In this document: in pieces, positions 1 through 17,585 of the stretch | Layout of the letters: every line of letters begins with the position of its first letter | Numbering within the stretch: the stretch's first letter is position 1 | DNA from: a virus | UHGV virus genome: UHGV-0376136 | DNA: 17,585 bases | Strand: one strand, 5' to 3' | The notes under the pieces: generated by a model | The model's database searches: none | What the model was told of the DNA's origin: nothing | The model's input: only the letters and a program-made list of their open reading frames with translations | Position numbers and translations under genes: made by a program

Positions 1-2041
1 CTGCAGGTTCGGTATATTCCTCAATTACCTCAGTCGGCACCTGCTCGGTATACTCCTCCTCGACATCTTCAAGCTCTGCCTCATAAACAAAAAGCTGTTT
101 GCCTGCCTCGTCAAGACGCGGAGAACCATCCTCGTTAAAGACAAATACCTGGATAAGCTTAGGTGTCTGATACTCTTCCTGAACTACCCTCTTGATGCGT
201 TCTCCATCTTCTGTTTCTTCATCCACAAGTATTTCGCGCGTGGCCGTCATCATCACAGGTCGCTTTACTGTGCGGGTTTTTGTCACTTCCATCATGCGGC
301 TGACAGTGCGGGTTTTTGTTACTCGCTCCCCCTCATTGGTCCGCACTGAAATATATTGGTCTTCCCATTCGTCGTAACAGAGGAGCCCGAGACCGAAGCC
401 ATCAATGCCATGCGATGCAAACACCTCCTCCACGCGCTGCGCAATAAGGCCGAAGTGCCAGCGCGCACCGTCTTCGCCTTTTTGCGCAACCGCATCATCA
501 AACTTAAACCGCGTGCGCCAGCTGACTTCCTCCCAGGCATCGAGGACCACATCAGGGATCGCTTCCTTAATTGGCTTGTGATTGTCATCGGAGGTGTTAA
601 TCGCACCAGTACCAAAATAGGCAGTACGTCCTCGATATGAGGCTGAGCCATAATCGAACTGGTTATCGGCGCTCGGGCGCTGGGTGCAGTTATAGGTGAC
701 AATCCCGGCTTTTATCTCATAGTTACCTTGCCCATCTGTTGCACTACCACCGCTAACCACTACGCGAGCGTCAAAAGCAGAGCCAGCCCCACTGGACCGG
801 TATATTGTTTGCACCGTGCTTGCAATAGTTGGAGACCCTACTGACGTAAACGCCCCTGAGTCTTCTAATTGCAAAGATTTGGTGCTGAGCTTAACCAGGT
901 TGTGGAAAATGATGTGGTTCACTTCAACCAACGAACCGAGGGAAAGGACGCGGTCTATTTTTGGGCAGTCGACGGAAAGTACACGGCTGTCTTCACCAAA
1001 TACTGCCCCGCCATTCTGCGGGCCAAAGGCAATACCGGTTCGCCAGGTGCAGGCGCTACCCATGTTACCGACGCTAATTGCAGCATCAATTACGTCGCCG
1101 CGTTTTGCCTTGGTGCCGCCGATTTGCAGGCCGGTTCTGATGTTTGAGCTGGCACCCTCCGGAATGCCGACGTTGAATTCAGCCCCCGTGACATTGAGCG
1201 TATACATAGCCCCTGGGGTAAGCGTTCCGTAGAAATTACCACCAAAATAAGCCCCCTTAGCGCCAGCAAGCGATACTCCACCGTCTCCAGTTGAGGAGGT
1301 CGCAAAGCCGGTGACGCCTACATAGTTTCTGTCAGTATTTGTTGCATCAGTCTGACCAAGCTGCTCAAGGATGAATTCAGCAGCGTGGCGGCCGCCTTTA
1401 CATCCCGCCCCCCCGAATTTGTGATTCAAGAGGAATCCGTCAACCTTTGTTCCGGGAACCATGTCATCAACAGCATTGAAACGGTCATCGTCAATCCTGA
1501 TATAATTGAACTTGGCCGTGTTGACAGTGAGCCCGCTCCCGGTAATCGGCTCCGCAAGATGAACCCCGATCCCTCGGGTAATATCATCTCCGAATTTCTC
1601 TCCTGGCCGCCCCTGCAGAATTGAAAACTTATCCAGTCCTCGGCTCATTACCCCAGGACCTACTAATGCAGCGCCGCCCAGCGCAGCTAATTCAGCCCTT
1701 AACTGGTCTGGAGCATATTTCAGAACATCAGCAAAATAGAATTGTTGGGTGCCGTATGAATCGCGAATCTCCATGCTGTAATTTTGCACGGTGACGAATT
1801 TAACAATCTGACCGTTATAAACGGGGAATCCGCCAGCATTTATTCGCAATGGCTGAGGTACTGGAACATGGGTCCCATCTTCATTCTCAATATAAACCTG
1901 AATTTGGTTAGCAGGATTCGTAGGATCTGTATCCACTAGCCCAATAAAGATTTCTCCATTGGCAACAGCCTTAAATGCACGAGCCATAGTAAATGGCTGG
2001 CTAGGCATGGCGATAAGAACATTGGCTGCAATGTCTGTCAT
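1..2041 (-). CDS. Tailspike / tail fibre, 3'-partial (C-terminus beyond window start). P22 gp9-like N-terminal head-binding domain, a different Gly-rich receptor-binding region, and a C-terminal S74-type intramolecular chaperone domain.
   Basis: ATG at 2041..2039 (minus) after GGAG RBS; translation begins [56 protein letters not shown], matching my recollection of the P22 tailspike N-terminus. Frame checked at 2041, 1207 and 667 (all the same phase). No stop seen in my translation down to position 1, which explains its absence from the ORF track; track ORFs 319..702 and 1090..1305 are off-frame. C-terminal part has ...[34 protein letters not shown]...[14 protein letters not shown]..., resembling the endosialidase/T5 chaperone motif. 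Confidence 0.8.
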
Positions 2042-2098
2042 TTAATTTGCTCCAGATACAAGGAATCGCCGCAGCGTAGCTACGGTGAATTTTGGGCA

Positions 2099-2122
2099 TA
2101 AAAAAACCCAGCCGAAGCTGGG
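2099..2122 (-). terminator. Rho-independent terminator between ant and the tailspike gene
   Basis: Plus strand 2107..2122 cccagc-cgaa-gctggg perfect 6-bp stem with tetraloop, preceded on plus by an A6 run (a U-run on the minus-strand transcript); sits 20 nt after the ant stop. Confidence 0.65.
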
Positions 2123-2141
2123 TCGTTGCGTTGGTTATCTG

Positions 2142-3020
2142 TCAGTAGTTATGTACTGAAGGAGGTAATTCTTTATTCTTAAGTCTTATCCATGCGGAAA
2201 GATTCGTTGGTCCGTCTGGCTCATTAATATCAACATCTCGTGTGTGGTTTATTAAAACGTCTCTCGCCATTCCGATAACATACGAGAATTCATGACCGTA
2301 GTCGTAGCATCTGCCGGAATAGTTCGATTGAATTTGTTTTAGCGCCGGATACAGTTCGCGGAATAATGCCTGTGAACGGTTAGCATAATCCCATAGCCAT
2401 ACAAGGCTGTTTGCTTCTTTTGCAGAAAGCTCGTTGGTTTTCTTCTCTTGTTTGCCAATGAACTCACCTTCAAGCACTACCCTGTGGATGTACTCTACGG
2501 CCAGCGGGATTTGTTCAATTGAAAGCTCATCAATGCTGTCAATACCAAAACGCTGATGAACCATATTGTATGCATCGTCATAGCGAAGTCCTTTCTTTCC
2601 TACCAGCATGTTTACTGCATCGCGTAGCGGTGTTCTTTCCTCAACAGTGGTTTTCTTTCCTTTTACATACTCGCCATGTTTGCGAATTGAAGGCAGAACT
2701 TCTGCTGTTACCCACTTGCGGAATTTGTGCGGGACTGAACCTTTATTGACTGCATCGCGGCAGCGCAGAACCAATGTATACATACCTGATTCGCTCACAA
2801 TGCTTAGATTCTGCTCACCACCAAGGGTGTAACTTAAAGTTACTCCCTTTTCATCGTCATCAAGTGCAGTAAGCGCCTTGCGTGAGTTAGTCAAAGCTAA
2901 AGCATCACAAACATCTTTAGCTACAAACCACGGCTCGCCGCACTTGTTAATGACGCGAATTTCACTGTCGCCAAATTTGAAGATGGTGAAATCGTTTTGT
3001 GCCTTTGCTATACTTTTCAT
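2142..3020 (-). CDS. ant: Antirepressor Ant (Bro-N/AntA-type N-terminal domain), 292 aa
   Basis: Track ORF 2142..3086 trimmed to ATG at 3020 ([41 protein letters not shown]...[13 protein letters not shown]...[17 protein letters not shown]), colinear with my recollection of P22 Ant; the track start at 3086 is a GTG. Position after arc and before tailspike matches P22 immI. Confidence 0.85.
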
Positions 3021-3095
3021 GTCAATATTTCCTAAGCCGATTTGTTGATACCGAAGCCCTGACTGTTCCCGCAGTTGGGGCTTCACTGTTTTGAT
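3021..3095 (+). ncRNA. sar: Candidate sar-like antisense RNA covering the ant ribosome-binding site
   Basis: Plus-strand -10 TATACT (3009..3014) with weak -35 GTGAAA (2986..2991, 17-bp spacer) predicts a start near 3021, antisense to the ant start region. A plus-strand terminator-like hairpin follows. Arrangement analogous to P22 sar as I recall it; ends approximate. Confidence 0.3.
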
Positions 3096-3100
3096 TTCTT
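3053..3100 (+). terminator. Plus-strand terminator-like hairpin in the arc-ant spacer (proposed sar terminator)
   Basis: GAAGCCC (3053..3059) pairs with GGGCTTC (3078..3084); inner stem ACTG/CAGT; followed by T-rich actgttttgatttcttt. The minus-strand side is not T-rich, so it appears unidirectional. Confidence 0.4.
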
Positions 3101-3252
3101 TGCCGCATCAAGCATCACTTCTGAAAACGTGCGCTTGCCACTGAATACTCTTTCTCTTCTCAATTTTTCGTTCGTGCCAAATGATTCGCCATGAACAAAA
3201 TTTGGTCTTAAAATGGTAATCGCAATCTCTTTGACTACTGCATCCAAGCGAA

Positions 3253-3393
3253 TCACACCGTTATCCCCTCTCTCTTCAGGCTGTCCATCACCCGTTTAAT
3301 TACTTCTGCGCTAAATGAGCGACACTCTTCCTTTGCTTTCTCTTCAAGGATTTTTTCTAACTTCTCTGGCATACGCAGTGTTTTTACCTTCAT
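3253..3393 (-). CDS. arc: Arc-like ribbon-helix-helix repressor, 46 aa
   Basis: Not in ORF track (<60 aa). Minus-strand ATG at 3393 after GGAGGA RBS; translation MKVKTLRMPEKLEKILEEKAKEECRSFSAEVIKRVMDSLKREGITV, stop TGA at 3253..3255. Resembles P22 Arc as I recall it (...LRWPREVLDLVRKVAEENGRSVNSEIYQRVMESFKKEG...). Confidence 0.8.
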   Translation of the reverse strand: MKVKTLRMPEKLEKILEEKAKEECRSFSAEVIKRVMDSLKREGITV

Positions 3394-3405
3394 TGCATCC
3401 TCCGT

Positions 3406-3470
3406 TGTATGTGGTACGCATACATAGTATTTAGGTACGCATTGATAGTCAATAGATACCTACATATCCT
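3406..3470. promoter_or_regulatory. Divergent Pant/Pmnt promoter region with two palindromic operator candidates
   Basis: Minus-strand promoter: -35 TTGACT (plus 3447..3452), 17-bp spacer, -10 TACTAT (plus 3424..3429). Plus-strand promoter: -35 TTGATA (3442..3447), -10 TATCCT (3465..3470). Palindrome A: TGTATG-N7-CATACA (3406..3424). Palindrome B: TAGGTA-cgc-ATTGA-TAG-TCAAT-aga-TACCTA (3432..3462). Direct repeat GGTACGCAT at 3413..3421 and 3434..3442. Confidence 0.55.
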
Positions 3471-3498
3471 GTGGTAAAAAATTATTCAGGATGCGCCG

Positions 3499-3750
3499 AT
3501 GTCTGATCGTAAGTACAAAAACCCTCAAGTGAATCTGAGGCTTCCTGTAGAGATAAAGGAACGTCTTATTGAACTGGCTGAGGCTAATTCTCGTTCATTA
3601 AATGCTGAGATGGTCGCGGCACTTGAAGCATGGACCGAAAAAAATAAACACATTCAAGCACTAGACCTTGCAACTATAGCATCACGATTGATAGATCTTG
3701 AACACGATGTTGAGACGCTAAAGACCATGTATGCTAAGGATGAAAAATAA
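3499..3750 (+). CDS. mnt: Mnt-like ribbon-helix-helix repressor, 83 aa
   Basis: ATG 3499 with AGGA RBS 7 nt upstream; N-terminus NPQVNLRLPVEIKERLIELAEANSRSLNAEMVAALEAW fits the RHH beta-strand plus two helices; same length as P22 Mnt; divergent from arc across the operator region. Confidence 0.7.
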   Translation: MSDRKYKNPQVNLRLPVEIKERLIELAEANSRSLNAEMVAALEAWTEKNKHIQALDLATIASRLIDLEHDVETLKTMYAKDEK

Positions 3751-4286
3751 TGCTGCACACAATTCACTTCTTATGCCCTGTTAACACTGCCACTGTTGGG
3801 CAACTTCAGAACCACTGTCTCACCGCATTATCTCAAGGCGCAACTGAATTAAATATCCATATATCAAGTCAGGGAGGGGAAACTGCCGCTGGCTTTACTG
3901 CGTATAACTTTCTTAAGTCACTCCCTGTTACCGTTAGAACTCACAACATAAGCAATGTTGAATCCATAGCTAATATCGTTTTCCTGGCTGGCTCAGAACG
4001 TTTCGCAAACCCATTATCAAGATTCCTGTTACATCCTCTATTATGGGGCTTTGCCACCCCAGCCGCCGACCATGCCAGATTGAGAGAGTACGGGAAATGC
4101 CTCGATAACGATCTTGATCGCTTCGTTGAGACGTTCAATATCGACATCGGAACCCATATTAGGTGGGCATCCCTGATAGCAGACTCGACCATTTTGGATG
4201 CTAACAAGGCTCTTGAGCATGGCATAATTAATTCCATAAAAACTGCAAGGCTGGTATCCAATCAGGCAAACTGGTGGGTTGTTTGA
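3750..4286 (+). CDS. ClpP-like (S14-type, ClpP-fold) serine protease homologue, N-terminally truncated relative to ClpP, 178 aa
   Basis: Start ATG overlaps the mnt stop (TAATG at 3748..3752). By-eye alignment to E. coli ClpP: ISSQGGETAAGFTAY vs INSPGGVITAGMSIY; NVESIANIVFLAG vs QAASMGAFLLTAG (Ser aligned); PLSRFLLHP vs PNSRVMIHQP (His aligned); KALEHGIINSI vs EAVEYGLVDSI. Confidence 0.75.
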   Translation: MLHTIHFLCPVNTATVGQLQNHCLTALSQGATELNIHISSQGGETAAGFTAYNFLKSLPVTVRTHNISNVESIANIVFLAGSERFANPLSRFLLHPLLWGFATPAADHARLREYGKCLDNDLDRFVETFNIDIGTHIRWASLIADSTILDANKALEHGIINSIKTARLVSNQANWWVV

Positions 4287-4311
4287 TGGGTAAATCATGA
4301 TTACTCCTTAT

Positions 4312-4336
4312 AAAAAACCCACCTGAAGGTGGGTTT
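4312..4336. terminator. Bidirectional rho-independent terminator between the convergent ClpP-like and 322-aa genes
   Basis: cccacc-tgaa-ggtggg (4318..4333) flanked by A6 (4312..4317) and ttt (4334..4336); strong T-run in the minus direction, weaker in the plus direction. Confidence 0.65.
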
Positions 4337-4341
4337 CATAA

Positions 4342-5310
4342 TTAGATTTCTGGTTTCATTCTTCCGAAAACCTTTTCTATTCCTTTTTCGTATTCTTCTC
4401 TTGTCTCACTCATCGCTGCGACACCAAGAAGCTTACCGATATGCTGACGCAAAGCCTTGACACCAATTTCAGAAAGGAACAGATGCAACTTATCAGATTG
4501 TTTTCCGTTCTCGTCTCGGCTGGCTCGAATCTGTTCAAGGATTTTACCTTTACTCTTTGCTAGCGGGGTATATATCTGCATGTTGGTTAGCTGCCCAAAA
4601 CGAATAGGCCGTCCTTTCTCTGGCCTATTCAGGCCGTACAGTCGATACCACTCCTCGTATAGCTCATCTGGAAATTCCTTTTCATATTGACGAGCCTCTT
4701 CACGAACAAACGCTTTGAACTCGTCAATGACAGCCTGAACTTCTGGACGATAACCAGCAAGCGCATACGCAACCCCCTTAATTCCCGCCTTAGCGGAGGC
4801 ATTAATAAGTCTCTGTGCTGCGGCGGCTGCCTTTAACCGTGATTGTGGTAGATCGTCATTATCTTTGGCTTCTATTAGTGCCCTACCAATATCAACAATT
4901 GCTGTAATGTCATAACCTAACGCTTGATGAACGGTTTTAGACTTCGAAGTAAGTTGAAATTTATAGGGATTTTCCATTTTTCGCTGCAATTCTAGATCTC
5001 GGTATTTGCTCATATACTGAGCGCCAAGCAGTTGATCTAAATCCCTGGCATGTTCACCAATCCCTAGCAACTGAGATAATCCAGTTTTCGTAACAACGAC
5101 AGTTTTCGACTCGTCATCCAGTACATAACATTCAGCATCAATGCCAAAATCATCTAAAAAGTTACCACGATGAGTTGCCCTGAGAATCTTACTTTTCCAT
5201 CTTGCAGCAGCTGCTTTCTTTGCTATTTCAGAACGCTGCTCTTTAGTCAGCGACTTTGCGCGAGCGATCCCGCCCTTAGCTTTCCCTTCGCCACTTTTCT
5301 TTTCAGTCAT
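4342..5310 (-). CDS. Hypothetical protein, 322 aa, with basic Lys/Ala-rich N-terminal putative DNA-binding segment (possibly P63C-family; unverified)
   Basis: Track ORF 4342..5373 starts at a TTG with no RBS; ATG at 5310 is preceded by AAAGGTG. N-terminus MTEKKSGEGKAKGGIARAKSLTKEQRSEIAKKAAAARWKSKILRATHRGNF... Strong upstream promoter and operator repeats. Confidence 0.7.
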   Translation of the reverse strand: MTEKKSGEGKAKGGIARAKSLTKEQRSEIAKKAAAARWKSKILRATHRGNFLDDFGIDAECYVLDDESKTVVVTKTGLSQLLGIGEHARDLDQLLGAQYMSKYRDLELQRKMENPYKFQLTSKSKTVHQALGYDITAIVDIGRALIEAKDNDDLPQSRLKAAAAAQRLINASAKAGIKGVAYALAGYRPEVQAVIDEFKAFVREEARQYEKEFPDELYEEWYRLYGLNRPEKGRPIRFGQLTNMQIYTPLAKSKGKILEQIRASRDENGKQSDKLHLFLSEIGVKALRQHIGKLLGVAAMSETREEYEKGIEKVFGRMKPEI

Positions 5311-5402
5311 AATGCAAGCACCTTTGTTGTGATGTATGCTTGCATTATATGCACTGTACACACATACAAGCAAGCATAAAACTAAAACAAAATGCTTGCA
5401 TT
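5311..5402. promoter_or_regulatory. Promoter for the 322-aa gene embedded in four copies of an ATGCTTGC-core operator motif (two inverted pairs)
   Basis: Minus-strand -10 TATAAT (plus 5344..5349), 18-bp spacer, -35 TTGCTT (plus 5368..5373). Motif copies: 5311..5320 (aatgcaagca), 5337..5346 (tgcttgcatt), 5370..5377 (gcaagcat), 5392..5402 (atgcttgcatt). Confidence 0.6.
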
Positions 5403-5466
5403 ACAACCGCGCTGCTCCAACTACACATTATCATCTGGTATCCTGCTCAAAACTAAGGAGGTTGGT

Positions 5467-5787
5467 GTGTATATATCGCTATCTACCATTTTTTTCATCT
5501 GCTTAGCTATTTGGCTTTTAAGAATATGGCAGGATTGCTCTGTCAGCCATGCTGCTGCGGTGAGAAATAAAAACGCCCTCATAAAAGAAGCTGAAAACGT
5601 TGTCTTATCAATGGATCACCTTTCATGGACCGAGATGACTACAGGGCAACAAGAGGTTTATGAGTGTGCGATTGAGCGGTTAAGGCTGCTTAAGTCGTAC
5701 AAAAAGAACCACGCACCCGACTCATTCCCATTCCTGAAAGAATGGCCGAGATGGTATGACCCGAAAAAAGCAACCATCAACCGCTAA
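5467..5787 (+). CDS. Small single-pass membrane protein, 106 aa from GTG (131 aa if the ATG at 5392 is used)
   Basis: AAGGAGG (5455..5461) 5 nt upstream of GTG 5467; product begins VYISLSTIFFICLAIWLLRIW (hydrophobic helix) followed by a charged soluble domain. Ends 8 nt from the convergent gp16 stop. Confidence 0.5.
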   Translation: MYISLSTIFFICLAIWLLRIWQDCSVSHAAAVRNKNALIKEAENVVLSMDHLSWTEMTTGQQEVYECAIERLRLLKSYKKNHAPDSFPFLKEWPRWYDPKKATINR

Positions 5788-5795
5788 CCAACTTT

Positions 5796-7802
5796 TTACT
5801 GCTGGGCTTTCTCACTTGAAGCCTGAATTAGAGGTGTAAGAGTTTCAGATACCCGCCTGATCGCTCTATCATAAGCAGTACTTCCTTTTGGTGTGTTTGC
5901 TAACTTTAGTAATGCGTTCCTCATCGCGCGTGACTCATAGCCCCTGCCAGCCATACCGATACCAGCTCCAACTGCCGCAACTTTTGCAAACATTGGATTT
6001 GTAACAGATGCAAGAGCTGTTATCAGCGCTGCTGGACCAGCTACCATTTGCCCTGTTAGTGGGCTTGCGGCAGCAGTAGCTGCCTGTCTAGTGGAATCAA
6101 GATATTTCATTATCCCATCAAGCTGTTTCCCATGCTCTCCTCTGAAGAACGTCTCAGCCTGCTTCCGATTCCTTTTCATTTCATTAATAAACTTCTCAAC
6201 GCTAAGCTTTCCTGAATCGCTTGTCGCCTTATCCATTGCACGCTGAACAAGTGCTGCTCTAGCATTTTGACGCCCACTATCATCAAGCAATCGATAAAGT
6301 TGCGCCCTTTCCGCTGGGCTTTGGCTGAATACTAGTTTAGTGACATCTTCTGGCGTTGTTTTACCACTCTGAATAGCTTTTTGGACACGTGTATTGCTCA
6401 TCATGTCGTTGAACTTTGCCCAAGAACGATCAACACGCAACATGTTTTGCGCTTCCTTCGCACCTAGTTTTGCGCCAACCGCTTTTTTCATGTCTGTTGT
6501 GTATGCGTTATAAACAGACTGCGCAGCTTTCTCCAGCGTATCTCTATCGACCTCGTCAGGTGCTGCCATAAAGCGCTTACGTAAGTTTGTACGGTTTTCT
6601 CTAGCTAATTGCAGGTTATTTGGACCGCTGGTGATGTCATTTCTAAACTGTTGAAGGACAGAAACAGCTGAGCGGTCTTGCGATACTCCTGGGCGAGTTA
6701 ACTTGGAAATCTGCTCATCAATTGCTTTCACTGTTCCAGTGATGTCAACAGGAGTATCCCCCATCAAACTGATGATCCTGTCGTACCGCTTGCCAGCAGC
6801 CTGAATAAATTGCTGCTGACCACGAGTAGCTGATTGGTAAAGTTGTGCGTCAGATATTCCACCAACATTATCGCTAAATGTTCTAACTAAATCTTCCCTG
6901 GCCTTTTGCTGTGCATTTCTTATCCCACCTGTTCCGGCTATTGGGATTCGCTCAGCCATAGCTCGTGCTTGCTTACCAATATTTGTTCCCGGTTCCACAA
7001 GATCTGTTGTCATCAGTGGCAAGTTGTTCTGCTTGGCAAAGTCAATCTGAGCTTGTTTTTCAGGAGCAATCTTACCCATAGCAGAACGAGACACTGCGCT
7101 TGCGGTGTTTTCTACACCCTTCAGTACCCCACCAAGACCAGCAGAAATTGCAGTTTGAACTGGATTAACATTCTCACCGCCAGCGATCTTTGTGGCACCC
7201 TGTAAAGCTAAATCAGTAGCGCCTGATTTTAGTGTTGCACCTACAACAGACGCAGCTCTACCTGCTGGAGTGAATGCAAGAGCATTTGCCAAGAATGACG
7301 TTATATCCTGCGGTGACAAACCAGGCTTGTTAAGTGCATATTCCCCTGAAGGAAGGGTGACTATGGAATTTCCCTTCTCATCCTTCCGGATTTTCCCGCC
7401 AATACTTTGCAGTATTTTCTCCTGTGAAGCGTCGGAACCAAATAGCTGCCCCAATCCAGCACGCAGCGCATCAGTGCTTAAGCTATTAAGCTCTGGAGCA
7501 GACCCAACATTTTGCAGTCTCTCCATTTCTGGTGTCATTCGGCTTTCACCGGTAACGGCATCGCGCATTGCAGCACCTAAAACAGCCCCTTGCTCAGCAG
7601 ATCGATCTAGTCCTTCCTTCTGCTGAGTGGCAAGCTGTGCATATCCTGATGCAAGTGAGTTGTCTGCTGGCGATTGCTGAACACCTTGTTGTGTTGGTGC
7701 TGACTGACCAGCAAAATACTCATCAATGGCGGTGCCAATATCTTCGGTGCTCGTACCATCAGGAAAGGTAAATGTCTTACCGTTTGCAGTTACTTTCATC
7801 AT
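5796..7802 (-). CDS. 16: Ejection (E) protein, P22 gp16 analogue, 668 aa
   Basis: Last gene of the late operon before the accessory region; 4-nt start overlap with the upstream gene; long Gly/Ala/Gln-rich protein; assigned by synteny with P22 order 7-20-16. Confidence 0.8.
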
Positions 7803-9265
7803 TCCACCGTAAATTGAATGCCTGATTTTGAGGTATATGATCCGGATTGACTCTGCTGCTGTTGGGTATTTGTCGGTTGTTGGCTATTGCTCTGTTGTTG
7901 ACTATTTGCAGCACTTGAAACCACCAAAGCATCATAAACGCGACCAGACTGACCACGTAATGAGTTATATTGGCCCTGCATTTTTCGCATCTTTGTTTCA
8001 GTAGCAGCCTTGGAATCACCGGGCTGAGGCAGGTACATTTTGGAATACTCCTGCATCTCTGGCAGAGTAATTGCTGCACCTGTTTCTGGGCGCAAAATTG
8101 CATACAAGGCGTCTCTCGCATTTACCATATATTGCTGCTCCGCTGGTGATAGGCTTAAATTTGCAATAGTCCCATCACCAAGAGAGCGATTTATTAATGC
8201 AACTCGCTTAGGGTCAATGCTTTTACTAAGCTGATTCATTGAGTCCATTGAATCTTTTAATCGCAAAGCAAATCCTGCCGCCTTCTTGGAACCCTCATTA
8301 GCCTTATCTATGATGCTTTGCGCTTGTGGCAAGCTAATTGGTTTAATGCCATCACCAGATATAGGTTGGTTTAGTTTTCCGGCTTCCTCGCTGCCATCGG
8401 TGTAATACTTAGTTACCGAGCCATCAGGATTGGTTTCAACCTTAAGTAATTTCTTAGCATTGGGATTAATTCCCGCCGCTGCCGCAAATGCTGCTGCACC
8501 ATCTGGATCCGCCTTTAACATTTGCGCGTACTGATTGTAATTCTGCATTGCGGCTGTTGGTGCATATGCTGACGTTAACGCATTTGCTCGGCTAATATCC
8601 TGCCCTCTCGCCTGAAGTGCTTCGCTGGCCTGATTGCTGCGGATTGTCTCTGCAAGTTTTCCGCGATCAATCTCACGACCAGCCATCTTATCCTGAACAT
8701 TGAAGTAATCAATCGGACCAAGCGCGGCCATTCCAAGGTGATCAACAAACTCACCAAATCCTGAAGGATTCTGCTTATACATCTGAGCAACGCTGTTAGG
8801 GTCAACACCGACGCGAGTCAGTTCCTTGGCGTTGTTTTGCAGCCATGATTGCATTGCTTCTGGAGACGATGACGCAAGGCGTGCGCCAGCCGCTAAGGTG
8901 CCGATAGAATTACGCTGATCTTCATCAATGAATCCCATGCCTTTACGAACGGATTCAATCTGGTCTGGATATTGAGTAGCCAACTGACGCAAAGCACCGC
9001 GATCACCAGACGCATAAGCATTAGCGTATGCCTGCTGAAATTCTTTCTGCCGCTGATCCTGCTTTGCCTGCTGAAACACCCCCGCAATGCCTGAAAGGCC
9101 TTGCAAAGCAGTCAGCCCAACATTGTTAGCGCCTGAACGCTCAATATCATTGTTCTGCCTGATAAGCTGAAGCGTATTGCCGATGTCATTTACGCTCGGA
9201 GCGTTTGAGTTGACGCCGCCGATACCAGCCAACAATCCGCCATTTGATCCTTGCCAAGTAGCCAT
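7799..9265 (-). CDS. 20: Ejection (E) protein, P22 gp20 analogue, 488 aa
   Basis: Synteny and size (P22 gp20 is about 470 aa as I recall); Gln/Ala-rich; ORF from the track. Confidence 0.8.
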
Positions 9266-9274
9266 GATTACCCC

Positions 9275-9979
9275 TTAAAACAACGATCCAAGCAGGCCAA
9301 GTCCGCCGCCAATTGCCGCACCTAATCCAGTGCCAAGTCCGGGAACAATAGAGCCAATCGCAGCGCCAGTCATAGCCCCTGAAGCTCCGCCGCTAATTGC
9401 TGTCTGAAGACCTGATGGTTTATTGGCATTAGCAGCGGCAAGAGCCGCACTTTGCTGCGAAATCTGACTCATGTTGTTGGCATATGTCTGCCCGGCGTTT
9501 GCCTGACCTTGCAGTGCGCCAAGACCAATATTTGCCAGATTCTGGTAGTTGTTCATCTGACCAGACAGCCACTGCTGACCAAGCGTTGGTGCGATTGTTG
9601 CTAACTGATTACCGGTTGCAGTGGAACCCAATCCACCTGTTGCTTCCGCTGCAGCCAGACTCTGATAGCGAGCCTGACCAGCAAGATCTTTGTACTGCTG
9701 AGAGTTGTAATACTGGTTAAGTGCCTGACCTTGCCCCTGAAGAGAGGAAAGATTCTGCAATTGTGATACGTACTGCTGAGCGAGTGGCGTGAACGGAGCA
9801 AGGTTTTTCATGATCGTCTGCCACTGCTTATTCTGCAGGTCTGCGGCATACTTCTGAGCTTCTGCGGCATACTTTGCGCTTTTATCAGAGCTGCCACTTT
9901 TCCCGCCTTTCCCGCCTTTTTCAGGGCACCAAGGTTCCTCGACGAGCAGTTTTCTGCCCAGCTTAAATGCATATAACAT
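9275..9979 (-). CDS. 7: Ejection (E) protein, P22 gp7 analogue, 234 aa
   Basis: Synteny and size (P22 gp7 is about 229 aa as I recall); Gly-rich C-terminus GLGTGLGAAIGGGLGLLGSLF. Confidence 0.8.
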   Translation of the reverse strand: MLYAFKLGRKLLVEEPWCPEKGGKGGKSGSSDKSAKYAAEAQKYAADLQNKQWQTIMKNLAPFTPLAQQYVSQLQNLSSLQGQGQALNQYYNSQQYKDLAGQARYQSLAAAEATGGLGSTATGNQLATIAPTLGQQWLSGQMNNYQNLANIGLGALQGQANAGQTYANNMSQISQQSAALAAANANKPSGLQTAISGGASGAMTGAAIGSIVPGLGTGLGAAIGGGLGLLGSLF

Positions 9980-9981
9980 GG

Positions 9982-10437
9982 CTATCTCCCGTGATTCAGG
10001 AAGTCGATTAGTTCTTCGCGTGTGGCGCTGTAAAAAGTCACGTCATCCACGCCTTTAAAGTATTTCTTGATGGTTCCGACACGCTTAAGGCCAATCATTG
10101 CGCAATAAATCTGCCCGTGGCGGAATTTGCGTGCGGCGAACGATGTGACGCACTGAACGGTGGTGTTAGTCAGAATGTATCGCCAGAACGCCAGCCCGAT
10201 TTCCTTGCTGAATCCACGAACCTCTGGCAGGTACATGGCGTGGCAATCGAATGTCTGCGGCTGAATCTCCTGATAGTAAACAATGCCGCCAAACTGCCCG
10301 TGCACGTTCACCTCAAAGTAACGGCATTCAGGTTTGTAGTCGTATCCATCGCCGTTGTTGCTACCGGCGATAATGTCAGGGTGATTTCCGACTGCTTCTA
10401 TCAGGTCGATGTTTCGCGTTGGTTTGAATGTAATCAT
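9982..10437 (-). CDS. 14: Head-assembly / DNA-stabilisation protein, P22 gp14 analogue, 151 aa
   Basis: Located between tail needle and gp7 analogue as in P22; start coupled to the gp26 stop. Confidence 0.7.
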   Translation of the reverse strand: MITFKPTRNIDLIEAVGNHPDIIAGSNNGDGYDYKPECRYFEVNVHGQFGGIVYYQEIQPQTFDCHAMYLPEVRGFSKEIGLAFWRYILTNTTVQCVTSFAARKFRHGQIYCAMIGLKRVGTIKKYFKGVDDVTFYSATREELIDFLNHGR

Positions 10438-11138
10438 CAGTCAATCAGCCCATGTAATCTAAGTGCCGTTTCAAGCGCCAGAATACGCTGCCGCGCCTGC
10501 TGCAAACCTGTAGCGAGGGATGCAACTTCGGATTGTGTGTACGTAGTGCCGACAGTGTATGACTGGTTTGCGTTGAATGAGCCAAGAAGTGGCGTACCTG
10601 TGGCTGCAGTCCATCCAGTCTGCCTTGCTCCAACTACCTGAATTCCATCAACTGAATATGATGTTTTTACATCCAGCGGTGACGCAAGAGACTGAGATTC
10701 GGTTACGGTTTTCGATACGTAATCACTCTTAATGTCAGATACATCGCTTTCTATGCCATCCAGTCTTTGGTCAACAGTGACCAGATGCGCCTGAATAGCG
10801 ATAACCTCATCCAGCAAGTAATCAACATCGCTACGCAGTACGACTATCTTCCCTTCGGCGGTTGTTAACCTGACCTCAAGGAGATTTATCGCTTTTGTGT
10901 TTGCGGTGATTCTTGAATCGTGATCTGCCAGTTCGGCGTCCTGTTCATCGTTTTTCACCTGAGCATCGTAAGCGCCCTGACCAGCCTGATTTGCCTTCCC
11001 GGCAATTGCGCCGACATCAGCCCCCTGATTAATGACATACAGCAGGTAAGACTGGCTGAATATATTGCGTGGCAAAATTGAAGCATCAAGGCGCGTAGCC
11101 TGAACCGCGACAGGATTATTCAGTGATGAATCAACCAT
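10437..11138 (-). CDS. 26: Tail needle protein (P22 gp26 family), 233 aa
   Basis: N-terminus [67 protein letters not shown] closely matches P22 gp26 as I recall it; same length; C-terminus ...[19 protein letters not shown]. Confidence 0.9.
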
Positions 11139-12556
11139 TACTCAATCCTTATCTGGCAGCCTGACAGAGTGACAGGTGACTTAGTGATAACGCGCAATTT
11201 GAAGCCGACATTTTTCCTGATGCGCCCGACACGCTTCCACAAAACGCGTTTGTCGTAAACGAACGGTTCATTCTGCTCAATCATCTGCTCACGCCCGTAA
11301 TTGATGCCGTCAGTGGTTGCAGAGAGAAAAAGGCGGTCGGCGTACTGAGCTACGCCAGTGGATGATTCCACCTCCAGATCGAAGCATCTGGCGTTATCCG
11401 CTTTGAACAGTGGAGTAAACAGCAGGTGTTCCTGTTGCTTGTCGTACTGGCTGCTGATATCGAACTGCAATTTCCCGGTCACGGATTCCAGCTTATCGCC
11501 GCACGTTATCTGATTGCCTTCGTAAATGAAGTCGATAGCGCGGTACACATCGTCATACAGGCCTGTTTTCAGTACACACCATTGCGGACCATTAGCGCTT
11601 GAAGATGCGTCGTAAACAAGAACATGGCGCGGCAGGTGAATAATCAGCAACTCATGAGCATCAAACCGCAACGATTCCATCACGCCATCAGCCAGTTCAT
11701 CAGCAGTGTAGGAGCGTAGTATTTTCTCAATGCTCGCGCTGGCGATTGGTGATACCTGACCGGAGCCGATGATGTATACAGACGGCGCACCTGTTGCCGG
11801 ATTGCTGATGAACGCATAGGAATCAGCAAACGGCGTTTTGCAGTAAGTCCCGGCAATGCCTTTCTGCACCATCAGCGATGGTTGTGCAACATACAAAGCG
11901 GCACCAACGGTGGTTGCGCCAGTCAGGGAGAAATATTCAATCGTCGATGAACCAAAGCAGACGATGAAGTCTCGCCATGTGCCGATACCGATGATGCCGT
12001 CCGGCTGAGACTCGGCACGATATTGTGCGCTGTAGCGGTCAGGGTGCGATTCGTCTTCAAGGTCAGTGATAAACCATGAATCAGTACCGTCTTTTGACCA
12101 CGCATAACGCCCACGTAAACGCGTAATGTCACGGACCGAACCTAACTCATACTGCGTGAATCCGCTGTCCGTAGGCCAGTTTGAGACGGTTTTAACCGTG
12201 CCATCATAGCGGTATTCGACCAGTTGACCATTAACGCCTACCGCCTGTGATGTCCGACCATGTGCCATTGATACGCGACCACTTCCGGCAACATCACCGA
12301 CCTCGCTTTCTCCTTTGTACAGCTTGCCACCACATACGCGATAAACAGCATTCTGCGCCATGTTGTACTCGACGCCGCGAGATGCACCGTTCACATCAGA
12401 GCGTTTGGCAATGCCAGGGAATGAGCGAAGATATCCGCTGCTGTTGAGGATTTCTTTGGGTGTAGCCAACATATTCACTGGCAGATAGTCGATATAGTCG
12501 GCGTTTCGAAAGTCTTTGCCGACACCTTTCATAAGCGGAAGTTGCTGAATCGGCAT
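11138..12556 (-). CDS. 10: Tail accessory / head-completion protein (P22 gp10 family), 472 aa
   Basis: Same length and position as P22 gp10; translationally coupled at both ends. Confidence 0.85.
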
Positions 12557-13056
12557 TATTCGCTCCCGTTATCGCAAGGTTCCTTTCGGTGGAAGTAATT
12601 CCAACCATTCCACTTCGCCAACTGGTTACCGCTACCAACAGGCATACGGTTTGGATAACCGGACTTACATTTAGCGGCTTTTGCTCTGTCCATTGCAGAC
12701 AGTTTGACGAGTCGCTCTTTCCCGTATCTGGCAGTGGTTATAAGTTTTGCAGACGCTTCCAGCGCATAATCCGGAGCAATGCGGCAGGCAAGGTTGAAAA
12801 TGACGGCATTTATAGCGTTATTTGATAAGCCGTGCTCATCGCCCGGATCCGGAGCAACATCTGCATCAGCAAAAATGTAGCCAACGTTGATACCAGGTGA
12901 CGCATCACCGCCAAGCCATTCAGCCATCATCATTTCAAGGTCGTTGACGCCGTCTTCCATAGACTGCGGTTCGACATCGGTTAACGTGGCATTTGATGCC
13001 ACACCGAGCTTACGTAATGCCGCAAGGACTAAATCACCCTTCGTTGTCAGGTTCAT
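12556..13056 (-). CDS. 4: Tail accessory protein (P22 gp4 family), 166 aa
   Basis: Track ORF 12556..13125 trimmed to ATG at 13056 ([33 protein letters not shown]...), colinear with P22 gp4 [33 protein letters not shown]... (166 aa) as I recall it. Confidence 0.85.
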
Positions 13057-13264
13057 CTGCTGCCGCCTTAGGTTTTCGACCAGGCTTTTTACGCTGTTTT
13101 TCTTCTGGCTCTGGCTCTGCAACATCCTTCAAAAGGTCATCAGGATGTGAAAACCAACCAGCATCCAGATATTCCTGAAGCTCTTCGGCTTTCACGATTT
13201 CAAAGTCGTAGCCAACGCCTTTCCACTTCTTCATGTCGCCATGACGAAAGATCATGTGTGTCAT
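13034..13264 (-). CDS. Small ORF (76 aa) between coat and gp4, with acidic middle and basic KKPGRKPK C-terminal tail; function unknown
   Basis: ATG at 13264 preceded by TATCTGGAG RBS immediately after the coat terminator; track ORF 13034..13312 would overlap the coat gene, so the internal start is preferred; 3' end overlaps the gp4 start by 23 nt. Product [76 protein letters not shown]. Confidence 0.45.
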
Positions 13265-13278
13265 GCTTGTCTCCAGAT

Positions 13279-13300
13279 AAAAAAGGGAGCCGAAGCTCCC
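13279..13300 (-). terminator. Rho-independent terminator / attenuator after the coat gene
   Basis: gggagc-cgaa-gctccc (13285..13300) perfect 6-bp stem with tetraloop, plus A6 at 13279..13284 giving a U-run on the minus-strand transcript; 8 nt after the coat stop. Confidence 0.65.
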
Positions 13301-13308
13301 TCTGGTTA

Positions 13309-14604
13309 TCACTCAGTCTGGTTAGGCAGACCAACACCAATTGCCTCTGGTCGTACAGCACATGCTGAATACCACACAGCAATACGGCACTTACCAGACA
13401 GAGTGTTGATATCGCCCTGCGTTGCGAAGATGCCGTTAACACCAATACCAGGAATGCTGAAGGAAGACGTTTTCATGCCAGCAAACAGTTCATGGGTTAC
13501 CGGGATCGGCTGAGACAGCAGGCGGATTGAGTCATCAGCCCAGAACACGTTAGCGGTGGTTGTTGCCACGTTCAGAACATTTACCGGAGTGGTATCAGCA
13601 AGAGAGGTGTTTACGTTAGCGTAAGCCTTCTCTTCTTTTGTCAGTGACGCGTCATCCAGTGCAATCGGTTTCGGCGTGATTTCGAGGTGAGTACCATCGA
13701 TCACACGGGTGATTGAGAAAGTAGCATCATCAGTCAGCACGTTCTTCGCCATCTGAGACAGGAATTTCACACCAGTGAAGCTGATTTTATCGCCGCGCTT
13801 AAATCCGGTGGTGGAGGATACGGTTACCGTTGCAACACGGTTGTCGACGTTCTCTTTGTTACCATCGGTATCAAGGGTGTATGCCTGCGGCTTAAACTTC
13901 TGCGCACCAGAAACAGTTACACCAGTAGCGGTTGACTTGGTAACTGCCGGAAGTTTCGGTGAGCGAAGAATTTCATCAAACCCAGCAATCTGACGCTGAA
14001 TAGTACCGTTGCGATACGCTTCTTCAGGAACGCGACCGAAGATGTCACCATCTACCAGGTTGCGGCCTGCTTTGCGGTAATCGTCAGGGTTCAGGAAGTA
14101 ACTGATGCCCATATCGCGGTTTAGCTCACGGGAGAACATCAGGCGCTCTGCATCAGACACAAAATCCCAGCCAGACAGGCCAGTAGATGGACCAATTGCG
14201 CGGGTATCGTGAACAACAAGCGAGCCCATTTCAGTTGCCTGTTTGGCAATCGCTGACTCAATGTTATTCGCCAGTTTTTTGGCGGATGCCTGGATGCGGC
14301 GACGGTAAGAACGCTCATCACGCAGGTCATCTGCACGAAGCTCGAAGAAATCGTTATCCGGATCGCCCATGTTGCATTTCACGGACAGTTCCAGAATACC
14401 GGTAGCGTTGCCAGTTAAATCCCAGCCAGTCTGAGTTGGCGCTTCCTGCTCAACAGGCATCCACACGGTGTTGCTTGAACGTTGCATGGATTCTGCCGGA
14501 GGGGTGTATTTTGTCACTTTGGACGCCATTGGCGTCAGGTTCTGGACGTTTTCGATGATTTCATCCAGAGCATACGTGACCAGTTGACCTTCATTTAATG
14601 CCAT
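13309..14604 (-). CDS. 5: Major coat protein (P22 gp5 family), 431 aa
   Basis: [54 protein letters not shown]... closely matches P22 coat as I recall it; TAATG coupling to scaffold. Confidence 0.95.
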
Positions 14605-15515
14605 TATCGAATTCCTTTATTCAGTTGCGCCTTGAGCTTGCGGTACGTCTCTACATCCCCTTTGTTTGCTGCCGCTTCCATCTGCTTTTCAATCGCAGAG
14701 ATATTTGCAGCAACAGCGTGTCCCTGAATGGGTTCATCAGGTAACGGGGCTTCTGAAACAGGCTTTACTCGAGGCTTGAGAGTTAAACGTTCTGACAGTC
14801 GAGTGAGTTCAATCAGCGCGGATTGCCCGTCCATCGCCAGCAACTGGCGTGTTTTCTCAGGATTAGCACCAAGGTGATACATGAGAGCGGCGGATTTCTC
14901 CGGGAAGAGGCGCATGATGTCGGCACCGACTGCTGGGGGCACCAGTTGCATGAATGCATCCTCTTTCTCCTGATAGTCAGGGATATTGAGCTTTTCCGCT
15001 GCATCGTAGTGCTTACGGGCGGCCTCGACGTATTGCGCTGATTGCTGGGTGAACTCCTGAGTTTTGCGGCCCTGCTCGGCGACAGCCTGGCTTCGTGCGT
15101 CCATAGCCTTGATCTGCCATTCACTGTTTGCCTGCTGGAAGGCAGCCAGTGCGCGGCTCTGGTCATAGTCGTACTTAGCCAGTGCATCTTCGGAAAGATA
15201 ATCGTTAGGGTCTGGTTGTTTTGGTAACTCAGGGTTCACCCGCAGGTGCTCCGGCAACTCTCCACGCTTAACCGCTTCCATCTGCTGCTCAAGCTCACGC
15301 TGGCGTTTGCGTTCGATGCGGCGACGGGCAAATTCAGCATTAGTTGCCGGGTCTTGTTTTGGTTTCTTATCGTCTTTCAGGGCAATCTCGAAGCCTTCTT
15401 CCTGACCTGCGCTGTCGTTGGCATTATCGACAACTAAGCCATCAGCAGATGCCGCTGCATGATTGCCGGGCAGGGTTAATTCTTCAGAAGCCTGAATGTC
15501 GGTGGTTTGGTCCAT
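14604..15515 (-). CDS. 8: Scaffolding protein (P22 gp8 family), 303 aa
   Basis: [49 protein letters not shown]...[28 protein letters not shown]... matches P22 gp8 as I recall it; identical length. Confidence 0.95.
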
Positions 15516-15528
15516 GATTAACTCTCTC

Positions 15529-17585
15529 TTATTGAGGTGTCTCGGCTACTCCGCCGGAGGGGATTTGAACTTGACGCATAAGATTCGCGAAATCCATGCG
15601 TTGTGAATGAGTCTGGTCTGCATCTTTAAGAAGCAGCTCAGCGTTAGCACGAGCATCTTTGCTGCGCTGTTGCTGGAATTGACCTACGAGCTTGAGGTAC
15701 TCACGCAGTTCTGCCTGCTTGTCGAGGTCCATATTGTTGAAGATTTCTGCAATCTTCGCGGCGTTGAGTTGGTTTTGGGCTTCAACCTTGGCGGCTTCAA
15801 CCTGAATCTGCGCCTGTTGGTTCTCTGCCTTGAGCAATTCAGCCTGACCTTGCAGAAGGATACCCTGCGCCTGAATTTGCTCTGCTGATGGCTGCTGCGG
15901 CTGCTGTTGCGCCTGTTGTACCATCTCCATCTCTTCAGGTGTTTCTGGTTTCTTCAGCCCCATCATCACCAGTTGCTTGTTCGCGTACTCTCGCATCATC
16001 TCGACGCCTTTACCGTCAAGCAGCGTGAAGTATTGCAGCATCAGCATCTGGAACTCTGGAGTACCTTGCGGAACCTTGGTGAGTAACTCCTGAATCTCTG
16101 CGCGGTTCTGTTCCTTCATGCTCTGGAAGGATGGTCCAACGTCTGTATAGCACTCATAGCGACCGCGAATGTCGTTGAGTGTGACCACATTGCCGGACTG
16201 GTAATCGACAACTTGCGCATAGAGTTGAACGTCTTTCTCGCTTCCATCTTCAAGTGTCAGCGTTACATGACGAGGAACGTCATAAATATCGTTGACCATT
16301 GAGGCATAAATCTCGCCATCACGTCGCATTGCGGTAGCCAGGTTATCCTGAAACACGTATGTCTCAAGGTCTGCCCGCATGTTCAGTTGATTGACGGTAT
16401 CGAAAGCGACCTGACCATTTGCCGCCTGCGCATCCACGCCAAGACTAGCCACCTCTTTCACTGCGTTGGTGGCAGCCTCAAGCATGTAAGCGTTGGCTTG
16501 CGGCACTTCAGGGTTTTCCATGTAGGAGATTGGACCAATCGGCAGGTCGTTACCGTTTTCATCGGTCCTGTTCTGCAGATAGTACGGATAGTCATCATTT
16601 CCACCGTACATGTATTCGTAGCCTTCGATTTGCTCAGGGAAGAAGGTCGGTTTCTTCTTCGGTGAACGAGCAACAATATCGGCGTTGAACGACATGATCA
16701 TGTTACGAAGGCGTTGACCGTCTTTCGTCAGCCTTACCACTCCTTCGTAGCACTCCTTGTCACCAGCGAATGACCATTCACCATACACTGGAACGATTGG
16801 AATATGCTCTCCGGCTATCTTCTCGCGGTCTTTCAGTATCTGCGTACAGGTGATGATCGACTTATACACACGCCGACGCTTCACCTTGCGCTCTGCTACC
16901 TTAATGAATCCACGATTAGCCAGGTCATCGATGACGTCTTTGATATCCTGCTGGTAATAGCTTACCGGCTCACCTGTCAGCGGGTCGCGGTAGATGAAGA
17001 CTTTCTCTTTCTTCTCTTCTACCTCGTAATACTCAGCGACGTAGACGACATCATTCGATACCCAAGGAAACAGCCATGTGTCATTCGGATTCTGGAAAGA
17101 TGGCAAGGTGTCCGGATCAATACCGTAATCCTCTGCGAACTCTTTCCAGCCATTGCGCGACAAGGCGTTAATCACCGTGCAGTGCTTAGCGTCGCTCTTA
17201 TCCATCTGCTTGCTGTTGGCGTCCCATATAACGTGTGAGCAAGCTTCATGGATTGGCAGGCGTCGAATTACCTGATTGTTGCTTGTTGGATCGTTGTCTT
17301 CGTACTGCGTGACCAGGCGCCATGCACCAACGCCGGACTCTATCTGCTCACGAACGCCAACGTTAACGGCAATTTTTGCCGTGTTATGGCGCATATCAGT
17401 ACGATACATCCCCATCAACACATCGGCTGCATCAGGATTAGCACCGTCTTTTGGTCGGAAGAGAACGTCGATAGGGTTCCGGCGCATCTCTGCGACCAAC
17501 TTCCTGACCACCGGGCGGACAACATCGAATTGTCCGCGATATTGCAGGGTGGTGTAGTTTGATAGCCAGTCATCCCATTGCGACA
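15529..17585 (-). CDS. 1: Portal protein (P22 gp1 family), 5'-partial (N-terminus beyond window end)
   Basis: Track ORF begins at an internal Met ([66 protein letters not shown]...). The frame stays open to 17585 and encodes ...[25 protein letters not shown], matching P22 portal residues about 40-70 as I recall them. Confidence 0.95.

Follow-up and report, generated by a model that had tools for sequence, protein, structure and literature searches.

Positions 2986 to ~3091 on the plus strand of the virus genome UHGV-0376136 very probably constitute a sar gene, carried by a P22-like (Lederbergvirus-type) E. coli prophage and, by analogy with phage P22, expected to be expressed as a small RNA antisense to the translation start of the antirepressor gene ant. 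The element is of a kind already known, and it is an ordinary copy of the P22 sar family. When the whole window (the 17,585-nucleotide stretch of DNA analyzed here) was searched against Rfam, the sar family (RF00262) scored 64.4 bits at positions 3022..3087 (+), above its gathering score of 43 (E = 1.4e-11). This match covers the full length of the model (positions 1-68 of 68, not truncated), and sar was the sole Rfam family above threshold in the window. The element also forms two stem-loops, lies antisense to the ant ribosome binding site (RBS), and resides in an immunity I (immI) module, as sar does. The original prediction, a sar-like antisense RNA directed against the ant translation start, is therefore borne out by the family match, the offset of its promoter, the predicted fold, covariation among homologs, and the mnt-arc-ant context. 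A permissive Rfam rescan of the window added only a sub-threshold match to ctRNA_pGA1 (RF00236; 23.6 bits, where the gathering score is 45; E = 0.039), which covered the terminator hairpin only and was rejected as generic.

The window presents, in reverse orientation, the immunity-I region (“ant moron”) of a P22-like E. coli prophage. The immI module is complete, with mnt, arc, and ant all full length, and is flanked by DNA-transfer and tailspike genes of P22 type. Elsewhere, the window contains P22-type virion genes on the minus strand, and the nearest phage records are all members of Lederbergvirus (CUS-3, phiv205-1, Kapi1, Emek, epsilon34, and P22). The gene subject to regulation, ant (2142..3020, minus strand), encodes a 292-aa antirepressor with matches to Pfam Bro-N (7e-20) and P22_AR_C (7e-30) and to PHROG 245, ‘anti-repressor Ant’ (5e-112). 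The first gene of the Pant operon, arc (3253..3393, minus strand), encodes a 46-aa ribbon-helix-helix repressor of the Arc family (Pfam Arc, 2.9e-9). On the plus strand, an mnt-like gene (3499..3750) encodes an 83-aa Arc/Mnt-family repressor (Pfam Arc, 3.1e-10) that corresponds in position and length to mnt of P22 and epsilon34.

By analogy with P22, the region between arc and mnt (3394..3498) is assigned as the divergent promoter/operator region holding the equivalents of Pant and Pmnt, and would give rise to the ant mRNA that would be targeted by sar. Its best promoter-like sites (3452..3424 on the minus strand and 3442..3470 on the plus strand) are arranged back to back with overlapping -35 hexamers, whereas Pant and Pmnt overlap face to face in the P22 annotation. 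The same region contains GGTACGCAT twice and the palindrome TGTATGTGGTACGCATACA at 3406-3424, and these repeats and the palindrome are probable operators. Downstream of mnt, at 3750-4286 (+), is a gene for a 178-aa ClpP-like protein (Pfam CLP_protease, 4e-12; PHROG 94, ‘head maturation protease’) that lies outside the virion block. Its ATG overlaps the mnt stop codon (ATGA), so it is apparently co-transcribed with the maintenance repressor. Both phiv205-1 and E. coli PM4-5 carry this gene, and the O104:H4 prophages lack it.

The target site of sar on the ant mRNA (3018..3033, minus strand), as read from the sequence, is composed of a Shine-Dalgarno sequence, AGGAAA (3033..3028), a 7-nt spacer, and the ATG at 3020..3018. 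This ATG, which is preceded by a Shine-Dalgarno sequence and matches the ant starts of P22 and epsilon34, is likely the true start of ant. The open reading frame listing gave a longer, 314-aa version of ant that begins at a GTG at 3086 (2142-3086, minus strand). We rejected it, as it would read through sar and overlap the upstream open reading frame, ORF57. The equivalent GTG is nonetheless the start of the anti-repressor annotated in the record of Escherichia phage vB_EcoP_Kapi1 (positions 443-1387 of locus L003).

A promoter scan placed a predicted Psar at 2986..3014 (+), with a -35 element, GTGAAA, at 2986-2991, a 17-nt spacer, and a -10 element, TATACT, at 3009-3014 that is of the extended type (upstream TG at 3006-3007). 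The scan thus found the plus-strand promoter-like element of the original prediction, with the same -10 hexamer, and a start about 7 nt past the -10 (~3021) adjoins the ant ATG, in agreement with the proposal that transcription would begin at about the ant start codon, antisense to its RBS. Psar lies within ant codons 3-12, on the opposite strand. Its -35 is weak (four of six consensus matches), and promoter-like sites occur at chance frequency here (5 found and 5.0 expected from shuffles over 2.5 kb), so the assignment relies on the position that the element shares with the annotated Psar of P22 and of epsilon34, and not on the match to consensus. In P22 (BK000583), Psar is annotated at 682-710 of L005 with the ant ATG at 716, and in epsilon34 at 1182-1210 of L001 with the ant ATG at 1216. 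The predicted window promoter is collinear with these, would be convergent with Pant, and has the same geometry: a span of 29 nt and a distance of 6 nt to the ant ATG, with the annotated sar RNA beginning at the next base after the ATG. That the arrangement mirrors P22 sar, as first proposed, holds for the annotated features of both phages.

In an alignment of phages found by BLAST, the TG and -10 (TTGCTATA.T) were invariant in eight of nine. On the reverse strand, the -10 overlaps ant codons for Ser-Ile-Ala, which read AGT-ATA-GCA in eight of nine divergent phages. The synonymous positions of these codons are fixed as well, including those of the rare Ile codon ATA, an argument that selection acts on the DNA sequence itself, beyond any constraint on the Ant protein. 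The -10 is altered to TAAGCT in Emek and to TAAACT in a Klebsiella aerogenes copy (L131, ~2680-2760). In both, sar (677-810 of L006 in Emek) is found beside an ant allele whose N-terminal domain is KilA-N rather than Bro-N. The strength, and even the activity, of Psar may differ between alleles, and degraded -10 elements such as that of Emek indicate that not every sar copy need be active.

The predicted sar RNA corresponds to 3021..3091 (+), based on the RF00262 match and the fold, with ends placed by reference to the annotated P22 sar (717-786 of L005). Its 5′ end would be G3021 and its 3′ end would fall within the U-run at 3089-3092, giving ~69-72 nt, the low end of the 70-80 nt initially anticipated. 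The 71-nt RNA folds into two hairpins with a minimum free energy (MFE) of -29.7 kcal/mol (z = -5.7), and none of 200 shuffled sequences was as stable. P22 sar folds with nearly the same energy (-29.5 kcal/mol, z = -5.3), and the MFE structures of the two RNAs are superimposable. Hairpin 1 (3021..3049, plus strand) has a 7-bp stem (GUCAAUA/UGUUGAU) and a loop that contains UUUCCU (3028-3033), the complement of the ant Shine-Dalgarno sequence. Hairpin 2 (3053..3094, plus strand), the predicted Rho-independent terminator of sar, has a 14-bp stem (3053-3084) with a 4-nt loop, UCCC, and a U-rich tail. In the terminator scan, which found terminator-like sites to be moderately enriched (7 compared with 2.4 expected), this hairpin is followed on the plus strand by ACUGUUUUGAUUUCUUU, with the U-run at 3089-3092. 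Read on the minus strand, it is followed by GGUAUCAACAAAUC; there is no U-run after the hairpin on that strand and no minus-strand entry in the scan. The predicted terminator is thus specific to the plus strand, as had been proposed, but the extent originally given to it (3053..3100) was too long, as the stem ends at 3084 and the U-run at 3092.

We collected sar loci from IMG/VR with a degenerate sequence pattern, which returned 120 loci representing 55 distinct cores; because the pattern required TTGCTATA, GAAGCC, and GGGGCTT, and so held constant part of the -10 and part of the base of hairpin 2, conservation of those motifs in this set is built in. A covariance model was constructed from window-type copies, and 72 copies were aligned to it. 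Standard pairs occupied 96.8% of cells in this alignment; pairing counts from it lean towards the structure, since the alignment was fitted to the structure of the model. Changes on both sides were present in 11 of the 21 pairs, compared with 4.6 +/- 1.1 in shuffles (none of 500 reached the observed number), and pairing fell to 31-51% when the 3′ partners were slid by 1-3 columns. For hairpin 2, 99.1% of cells were paired across the 72 copies and four pairs had changed on both sides; for hairpin 1, compensatory changes were present in all seven pairs among the 72 homologs. RNAalifold applied to a plain MAFFT alignment yielded hairpin 2 alone, as the hairpin 1 arms do not line up from one allele to the next. 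Folded singly, all 41 distinct hairpin-1 variants formed the 5′-terminal stem, using at least six different arm sequences. Maintenance of hairpin 1 pairing by compensatory changes, despite an unconserved sequence, points to selection on RNA structure.

The window element and P22 sar are 83% identical over 81 nt and share the position of the annotated or predicted Psar inside ant, the -10 sequence (TTGCTATACT), a start beside the ant ATG, an anti-Shine-Dalgarno sequence in loop 1, a 14-bp terminator hairpin of near-identical sequence, and the mnt-arc-ant context. They differ in the arms of hairpin 1 (GUCAAUA/UGUUGAU in the window and GUUGGU/ACUGAC in P22, with compensation) and in the anti-Shine-Dalgarno sequence itself (UUUCCU in the window and UUCUCC in P22), which tracks the different RBSs of the two ant genes. 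The U-tail is better in the window (ACUGUUUUGAUUU) than in P22 (AACUUUACG). In P22 (BK000583), the sar RNA is 70 nt long and the arc stop codon falls in its last two bases, whereas in the window the stop codon located in the 3′ end of sar is that of ORF57. Among other phages, Kapi1 has a core, from the -10 to the terminator, that is identical to that of the window, but its arc directly abuts sar and ORF57 is missing, while prophages of E. coli PM4-5 and O104:H4 have the same ant-ORF57-arc-mnt order as the window. One IMG/VR contig, L130, contains two matches to the sar model ~1 kb apart (12072-12148, 30.0 bits, and 13137-13209, 28.6 bits), suggesting a duplicated sar-like element or tandem ant-type genes.

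By analogy with P22, where the experiments were done, the extended -10 promoter Psar, embedded in the first ant codons and convergent with Pant, would fire to produce a transcript of ~70 nt that starts beside the ant start codon, passes through the ant RBS in antisense orientation, and stops at an intrinsic terminator of its own, slightly within the 3′ end of the upstream open reading frame. The RNA would fold into its two hairpins, with loop 1 presenting the anti-Shine-Dalgarno sequence UUUCCU. It would be fully complementary to the Pant mRNA over the 70 nt before the ant AUG, and, if it accumulates as in P22, pairing would occlude the RBS and block translation of Ant. sar would thereby act after transcription as a further brake on antirepressor synthesis, which Mnt and Arc repress at the transcriptional level. 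Our statements about the mechanism in P22 are drawn from reviews and genome papers, which in turn cite the 1997 structural study of sar by Schaefer and McClure. In P22, sar is an RNA of 68/69 nt whose pairing with the ant mRNA inhibits translation of the antirepressor (PMC12197685), and the mechanism is also described in PMC11016777. sar has been seen by small-RNA sequencing during P22 infection (PMC13397905), and the same element is annotated in epsilon34 (PMC2629481).

The c4 RNA of phages P1 and P7 is, like sar, a small phage RNA that controls an antirepressor, but it has no sequence or structure homology to the element in the window, for which Rfam gives only sar. c4 arises by processing of a longer transcript from the same operon, and its target sites are located upstream; it is not known as a convergent cis-antisense transcript. 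In both phages, it blocks antirepressor synthesis by pairing around the ant RBS (PMC12197685).

The sole local peculiarity lies in the interval between arc and ant. The arc stop codon (3253) and the ant ATG (3020) are 232 nt apart, compared with ~70 nt between the genes in P22. The arc-ant spacer of about 230 nt in the original prediction was therefore correct in length but is not empty, as ORF57 (57 codons; 3083..3256, minus strand) fills it. The accompanying suspicion that the module might differ from that of P22 was right insofar as ORF57 is inserted between arc and sar, but the sar/ant arrangement itself is unchanged. The GTG start of ORF57 overlaps the arc stop codon (GTGA) and has GAGGGG 8 nt upstream, an arrangement typical of translational coupling, and its TGA stop codon (3085..3083) is located within the stem of the sar terminator.

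The coding status of ORF57, which was taken from the open reading frame listing, is uncertain, and the case that it encodes a functional protein is weak. Its sole PHROG match is phrog_17642 (1e-43), a family of unknown function, and searches of Pfam and PADLOC gave no match. A search of 5.8 billion proteins returned 10 clusters, all near-identical and unnamed, several of which show a frameshift at the C-terminus or an in-frame duplication. Members of the family come from a very narrow range (Escherichia and Klebsiella), and DNA identity is 100% among most copies. With 3 synonymous and 8 non-synonymous differences, the Klebsiella aerogenes copy was the most diverged one found, and the substitution pattern, which is limited to near-identical copies and this one diverged copy, gave no signal of purifying selection. 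The AlphaFold2 model is unreliable (mean pLDDT 54.3, pTM 0.26). ORF57 is annotated as hypothetical in phiv205-1 and in E. coli PM4-5 (WP_000620145.1 in the latter) and is unannotated in O104:H4 and CUS-3, although the DNA is present in both.

Among ~130 sar loci, arc lies directly at the sar terminator in most, ORF57 is present in 11 (always 3 nt past the hairpin), and unrelated small open reading frames are present in others. One and the same ORF57 DNA segment occurs together with three different hairpin-1/ant alleles. The presence of either ORF57 or unrelated open reading frames at the sar terminator indicates that the terminator coincides with a mosaic joint, with the sar/ant geometry unaltered, and the arc/sar-terminator junction has the appearance of a mosaic boundary or a hot-spot for insertions. 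Other open reading frames at this position were found in a minority of sar-bearing phages (loci L002 [CUS-3], L038, L055, L066, L006 [Emek], L054, L090, and others). That of L066 encodes 60 aa and matches Pfam zf-C4_ClpX (43 bits; gathering score, 27), that of CUS-3-type loci encodes 67 aa with a CxxC...CxxC motif, two (73 and 80 aa) have weak FlbD-like matches, and one of 89 aa appears hydrophobic by eye. A more specific reading, which we consider possible but rather unlikely, is that the junction is a dedicated slot in P22-like phages for interchangeable small cargo open reading frames, under Arc/Mnt control and directly before the sar-targeted ant leader, that ORF57 is a translated product of the immunity-I operon, and that sar pairing over the ORF57 stop codon could affect its expression or the fate of the mRNA. 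The cargo of such a slot would include ORF57 (phrog_17642) in the window and, elsewhere, ClpX-type zinc-finger peptides, a putative transmembrane peptide, and others.

It is far less probable that the window copy is a decayed or silent relic, homologous to sar but no longer transcribed or regulating ant, that persists through its overlap with the ant coding sequence and RBS. The damaged -10 of Emek (in a record that queries ant as defective), the altered -10 of the Klebsiella copy, and a promoter consensus match that alone does not exceed chance would all fit decay of this kind. The elements in the window, however, are all intact: the TG-extended TATACT is identical to that of P22, the -35 (GTGAAA) is closer to consensus than that of P22 (GTGTTA), the stems are perfect and are followed by a U-tail, the genes ant, arc, and mnt have kept their full length, and the core sequence is shared with a viable phage, Kapi1. 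Least probable of all is that the hairpin functions primarily as a recombination linker or as a processing or stability element of the Pant mRNA, with TATACT merely reflecting the conserved Ant N-terminus and no antisense RNA produced: the CUS-3 record does label the interval ‘boundary sequence’, and mosaic joints do flank the hairpin (different open reading frames upstream, different ant alleles downstream, and the one ORF57 segment joined to three hairpin-1/ant types), but compensation in every pair of the otherwise unconserved hairpin 1, a U-run present only on the plus strand (as fits a plus-strand terminator and not a minus-strand mRNA element), fixed synonymous positions in Ser-Ile-Ala, the rare ATA among them, and experimental demonstration of the RNA in P22 (PMC12197685, PMC13397905) all stand against it, and the roles of linker and sar are not mutually exclusive.

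The same element recurs in E. coli. The 109-nt segment composed of the promoter and RNA was detected in 648 of 5426 complete E. coli genomes (~12%), in 502 of them at a coverage of at least 80%, and the sar element is 96-99% identical in several hundred complete genomes. No RNA feature is annotated at sar in Kapi1 or in any of the E. coli (RefSeq) records inspected, and the finding matters little beyond annotation. If the feature were added to these records, some wrongly placed ant starts could be put right, for example that at the GTG at 3086, which reads through sar. The variable small open reading frames between arc and sar provide a minor lead for research on phage accessory genes (morons). 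Judged by sequence, a common class of E. coli prophages appears to have the classic sar/ant antisense switch of P22 in intact form.

Follow-up and report, generated by a model that had tools for sequence, protein, structure and literature searches.

ClpXP and ClpAP govern many regulators of E. coli, RpoS and ssrA-tagged proteins among them, and in addition phage proteins such as lambda O and abortive-infection antitoxins; a ClpP ring supplied by a prophage could shift all ClpXP and ClpAP targets at once. In the two-paralogue systems of Listeria (ClpP1/ClpP2), Mycobacterium (ClpP1P2) and P. aeruginosa (ClpP1/ClpP2), a weak or atypical ClpP paralogue becomes active in a mixed 14-mer with its canonical partner. 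Listeria ClpP1 lacks the catalytic Asp and has an Asn (PMC12900304). The described protein closest to the one considered here is PpClpP1 of Pseudomonas plecoglossicida, a fish pathogen in which it was characterized with drug targeting in view, in a report where phages go unmentioned (PMC12900304). On its own PpClpP1 assembles into a homo-tetradecamer, which has a pore of 42.7 Å and a peptidase activity 13-fold below that of canonical ClpP; its Ser and His are essential while the third triad residue is dispensable, and alone it degrades neither FITC-casein nor GFP-ssrA and does not bind ClpX (PMC12900304). Together with a canonical ClpP (ClpP2) it forms a stable hetero-14-mer. This complex binds ClpX, and its activity is raised as a peptidase and, to an extent described as slight, in combination with ClpX (PMC12900304).

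Phages are connected with ClpP in other ways. The RexB protein of lambda, co-transcribed with cI, blocks ClpP (PMC10286901). Prohead proteases (NF045542, phrog_94) are phage-borne ClpP-fold domains without ClpX-docking elements, encoded in the head module between portal and capsid genes and usually joined to a scaffold or capsid extension. The locus analyzed here lies in a window of 17,585 nucleotides from the virus genome UHGV-0376136, a P22-like E. coli prophage, and encodes a 178-aa ClpP-like protein. By homology, structure, N-terminus and catalytic triad this protein belongs with the PpClpP1-type truncated ClpP paralogues.

A truncated ClpP of the PpClpP1 type

An earlier note on this DNA had proposed a ClpP fold from the sequence, and fold search and structure prediction agree with it. 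The Pfam family CLP_protease (PF00574) is matched over residues 24-165 at 4.3e-12, with 46.7 bits where 20.2 are required, the match starting at profile position 37, and the AlphaFold model (pLDDT 93.9) displays the ClpP alpha/beta fold with its handle helix. In Foldseek comparisons the model reaches a TM score of 0.93 to 9uxt_A and of ~0.83 to canonical ClpPs including that of E. coli (1yg6), and the two-paralogue structures 4ryf and 4u0h are among the top fold matches. NCBIfam ClpP-type models (equivalog and subfamily) also match the protein, but at 22-41 bits against cutoffs of 228-361 (TIGR00493, 22 bits against 308.6; PRK00277, 33.7 against 249). The protein is a member of the ClpP/peptidase S14 superfamily, and it is not of the canonical ATP-dependent ClpP type.

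With E. coli ClpP (family S14) it shares the fold, the Ser and His motifs and the GG oxyanion-loop motif, whereas sequence identity is ~20% and the first 23 mature residues, Asp171 and the docking pocket are missing. Ser72 (‘VESIAN’) and His95 (‘FLLHP’) align with Ser97 and His122 of the E. coli enzyme and are invariant in 42 homologues, so that the motifs picked out by eye were correctly identified. Residue 1 aligns with residue 24 of the mature E. coli protein, so that neither axial loop nor helix A is present. The loss of the loops that engage ClpX and ClpA, claimed previously, is thus confirmed by residue mapping, as is the truncation itself; its extent, put at about 30 residues, is however 23 when counted on the mature protein or 37 on the precursor.

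Two further losses had escaped the earlier note. First, Ser146 stands where E. coli ClpP has its catalytic Asp171; among the 42 homologues this column is occupied by Ala (20), Ser (19), Gly (2) or Thr (1), and in PpClpP1 by Pro. A placement of the triad Asp by eye at ‘GIINSI’ (Asn161) was discarded, as hhalign and MAFFT both put Asp171 in ‘ERDRF’, aligned with Ser146. Secondly, Y60, Y62, F82, I90 and L114 of E. coli ClpP, which form the hydrophobic pocket for the IGF/IGL loops of ClpX and ClpA, are replaced by N35, H37, S57, H65 and N87, and these positions are polar in most of the family.

PpClpP1 (PDB 9UXT) is the closest relative, matched at E 4.6e-35 over residues 3-175 and superposed by Foldseek at an rmsd of 1.6 Å with 38% identity. 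The two proteins are of similar length (183 and 178 aa) and both begin at strand beta-1, without axial loop or helix A; both conserve Ser and His within the motifs THN..VES and RFL.HP, and in both the third triad residue is non-acidic, Pro in PpClpP1 and Ser in the phage protein. They differ in location, the gene for PpClpP1 being chromosomal, beside genes for a KGG stress protein and a DUF6555 protein, and the phage gene prophage-borne. That PpClpP1 might itself be a prophage gene was ruled out, given that the KGG and DUF6555 neighborhood is conserved on the chromosomes of several Pseudomonas species. The behavior of PpClpP1 towards its partner may not carry over to the phage protein, as the two are 38% identical and the former is encoded by a chromosomal Pseudomonas gene, not by a phage.

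The mnt operon and its candidate regulatory elements

The ClpP-like gene follows mnt, which matches at 98% DNA identity a gene annotated as mnt in phage CUS-3 and diverges from arc-ant in an arrangement like that of P22 immI (Table 1). The arc-ant operon contains an additional short ORF that is 100% conserved in several related loci. On its other side the ClpP-like gene converges with a P63C gene, and it lies on the strand opposite to the late genes from portal to gp16.

Table 1. Features of the mnt region, in window coordinates
Feature	Position	Strand	Basis or remark
ant antirepressor, Bro-N + P22_AR_C	2142..3086	-	Pfam 8.6e-20 and 7.7e-30; phrog_245 2e-114
57-aa ORF between arc and ant	3083..3256	-	phrog_17642 1.3e-43, function unknown
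arc, 46 aa, first gene of leftward antirepressor operon	3253..3393	-	Pfam Arc 2.9e-9
Operator-like repeats: two 21-nt direct repeats (GGTACGCAT...), 18-nt inverted repeat centered near 3447	3413..3466	.	Repeat search
Candidate Pant: -35 TTGACT, 17 nt, -10 TACTAT	3424..3452	-	Consensus scan
Candidate Pmnt: -35 TTGATA, 17 nt, -10 TATCCT	3442..3470	+	Consensus scan, 9/12 matches
mnt, 83-aa ribbon-helix-helix repressor, first gene of rightward operon	3499..3750	+	Pfam Arc 3.1e-10
Shared cassette: 3' end of mnt (~40 nt), ClpP-like gene, downstream hairpin	3710..4336	+	
AAGGA Shine-Dalgarno-like motif	3736..3740	+	9 nt 5' of ClpP-like ATG, within final mnt codons
TAATG stop/start overlap (translational coupling)	3748..3752	+	Read from sequence
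ClpP-like gene, 178 aa, PpClpP1 type, N-terminally truncated	3750..4286	+	Pfam, 9UXT match, AlphaFold, Foldseek
Ser72 codon	3963-3965	+	
His95 codon	4032-4034	+	
Ser146 codon	4185-4187	+	Canonical Asp position
9-bp G+C-rich hairpin between convergent ClpP-like and P63C genes	4315..4336	.	

As stated in the earlier note, the stop codon of mnt (TAA, 3748-3750) and the ATG of the 178-aa frame (3750-3752) have one base in common. This TAATG overlap is not a product of chance, since the identical junction recurs in 34 related loci, where the gene copies downstream of it are 98-100% identical except in one divergent locus (L046, 79%). Across the loci of the E. coli clade the sequence ‘GGATGA(A/T)AAATAATG’ is kept, with GGATAAT in L046. 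A megablast search with region 3400-4400 gave matches that start at query positions 311-331 and stop at 934-940, and the cassette so delimited is 98-99% identical among phages in which the N-terminal parts of mnt differ. The Mnt proteins fall into 13 variants of at least five N-terminal types, with only the C-terminal ‘ETLK..Y.KD.K’ in common. A foreign base composition of the cassette was not seen, its GC content (0.42-0.45) being like that of the flanks.

The candidate Pmnt and Pant overlap at their -35 elements. Both assignments should be interpreted with some caution, as they are consensus matches from a scan that returned four promoter-like sites against 3.0 in shuffled sequences, and that of Pmnt is a pattern match which leans on analogy with the Pmnt of P22. 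The repeats around the two promoters would presumably serve as operators. Downstream of the ClpP-like gene, the RNA of 4284-4345 folds at -17.3 kcal/mol (z -2.6); the hairpin has a T-run on the minus strand only, and a scan of the plus strand for terminators 3' of the gene called none.

A small ribbon-helix-helix gene placed first and overlapping its partner by stop and start codon is also what a toxin-antitoxin-like pair would look like, in which the 83-aa protein neutralizes a protease toxin, and weak matches to FitA-like (4e-4) and RelB-like (2.5e-3) antitoxins point the same way. The ribbon-helix-helix protein is, however, a typical Mnt, divergent from arc-ant and matching the mnt of CUS-3 at the DNA level; the Mnt partners of the ClpP-like gene are freely exchanged, at 34-99% identity, and most of the ClpP-like family has no ribbon-helix-helix neighbor. 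Nor was any match found in PADLOC-DB v2 at E <= 0.01 for the ClpP-like protein and five neighbors. We regard such a pair as very improbable: judged by sequence comparison, obligate pairing fails and the gene is not part of a type II toxin-antitoxin system, nor is it a known defense gene.

Distribution and genomic context

Of 5426 complete E. coli genomes, 128 (2.4%) contain the E. coli clade of the gene, and the annotation nearly always places an Arc-family gene next to it. Its loci are TAATG-coupled behind mnt and lie beside arc-ant, with at least five Mnt specificity types, and the module of mnt and ClpP-like gene occurs in phages of two morphotypes, P22-like phages and lambdoid PhiR12 phages. 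In CUS-3, the same mnt is followed by other genes, and the ClpP-like gene is absent there.

Outside this clade the context is different. Relatives at 50-74% identity stand alone, on the strand opposite to late genes; none of the 45 such loci has a homologue of mnt, arc or ant within a distance of 4 kb, and in most of them no ORF on the same strand lies shortly upstream of the start. Most sit either between lysis (spanin) and terminase genes or within tail operons; the sites include the interval between the tape-measure gene and genes for the baseplate hub or DNA circularization, and positions adjoining tail-fiber or invertase genes. At least five kinds of insertion site are represented in the family. 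Prophages with the gene occur in Klebsiella, Proteus, Pantoea, Citrobacter and others; the clade in Pseudomonas resides on the chromosome, and chromosomal relatives are also present in Massilia. The conservation of the mnt-protease pairing, which the earlier note had proposed to check, consequently holds for the E. coli clade (34 loci) but not for the relatives at 50-74% identity.

These observations bear on the idea that the protein is a protease of the immI circuit, one that removes leaked or incoming Ant, or Arc or Mnt, and so secures lysogeny against heterologous P22-like phages. The invariable position of the E. coli-clade gene behind mnt and beside arc-ant, across the Mnt types and both morphotypes, is what such a protease would lead one to expect. 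The relatives argue against it, both those at unrelated moron sites, devoid of mnt, arc and ant, and those on the chromosomes of Pseudomonas and Massilia. Since the link to mnt is confined to one clade, a function specific to the immI circuit is unlikely, and the reading as a whole is, in our judgement, improbable.

The patchy presence, the absence from CUS-3 and the diversity of sites strongly support that the gene is a phage moron, that is, an accessory gene, and the comparative context thereby bears out what had been proposed. Its antisense orientation and the coupling to mnt hint at transcription in the prophage state that may be independent of the late operon.

Current annotations call the gene product ‘ATP-dependent Clp protease proteolytic subunit’ or ‘head maturation protease’. 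The capsids of P22-type phages mature without a protease. In line with the second annotation, used in one GenBank record, the best PHROG match is phrog_94 ‘head maturation protease’ (5e-21), and the gene might accordingly encode a prohead protease that was left behind or is out of place, or be decaying and without function. The ClpP-related head-maturation model NF045542, however, gives 49.7 bits, below its cutoff of 120; the gene is located away from the head module, on the strand opposite to the late and head genes; and one prophage (L094) possesses a separate 284-aa ClpP-type prohead protease in its head module in addition to the short gene. Unlike prohead proteases, the gene is short and solitary, and it occurs in a type of phage that needs no such enzyme. 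Among the viral structures of BFVD, searched by fold, no relative exceeded 24% identity. Decay is contradicted by an ORF that is intact in 126 genomes and by a dN/dS of 0.07 in the comparison with L046, which indicates purifying selection, although dN/dS is given for two pairs only and dS is saturated beyond the closest comparisons. On the grounds of model score, position and the separate protease of L094, the prohead protease is for practical purposes refuted, as the earlier note had already argued from position and capsid type, and we consider a leftover or decaying gene hardly credible.

In the literature searched, the ClpP-like gene is not described as a phage accessory gene; the paper on PpClpP1 was the only one on a relative, and the E212 genome paper does not mention the gene. 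The roles in exclusion, defense or repressor turnover offered in the earlier note gained no support from this search or from PADLOC. The effects of phiv205-1 on biofilm formation and adhesion were measured for the whole prophage, not for this gene.

Possible roles in the lysogen

We hypothesize that the gene is a moron encoding a truncated ClpP of the PpClpP1 type, coupled to mnt, whose product stacks with the ClpP of the host and changes the output of ClpXP and ClpAP. We hold this to be somewhat better than an even bet. As the second, translationally coupled gene of the mnt operon, the ClpP-like gene would be expressed from Pmnt and its product made whenever Mnt is made, in the lysogen, and its expression would cease when Arc shuts off Pmnt in lytic growth; this timing follows from the P22 immI paradigm. 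Rings of the truncated subunit would then stack with rings of canonical host ClpP, which would provide the docking face for ClpX and ClpA, and the mixed 14-mer would alter ClpXP and ClpAP output, in an upward direction if the PpClpP1 homologue is a guide. The solved structure of PpClpP1 is the reason why ring stacking appears the most likely mechanism, and by the same analogy the phage protein probably assembles into 14-mers, either with itself or with canonical ClpP. The partnership with host ClpP, the oligomeric state and the phenotype are thus predictions. The payoff could be altered turnover of host proteins or of those of incoming phages, or an effect on host fitness. Taken together, the analogy suggests that the prophage retunes protein degradation in its host. 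The two-paralogue systems are similar in principle, except that they are cellular and composed of full-length subunits, whereas here the atypical subunit is predicted to come from a prophage and the canonical one from the host. Co-assembly with host ClpP, one of the activities imagined in the earlier note, receives indirect support from the hetero-tetradecamer of PpClpP1, a protein that does not bind ClpX alone (PMC12900304).

A broader and more tentative idea, which we think possible but doubtful, is that temperate Enterobacterales phages spread a ‘plug-in’ ClpP subunit that stacks onto the ClpP ring of the host and reprograms ClpXP and ClpAP for the gain of the prophage. Lysogens would produce the subunit, in the present case from the promoter that also serves mnt, and the gain might be a faster removal of the replication or antirepressor proteins of superinfecting phages, or altered stress or virulence regulons. 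If true, lysogenic conversion would include a new class of factors that act by hybridizing with a core machine of the host. The link between PpClpP1 and the phage branch is in any case a testable hypothesis, for which structure, assays and an inhibitor (bortezomib) are in hand.

The properties of PpClpP1 are also compatible with a stand-alone, ungated peptidase, whose own wide-pore 14-mer would degrade peptides or unfolded proteins, for instance phage-injected or nascent ones, with neither host ClpP nor an ATPase. The homo-tetradecamer of PpClpP1 is of this kind and has measurable peptidase activity that depends on Ser and His. The family keeps Ser72 and His95 without exception and retains none of the features by which an unfoldase would dock. 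Yet the weakness of PpClpP1 by itself, and its failure to degrade FITC-casein or GFP-ssrA, weaken the earlier suggestion of a protein acting alone, and we consider it unlikely.

Co-assembly with partnered activity should finally be weighed against co-assembly that lowers ClpXP and ClpAP activity. Such a dominant-negative subunit would stabilize labile proteins, for example antitoxins or phage regulators, as reported for RexB. Two kinds of argument favor it. First, the phage protein has neither the Asp nor the docking pocket, PpClpP1 is intrinsically weak, and a mixed 14-mer offers ClpX one docking face instead of two. Secondly, RexB is a precedent from the cI-rexA-rexB operon for a blocker of ClpP: like the ClpP-like protein, as we expect it to be expressed, RexB is made with the maintenance repressor in the lysogen and acts on ClpP-dependent proteolysis. 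It differs in being a membrane protein of unrelated sequence and a reported inhibitor, and the likeness is one of logic only. The poisoning of host ClpP, which the earlier note had offered as an option, nevertheless runs counter to PpClpP1, whose complex with ClpP2 is more active, and we rate it as quite unlikely. That Ser and His never vary in the homologues, and that purifying selection is strong, argues for catalysis that has been kept, rather than for a pure decoy.

Organization of the immI region and the mnt junction

The window covers the late region and immI of a P22-like (Lederbergvirus) prophage of E. coli. Positions 17511 down to 5796 are taken up by minus-strand genes for the portal, scaffold, coat, gp4, gp10, gp26 and DNA transfer, and these late genes match those of phages such as IME10 at 95-97%. 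In P22, the lysogen makes Mnt, which keeps Pant off, and Arc shuts both promoters in lytic growth. The 105-bp arc-mnt gap of the window matches this Pant/Pmnt layout in outline: it holds two face-to-face candidate promoter sites with overlapping -35 hexamers, identified as pattern matches only, as well as two 21-nt direct repeats and one 18-nt inverted repeat.

Features of the immI region and its flank in the window
Feature	Coordinates	Strand	Remarks
ant	2142-3086	-	immI module
57-aa ORF	3083-3256	-	phrog_17642 (1.3e-43); between arc and ant, overlaps arc stop
arc	3253-3393	-	left part of window, immI module
mnt	3499-3750	+	83-aa Arc/Mnt-type; immI module
ClpP-like gene	3750-4286	+	178 aa; next ORF after mnt
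G+C hairpin	4315-4336		9-bp; starts 28 nt past ClpP-like ORF end
P63C-domain gene	4342-5373	-	343 aa; Pfam 7.7e-14; phrog_2384; convergent with ClpP-like gene
131-aa ORF	5392-5787	+	phrog_10450; hydrophobic N-terminal stretch

P22 itself is not known to have a gene between arc and ant; several related loci, with differing ant alleles, carry the 57-aa ORF of this place at 100% identity. No long closed ORF was listed left of ant (1-2100, minus strand), consistent with a tailspike gene that extends past the left edge of the window. Left of ant, a related E. coli prophage encodes a "phage head-binding domain" protein and has a gene for an HNH endonuclease.

The earlier note had described the mnt stop as overlapping the start of a 178-aa ORF, and this was correct, since the junction reads TAATG at 3748-3752 and no earlier start was found for the ORF. 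AAGGA sits 9 nt 5' of the ATG. Because the overlap leaves no space in which a terminator or promoter could lie, the ClpP-like gene would be expected to follow Mnt expression. At its other end, the hairpin is common to the convergent ClpP-like and P63C genes. Alleles of the P63C gene in related loci are 100%, 78% or ~55% identical, or absent, and it therefore seems to be another variable accessory gene, located where P22 carries sieA. The 131-aa ORF lies between it and the gp16-like DNA-transfer gene, opposite in strand to the late genes.

A short ClpP of the PpClpP1 type

Profile search and structure prediction confirmed the proposed ClpP fold: the protein matches Pfam CLP_protease (4.3e-12), and its AlphaFold model (42 homologues in the alignment) has a pLDDT of 93.9 and a pTM of 0.90. 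The top Foldseek match in the PDB was 9uxt_A (TM 0.93, rmsd 1.6 A, 38% identity), followed by many canonical ClpPs at TM ~0.83 and ~20% identity. By sequence, 9UXT was found at E 4.6e-35, with Mycobacterium ClpP1 as runner-up (1.6e-8), and NCBIfam gave sub-threshold matches only, to cellular ClpP models and the ClpP-related head-maturation model alike. When 1.8 billion representatives were searched with a profile, 221 clusters came up at E <= 1e-30, mostly of 180-200 aa, so that short ClpPs of this kind make up a sizeable family. Purifying selection on the gene is strong (dN/dS 0.07 against a 79% identical copy).

Two members of the catalytic triad are kept and the third is replaced. When the protein is aligned to E. 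coli ClpP (a sequence in agreement with the 1tyf coordinates) by profile and by MAFFT, Ser72 falls on Ser97 and His95 on His122; both residues and the oxyanion-loop GG are invariant in the alignment of 42 homologues. The catalytic Asp171 column is occupied by Ser146, by Ala or Ser across the family and by Pro in PpClpP1. The protein begins at the equivalent of residue 24 in mature ClpP; the axial loop, which the earlier note had found missing, and helix A are therefore both absent. At the positions of the canonical pocket that receives the IGF/IGL loops of ClpX/ClpA (Y60, Y62, F82, I90, L114), it has N35/H37/S57/H65/N87, and the family is similarly polar there. The protein thus departs from a canonical ClpP in its Asp, N-terminus and pocket and in scoring below the NCBIfam cutoffs. 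The gene belongs to the ClpP superfamily and, on the strength of its full-length homology and the derived features in common, to the PpClpP1-type clade.

PpClpP1 of Pseudomonas plecoglossicida (9UXT) is truncated at its N-terminus and forms a homo-tetradecamer with an axial pore of 42.7 A; of its 'Ser-His-Pro' triad, activity requires the Ser and the His, the third residue being dispensable (PMC12900304). Its peptidase activity is 13-fold below that of the canonical paralogue; it does not bind ClpX and by itself degrades neither casein nor GFP-ssrA, and with canonical ClpP it forms a stable, more active hetero-tetradecamer, which does bind ClpX (PMC12900304). Phages are nowhere mentioned in that paper. 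PpClpP1 was ruled out as a prophage gene, its close Pseudomonas homologues lying in a conserved chromosomal neighbourhood. In several Pseudomonas species, genes of this type are flanked by KGG-repeat stress-protein and DUF6555 genes (loci L101-L107, ~7000-9350), which hints at a stress-response setting undiscussed in PMC12900304. The PpClpP1 residue at the Asp171 position is Pro150 by HMMER alignment count versus Pro151 in the paper, probably a numbering slip without effect on conclusions; for Ser73, His96 and the remaining residues that it cites, the paper agrees with the count from 9UXT chain A.

Three clades with three habits

The family falls into mnt-coupled, solo (in late genes) and chromosomal clades. 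The first (>= 79% identity) was sampled from 6 deposited phages, ~35 IMG/VR loci and 5426 complete E. coli genomes, 128 of which carry copies, all chromosomal. Conservation of the mnt pairing was partial: the same TAATG overlap with an upstream mnt-type gene occurs at 34 loci of this clade, but mnt, arc or ant was found within 4 kb at none of the 45 loci of 50-74% identical relatives. That the overlapping genes form a toxin-antitoxin pair is highly improbable. At the TAATG loci, ant lies on the opposite strand wherever the sequence extends far enough, and arc is present in most. The Mnt partners comprise 13 variants of at least 5 N-terminal (DNA-binding) types, 34-99% identical; two (M03, M06) start with the P22 Mnt N-terminal sequence. 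Since they have in common only the C-terminal 'ETLK..Y.KD.K', DNA identity with other phages is limited to a stretch from ~40 nt upstream of the mnt stop to the hairpin (~3710-4336).

CUS-3 shares the mnt of the window and has different genes downstream, with two mnt-type genes where the ClpP-like gene would be (L003, 4100-4629). In some prophages (L033, L035), a tandem array of two or three mnt-type genes lies 5' of the ClpP-like gene (in L035 at -765, -535 and -242). Both arrangements look like stacked repressor specificities. Lambdoid PhiR12 phages also have the whole ant-arc-mnt-clpP module, placed in their tail operon between the tail genes K and L; the siphovirus PhiR12_1 holds a complete ant, small ORF, mnt and ClpP-like module there (L002, locus 3565-5577), so that the immI-type module travels in one piece from one phage morphotype to another.

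The 50-74% identical copies (Klebsiella, Leclercia, Citrobacter, Proteus, Pantoea, Rahnella, Enterobacter and a betaproteobacterial MAG) each come with a Shine-Dalgarno sequence of their own, and the late genes around them run on the opposite strand. Some 24 adjoin spanin and lysis genes, most being convergent with the spanin gene and having terminase genes on the other side. Further copies lie between the tape-measure gene and a baseplate-hub or DNA-circularisation gene (L060, L066 and L009 by scanning, L065 and L082 by matching ORF layout), or beside tail-fibre or invertase genes (L087, L090), an N-like antiterminator gene (the Proteus-type locus L084) or a holin gene (L073). Copies of the Pseudomonas clade, like one from Massilia, lie on the chromosome. 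Two MAG copies, labelled Actinomycetota (L007, 48% identity, beside histidinol dehydrogenase) and Candidatus Nitrosotenuis (L013, 34%), reflect real breadth or mis-binned contigs.

Solitary, dispensable, mobile across unrelated sites and phage types and oriented outside late transcription, the ClpP-like gene is by its distribution a moron, as the earlier note had inferred. The same note's rejection of a prohead protease also stands: the gene scores below the head-maturation model cutoff and lies outside the head module, and a remnant of such a protease is scarcely credible. In Leclercia and related prophages (L094-L096), a separate 284-aa ClpP-type prohead protease (locus 43-897; in the head module of L094) accompanies the short ClpP-like gene (6001-6540), which is antisense between spanin and terminase genes; the two evidently have different jobs.

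A possible partner of host ClpP

The protein keeps what ClpP needs for catalysis and ring/handle architecture, and has lost everything for meeting an unfoldase. By analogy with PpClpP1, such a subunit would be weak alone and would gain function by joining a mixed 14-mer in which the canonical ring docks ClpX. These retained and lost features, together with the behaviour of PpClpP1, lead us to favor, with some reserve, a lysogen-expressed accessory subunit that would partner host ClpP and modulate ClpXP/ClpAP output. A stand-alone open-pore peptidase, to be set beside the pore and low peptidase activity of PpClpP1, is unlikely though conceivable, and a dominant-negative subunit, to be set beside the more active mixed PpClpP1 complex, is more doubtful still. 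The position behind mnt might suggest a protease dedicated to the Ant circuit; this is improbable, since most of the family is found without immI. For an accessory subunit, the logic of lysogen-expressed ClpP modulation has a precedent in lambda RexB, whose gene shares a transcript with cI and which reportedly blocks ClpP (PMC10286901). A phage adaptor-like protein modulating ClpCP is also known (PMC6873191).

We found no description in the literature of a phage-borne short ClpP or of the mnt pairing. The protein type is already known; its widespread life as a prophage moron and its coupling to Mnt are new, and offer a clear, cheap-to-test hypothesis of prophage control over a central host protease. 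The protein matched none of the PADLOC models. Databases label the gene 'ATP-dependent Clp protease proteolytic subunit', 'head maturation protease' or 'hypothetical'.

What the first reader, a model, noticed from the sequence alone, without database searches (positions are those of the whole stretch)
3750..5787. Three-gene accessory island replaces P22 sieA between gp16 and mnt
In P22, as I recall, this interval holds sieA and a small ORF. Here it holds a ClpP-like protease, the operator-controlled 322-aa protein and a small membrane protein, with their own promoters, strong RBSs and a shared bidirectional terminator. The slot is a recognised moron/exclusion position in P22-like phages, so the trio may be an undescribed exclusion or defence module.
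Basis: inference. Interest (0 to 1): 0.75.

Follow-up and report, generated by a model that had tools for sequence, protein, structure and literature searches.

The report
Three unlinked accessory genes, not a module
The three genes between the DNA-injection gene and mnt of this P22-like E. coli prophage are real, but they are three independently shuffled accessory cassettes in a known hyper-variable slot rather than one defence module; the middle one, a self-contained gene with a conserved four-box control element, is the only part worth following up.

Summary
The genes exist almost as described, in the "ant moron" of a P22-like E. coli prophage lying in reverse orientation. Corrections follow.

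- **ClpP-like gene (3750-4286):** it has no promoter of its own. Its ATG overlaps the mnt stop codon (TAATG).
- **Membrane gene:** it starts at GTG 5467, giving 106 aa rather than 131. This is the position homologous to the P22 sieA start.
- **Terminator (4312-4336):** it serves only the ClpP-like and P63C genes.

The trio is not a unit.
- None of 75 P63C loci and none of 25 loci of the small gene carry the other.
- About 10 of 80 ClpP loci carry P63C.
- No phage record and none of 5,426 complete E. coli genomes holds the trio.

Each gene has its own partner.
- **ClpP-like gene:** it travels glued to the 3' end of mnt, and is even found inside a lambda-like tail operon. It belongs to the truncated, weakly active PpClpP1 type.
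- **Small gene:** it travels with one gp16 allele.
- **P63C gene:** it carries four ATGCWWGCAT boxes into other accessory slots, including Q-holin and downstream of cI, where BstA sits in BTP1.

No function is known for any of the three, and PADLOC gives no hits. A defence or exclusion role remains plausible for single genes only.

The parts
3499..3750 (+). mnt (Arc/Mnt-type ribbon-helix-helix repressor, 83 aa). Its last ~40 nt travel with the ClpP-like gene.
   Evidence: Pfam Arc 3e-10. 98% identical at the DNA level to CUS-3 mnt. The conserved 3' junction ...cttgagacgctaaagaccatgtatgSTaaggatgaWaaataATG is found behind at least 5 mnt allele types.
3750..4286 (+). N-terminally truncated ClpP1-like serine peptidase (178 aa), translationally coupled to mnt (TAATG). 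It sits in the place of P22 orf59a.
   Evidence: Pfam CLP_protease 46.7 bits against a cut-off of 20.2, matching profile positions 37-180 only. PDB 9uxt (PpClpP1) E 4.6e-35. S72 and H95 are invariant in the family, while the third triad position is not conserved. The gene always abuts mnt in P22-like loci.
4312..4336 (.). Bidirectional intrinsic terminator between the convergent ClpP-like and P63C genes. It is the right-hand boundary of the ClpP cassette.
   Evidence: Hairpin of -13.8 kcal/mol (+) and -16.6 kcal/mol (-), z about -3. 95.6% identical to a feature annotated 'terminator' in phage Emek. Sequences diverge immediately after the hairpin across loci.
4342..5310 (-). P63C-domain protein gene (322 aa). 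Predicted layout: basic N-terminal helices (residues 11-39), an alpha/beta domain (43-150) and a helical P63C domain (199-286).
   Evidence: Pfam P63C 52.7 bits against a cut-off of 26.1; phrog_2384 1.7e-104. 1,682 homologues. AlphaFold2 model with mean pLDDT 72. No convincing fold match.
5344..5373 (-). Putative sigma-70 promoter of the P63C gene: -35 TTGCTT (5373-5368), 18-nt spacer, -10 TATAAT (5349-5344).
   Evidence: Read directly from the sequence. The -35 lies in box 5368-5377 and the -10 overlaps box 5336-5345. The site falls below the threshold of the consensus scan.
5312..5401 (.). Four near-palindromic boxes ATGCWWGCAT at 5312-5321, 5336-5345, 5368-5377 and 5392-5401. These are positions -11, -35, -67 and -91 from the P63C ATG.
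   Evidence: Same boxes and spacing in nearly all P63C loci at 54-100% protein identity and in the 31%-identical ST104 orf23. The boxes are invariant while the spacers diverge.
5436..5466 (+). Conserved sieA-type leader with Shine-Dalgarno AAGGAGG (5455-5461). It acts as a recombination boundary shared by the alternative genes of the slot.
   Evidence: 97% identical to the 35 bp upstream of P22 sieA, start codon included. The same leader precedes SieA, a 109-aa protein, a 161-aa lipoprotein and this gene. Megablast blocks break at 5449-5469.
5467..5787 (+). Small single-pass membrane protein (106 aa, GTG start) that exactly replaces the sieA ORF.
   Evidence: phrog_10450 match begins at this residue. 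One hydrophobic segment at residues 1-22. AlphaFold2 mean pLDDT 87, with a long N-terminal helix (5-48) and a second helix (59-77). PGAP calls it as 106 aa. Only 14 homologue clusters.
5796..7802 (-). gp16-type DNA-transfer (ejection) protein, 668-aa allele. It is the constant neighbour of the small gene.
   Evidence: phrog_770 1.3e-177. All ~25 IMG/VR loci with gp16 at 85% identity or more carry the small gene, and none with 78% or less do. The two genes co-diverge.

Best explanation
The interval is a mosaic stretch of the 'ant moron' of a P22-like E. coli prophage. It is made of three cassettes that assort independently and have different partners.

**A. mnt-ClpP-terminator**
- Shown: the gene encodes a truncated ClpP1-like peptidase, its ATG overlaps the mnt stop codon, and the cassette ends at the hairpin.
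- Inferred: it is read from Pmnt and is therefore made in the lysogen together with the maintenance repressor.
- Inferred from the solved homologue PpClpP1: it forms an open-pored, unfoldase-independent 14-mer, or mixes with host ClpP and alters host proteolysis.

**B. The P63C gene**
- Shown: a self-contained cassette with a readable promoter, four conserved ATGCWWGCAT boxes that overlap the -35, the -10/start site and the ribosome-binding region, and a terminator.
- Inferred: the boxes restrict expression. The most likely route is autoregulation by the protein's conserved basic N-terminus binding the DNA. The alternative is a hairpin that blocks translation on read-through late transcripts.
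- Inferred: the protein is a DNA-binding accessory factor of the lysogen.

**C. The 106-aa membrane protein**
- Shown: it replaces the sieA ORF precisely behind the shared sieA leader, and it is inherited with one gp16 allele.
- Inferred: it is an envelope-level exclusion factor analogous to SieA.

The three do not form a functional unit.
For: **Mosaicism**
- Separate megablast blocks with breakpoints at 3710, 4310-4333 and 5449-5469. No record in 50,697 phage records or 5,426 E. coli genomes has the trio.
- Co-occurrence counts are given. The P63C-small-gene junction is found in 1 genome.

**Cassette A**
- The TAATG overlap and the conserved junction behind five or more mnt alleles, with a conserved hairpin as the right edge.
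- The ant-arc-mnt-ClpP cassette sits between tail genes L and K of the lambda-like PhiR12_1.
- Homologues of 52-74% identity occur singly, each followed by a hairpin, beside lysis or tail genes.
- Match to 9uxt, E 4.6e-35. Properties of PpClpP1 are taken from PMC12900304.
- S72 and H95 are invariant.

**Cassette B**
- Boxes and spacing are conserved at 54-100% protein identity and in two contexts.
- They are also conserved in ST104 orf23 (31% identity), which lies downstream of cI.
- In the alignment the boxes are invariant and the spacers diverged.
- The 933W homologue has different palindromes.

**Cassette C**
- Leader and start-codon homology to sieA.
- The alternative slot genes are all envelope proteins behind the same leader.
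- Two-way linkage with the gp16 allele.
- SieA acts on gp16 and gp20 (PMC10883804).
Against: - No function has been tested for any of the three genes.
- PADLOC finds nothing.
- hhalign against Ant gives a probability of 1.7%.
- Binding of the boxes by the P63C protein is inferred only from co-inheritance. The same boxes also predict a very stable RNA structure.
- The linkage of the small gene to gp16 could be pure adjacency: the two are convergent, 8 bp apart, with no boundary sequence between them.
- The small gene has no SieA motif and only one transmembrane segment.
- Co-occurrence counts come from pattern-seeded locus sets, not from an exhaustive census.
- No promoter for the small gene could be read convincingly.
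Confidence: 0.8

Rival explanations
1. The three genes are one co-selected exclusion or defence module.
For: - They lie side by side in a slot that holds sieA in P22.
- All three are plausibly expressed in the lysogen.
- ClpP and P63C are neighbours in about 10 IMG/VR loci and one E. coli genome.
Against: - The trio is absent from every collection searched.
- 0 of 75 P63C loci and 0 of 25 small-gene loci show co-occurrence of those two genes.
- ClpP pairs with three different P63C alleles and far more often with none.
- Each gene is found alone in unrelated phage types.
- Block boundaries fall between the genes.
Confidence: 0.04
2. P63C and the gene of the sieA slot form a divergent regulator-effector pair. 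In this reading the P63C protein binds the shared boxes and controls whichever membrane gene lies behind the common leader.
For: - The P63C block (4310-5469) includes the leader and Shine-Dalgarno sequence of the slot gene.
- The same block precedes SieA, a 109-aa protein, a 161-aa lipoprotein and this gene.
- Box 5392-5401 lies about 30-45 nt upstream of a possible -10 (TATCAT, 5429-5434) on the plus strand.
Against: - The small gene occurs without P63C in 25 of 25 IMG/VR loci.
- SieA works alone with its own promoter (PMC10883804).
- P63C cassettes in the Q-holin slot and downstream of cI have no divergent partner.
- No -35 element can be read for the small gene.
Confidence: 0.15
3. The boxes act as RNA rather than as operators. 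On read-through transcripts the inverted boxes fold and bury the ribosome-binding site and AUG, so the P63C protein is made only from its own promoter, whose start site lies inside the third box. Such read-through could come from the late operon here, from PR' in the Q-holin context, or from PRM downstream of cI.
For: - Minus strand 5296-5356 folds at -19.9 kcal/mol (z -4.0).
- Minus strand 5296-5410 folds at -48.1 kcal/mol (z -6.0), with the ribosome-binding site and AUG enclosed.
- The AA/TT centres alternate strictly, so neighbouring boxes are complementary.
- In all three contexts inspected (this window, Q-holin, downstream of cI) the gene points the same way as the upstream genes.
- The minimal conserved unit is the pair that flanks the ribosome-binding site.
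Against: - Each box is itself a palindrome, as expected for a dimeric DNA binder.
- The variants seen are not compensatory (GTAC opposite GCAC, outer A-C, central AT in box 1).
- The boxes coincide with the -35 and -10 elements.
- The 933W homologue has different palindromes at the same place.
- The two mechanisms are not mutually exclusive.
Confidence: 0.3
4. The ClpP-like gene is a prohead (head-maturation) protease, as PHROGs and one GenBank record label it.
For: - Best PHROG is phrog_94 'head maturation protease', 5e-21.
- It is annotated that way in phage phiv205-1.
Against: - It lies outside the morphogenesis cluster and on the opposite strand, fused to the lysogeny gene mnt.
- The NCBIfam head-maturation model scores 49.7 against a cut-off of 120.
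- Most P22-like relatives inspected lack the gene.
- By my own recollection, not checked here, P22-type capsids mature without a protease.
- The nearest solved relative is a cellular ClpP paralogue.
Confidence: 0.03

Closest known systems
The 'ant moron' / immI-sieA region of P22-like phages (Villafane et al. 2008, PMC2629481; P22 map NC_002371)
   Same: - Same position between gene 16 and the tailspike gene.
- mnt, arc, ant and sar are present.
- Variable cargo between gp16 and mnt.
- The sieA leader and an mnt-operon terminator are present, although the window's hairpin is not demonstrably homologous to P22's annotated terminator.
   Different: - orf59a is replaced by a ClpP1-like gene.
- sieA is replaced by an unrelated 106-aa protein.
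- A P63C cassette is inserted between them.
- An extra 57-aa ORF lies between arc and ant.
PpClpP1 of Pseudomonas plecoglossicida (PDB 9uxt; PMC12900304)
   Same: - 40% identity over the full length (E 4.6e-35).
- Same N-terminal truncation.
- Catalytic Ser and His conserved.
- No canonical Asp at the third triad position.
   Different: - The third position is Ser146 (with Asp145 beside it) rather than Pro.
- The gene is carried by a phage and coupled to mnt.
- Oligomeric state, activity and pairing with host ClpP are not known for this protein.
BstA/aba of prophage BTP1 (Owen et al. 2021, PMC8585504)
   Same: - Works-like resemblance only: a single gene of about 310-320 aa expressed from the prophage, with its own terminator. 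Its own promoter is inferred.
- An N-terminal alpha/beta domain is followed by a second domain.
- A short DNA element spans the upstream region and the start of the gene.
- The homologue ST104 orf23 occupies the same slot downstream of cI.
   Different: - Not homologous: the PADLOC BstA model gives no hit, and hhalign gives a probability of 5.7%.
- The element is four palindromic boxes, not terminal CCCGCC direct repeats.
- No defence phenotype is known.
SieA superinfection exclusion protein (Leavitt et al. 2024, PMC10883804)
   Same: - Same slot, orientation, leader and start-codon position.
- An inner-membrane-type protein.
- It sits next to the ejection-protein gene that SieA targets.
   Different: - No sequence similarity.
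- One transmembrane segment rather than several.
- Lacks the FxRYPxEAxxFNK motif.
- 106 aa against 164 aa.

Membership tests
ClpP / peptidase S14 | CLP_protease domain above the curated threshold | tested here: met
   46.7 bits against a cut-off of 20.2, but profile positions 37-180 only.
ClpP / peptidase S14 | Catalytic Ser and His | tested here: met
   S72 and H95 align with Ser73 and His96 of PpClpP1 and are invariant in 25 family members.
ClpP / peptidase S14 | Catalytic Asp as the third triad member | tested here: not met
   The aligned position is S146 and the column is variable (D/N/Q/K/A... followed by S/A/P). The Mycobacterium tuberculosis ClpP1 Asp falls in a gap.
ClpP / peptidase S14 | N-terminal axial loops/helix that gate the pore and dock ClpX/ClpA | tested here: not met
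   The protein begins at profile position ~37. The NCBIfam ClpP equivalog scores 22 against a cut-off of 308.6.
ClpP-related head-maturation protease | NCBIfam NF045542 above its cut-off, and a position in the head gene cluster | tested here: not met
   49.7 bits against a cut-off of 120. The gene follows mnt on the strand opposite the head genes.
PpClpP1-type truncated ClpP paralogues | Full-length similarity, truncated N-terminus and a Ser-His-X triad | tested here: met
   E 4.6e-35 over residues 3-175; 40% identity.
PpClpP1-type truncated ClpP paralogues | 14-mer with a dilated pore; hetero-14-mer with canonical ClpP | not testable with these tools
   Known only for PpClpP1 (PMC12900304).
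P63C-domain proteins (PF10546) | P63C domain above the gathering score | tested here: met
   52.7 bits against a cut-off of 26.1 at residues 199-286. All 32 aligned relatives match.
BstA abortive-infection proteins | Match to the BstA profile / KilA-N-like N-terminal domain | tested here: not met
   The PADLOC BstA model hits BTP1 BstA at 1.9e-124 but none of three P63C proteins. hhalign gives a probability of 5.7% over 22 columns.
BstA abortive-infection proteins | Cognate cis DNA element (aba) that gives self-immunity; abortive-infection phenotype | not testable with these tools
   Only the presence of a conserved DNA element at the gene start is shown.
SieA | Sequence similarity, several transmembrane segments and the FxRYPxEAxxFNK motif | tested here: not met
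   No BLASTP hit to P22 or E. coli SieA. One hydrophobic segment. Motif absent.
SieA | Position, orientation and leader of the sieA locus | tested here: met
   35-bp leader 97% identical; GTG 5467 aligns with the sieA start.
Moron (independently expressed insert in a phage operon) | Present or absent among related phages, with its own promoter and terminator | tested here: inconclusive
   - Presence/absence is shown for all three genes.
- A terminator is shown for ClpP and P63C.
- A promoter is readable only for P63C and only by eye.
- No transcript data are available.
Known anti-phage defence systems (PADLOC-DB v2) | Match of any of the three proteins to a defence-protein model | tested here: not met
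   No family at E of 1 or less for any of them.

The most novel reading that the evidence does not exclude
The P63C cassette is an undescribed single-gene prophage defence or regulatory system that works like BstA/aba. In this reading a lysogen-expressed DNA-binding protein carries a cognate four-box DNA element at its own start, which serves for autoregulation and/or self-immunity.

The cassette hops between the classical accessory slots of temperate phages: the ant moron, Q-holin, the nin region, and the slot downstream of cI. The box element is more conserved than the protein: the same boxes and spacing are kept at 31% protein identity.
Probability: 0.2. Interest if true: 0.7.

Novelty: new member of a known kind. 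Interest (0 to 1): 0.38.

Why it matters
As a three-gene module it does not matter, because it is one more shuffled version of a slot already known to be in rapid flux. Three leads come out of the analysis.

1. A large family (about 1,700 hits) of roughly 320-aa P63C proteins has no known role. Each gene carries a footprint-like, highly conserved control element, and the genes sit where prophages keep lysogen-expressed defence genes.
2. A truncated ClpP paralogue is hard-wired to the mnt maintenance repressor. This suggests that prophages tamper with host proteolysis or with the antirepressor circuit.
3. The sieA slot holds several alternative small envelope proteins, each tied to a particular allele of the ejection protein gp16. 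This makes the question of who excludes whom among P22-like phages testable.

Tried and rejected
- **Defence models:** the PADLOC scan of the three proteins found nothing.
- **PDB sequence search for the P63C protein:** nothing.
- **Fold searches of the P63C AlphaFold2 model (pLDDT 72):**
  - Foldseek against viral models gave only E above 1e-3, with recurring but weak Ant-N/Bro-N labels.
  - afdb50 was not available.
- **hhalign of the P63C family:** probability 1.7% against an Ant/Bro-N alignment and 5.7% against BstA. I therefore do not file it as Bro-N, KilA-N or BstA.
- **Pfam scan of 32 family members at E of 1 or less:** only P63C.
- **Fold search of the small protein (pLDDT 87):** no hit with E of 0.001 or less.
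- **P22's gene-free stretch between PsieA and the mnt terminator as a P63C remnant:** no similarity.
- **Literature:** searches for P63C plus phage gave no functional study.
- **Consensus scans:** the promoter/terminator scan missed both the P63C promoter and the terminator because of its own rules. I read both by eye and by folding.
- **Head-maturation protease label:** rejected (see rival explanations).
- **85-aa antisense ORF inside the ClpP gene:** considered and set aside as probably chance.
Full report
**1. What is there**

The window is the late region of a P22-like (Lederbergvirus) E. coli prophage in reverse orientation.
- Portal to gp16 lie on the minus strand. The structural genes are 95-97% identical to coliphages CurroJimenez_Bas106, APC_JM3.2 and IME10.
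- gp16 is 5796-7802(-), mnt 3499-3750(+), arc 3253-3393(-) and ant about 2142-3020(-).
- sar RNA is 3022-3087(+), Rfam RF00262 at 64 bits.
- The tailspike gene runs off the left end.

P22 itself has 16, sieA, PsieA, a terminator, orf59a, mnt, arc, ant and 9. The interval named in the finding holds three ORFs:
- a 178-aa ClpP-like ORF at 3750-4286(+) (Pfam CLP_protease, 4e-12);
- a 322-aa P63C-domain ORF at 4342-5310(-) (7e-14; phrog_2384, 1.7e-104);
- a small ORF ending at 5787(+) (phrog_10450, 2e-51).

**2. Corrections to the observation**

*The ClpP-like gene.* Its ATG overlaps the mnt stop codon (TAATG). In every P22-like locus it abuts mnt, whatever the mnt allele, and the last ~40 nt of mnt are part of the conserved junction. 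It is therefore a passenger of the mnt operon at the orf59a position, not a gene with its own promoter. In some loci ClpP and orf59a are both present.

*The 131-aa ORF is over-called.*
- The PHROG profile starts at residue 26, which is GTG 5467, five bases behind AAGGAGG.
- The 35 bp at 5436-5470 are 97% identical to the leader and start codon of P22 sieA.
- PGAP calls the same protein as 106 aa.
- The upstream ATG at 5392 belongs to one of the boxes.

*The hairpin at 4312-4336* folds well on both strands (-13.8 and -16.6 kcal/mol, z about -3). It is 95.6% identical to a feature annotated as a terminator in phage Emek. It serves the convergent ClpP and P63C genes only. The small gene converges on gp16 with an 8-bp gap.

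*Promoters.* A promoter can be read for P63C: TTGCTT-18-TATAAT, with the -10 at 5344-5349 on the minus strand. It scores below the threshold of the scan tool. No convincing -35 is seen for the small gene.

**3. Do the three travel together? No.**

- Megablast of 3400-5900 splits into four blocks: the mnt body (as in CUS-3), 3710-4333 (ClpP plus hairpin), 4310-5469 (P63C plus boxes plus leader), and 5449-5900 (small gene plus the end of gp16).
- None of 50,697 phage records and none of 5,426 complete E. coli genomes covers 80% or more of the query. The trio alone would be about 84%.
- In IMG/VR:
  - of 75 P63C loci, none has the small gene and 8-9 have ClpP;
  - of 80 ClpP loci, about 10 have P63C, at 100, 77 or 54% identity;
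  - of 25 small-gene loci, none has either.
- In 78 gp16-anchored loci P63C occurs in 5, ClpP in 5 and both in 1. About 0.3 would be expected if they were independent (my arithmetic).
- The P63C-small-gene junction exists in one genome of 5,426 (P393-F10). There it involves another P63C allele and no ClpP.

This is the rapid flux already described for the 'ant moron', with ten types in sixteen genomes (PMC2629481).

**4. The ClpP-like cassette**

*Partner.* Its real partner is mnt/immI. In the lambda-like siphovirus PhiR12_1 the whole ant-arc-mnt-ClpP block sits between tail genes L and K. More distant homologues (52-74% identity) occur singly, on the strand opposite their neighbours, each followed by its own hairpin. 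They lie between the terminase and lysis genes or among tail genes. That is typical moron architecture.

*Nearest characterised relative.* This is PpClpP1 (PDB 9uxt, E 4.6e-35, 40% identity). According to PMC12900304, PpClpP1:
- lacks the N-terminal helix and has a Ser-His-Pro triad;
- forms a 14-mer with a 43-Å pore and is a weak peptidase;
- does not bind ClpX;
- forms a more active hetero-14-mer with the canonical ClpP.

*The window protein.* It keeps S72 and H95, which are invariant in 25 relatives. The third triad position (S146, with D145 beside it) is not conserved. A DH pair (107-108) and a C-terminal NWWV motif are conserved. It fails the curated thresholds both for canonical ClpP and for head-maturation proteases.

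*Inference.* It is a lysogen-expressed, unfoldase-independent or host-ClpP-modifying peptidase. Its substrate is unknown.

**5. The P63C cassette**

*The family.* It is large (1,682 hits) and conserved over its full length. The name comes from phage Mx8 p63.

*The boxes.* Upstream of the gene are four near-palindromic boxes ATGCWWGCAT, at -91, -67, -35 and -11 from the ATG (window 5392-5401, 5368-5377, 5336-5345, 5312-5321).
- They overlap the -35, the -10/start site, and the space between the Shine-Dalgarno sequence and the ATG.
- The same boxes and spacing accompany P63C genes at 54-100% protein identity.
- That includes about 30 loci where the gene sits between the Q antiterminator and the holin of lambdoid prophages.

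*ST104 orf23.* It is only 31% identical (E 3e-33) and lies directly downstream of the cI repressor. It has the same four boxes with the same spacing, while the spacers between them have diverged. That is a phylogenetic footprint.

*933W.* The homologue in the nin region next to roi has different palindromes (ACGTGCA) in the same place.

*The N-terminus.* The basic N-terminus (GKAKGGxARAxxLTxEQRSEIAKKAAAARW) is the best-conserved protein segment. It is nearly identical even in the 54% alleles.

*Inference.* The cassette is self-contained and self-regulated. Most likely the protein binds the boxes. A rival is an RNA hairpin that forms only on read-through transcripts and buries the ribosome-binding site and AUG (-48 kcal/mol, z -6). 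The variants seen are not compensatory, which mildly favours DNA binding.

*Structure.* The AlphaFold2 model has mean pLDDT 72, with an alpha/beta domain at 43-150 and helical domains on either side of it. It matches nothing convincingly. hhalign against Ant and against BstA is negative.

**6. The small gene**

- The sieA slot holds alternative genes behind one leader (...ggtatcctgctcaaaactaaggaggttggtGTG):
  - SieA, with several transmembrane segments;
  - this 106-aa protein, with one N-terminal transmembrane segment;
  - a 109-aa protein with a transmembrane segment and a coiled coil;
  - a 161-aa lipoprotein, which is preceded by a variant of the leader and starts with ATG.
- All ~25 loci whose gp16 is 85% or more identical to the window's carry the small gene, and none with 78% or less do.
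- The two genes co-diverge: gp16 at 87% identity goes with the small protein at 66%, and gp16 at 37% with the small protein at 41%.
- Other slot genes are likewise tied to gp16 types.
- SieA blocks DNA delivery through gp16 and gp20 (PMC10883804). The small protein has neither the SieA motif nor its topology.
- An exclusion role is therefore analogy plus position. Simple adjacency could explain the linkage.

**7. Comparison with what is known, and novelty**

- The region as a whole is a new combination within a described, hyper-variable moron.
- The ClpP-like gene is a phage-borne member of the recently characterised PpClpP1 type.
- The small gene is a new occupant of the sieA slot.
- The P63C cassette resembles BstA/aba in how it is built and where it sits: a single gene, a two-part DNA-binding-type protein, a DNA element over its own start, and for one homologue the slot downstream of cI (PMC8585504). 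It is not a BstA homologue: the PADLOC BstA model hits BTP1 BstA at 1.9e-124 but not the P63C proteins.
- None of the three proteins matches a known defence model.

**8. Verdict**

- Single-gene exclusion or defence roles remain open.
- Interest is modest for the finding as stated. The P63C cassette and the mnt-ClpP coupling are the leads worth an experiment.

Noticed in passing
window 3022-3087 (+) and 2142-3086 (-): sar antisense RNA (Rfam RF00262, 64 bits) is present. The ant ORF listed from GTG 3086 is over-extended: P22 homology (83% over P22 15027-15107) puts the ant start near ATG 3020.
   Followed up: partly
window 3083-3256 (-): An extra 57-aa ORF (phrog_17642, function unknown) lies between arc and ant and overlaps the arc stop codon. 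It is absent from P22 but present at 96-98% identity in many P22-like E. coli loci.
   Followed up: no
window 4041-4298 (-): An 85-aa antisense ORF lies inside the 3' end of the ClpP-like gene, with a GGAG-N5-ATG start between the ClpP stop codon and the terminator. A Shine-Dalgarno sequence plus ATG on the antisense strand recurs just after the stop of 52-74% homologues in unrelated contexts. The long ORF is present in only 4 of 6 loci inspected and is codon-aligned with ClpP, so it is probably chance.
   Followed up: partly
L266 (PhiR12_1, PV340549.1) 2025-4037: A complete ant-arc-mnt-ClpP cassette is inserted between tail genes L and K of a lambda-like siphovirus. The P22 immI module thus moves as a block into a different phage type, together with its ClpP passenger.
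   Followed up: partly
L268 (ST104, NC_005841.1) 2361-2456: ST104 orf23 is a 31%-identical homologue of the P63C protein. It sits directly downstream of cI, the slot BstA occupies in BTP1, and keeps the same four boxes and spacing. Its annotated start (2417) is an ATG inside a box; the real start is about 2454.
   Followed up: yes
window 5392; L006 4583: The ATG of the box ATGCTTGCAT creates spurious N-terminal extensions of the slot gene (131 aa here, 134 aa in phage vB_EcoP-611R6), which get annotated.
   Followed up: yes
L188-L265 (gp16-anchored loci): Each kind of sieA-slot gene (SieA type A, a SieA-like protein 28% identical to P22 SieA, the 161-aa lipoprotein, the 106-aa protein) goes with a particular gp16 allele class. 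This suggests either allele-specific pairing or plain linkage of the two convergent genes.
   Followed up: partly
window 3405-3460: The divergent arc/mnt control region carries repeats (GTGGTACGCATAC, TAGGTACGCATTG, and a palindrome TGTATG..CATACA) unlike the P22 Arc and Mnt operators. This implies a different operator specificity for this mnt/arc pair.
   Followed up: no
alignment A2 (ClpP-like family): Besides the catalytic Ser and His, the family has an invariant Asp-His pair (D107-H108), invariant E113 and D121, and a C-terminal NWWV motif. Any of the acidic residues could stand in for the missing catalytic Asp.
   Followed up: no

What the first reader, a model, noticed from the sequence alone, without database searches (positions are those of the whole stretch)
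4342..5402. 322-aa basic-N-terminus protein driven by a consensus promoter buried in four ATGCTTGC operator repeats
The gene has a perfect TATAAT -10 and a TTGCTT -35. Two inverted pairs of an ATGCTTGC-core motif overlap the -35, the -10/start region and the 5'UTR/RBS. This is the architecture of a tightly repressed or autoregulated gene. The N-terminus (GGIARAKSLTKEQRSEIAKKAAAARWKS) looks like a short DNA-binding helix and may be P63C-family; that assignment is from memory and unverified. Function is unknown; its place in the P22 sieA slot suggests regulation, exclusion or abortive infection.
Basis: partly seen in the sequence, partly recalled or inferred. Interest (0 to 1): 0.75.

Follow-up and report, generated by a model that had tools for sequence, protein, structure and literature searches.

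The report
Self-repressed P63C gene cassette in prophage
A small mobile gene cassette in a P22-like E. coli prophage encodes an uncharacterised DNA-binding protein that most likely switches itself off through four repeats in its own promoter; the same gene and repeats recur across many bacterial phyla, often in the transposon slot that elsewhere carries known anti-phage defence genes.

Summary
A 322-aa ORF (4342-5310, minus strand) has a TATAAT -10 (5344-5349) and a TTGCTT -35 (5368-5373, 18-nt spacer, only 3/6 to consensus). Four ATGCWWGCAT sites in alternating orientation lie at 5392-5401, 5368-5377, 5336-5345 and 5312-5321; the chance of such a cluster is about 5e-6.

The protein matches Pfam P63C in its C-terminal third and phrog_2384 over its full length. 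It has no known function, no PDB relative and no PADLOC hit.

The new evidence is comparative:
- The same four-site array, with the same orientation and spacing, precedes homologues in 47 of 74 genome loci from many phyla and in 66 of 80 viral contigs. In these arrays a -10 is fused to site C and site D sits between the ribosome-binding site and the ATG.
- The array tracks the N-terminal GGxARA...AARW motif, not the protein body.

The feature is therefore a self-contained cassette (4310-5469) that is very probably autorepressed.

Elsewhere the cassette is one of several interchangeable cargos of IS1-family transposons. Other cargos in that slot match SoFic, dGTPase and PD-Lambda-2. In phages the cassette occupies the sieA, rex and nin slots. 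It is therefore a candidate exclusion or defence gene, but the effector function is unproven.

The parts
4310..5469 (-). Whole mobile cassette: terminator, P63C gene, promoter and operator array, and upstream leader
   Evidence: Sharp homology boundaries recur in E. coli genomes and phages. Matches run from window 4309/4312 to 5469. At least 80% of the cassette is present in 46 of 5,426 complete E. coli genomes.
4342..5310 (-). CDS, 322 aa, P63C-family protein
   Evidence: Translation. phrog_2384 over the full length, E = 1.7e-104. An identical protein occurs in phage vB_EcoP-611R6.
5197..5286 (-). N-terminal basic two-helix motif (residues 9-38, GKAKGGIARAKSLTKEQRSEIAKKAAAARW); inferred operator-recognition element
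   Evidence: G13, G14, A16, R17, A18, R26, R37 and W38 are invariant in 21 homologues (whose numbering is one lower). AlphaFold2 predicts two helices at pLDDT 57-68. The operator type follows this motif, not the protein body.
4453..4716 (-). Pfam P63C domain (residues 199-286)
   Evidence: PF10546, E = 6.8e-14, 52.7 bits against a gathering score of 26.1.
5392..5401 (-). Operator site A (ATGCAAGCAT), upstream of the promoter
   Evidence: Conserved position and orientation in 89 distinct arrays.
5368..5377 (-). Operator site B (ATGCTTGCTT), containing the -35
5368..5373 (-). -35 hexamer TTGCTT (3 of 6 to TTGACA), 18-nt spacer
   Evidence: Read. TTGC[AT]T is conserved inside site B, with a 17-18 nt spacer, in 89 arrays.
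5344..5349 (-). -10 hexamer TATAAT, whose last T is the first base of the site C core
   Evidence: Read. Across 89 arrays the consensus is T(86%) A(87%) n A(61%) A(87%) T(94%) immediately 5' of site C and is not present before site A.
5336..5345 (-). Operator site C (ATGCAAGCAT), overlapping the -10 and the predicted transcription start (about 5337)
   Evidence: The start site is inferred from the -10 position.
5312..5321 (-). Operator site D (GTGCTTGCAT), between the Shine-Dalgarno AAGG (5321-5324) and the ATG (5308-5310)
   Evidence: In 89 arrays GG precedes site D (77% and 67%) and the ATG lies 7-10 nt after the core start.
4311..4336 (-). Rho-independent terminator directly after the stop codon
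   Evidence: -16.6 kcal/mol, z = -3.75.
5467..5787 (+). Neighbour, not part of the cassette proper: divergent 106-aa hydrophobic-N-terminus ORF with GTG start. Its SD AAGGAGG (5455-5461) and leader lie inside the cassette edge.
   Evidence: Sequence. phrog_10450, unknown function, E = 3e-52. The leader 5423-5469 is 100% identical in phages JEP4 and epsilon34.

Best explanation
Window 4310-5469 is a self-contained 'moron'-type cassette (own promoter, one gene, own terminator) inserted in the sieA slot of a P22-like prophage.

Its product is a P63C-family protein. Its N-terminal basic two-helix motif (GGxARA..LTxEQRxEIAxKAAxARW) is inferred to recognise the 8-10 bp site TGCAAGCA / ATGCWWGCAT. 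Four such sites, arranged as two inverted pairs (A/B and C/D), cover the -35 (B), the -10 and start point (C) and the ribosome-binding region (D), with A as an upstream helper. When enough protein is present it occupies the array, probably cooperatively as an oligomer, excludes RNA polymerase and keeps its own synthesis low and constant. This is negative autoregulation.

Shown here: the sequence anatomy; the conservation of the sites and of their register with the promoter across phyla; and the linkage of operator type to the N-terminal motif.

Inferred: binding, repression and oligomeric state.

The effector role of the conserved body (middle domain plus P63C domain) is unknown. The most likely reading is a lysogen-expressed function in conflict between mobile elements, that is superinfection exclusion or anti-phage defence. 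Two observations point that way. The cassette sits in prophage exclusion slots. In other bacteria it is an interchangeable cargo of IS1-family transposons whose same slot carries SoFic-, dGTPase- and PD-Lambda-2-like genes.
For: Anatomy.

Conservation of the array:
- A strict quadruple TGCAAGCA(+)/(-)/(+)/(-), with spacings 20-25/30-33/22-25, lies directly upstream of homologues (44-77% identity) in 47 of 74 loci. The hosts include Enterobacterales, Burkholderiales, Pseudomonas, Alphaproteobacteria, Acidobacteriota and Myxococcota.
- The same quadruple is present in 66 of 80 viral contigs.
- Single-base shuffles of the upstream regions give at most 2-3 copies.

Promoter embedded in the array, from 89 distinct arrays:
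- TAnAAT is fused to site C (T 86%, A 87%, A 87%, T 94%). The TA at the first two positions is conserved only before site C, not before site A.
- TTGC[AT]T lies in site B, with a 17-18 nt spacer.
- GG precedes site D and the ATG follows 7-10 nt after its core start.
- Site C therefore lies at or upstream of the predicted transcript start, so the sites must act on DNA.

Specificity follows the N-terminal motif:
- ST104 orf23 (31% identical overall, same motif) has the same four sites.
- The 933W type is 35% identical to ST104 orf23 in the body but has the motif ...KESSRKAVAAKK and the repeats ACGTGCA.
- L183 has the motif ...SESARNAALAKS and the repeats TGTACGCA.
- Distant ...ARW/...AKW relatives keep GCAAGC or CAAGC sites in other arrangements.
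- The operators plus the N-terminal coding part recombine as one unit (one search hit H93; P0088 and P0023).

No other target: the complete phage ON470589 has only this cluster.

Context pointing to a conflict function:
- The cassette lies between the gp16-like gene and mnt.
- The ST104 copy lies directly after cI, and the 933W copy lies in the nin region.
- 35 of 74 genome loci have a divergent IS1-family transposase.
- Perfect inverted repeats and 8-bp target duplications bound the transposase plus the cargo.
- When loci are chosen by the transposase, the cargo slot holds matches to SoFic (1e-54), dGTPase (1.5e-119), PD-Lambda-2_B (7e-44) and HEC-09/NYN.
Against: - No experiment: binding and repression are inferred.
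- The N-terminal helices are modelled only at pLDDT 57-68. The well-modelled middle domain could contribute to, or even provide, DNA recognition.
- The -35 is weak (3 of 6) and the spacer is 18 nt. The consensus scanner did not call the promoter.
- The operator/motif co-variation rests on three operator types, which is anecdotal.
- Two-site natural variants exist, so four sites are not obligatory.
- For the defence reading there is no PADLOC hit, no enzymatic motif, no solved or recognisable fold and no literature. The argument is guilt by association only.
Confidence: 0.7

Rival explanations
1. The repeats act in RNA. A pairs with B and C with D (or B with C, or A with D) to form alternative hairpins in a long leader. 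These would control translation or termination, with site D masking the start codon.
For: - The whole region is an extended palindrome (repeat I1).
- A read-through transcript of 5420..5290 folds at -48 kcal/mol, with A:D and B:C paired.
- Site D sits between the ribosome-binding site and the ATG.
- In this phage, late-operon read-through from the gp16 side runs in the same direction.
Against: - A conserved -10 (TAnAAT) is fused to site C and a -35 lies in site B. The native transcript should therefore begin inside or after C and contain only D. That leader folds at only -4.6 kcal/mol.
- The site sequence itself, not just its pairing potential, is conserved from Acidobacteriota to E. coli.
- Bases flanking the sites are no more complementary than shuffled partners for A:B. 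C:D shows only a small excess at one position.
- No Rfam family reaches its threshold.
Confidence: 0.08
2. The sites are bound by something other than the P63C protein: a host transcription factor, the neighbouring Mnt or Arc repressors, the prophage repressor, or (in transposons) the IS1-family transposase.
For: - The cassette lies next to the immI regulators.
- In 35 loci a transposase gene starts about 30-55 nt from site A, and the reverse complement of site A supplies a TTGCAT -35 for it.
Against: - The array travels with the P63C gene through unrelated hosts and contexts: P22-like, lambdoid and Burkholderia phages, transposons, and loci with no transposase.
- It is absent from the mnt/arc intergenic region and from the rest of the window.
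- It is absent upstream of the same transposase clade when the cargo is not P63C (54 of 59 loci).
- The operator type changes with the N-terminal motif of the P63C protein.
Confidence: 0.07
3. The array is a res-like recombination site and the P63C protein is a new kind of resolvase/repressor for IS1-family transposons. This would be analogous to Tn3 tnpA-res-tnpR; the phage copies would be orphans.
For: - The architecture is the same in 35 of 74 loci: divergent transposase and P63C genes separated by several inverted-repeat subsites that overlap both promoters.
- The transposase and P63C trees are uncorrelated (r = 0.00; Mantel test, 833 of 2000 permutations at least as high), as expected if modules are exchanged at the array.
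- Natural deletions occur between the direct repeats A/C and B/D.
Against: - No serine- or tyrosine-recombinase domain is found by Pfam, NCBIfam, PDB sequence search or fold search.
- P63C is only one of many cargos of this transposase clade (5 of 59 loci), so it is not an integral partner.
- The cassette is maintained, with intact sites, in hundreds of transposase-less phage copies.
- Deletions between 10-bp repeats 56 bp apart are also explained by replication slippage.
Confidence: 0.05
4. The protein is an ordinary phage transcription regulator or antirepressor acting on lysis-lysogeny genes, not an exclusion or defence factor. (This is a rival only for the effector function.)
For: - From memory of the Pfam entry and Iyer et al. 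2002, P63C domains are described as C-terminal partners of the Bro-N and KilA-N DNA-binding domains in phage regulators.
- The gene lies beside immI (mnt, ant).
Against: - No second operator cluster exists in the window or in a complete phage with the cassette.
- The cassette also lives in non-phage transposons across phyla, where there is no phage circuitry to regulate.
Confidence: 0.1

Closest known systems
Pfam PF10546 (P63C domain) / PHROG 2384; homologues ST104 orf23 and 933W L0095 (NP_049495)
   Same: Significant domain match and full-length family match. ST104 orf23 has the same N-terminal motif and the same four-site array.
   Different: The family has no assigned function. The operator array and its link to the N-terminal motif are not mentioned in any paper found. 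The 933W-type members use a different repeat.
Negative autoregulation by operators overlapping the promoter (P22 immI Mnt/Arc, lambdoid cI/Cro, AbiEi of the abiE system); recalled from the literature
   Same: Repeated inverted sites cover the -35, the -10 and the start region of the regulator's own gene. Several sites suggest cooperative binding.
   Different: The recognition element is a short N-terminal basic helical motif with no Pfam match, not an RHH, HTH-Cro or known wHTH domain. It is attached to a roughly 280-aa conserved body of unknown role. Site D lies between the ribosome-binding site and the ATG.
Phage 'morons' (promoter-gene-terminator insertions expressed from the prophage; Hendrix and colleagues, from memory) and the P22 sieA / lambda rex slots
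   Same: Own promoter and own terminator, sharp mosaic boundaries, and location between gp16 and mnt. The ST104 copy lies directly downstream of cI.
   Different: There is no similarity to SieA or Rex proteins, and no exclusion phenotype is known.
Tn3-family tnpA-res-tnpR module (from memory)
   Same: In the transposon-borne copies there are divergent genes with a multi-subsite inverted-repeat region carrying both promoters.
   Different: No recombinase fold or motif. The gene is an optional cargo, not a fixed partner. The window copy has no transposase and no inverted repeats.
IS elements with passenger genes ('transporter IS' of the IS1 / IS1595 families, as catalogued in ISfinder; from memory)
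   Same: Related cassettes lie inside 1.8-4.0 kb elements. These have a DDE_Tnp_IS1-type transposase, GGTAGTG... terminal inverted repeats and 8-bp target duplications.
   Different: The window copy is not in such an element. I found no report that this clade carries P63C or defence-type cargos, but the search was limited.

Membership tests
Pfam P63C (PF10546) | HMM match above the curated gathering score | tested here: met
   52.7 bits against 26.1, residues 199-286, profile positions 3-92 of 93.
PHROG 2384 (full-length phage family, function unknown) | Full-length profile match | tested here: met
   E = 1.7e-104, residues 6-321 against profile positions 4-328 of 338.
Sigma-70 promoter | -10 hexamer close to TATAAT | tested here: met
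   TATAAT at 5349..5344. TAnAAT is conserved at this place in 89 arrays.
Sigma-70 promoter | -35 hexamer close to TTGACA at 16-18 nt | tested here: inconclusive
   TTGCTT matches 3 of 6 with an 18-nt spacer and was not called by the scanner. TTGC[AT]T at 17-18 nt is nevertheless conserved.
Sigma-70 promoter | Mapped transcription start | not testable with these tools
   Needs 5' RACE or RNA-seq. The predicted start is about 5337.
Autoregulated repressor with operators in its own promoter | Repeated sites overlapping the -35, the -10 or the start of its own gene | tested here: met
Autoregulated repressor with operators in its own promoter | Sites co-inherited with the gene across lineages and contexts | tested here: met
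   47 of 74 genome loci and 66 of 80 viral loci, plus ST104 and Bups phi1.
Autoregulated repressor with operators in its own promoter | Site sequence co-varies with the DNA-recognition part of the protein | tested here: met
   Three operator types follow three N-terminal motif types, independent of body similarity. The sample is small.
Autoregulated repressor with operators in its own promoter | Protein binds the sites and lowers transcription | not testable with these tools
   Needs EMSA, footprinting or a reporter assay.
Known anti-phage defence systems (PADLOC-DB 2.0) | Profile match to a catalogued defence protein | tested here: not met
   0 families at E up to 1. A distant relative, L214, also gave none.
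Known anti-phage defence systems | Protection phenotype | not testable with these tools
   Needs phage challenge.
Site-specific recombinase (Tn3-type resolvase / tyrosine recombinase) | Catalytic domain or fold | tested here: not met
IS1-family transporter IS (for the window copy) | Transposase gene and terminal inverted repeats flanking the cassette | tested here: not met
   No tblastn hit of the transposase in the window. The best inverted-repeat match has 6 of 19 mismatches.
Rfam RNA families | Covariance-model match at the gathering score | tested here: not met
   Only generic hairpin (miRNA) noise far below threshold.
P22 SieA | Sequence similarity to SieA | not tested
   No SieA sequence was compared. 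The link is by position only (where hit H80 has a sieA gene annotated next to the cassette).

The most novel reading that the evidence does not exclude
The P63C cassette is a previously unrecognised, autoregulated single-gene system for exclusion of phages or other mobile elements. It spreads both as a prophage moron (sieA, rex and nin slots) and as swappable cargo of an IS1-family transposon clade that otherwise ferries SoFic-, dGTPase- and PD-Lambda-2-type defence genes. Its N-terminal motif and four-site array would hold a potentially harmful effector at a fixed low level. If so, this would give the P63C domain, which as far as I recall was defined in 2002, its first function.
Probability: 0.3. 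Interest if true: 0.8.

Novelty: new variant of a known kind. Interest (0 to 1): 0.6.

Why it matters
P63C is a widespread protein family in phages and mobile elements with no assigned function. About 1,360 clusters at 50% identity match at E up to 0.001.

This work supplies three things:
- A concrete cis-element for the family: TGCAAGCA x4 in fixed register with the promoter.
- A candidate recognition motif: the N-terminal basic two-helix segment.
- A testable functional hypothesis: a conflict or defence cargo.

The cassette is only 1.16 kb and self-contained, so binding, repression and phage-challenge tests are straightforward.

The side observation is that an IS1-family transposon clade shuttles interchangeable single-gene defence systems. 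If it is not already described, it is relevant to how defence genes move between phyla.

Tried and rejected
- Function by homology. NCBIfam gave none and PADLOC gave none. A PDB sequence search with a 21-sequence profile found nothing at E up to 10. Pfam on the isolated N-terminus and middle domain found nothing at E up to 10.
- Literature. 'P63C', 'P63C domain' and 'P63C' plus 'prophage' returned nothing functional. Searching the motif strings returned only unrelated primers. 'ISMhu11' and 'IS1595' plus 'passenger gene' returned nothing on this element. The Iyer 2002 paper is not held.
- Known RNA family: rejected.
- P63C as an obligate partner of the transposase: rejected. The two phylogenies are uncorrelated, and only 5 of 59 transposase-selected loci carry P63C.
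- Window copy as a decayed transposon: no inverted-repeat or transposase remnant.
- A divergent promoter for the plus-strand ORF106 inside the array. In this enterobacterial version the symmetric -10 next to site B is degenerate (ATACAA), and I found no convincing alternative. This is left open.
- Close-relative scans with the ST104 and 933W proteins in viral contigs added little diversity.
Full report
1. WHAT IS IN THE WINDOW

On the minus strand an ORF runs from ATG 5310 to TAA 4342-4344 and encodes 322 aa beginning MTEKKSGEGKAKGGIARAKSLTKEQRSEIAKKAAAARWKS. Directly after the stop lies a rho-independent terminator at 4311-4336 (-16.6 kcal/mol, z = -3.75).

Upstream, on the gene's strand, the sequence reads:

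...TAATGCAAGCATTttgttttagttTTATGCTTGCTTGtatgtgtgtacagtgcaTATAATGCAAGCATAcatcacaacaaAGGTGCTTGCATTATG.

The pattern ATGCWWGCAT with at most one mismatch hits six times in 17,585 bp. Four of those hits lie within 90 bp:
- Site A, 5392-5401.
- Site B, 5368-5377.
- Site C, 5336-5345.
- Site D, 5312-5321.

The orientation alternates and the centre spacings are 24/32/24. The C and D arms are 12/12 complementary. Shuffles give an expectation of 4.5 hits per window, so such a cluster has a probability of about 5e-6.

TATAAT (5349..5344) is fused to site C. TTGCTT (5373..5368) lies inside site B, 18 nt upstream. AAGG (5324..5321) directly precedes site D, and the ATG follows D by two bases.

One caveat applies: the -35 matches the consensus at only 3 of 6 positions, and the promoter scanner did not list the promoter.

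2. THE PROTEIN

- Pfam finds a P63C domain at residues 199-286 (52.7 bits, cutoff 26.1).
- PHROGs places the whole length in phrog_2384, function unknown.
- NCBIfam, PADLOC and a profile search of all PDB sequences find nothing.
- The N-terminus and the middle domain, searched alone, match no Pfam family.
- An AlphaFold2 model built from 21 homologues has mean pLDDT 70. It shows a well-modelled alpha/beta middle domain (residues about 40-190, pLDDT 80-90), two N-terminal helices (pLDDT 57-68) and a poorly modelled helical C-terminal part.
- The family is sizeable. 1,682 proteins match at E up to 1e-5 in the word-indexed search, and 1,363 clusters at 50% identity match at E up to 0.001.
- No functional study was found.

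3. CONTEXT IN THE WINDOW

The window is a P22-like (Lederbergvirus-type) prophage segment. The order of features is:
- Late genes on the minus strand, ending with a gp16-like DNA-transfer protein (5796-7802).
- A plus-strand 106-aa ORF of unknown function (5467-5787).
- The P63C cassette.
- A Mnt-like ribbon-helix-helix gene (3499-3750) followed by a ClpP-like ORF (3750-4286).
- Ant (2142-3086).
- A tailspike gene that runs off the window start.

This matches the position of sieA in P22 (gene order recalled from the P22 literature).

An identical protein, in the same place, is present in phage vB_EcoP-611R6.

Megablast against phages and E. coli genomes shows recurrent sharp boundaries at window about 4310 and 5469. 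The unit is therefore a 1.16-kb mosaic cassette with its own promoter and terminator. At least 80% of it is present in 46 of 5,426 complete E. coli genomes.

4. THE COMPARATIVE RESULT

I fetched 74 genomic loci encoding relatives at 44-77% identity, one genome per species, and asked which 9-mer is most repeated in the 160 nt upstream. In about half of the 45 loci scored this way the answer was a GCAAGCAT-type word, at the same four positions and with the same +,-,+,- orientation. Shuffles gave at most 2-3 copies.

A strict search required TGCAAGCA or its complement with at most 1 mismatch, in order +,-,+,-, with spacings of 19-27/28-36/19-27.
- It finds the array directly upstream of the gene in 47 of the 74 loci. 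The hosts include Klebsiella, Yersinia, Burkholderia, Pseudomonas, Rhodanobacter, alphaproteobacteria, Acidobacteriota and Myxococcota.
- It finds the array in 66 of 80 viral contigs.
- Most of the viral contigs without it that I inspected are two-site derivatives, consistent with deletion between the direct repeats A/C or B/D.

Column statistics over 89 distinct arrays show three things:
- The 5 nt before site C, together with its first T, read T(86%) A(87%) n A(61%) A(87%) T(94%). This is a sigma-70 -10. The TA is not conserved before site A.
- Site B carries TTGC[AT]T at a 17-18 nt spacer from that -10.
- Site D is preceded by GG (77% and 67%) and followed by the ATG 7-10 nt after its core start.

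The promoter is thus part of the conserved design, and transcription should start inside or just after site C. That places A, B and C outside the transcript, so the element works on DNA.

Three further points agree with this:
- The predicted leader is nearly unstructured (-4.6 kcal/mol).
- Bases flanking the sites are no more complementary than shuffled partners for A:B, and only marginally more for C:D.
- What is conserved is the site sequence, not just its pairing potential.

No Rfam family matches.

5. WHO BINDS

The array follows the P63C gene into unrelated hosts and elements. It is absent elsewhere in the window and elsewhere in a complete 45.9-kb phage that carries the cassette. That phage has 4 clustered hits plus 3 scattered, against 11.3 expected.

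Natural swaps point to the N-terminal motif as the specificity determinant:
- ST104 orf23 is only 31% identical to the window protein overall but shares GGVARA...AAARW. It has the same four sites at spacing 24/32/25. Its annotated start lies inside site C, and the true ATG is 36 nt downstream.
- The 933W homologue is closer to ST104 orf23 in the body (35%) but has the N-terminus ...KESSRKAVAAKK. It is preceded by ACGTGCA/TGCACGT repeats, as are two relatives.
- A third type...SESARNAALAKS, has TGTACGCA/TGCGTACA repeats.
- Distant ...ARW or ...AKW members keep GCAAGC or CAAGC sites in other arrangements.
- In E. coli, the operators plus the first 40 or so codons occur 98% identical joined to a different body (one search hit H93; see also P0088 and P0023). 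The operator and the N-terminal motif therefore behave as one recombination unit.

Binding itself is inferred, not shown.

6. MECHANISM PROPOSED

The protein, probably as an oligomer, occupies two inverted pairs: A/B and C/D. Each pair spans about 32-34 bp, and the pairs are 55-56 bp apart. Occupancy of B and C blocks the -35 and the -10. D adds a block at about +15 to +25, and A stabilises the complex. The result is tight negative autoregulation that keeps the protein at a low set level.

I put this at about 0.7.

7. WHAT THE PROTEIN IS FOR

There is no direct evidence here. There are two kinds of context.

(a) Prophage positions. The cassette lies in the sieA slot here, directly after cI (the rex position) in ST104, and in the nin region in 933W. 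Accessory genes expressed in the lysogen are commonly found at these positions in such phages (from memory of the literature).

(b) Transposons.
- In 35 of the 74 genome loci a divergent gene starts about 30-55 nt beyond site A. It encodes an IS1-family transposase of about 290 aa (Pfam DDE_Tnp_IS1; one locus also has Zn_ribbon_InsA).
- In these loci the reverse complement of site A supplies a TTGCAT -35. In the clearest cases, such as L036, a CATAAT-type -10 follows 16-17 nt downstream and sits about 7 nt before the transposase ATG. The transposase promoter is therefore also under the array. This was read and is an inference.
- The transposase and the P63C gene lie between perfect terminal repeats GGTAGTGGGTCAGTTTGAA, with 8-bp target duplications. 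The elements are 1.8-4.0 kb, and all 20 examined had both features.
- P63C is nevertheless cargo, not a fixed partner. Transposase and P63C distances are uncorrelated (r = 0.00).
- Among 59 metagenomic loci chosen by the transposase alone, only 5 carry P63C.
- The same slot otherwise holds genes matching PADLOC SoFic (1.2e-54), dGTPase (1.5e-119), PD-Lambda-2_B (6.6e-44), HEC-09/NYN (8e-16), an AAA ATPase and unknowns.

By association, P63C looks like a gene for conflict between mobile elements or for defence. I put that at about 0.3-0.35. It is not in PADLOC 2.0.

The window copy itself has no transposase and no remnant of the terminal repeats.

8. RIVALS

- RNA hairpins or attenuation (0.08).
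- A different binding factor (0.07).
- A Tn3-like res site with a resolvase (0.05).
- An ordinary phage regulator or antirepressor (0.1, for the effector function only).

Each is set out in the rival section with its evidence.

9. NOVELTY AND VERDICT

The domain family and the general logic of autorepression are both known. As far as I could search, the following are new:
- The conserved four-site operator in fixed register with the promoter, across phyla.
- The assignment of specificity to an unclassified N-terminal motif.
- The cargo relationship with an IS1-family transposon clade that carries defence genes.

I classify the finding as a new variant of a known kind, interest 0.6.

Noticed in passing
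L009, L010, L012, L014, L028, L047, L068, L071, L073 and L208-L276 (for example L014:2018-4542, L010:1045-4276): An IS1-family 'transporter IS' clade. It has perfect terminal inverted repeats GGTAGTGGGTCAGTTTGAA and 8-bp target-site duplications in all 20 elements checked. The layout is IR, transposase, divergent promoter, cargo, IR. The cargo slot holds interchangeable genes: P63C, SoFic-like, dGTPase-like, PD-Lambda-2_B-like, NYN/HEC-09-like, an AAA ATPase and unknowns.
   Followed up: partly
window 3499-4286 (+): A Mnt-like ribbon-helix-helix gene is followed in the same orientation, with stop and start overlapping, by a 178-aa ClpP-related protease-like ORF. The best matches are head-maturation protease models, all below the curated cutoffs. 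This is an unexpected partner for mnt in the immI region.
   Followed up: no
window 5423-5469 and 5467-5787 (+): The cassette's upstream edge coincides exactly with the GTG start of a 106-aa ORF with a hydrophobic N-terminus (phrog_10450, unknown function). Its leader and SD (AAGGAGG, 5455-5461) are 100% identical in phages JEP4 and epsilon34, so this looks like a mosaic boundary sequence. The ATG at 5392 that annotators use for this ORF lies inside operator site A and has no ribosome-binding site.
   Followed up: partly
L077:1417-1455 (phage ST104 orf23): The annotated start codon of ST104 orf23 lies inside operator site C. The start that matches the family N-terminus and follows site D is the ATG at L077:1453.
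   Followed up: yes
L112, L155, L158 (viral contigs), upstream of L*:4001: Natural two-site variants of the operator array, consistent with deletion between the direct repeats A/C or B/D. These copies lie next to a tRNA-like sequence (GGTTCGAATCC).
   Followed up: no
L282 (phage vB_EcoP-611R6, whole genome): Outside the operator cluster, ATGCWWGCAT (at most 1 mismatch) occurs only 3 times in 45.9 kb, against about 11 expected from shuffles. This may be avoidance of the site or a compositional effect.
   Followed up: no
E. coli GPEC1405, NZ_CM142774.1:4775575-4775790 (hit H93); proteins P0088, P0023, P0123: The operators plus the first 40 or so codons are near-identical to the window but joined to divergent P63C bodies. 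The recombination breakpoints fall just after the N-terminal motif.
   Followed up: partly
window 1-2040 (-): A tailspike gene runs off the window start. The segment is 99.4% identical over its full length to an annotated tailspike in E. coli EC102, and only its head-binding end is shared with other strains.
   Followed up: no

Follow-up and report, generated by a model that had tools for sequence, protein, structure and literature searches.

We identified positions 5467-5787 (plus strand) of a 17,585-nucleotide stretch of viral DNA (UHGV virus genome UHGV-0376136, hereafter "the window") as a real gene under purifying selection. It encodes a 106-aa protein that is predicted to be membrane-anchored and belongs to the family phrog_10450. 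In P22-like prophages, this gene sits where P22 carries the superinfection-exclusion gene sieA. We tentatively propose that its product is an inner-membrane superinfection-exclusion factor expressed in lysogens, SieA-like in its role and probably acting on the gp16 conduit.

A conserved gene convergent on the gp16-type ejection gene

The window covers the late and immI regions of a P22-like (Lederbergvirus) prophage of E. coli. Its minus strand carries the genes for portal, scaffold, coat, gp4, gp10, needle and a gp14-like protein, then those for gp7, gp20 and a gp16-type ejection protein of 668 aa (5796-7802, stop codon at 5796-5798). The gp16-type gene is followed by an "ant moron" of about 3.7 kb and then by the tailspike gene (<1-2041, minus strand), which runs off the left end of the window. 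The moron region also contains a ClpP-like gene and a P63C-domain gene (4342-5310), the latter preceding the 106-aa gene and divergent from it.

The coding sequence is 321 nt long, with a GTG start at 5467 and a TAA stop at 5785-5787, and lies in an open frame that extends from 5392 to 5787. In the alignment of homologues, the sequences are unrelated upstream of this in-frame GTG and conserved all along downstream of it, which places the start at, or very close to, the GTG. A longer product of 131 aa starting at the ATG at 5392 was ruled out, the N-terminal extensions of database homologues being mutually unrelated and merely translated upstream DNA. The identical 321-nt coding sequence is called by PGAP (WP_000275950.1) and in the record of phage N7 (ORF14). 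The ribosome-binding site AAGGAGG reported in the earlier note is present at 5455-5461 (plus strand), separated from the GTG by a 5-nt spacer. The motif itself is at chance level in the window (two copies for 1.86 expected), the second copy lying at 2159 on the plus strand, antisense within ant. We take the copy at 5455 as real because of its position and its conservation across loci, not because of its mere presence. Indeed, it is kept at most loci of the family and in the leaders of P22 sieA and epsilon34 gene 14, with the variants AAGGAGA, AAAGAGG and ATAGGAGG at a few family loci.

Selection was assessed on 16 distinct alleles taken from IMG/VR contigs, metagenomes, E. coli chromosomes and phage N7. 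Alleles of the window's clade differ almost exclusively at synonymous positions (dN 0-0.004 versus dS 0.015-0.08; dN/dS 0-0.26), and comparisons with and within more divergent clades, restricted to those with unsaturated dS, gave dN/dS values of 0.04-0.10. The gene occurs in 60 records from 57 of 5,426 complete E. coli genomes (about 1%), and its product is annotated as hypothetical everywhere.

The only library family matching the protein is phrog_10450 (E 3.2e-52, residues 1-103 aligned on profile positions 1-98 of 98), which carries no functional annotation in PHROGs. This family is tiny: an exhaustive profile search of 1.84 billion representative proteins recovered 12 true representatives, all of 55-150 aa, the full-length members having 97-114 aa. 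A thirteenth match (P0023, 676 aa, seven matched stretches) is a eukaryote-type leucine-rich-repeat protein and was discarded as a false positive. Members that are just 36-46% identical keep a common set of motifs, namely a histidine about six residues after the hydrophobic helix, KN-LI-EAE, SW-M, Y-CA-ERL-L, KKNHAP and WP-W. The earlier note had reserved the case that the ORF might not be conserved in related prophages; we found it conserved, with the same length and architecture in homologues down to about 36% identity.

Searches against Pfam, PADLOC, NCBIfam, PDB, BFVD, SieA, HkcB and HK97 gp15 revealed no similarity, in sequence or in fold, to known exclusion or defence proteins. No Pfam family, colicin-immunity families included, matched at E<=0.01, no PADLOC-DB 2.0 defence model matched at E<=0.1, and the family profile had no match among PDB sequences. 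A ribonucleotide reductase beta match, the sole NCBIfam result, is noise (E 0.08, 12 bits for a cut-off of 320). A search of the GTDB species representatives, made with an alignment of the closer homologues, yielded no true relative. Our literature searches on hkcB, mEp043 gp49, WP_000275950 and phrog_10450 returned nothing on function, and we found no paper that mentions the 106-aa protein.

The architecture proposed in the earlier note, one N-terminal transmembrane helix and about 80 soluble residues, agrees with our analyses. Residues ~3-21 (codons at 5473-5529, plus strand) form the only hydrophobic stretch of the protein, with a Kyte-Doolittle 19-residue mean of 2.05, and are followed by about 85 residues of helical soluble sequence. 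The AlphaFold2 model, built on a 14-sequence alignment (mean pLDDT 88), predicts a long helix (5-48) extending beyond the membrane, followed by another one (59-77) and by an ordered extended tail bearing the invariant W93, P94 and W96. The predicted anchor is conserved: a hydrophobic 18-mer (H 1.8-2.8) occurs in each of the 15 members scored, with an N-terminal flank of 0-1 K/R before it (none in 13 of the 15) and 2-4 K/R in the 15 residues after it. By the positive-inside rule, which is the sole basis of this prediction, the protein would be oriented N-out/C-in with its soluble domain in the cytoplasm. We set aside a cleavable signal peptide, as 13 of the 15 members have no positive n-region; it is also disfavoured by the residues after the helix, which are not A-x-A-like across the family, and by the continuous helix 5-48 of the model. 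A Foldseek search of this model against PDB and BFVD gave no match at E<1, a helical hairpin carrying little fold information.

The two convergent genes are separated by 8 nt between their stop codons (5788-5795), as previously described, and this spacer contains no terminator. A scan of both strands from 5250 to 6000 likewise found no intrinsic-terminator-like site. In relatives, the stop-to-stop junction ranges from an 11-nt overlap to a 17-nt gap. The lack of a terminator is thus real, but it is ordinary for this phage group and not peculiar to the 106-aa gene. Indeed, PLate transcription can reach the tailspike gene only by crossing the ant moron (PMC2629481), and a terminator after gp16 would cut off tailspike expression, since the tailspike gene is located past the moron and on the gp16 strand. 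This late read-through means that the 106-aa gene is transcribed antisense during lytic growth. In a lysogen, the 106-aa gene's own transcript must run antisense into gp16.

A slot shared with sieA and hkcB, and its linkage with gp16

Among related P22-like loci with readable flanks, spanning small-protein identities from 100% to about 36%, the gene is convergent on gp16 in 35 of 36, the exception (L123) lying in a decayed prophage remnant beside T6SS genes. The upstream side is far more varied, with at least nine different contexts, the family gene often being the last of the plus-strand mnt operon. This slot is that of P22 sieA, which has its own promoter and is convergent on gene 16 with a 22-nt gap: both genes lie between gene 16 and gene 9 in the same orientation. 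The leader of the window's gene (TGGTATCCTGCTCAAAACTAAGGAGGTTGGT, 5436-5466, plus strand) is common to P22 sieA and epsilon34 gene 14. These ~31 nt before the start are identical to those of P22 sieA bar one base, and the Shine-Dalgarno sequence and the GTG start are also in common. The leader begins with TGGTATCCT (5436-5444, plus strand), an extended -10-like element that may be the core of a promoter. This element occurs in 10 of 11 contexts whose upstream ORF is divergent, versus 3 of 12 whose upstream ORF is co-directional (Fisher p=0.003, the loci being phylogenetically non-independent). A consensus promoter scan of the leader found no promoter. Five loci (L018, L019, L022, L024 and L027) have 150 nt or more of the DNA upstream of P22 sieA in front of the family gene. 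Since the shared upstream DNA ends at the start codon, the cassette boundary lies there, so that the family gene is an allelic replacement for sieA. For exclusion in P22, a single copy of sieA with 85 bp of its upstream sequence is sufficient (PMC10883804).

The 106-aa protein, while also a small, predicted membrane protein of P22-like prophages, is not a member of the SieA family, as judged from sequence comparison. BLASTP against P22 SieA, the one SieA compared directly, produced no alignment at E<=100, and hhalign of the family profile against P22 SieA gave a probability of 0.7%. SieA is 162-164 aa long, with three helices predicted, or four for types B and C (160-200 aa for the class; PMC10883804), against 106 aa and one helix here. 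The SieA motif FxRYPxEAxxFNK (GRYPGEANGFNK in P22 SieA) is absent from the 106-aa protein, which has no RYP and no FNK. Moreover, exclusion is proven for SieA, whereas for the 106-aa protein we infer it. The locus argument of the earlier note is reinforced, P22 sieA being convergent on gene 16 at the same place with leader, ribosome-binding site and GTG in common; that small single-pass membrane proteins are the usual form of exclusion factors here is not established, the known factor SieA having three helices and being unrelated. The protein is probably a new kind of exclusion protein, unrelated to SieA.

Only 22 of 66 sequenced P22-like phages carry sieA (PMC10883804), and that study does not discuss what occupies the slot in phages without it. 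In HK620 and epsilon34, the occupant is HkcB/gp14 (107 aa), which has no known function (PMC2629481). This gene shares slot, orientation, leader and its first two codons, GTG TAT, with the 106-aa gene, and abuts the stop of the HK620-type gp16 with a 0-nt gap. Its product also has an uncharged N terminus, an N-terminal helix and a helical tail of about 85 residues. The two proteins are nonetheless unrelated in sequence (hhalign 2.5%), the tail of HkcB-like proteins being coiled-coil-like and without the CA-ERL and WP motifs.

The slot gene is tightly linked to the gp16 gene on which it converges. The 106-aa gene and the C-terminal two-thirds of gp16 (5796-7100) are found in the identical 60 records of 57 genomes among the 5,426 complete E. 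coli genomes; this co-inherited module comprises aa 231-668 (5799-7112, minus strand). The first ~100 nt of gp16 match in about 481 E. coli genomes, which thus carry some P22-like gp16. Phages N7 and HZ41 also have the window's type of gp16 together with the small gene. The N-terminal third (7113-7802, minus strand) recombines independently of the module and is 80-100% identical among close relatives. Indeed, at the 22 loci where the small protein is at least 98% identical, the gp16 C-terminal part is 97.5-99.8% identical, for 80-100% in the N-terminal third, 49-98% in gp20 and 58-90% in gp7. The identities of the small protein and of the gp16 C-terminal part fall together (99/97-100, 66/82, 72/68, 45/35, 41/37 and 39/35%). 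When the gp16 proteins encoded after the slot genes were sorted into types by clustering their 300 C-terminal residues, each kind of slot gene was paired with its own cluster (SieA type A 31/31, HkcB-like 22/22, and 28/28 plus one divergent pair for the present family).

Within the module lies the only hydrophobic segment of the window's gp16, a Gly/Ala-rich stretch at residues 585-604 (5991-6050, minus strand), bounded by G585 and P604 and located 65-85 residues from the C terminus. These two conserved residues align with G532 and P546 of P22 gp16, at which substitutions allow escape from SieA (PMC10883804). The small protein also diverges faster than its neighbours: it is 34-38% identical where cI is 84-85% identical, and 66% identical where the gp16 N-terminal third is 90-97% identical, as is typical of arms-race genes. 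Adjacency alone nevertheless predicts the linkage with gp16, because gp16 C termini of different types differ too much for homologous recombination and the stops are not separated by any conserved linker. The linkage is compatible with functional coupling and does not prove it.

The family has a second genomic niche. At all 33 loci considered (31 IMG/VR loci of a subgroup resembling gp49 of phage mEp043, together with mEp043 and P0019), a same-strand gene for a cI-type repressor ends 4-18 nt before the family gene, which thereby holds the rexAB position of the lambda immunity operon. The profile search also recovered relatives of mEp043 gp49 (P0019, P0021, P0022 and P0025). mEp043 gp49 is a true homologue of the 106-aa protein (38% identity over 58 aa, BLASTP E 7e-13), with the same length and architecture. 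Its relatives differ in lying after cI and not by gp16, in occurring in siphoviruses as well as P22-like phages, and in their C-terminal motif (WP-NP versus EWP-W). Since mEp043 is a siphovirus that has a tape measure and lacks gp16, the family as a whole cannot depend on the gp16 of the same phage. From P22 and lambda biology, both niches would be positions expressed in lysogens, and the placement of the distant homologues in cI operons supports lysogen expression.

A possible exclusion factor and alternative roles

Injection-blocking superinfection exclusion is represented by SieA, HK97 gp15 and T4 Imm. To our knowledge, SieA is the sole characterised blocker of the trans-envelope DNA conduit of P22-like phages. 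As for HK97 gp15, it reportedly blocks DNA entry at the inner membrane, with escape mapping to the tape-measure protein. Like the 106-aa protein, gp15 has a single helix close to its N terminus, which is uncharged or acidic; a basic flank and a short helical tail come next. It is encoded by a moron adjoining a DNA-conduit gene, just upstream of the tape-measure gene. It differs by its size (62 versus 106 aa), by being co-directional where the 106-aa gene is convergent, and by its conduit, a siphovirus tape measure as opposed to gp16/gp20/gp7; the two are not detectably homologous (hhalign 0.6%). A passage of PMC11436027 cites HK97 gp15 as a superinfection-exclusion protein (Cumby et al. 2012).

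We favour an exclusion role because the gene has the slot and signals of sieA, the family occupies niches that would be expressed in lysogens, the predicted membrane anchor is conserved, the gene is linked to gp16 and diverges fast, and HK97 gp15 offers a proven precedent. According to this model, the uncharged N terminus and the single helix (~3-21) would insert in the inner membrane with the N terminus out, leaving the ~85-residue helical domain to face the cytoplasm. In this prophage, expression would start from the sieA-type leader (5436-5466), and in others it may come from read-through of the mnt operon. The protein would then stop the delivery of DNA by P22-like phages across the cytoplasmic membrane by interfering with the ejection-protein conduit, most likely at the C-terminal, membrane-inserting part of the gp16 type that the neighbouring gene encodes.

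Other roles in the lysogen appear less likely. The protein could be another kind of prophage-expressed defence, a membrane-anchored Abi sensor or effector acting after entry like lambda rex, possibly against unrelated phages. The position of one subgroup directly after cI, that of rexAB, also in a siphovirus without gp16, would fit such a role, as would a soluble domain predicted to be cytoplasmic. One phage contig moreover carries both paralogues (L028 and L036) and another the cI-adjacent paralogue and hkcB (L061 and L067), which suggests that the copies are non-redundant. We nevertheless consider a rex-like defence unlikely: no PADLOC model matches, no partner gene other than gp16 or cI is consistently co-inherited, one helix and an ~85-residue helical domain offer no enzymatic or pore-like features, and the fact that the gene takes the exact place of sieA, downstream of the sieA leader, speaks for a block of entry. 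The ant moron is also a cargo region of very variable content (PMC2629481), and the gene might serve lysogenic conversion, its product modifying the envelope physiology, the stress tolerance or the animal-host fitness of the bacterium. The ClpP-like and P63C-domain genes present here and a Rap1a-domain gene found elsewhere at this site are in keeping with this, and so is the persistence of the L123 copy in its decayed remnant, as expected of a host-useful gene; many carriers are STEC-sized genomes from cattle and humans. Nothing ties the 106-aa protein to a host pathway, however, the family is confined to two phage regulatory and entry niches, and its strict association with a gp16 type and with the sieA leader would have to be a coincidence, so that this role, too, appears rather improbable.

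The perfect co-inheritance with the gp16 C-terminal module could instead reflect a role in the lytic cycle, either as an immunity protein or chaperone neutralising the membrane activity of newly made cognate gp16, or as an injection helper. The layout recalls pore-forming colicin immunity, in which a small inner-membrane protein, encoded by a gene convergent at the 3′ end of the toxin gene, forms a cognate pair with the toxin by recognising its C-terminal membrane-inserting domain. Colicin immunity proteins differ in having three to four helices instead of one, no Pfam match links them to the 106-aa protein, and the latter would counter incoming phage conduits, not a secreted toxin. A lytic role is very unlikely, as homologues lie in cI operons of phages without gp16, P22-like phages with SieA, HkcB or an empty slot assemble and inject normally (PMC10883804), and late expression is disfavoured for a gene that is antisense to the late operon and traversed by antiterminated PLate transcription (PMC2629481). 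Finally, the 8-nt gap, the lack of a terminator and the transcript forced antisense into gp16 raise the idea that the protein is incidental, the convergent transcription into gene 16 itself acting in the lysogen on the late operon, through antisense effects or transcriptional interference. This is hardly credible, given that the amino-acid sequence is under strong purifying selection, that motifs are conserved across members that are 36-46% identical and that cI-operon homologues converge on nothing.

Possible consequences for exclusion and ejection in P22-like phages

If the 106-aa protein does act in exclusion, what is new would be the presence, at the sieA locus, of an exclusion factor with no homology to SieA; the kind of system is already known. 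This would explain how the slot is filled in phages without sieA. With one helix and a small, confidently modelled domain, the protein would be simpler than SieA and would provide a tractable handle on the weak part of the conduit at the inner membrane. The gene could also limit the susceptibility of carrier E. coli strains to P22-like phages.

On a broader scale, it is conceivable, if doubtful, that the slot at the 3′ end of gene 16 serves as a locus for cognate blockers and conduits. The membrane-protein families that occupy it, at least three and unrelated to one another (SieA, the HkcB-like proteins and the present family), would then each provide an exclusion protein tuned to its own gp16 type, the present family being also recruited to the cI operon. 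How SieA recognises very divergent gp16 and gp20 is a question raised by its authors, and the HK620-type gp16, the partner of HkcB-like proteins, is only partly SieA-sensitive (PMC10883804). Were this broader reading true, a blocker of their own would accompany the gp16 types on which SieA has little hold, that of HK620 among them, the arms race would drive gp16 and gp20 to diversify, and the cI-operon copy of lambdoid phages would be a second, portable exclusion gene. The pairing of slot families with gp16 types is a testable prediction on the co-evolution of the injection machinery and exclusion. In our view, the most interesting and most testable outcome of this study is that three membrane-protein cassettes, unrelated to one another, follow a single leader and are each tied to one gp16 type.

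Control genes and insertions upstream of the small gene

In the immI region of the window, the control circuit of P22 type formed by arc, sar and ant appears to be intact, since a sar antisense RNA (3022-3087, + strand; Rfam RF00262, scoring 64 bits where the gathering score is 43) was found overlapping the 5′ end of ant. A gene for a Mnt-like repressor of the Arc family (3499-3750, +) is directly followed on the same strand by a gene encoding a 178-aa protein with a ClpP-like serine-protease fold (3750-4286, +; Pfam CLP_protease, E 4e-12). This protein is much shorter than the head-maturation protease families that it matched, and no counterpart of its gene was found in any of the related loci compared. 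The ClpP-like gene is an uncommon cargo for an immI region.

The mnt operon is separated from the gene of the 106-aa membrane-anchored protein (the small gene, 5467-5787, +) by an insertion, a gene for a P63C-domain protein on the opposite strand (4342-5310, −) that belongs to phrog_2384, a PHROG of unknown function. Because this gene intervenes, the small gene of the window is cut off from read-through of the mnt operon. Among the related loci compared, only one other (L002) carries the P63C-domain gene, with 77% identity. The P63C-domain gene and the small gene diverge from a region in which an 11-12-nt motif (TAATGCAAGCA / TGCTTGCATTA) occurs four times within 5309-5403, its orientation alternating from copy to copy: 5309-5320, 5337-5348, 5370-5377 (a partial copy) and 5392-5403. 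The first copy overlaps the likely start codon of the P63C-domain gene (5308-5310), and the whole motif-bearing stretch is almost unchanged in L002. These four copies look like operator sites for some regulator.

The tailspike gene and the mosaic gp16 gene

The tailspike gene (<1-2041, −) is incomplete and continues past the left end of the window. In its product, similarity to other P22-like tailspikes (64-74% identity) is confined to residues 1-115, which form the head-binding domain; the receptor-binding part matched none of the five other tailspikes compared. The gp16 gene (5796-7802, −) is mosaic: while its N-terminal third matches the prophage of E. coli S88, among others, at a nucleotide identity of about 83%, its C-terminal two-thirds are of a distinct type.

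The HkcB-like cassette and settings of the 106-aa family

Next to gp16, the slot of the small gene can be held by an alternative cassette behind the same leader, a HkcB-like gene (L007 3528-3851; L008 3532-3855; also in loci L067-L088) lying 0 nt from a gp16 gene of HK620 type. Its 107-aa product has a single N-terminal helix followed by a coiled-coil-like tail, and is a candidate exclusion protein for this gp16 type, which partly escapes SieA.

Members of the 106-aa family are also found in other gene neighbourhoods. P0017, a member with 42% identity (L123 5001-5345), is kept in a rearranged and decayed P22-like prophage remnant, where it adjoins genes for T6SS Hcp and a Tlde1-domain protein rather than gp16; this copy has possibly been domesticated. 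A divergent P22-like prophage (L124 4641-4988; L125 971-1318) has mnt, a Rap1a-domain gene and the small gene, in this order, within one operon. The Rap1a domain has a T6SS-immunity-like fold.

In two loci of the cI-adjacent niche (L064 and L065), cI and its mEp043 equivalent share 84-85% identity, while the adjoining small protein is just 34-38% identical to its mEp043 counterpart; the small protein turns over far faster than the neighbouring cI. Finally, one phage contig (IMGVR_UViG_2563366933_000009; L028 and L036) carries both gp16-adjacent and cI-adjacent paralogues of the family, and another (IMGVR_UViG_3300045988_067434; L061 and L067) a cI-adjacent paralogue together with hkcB. Such co-carriage on single contigs suggests that these genes have non-redundant specificities.
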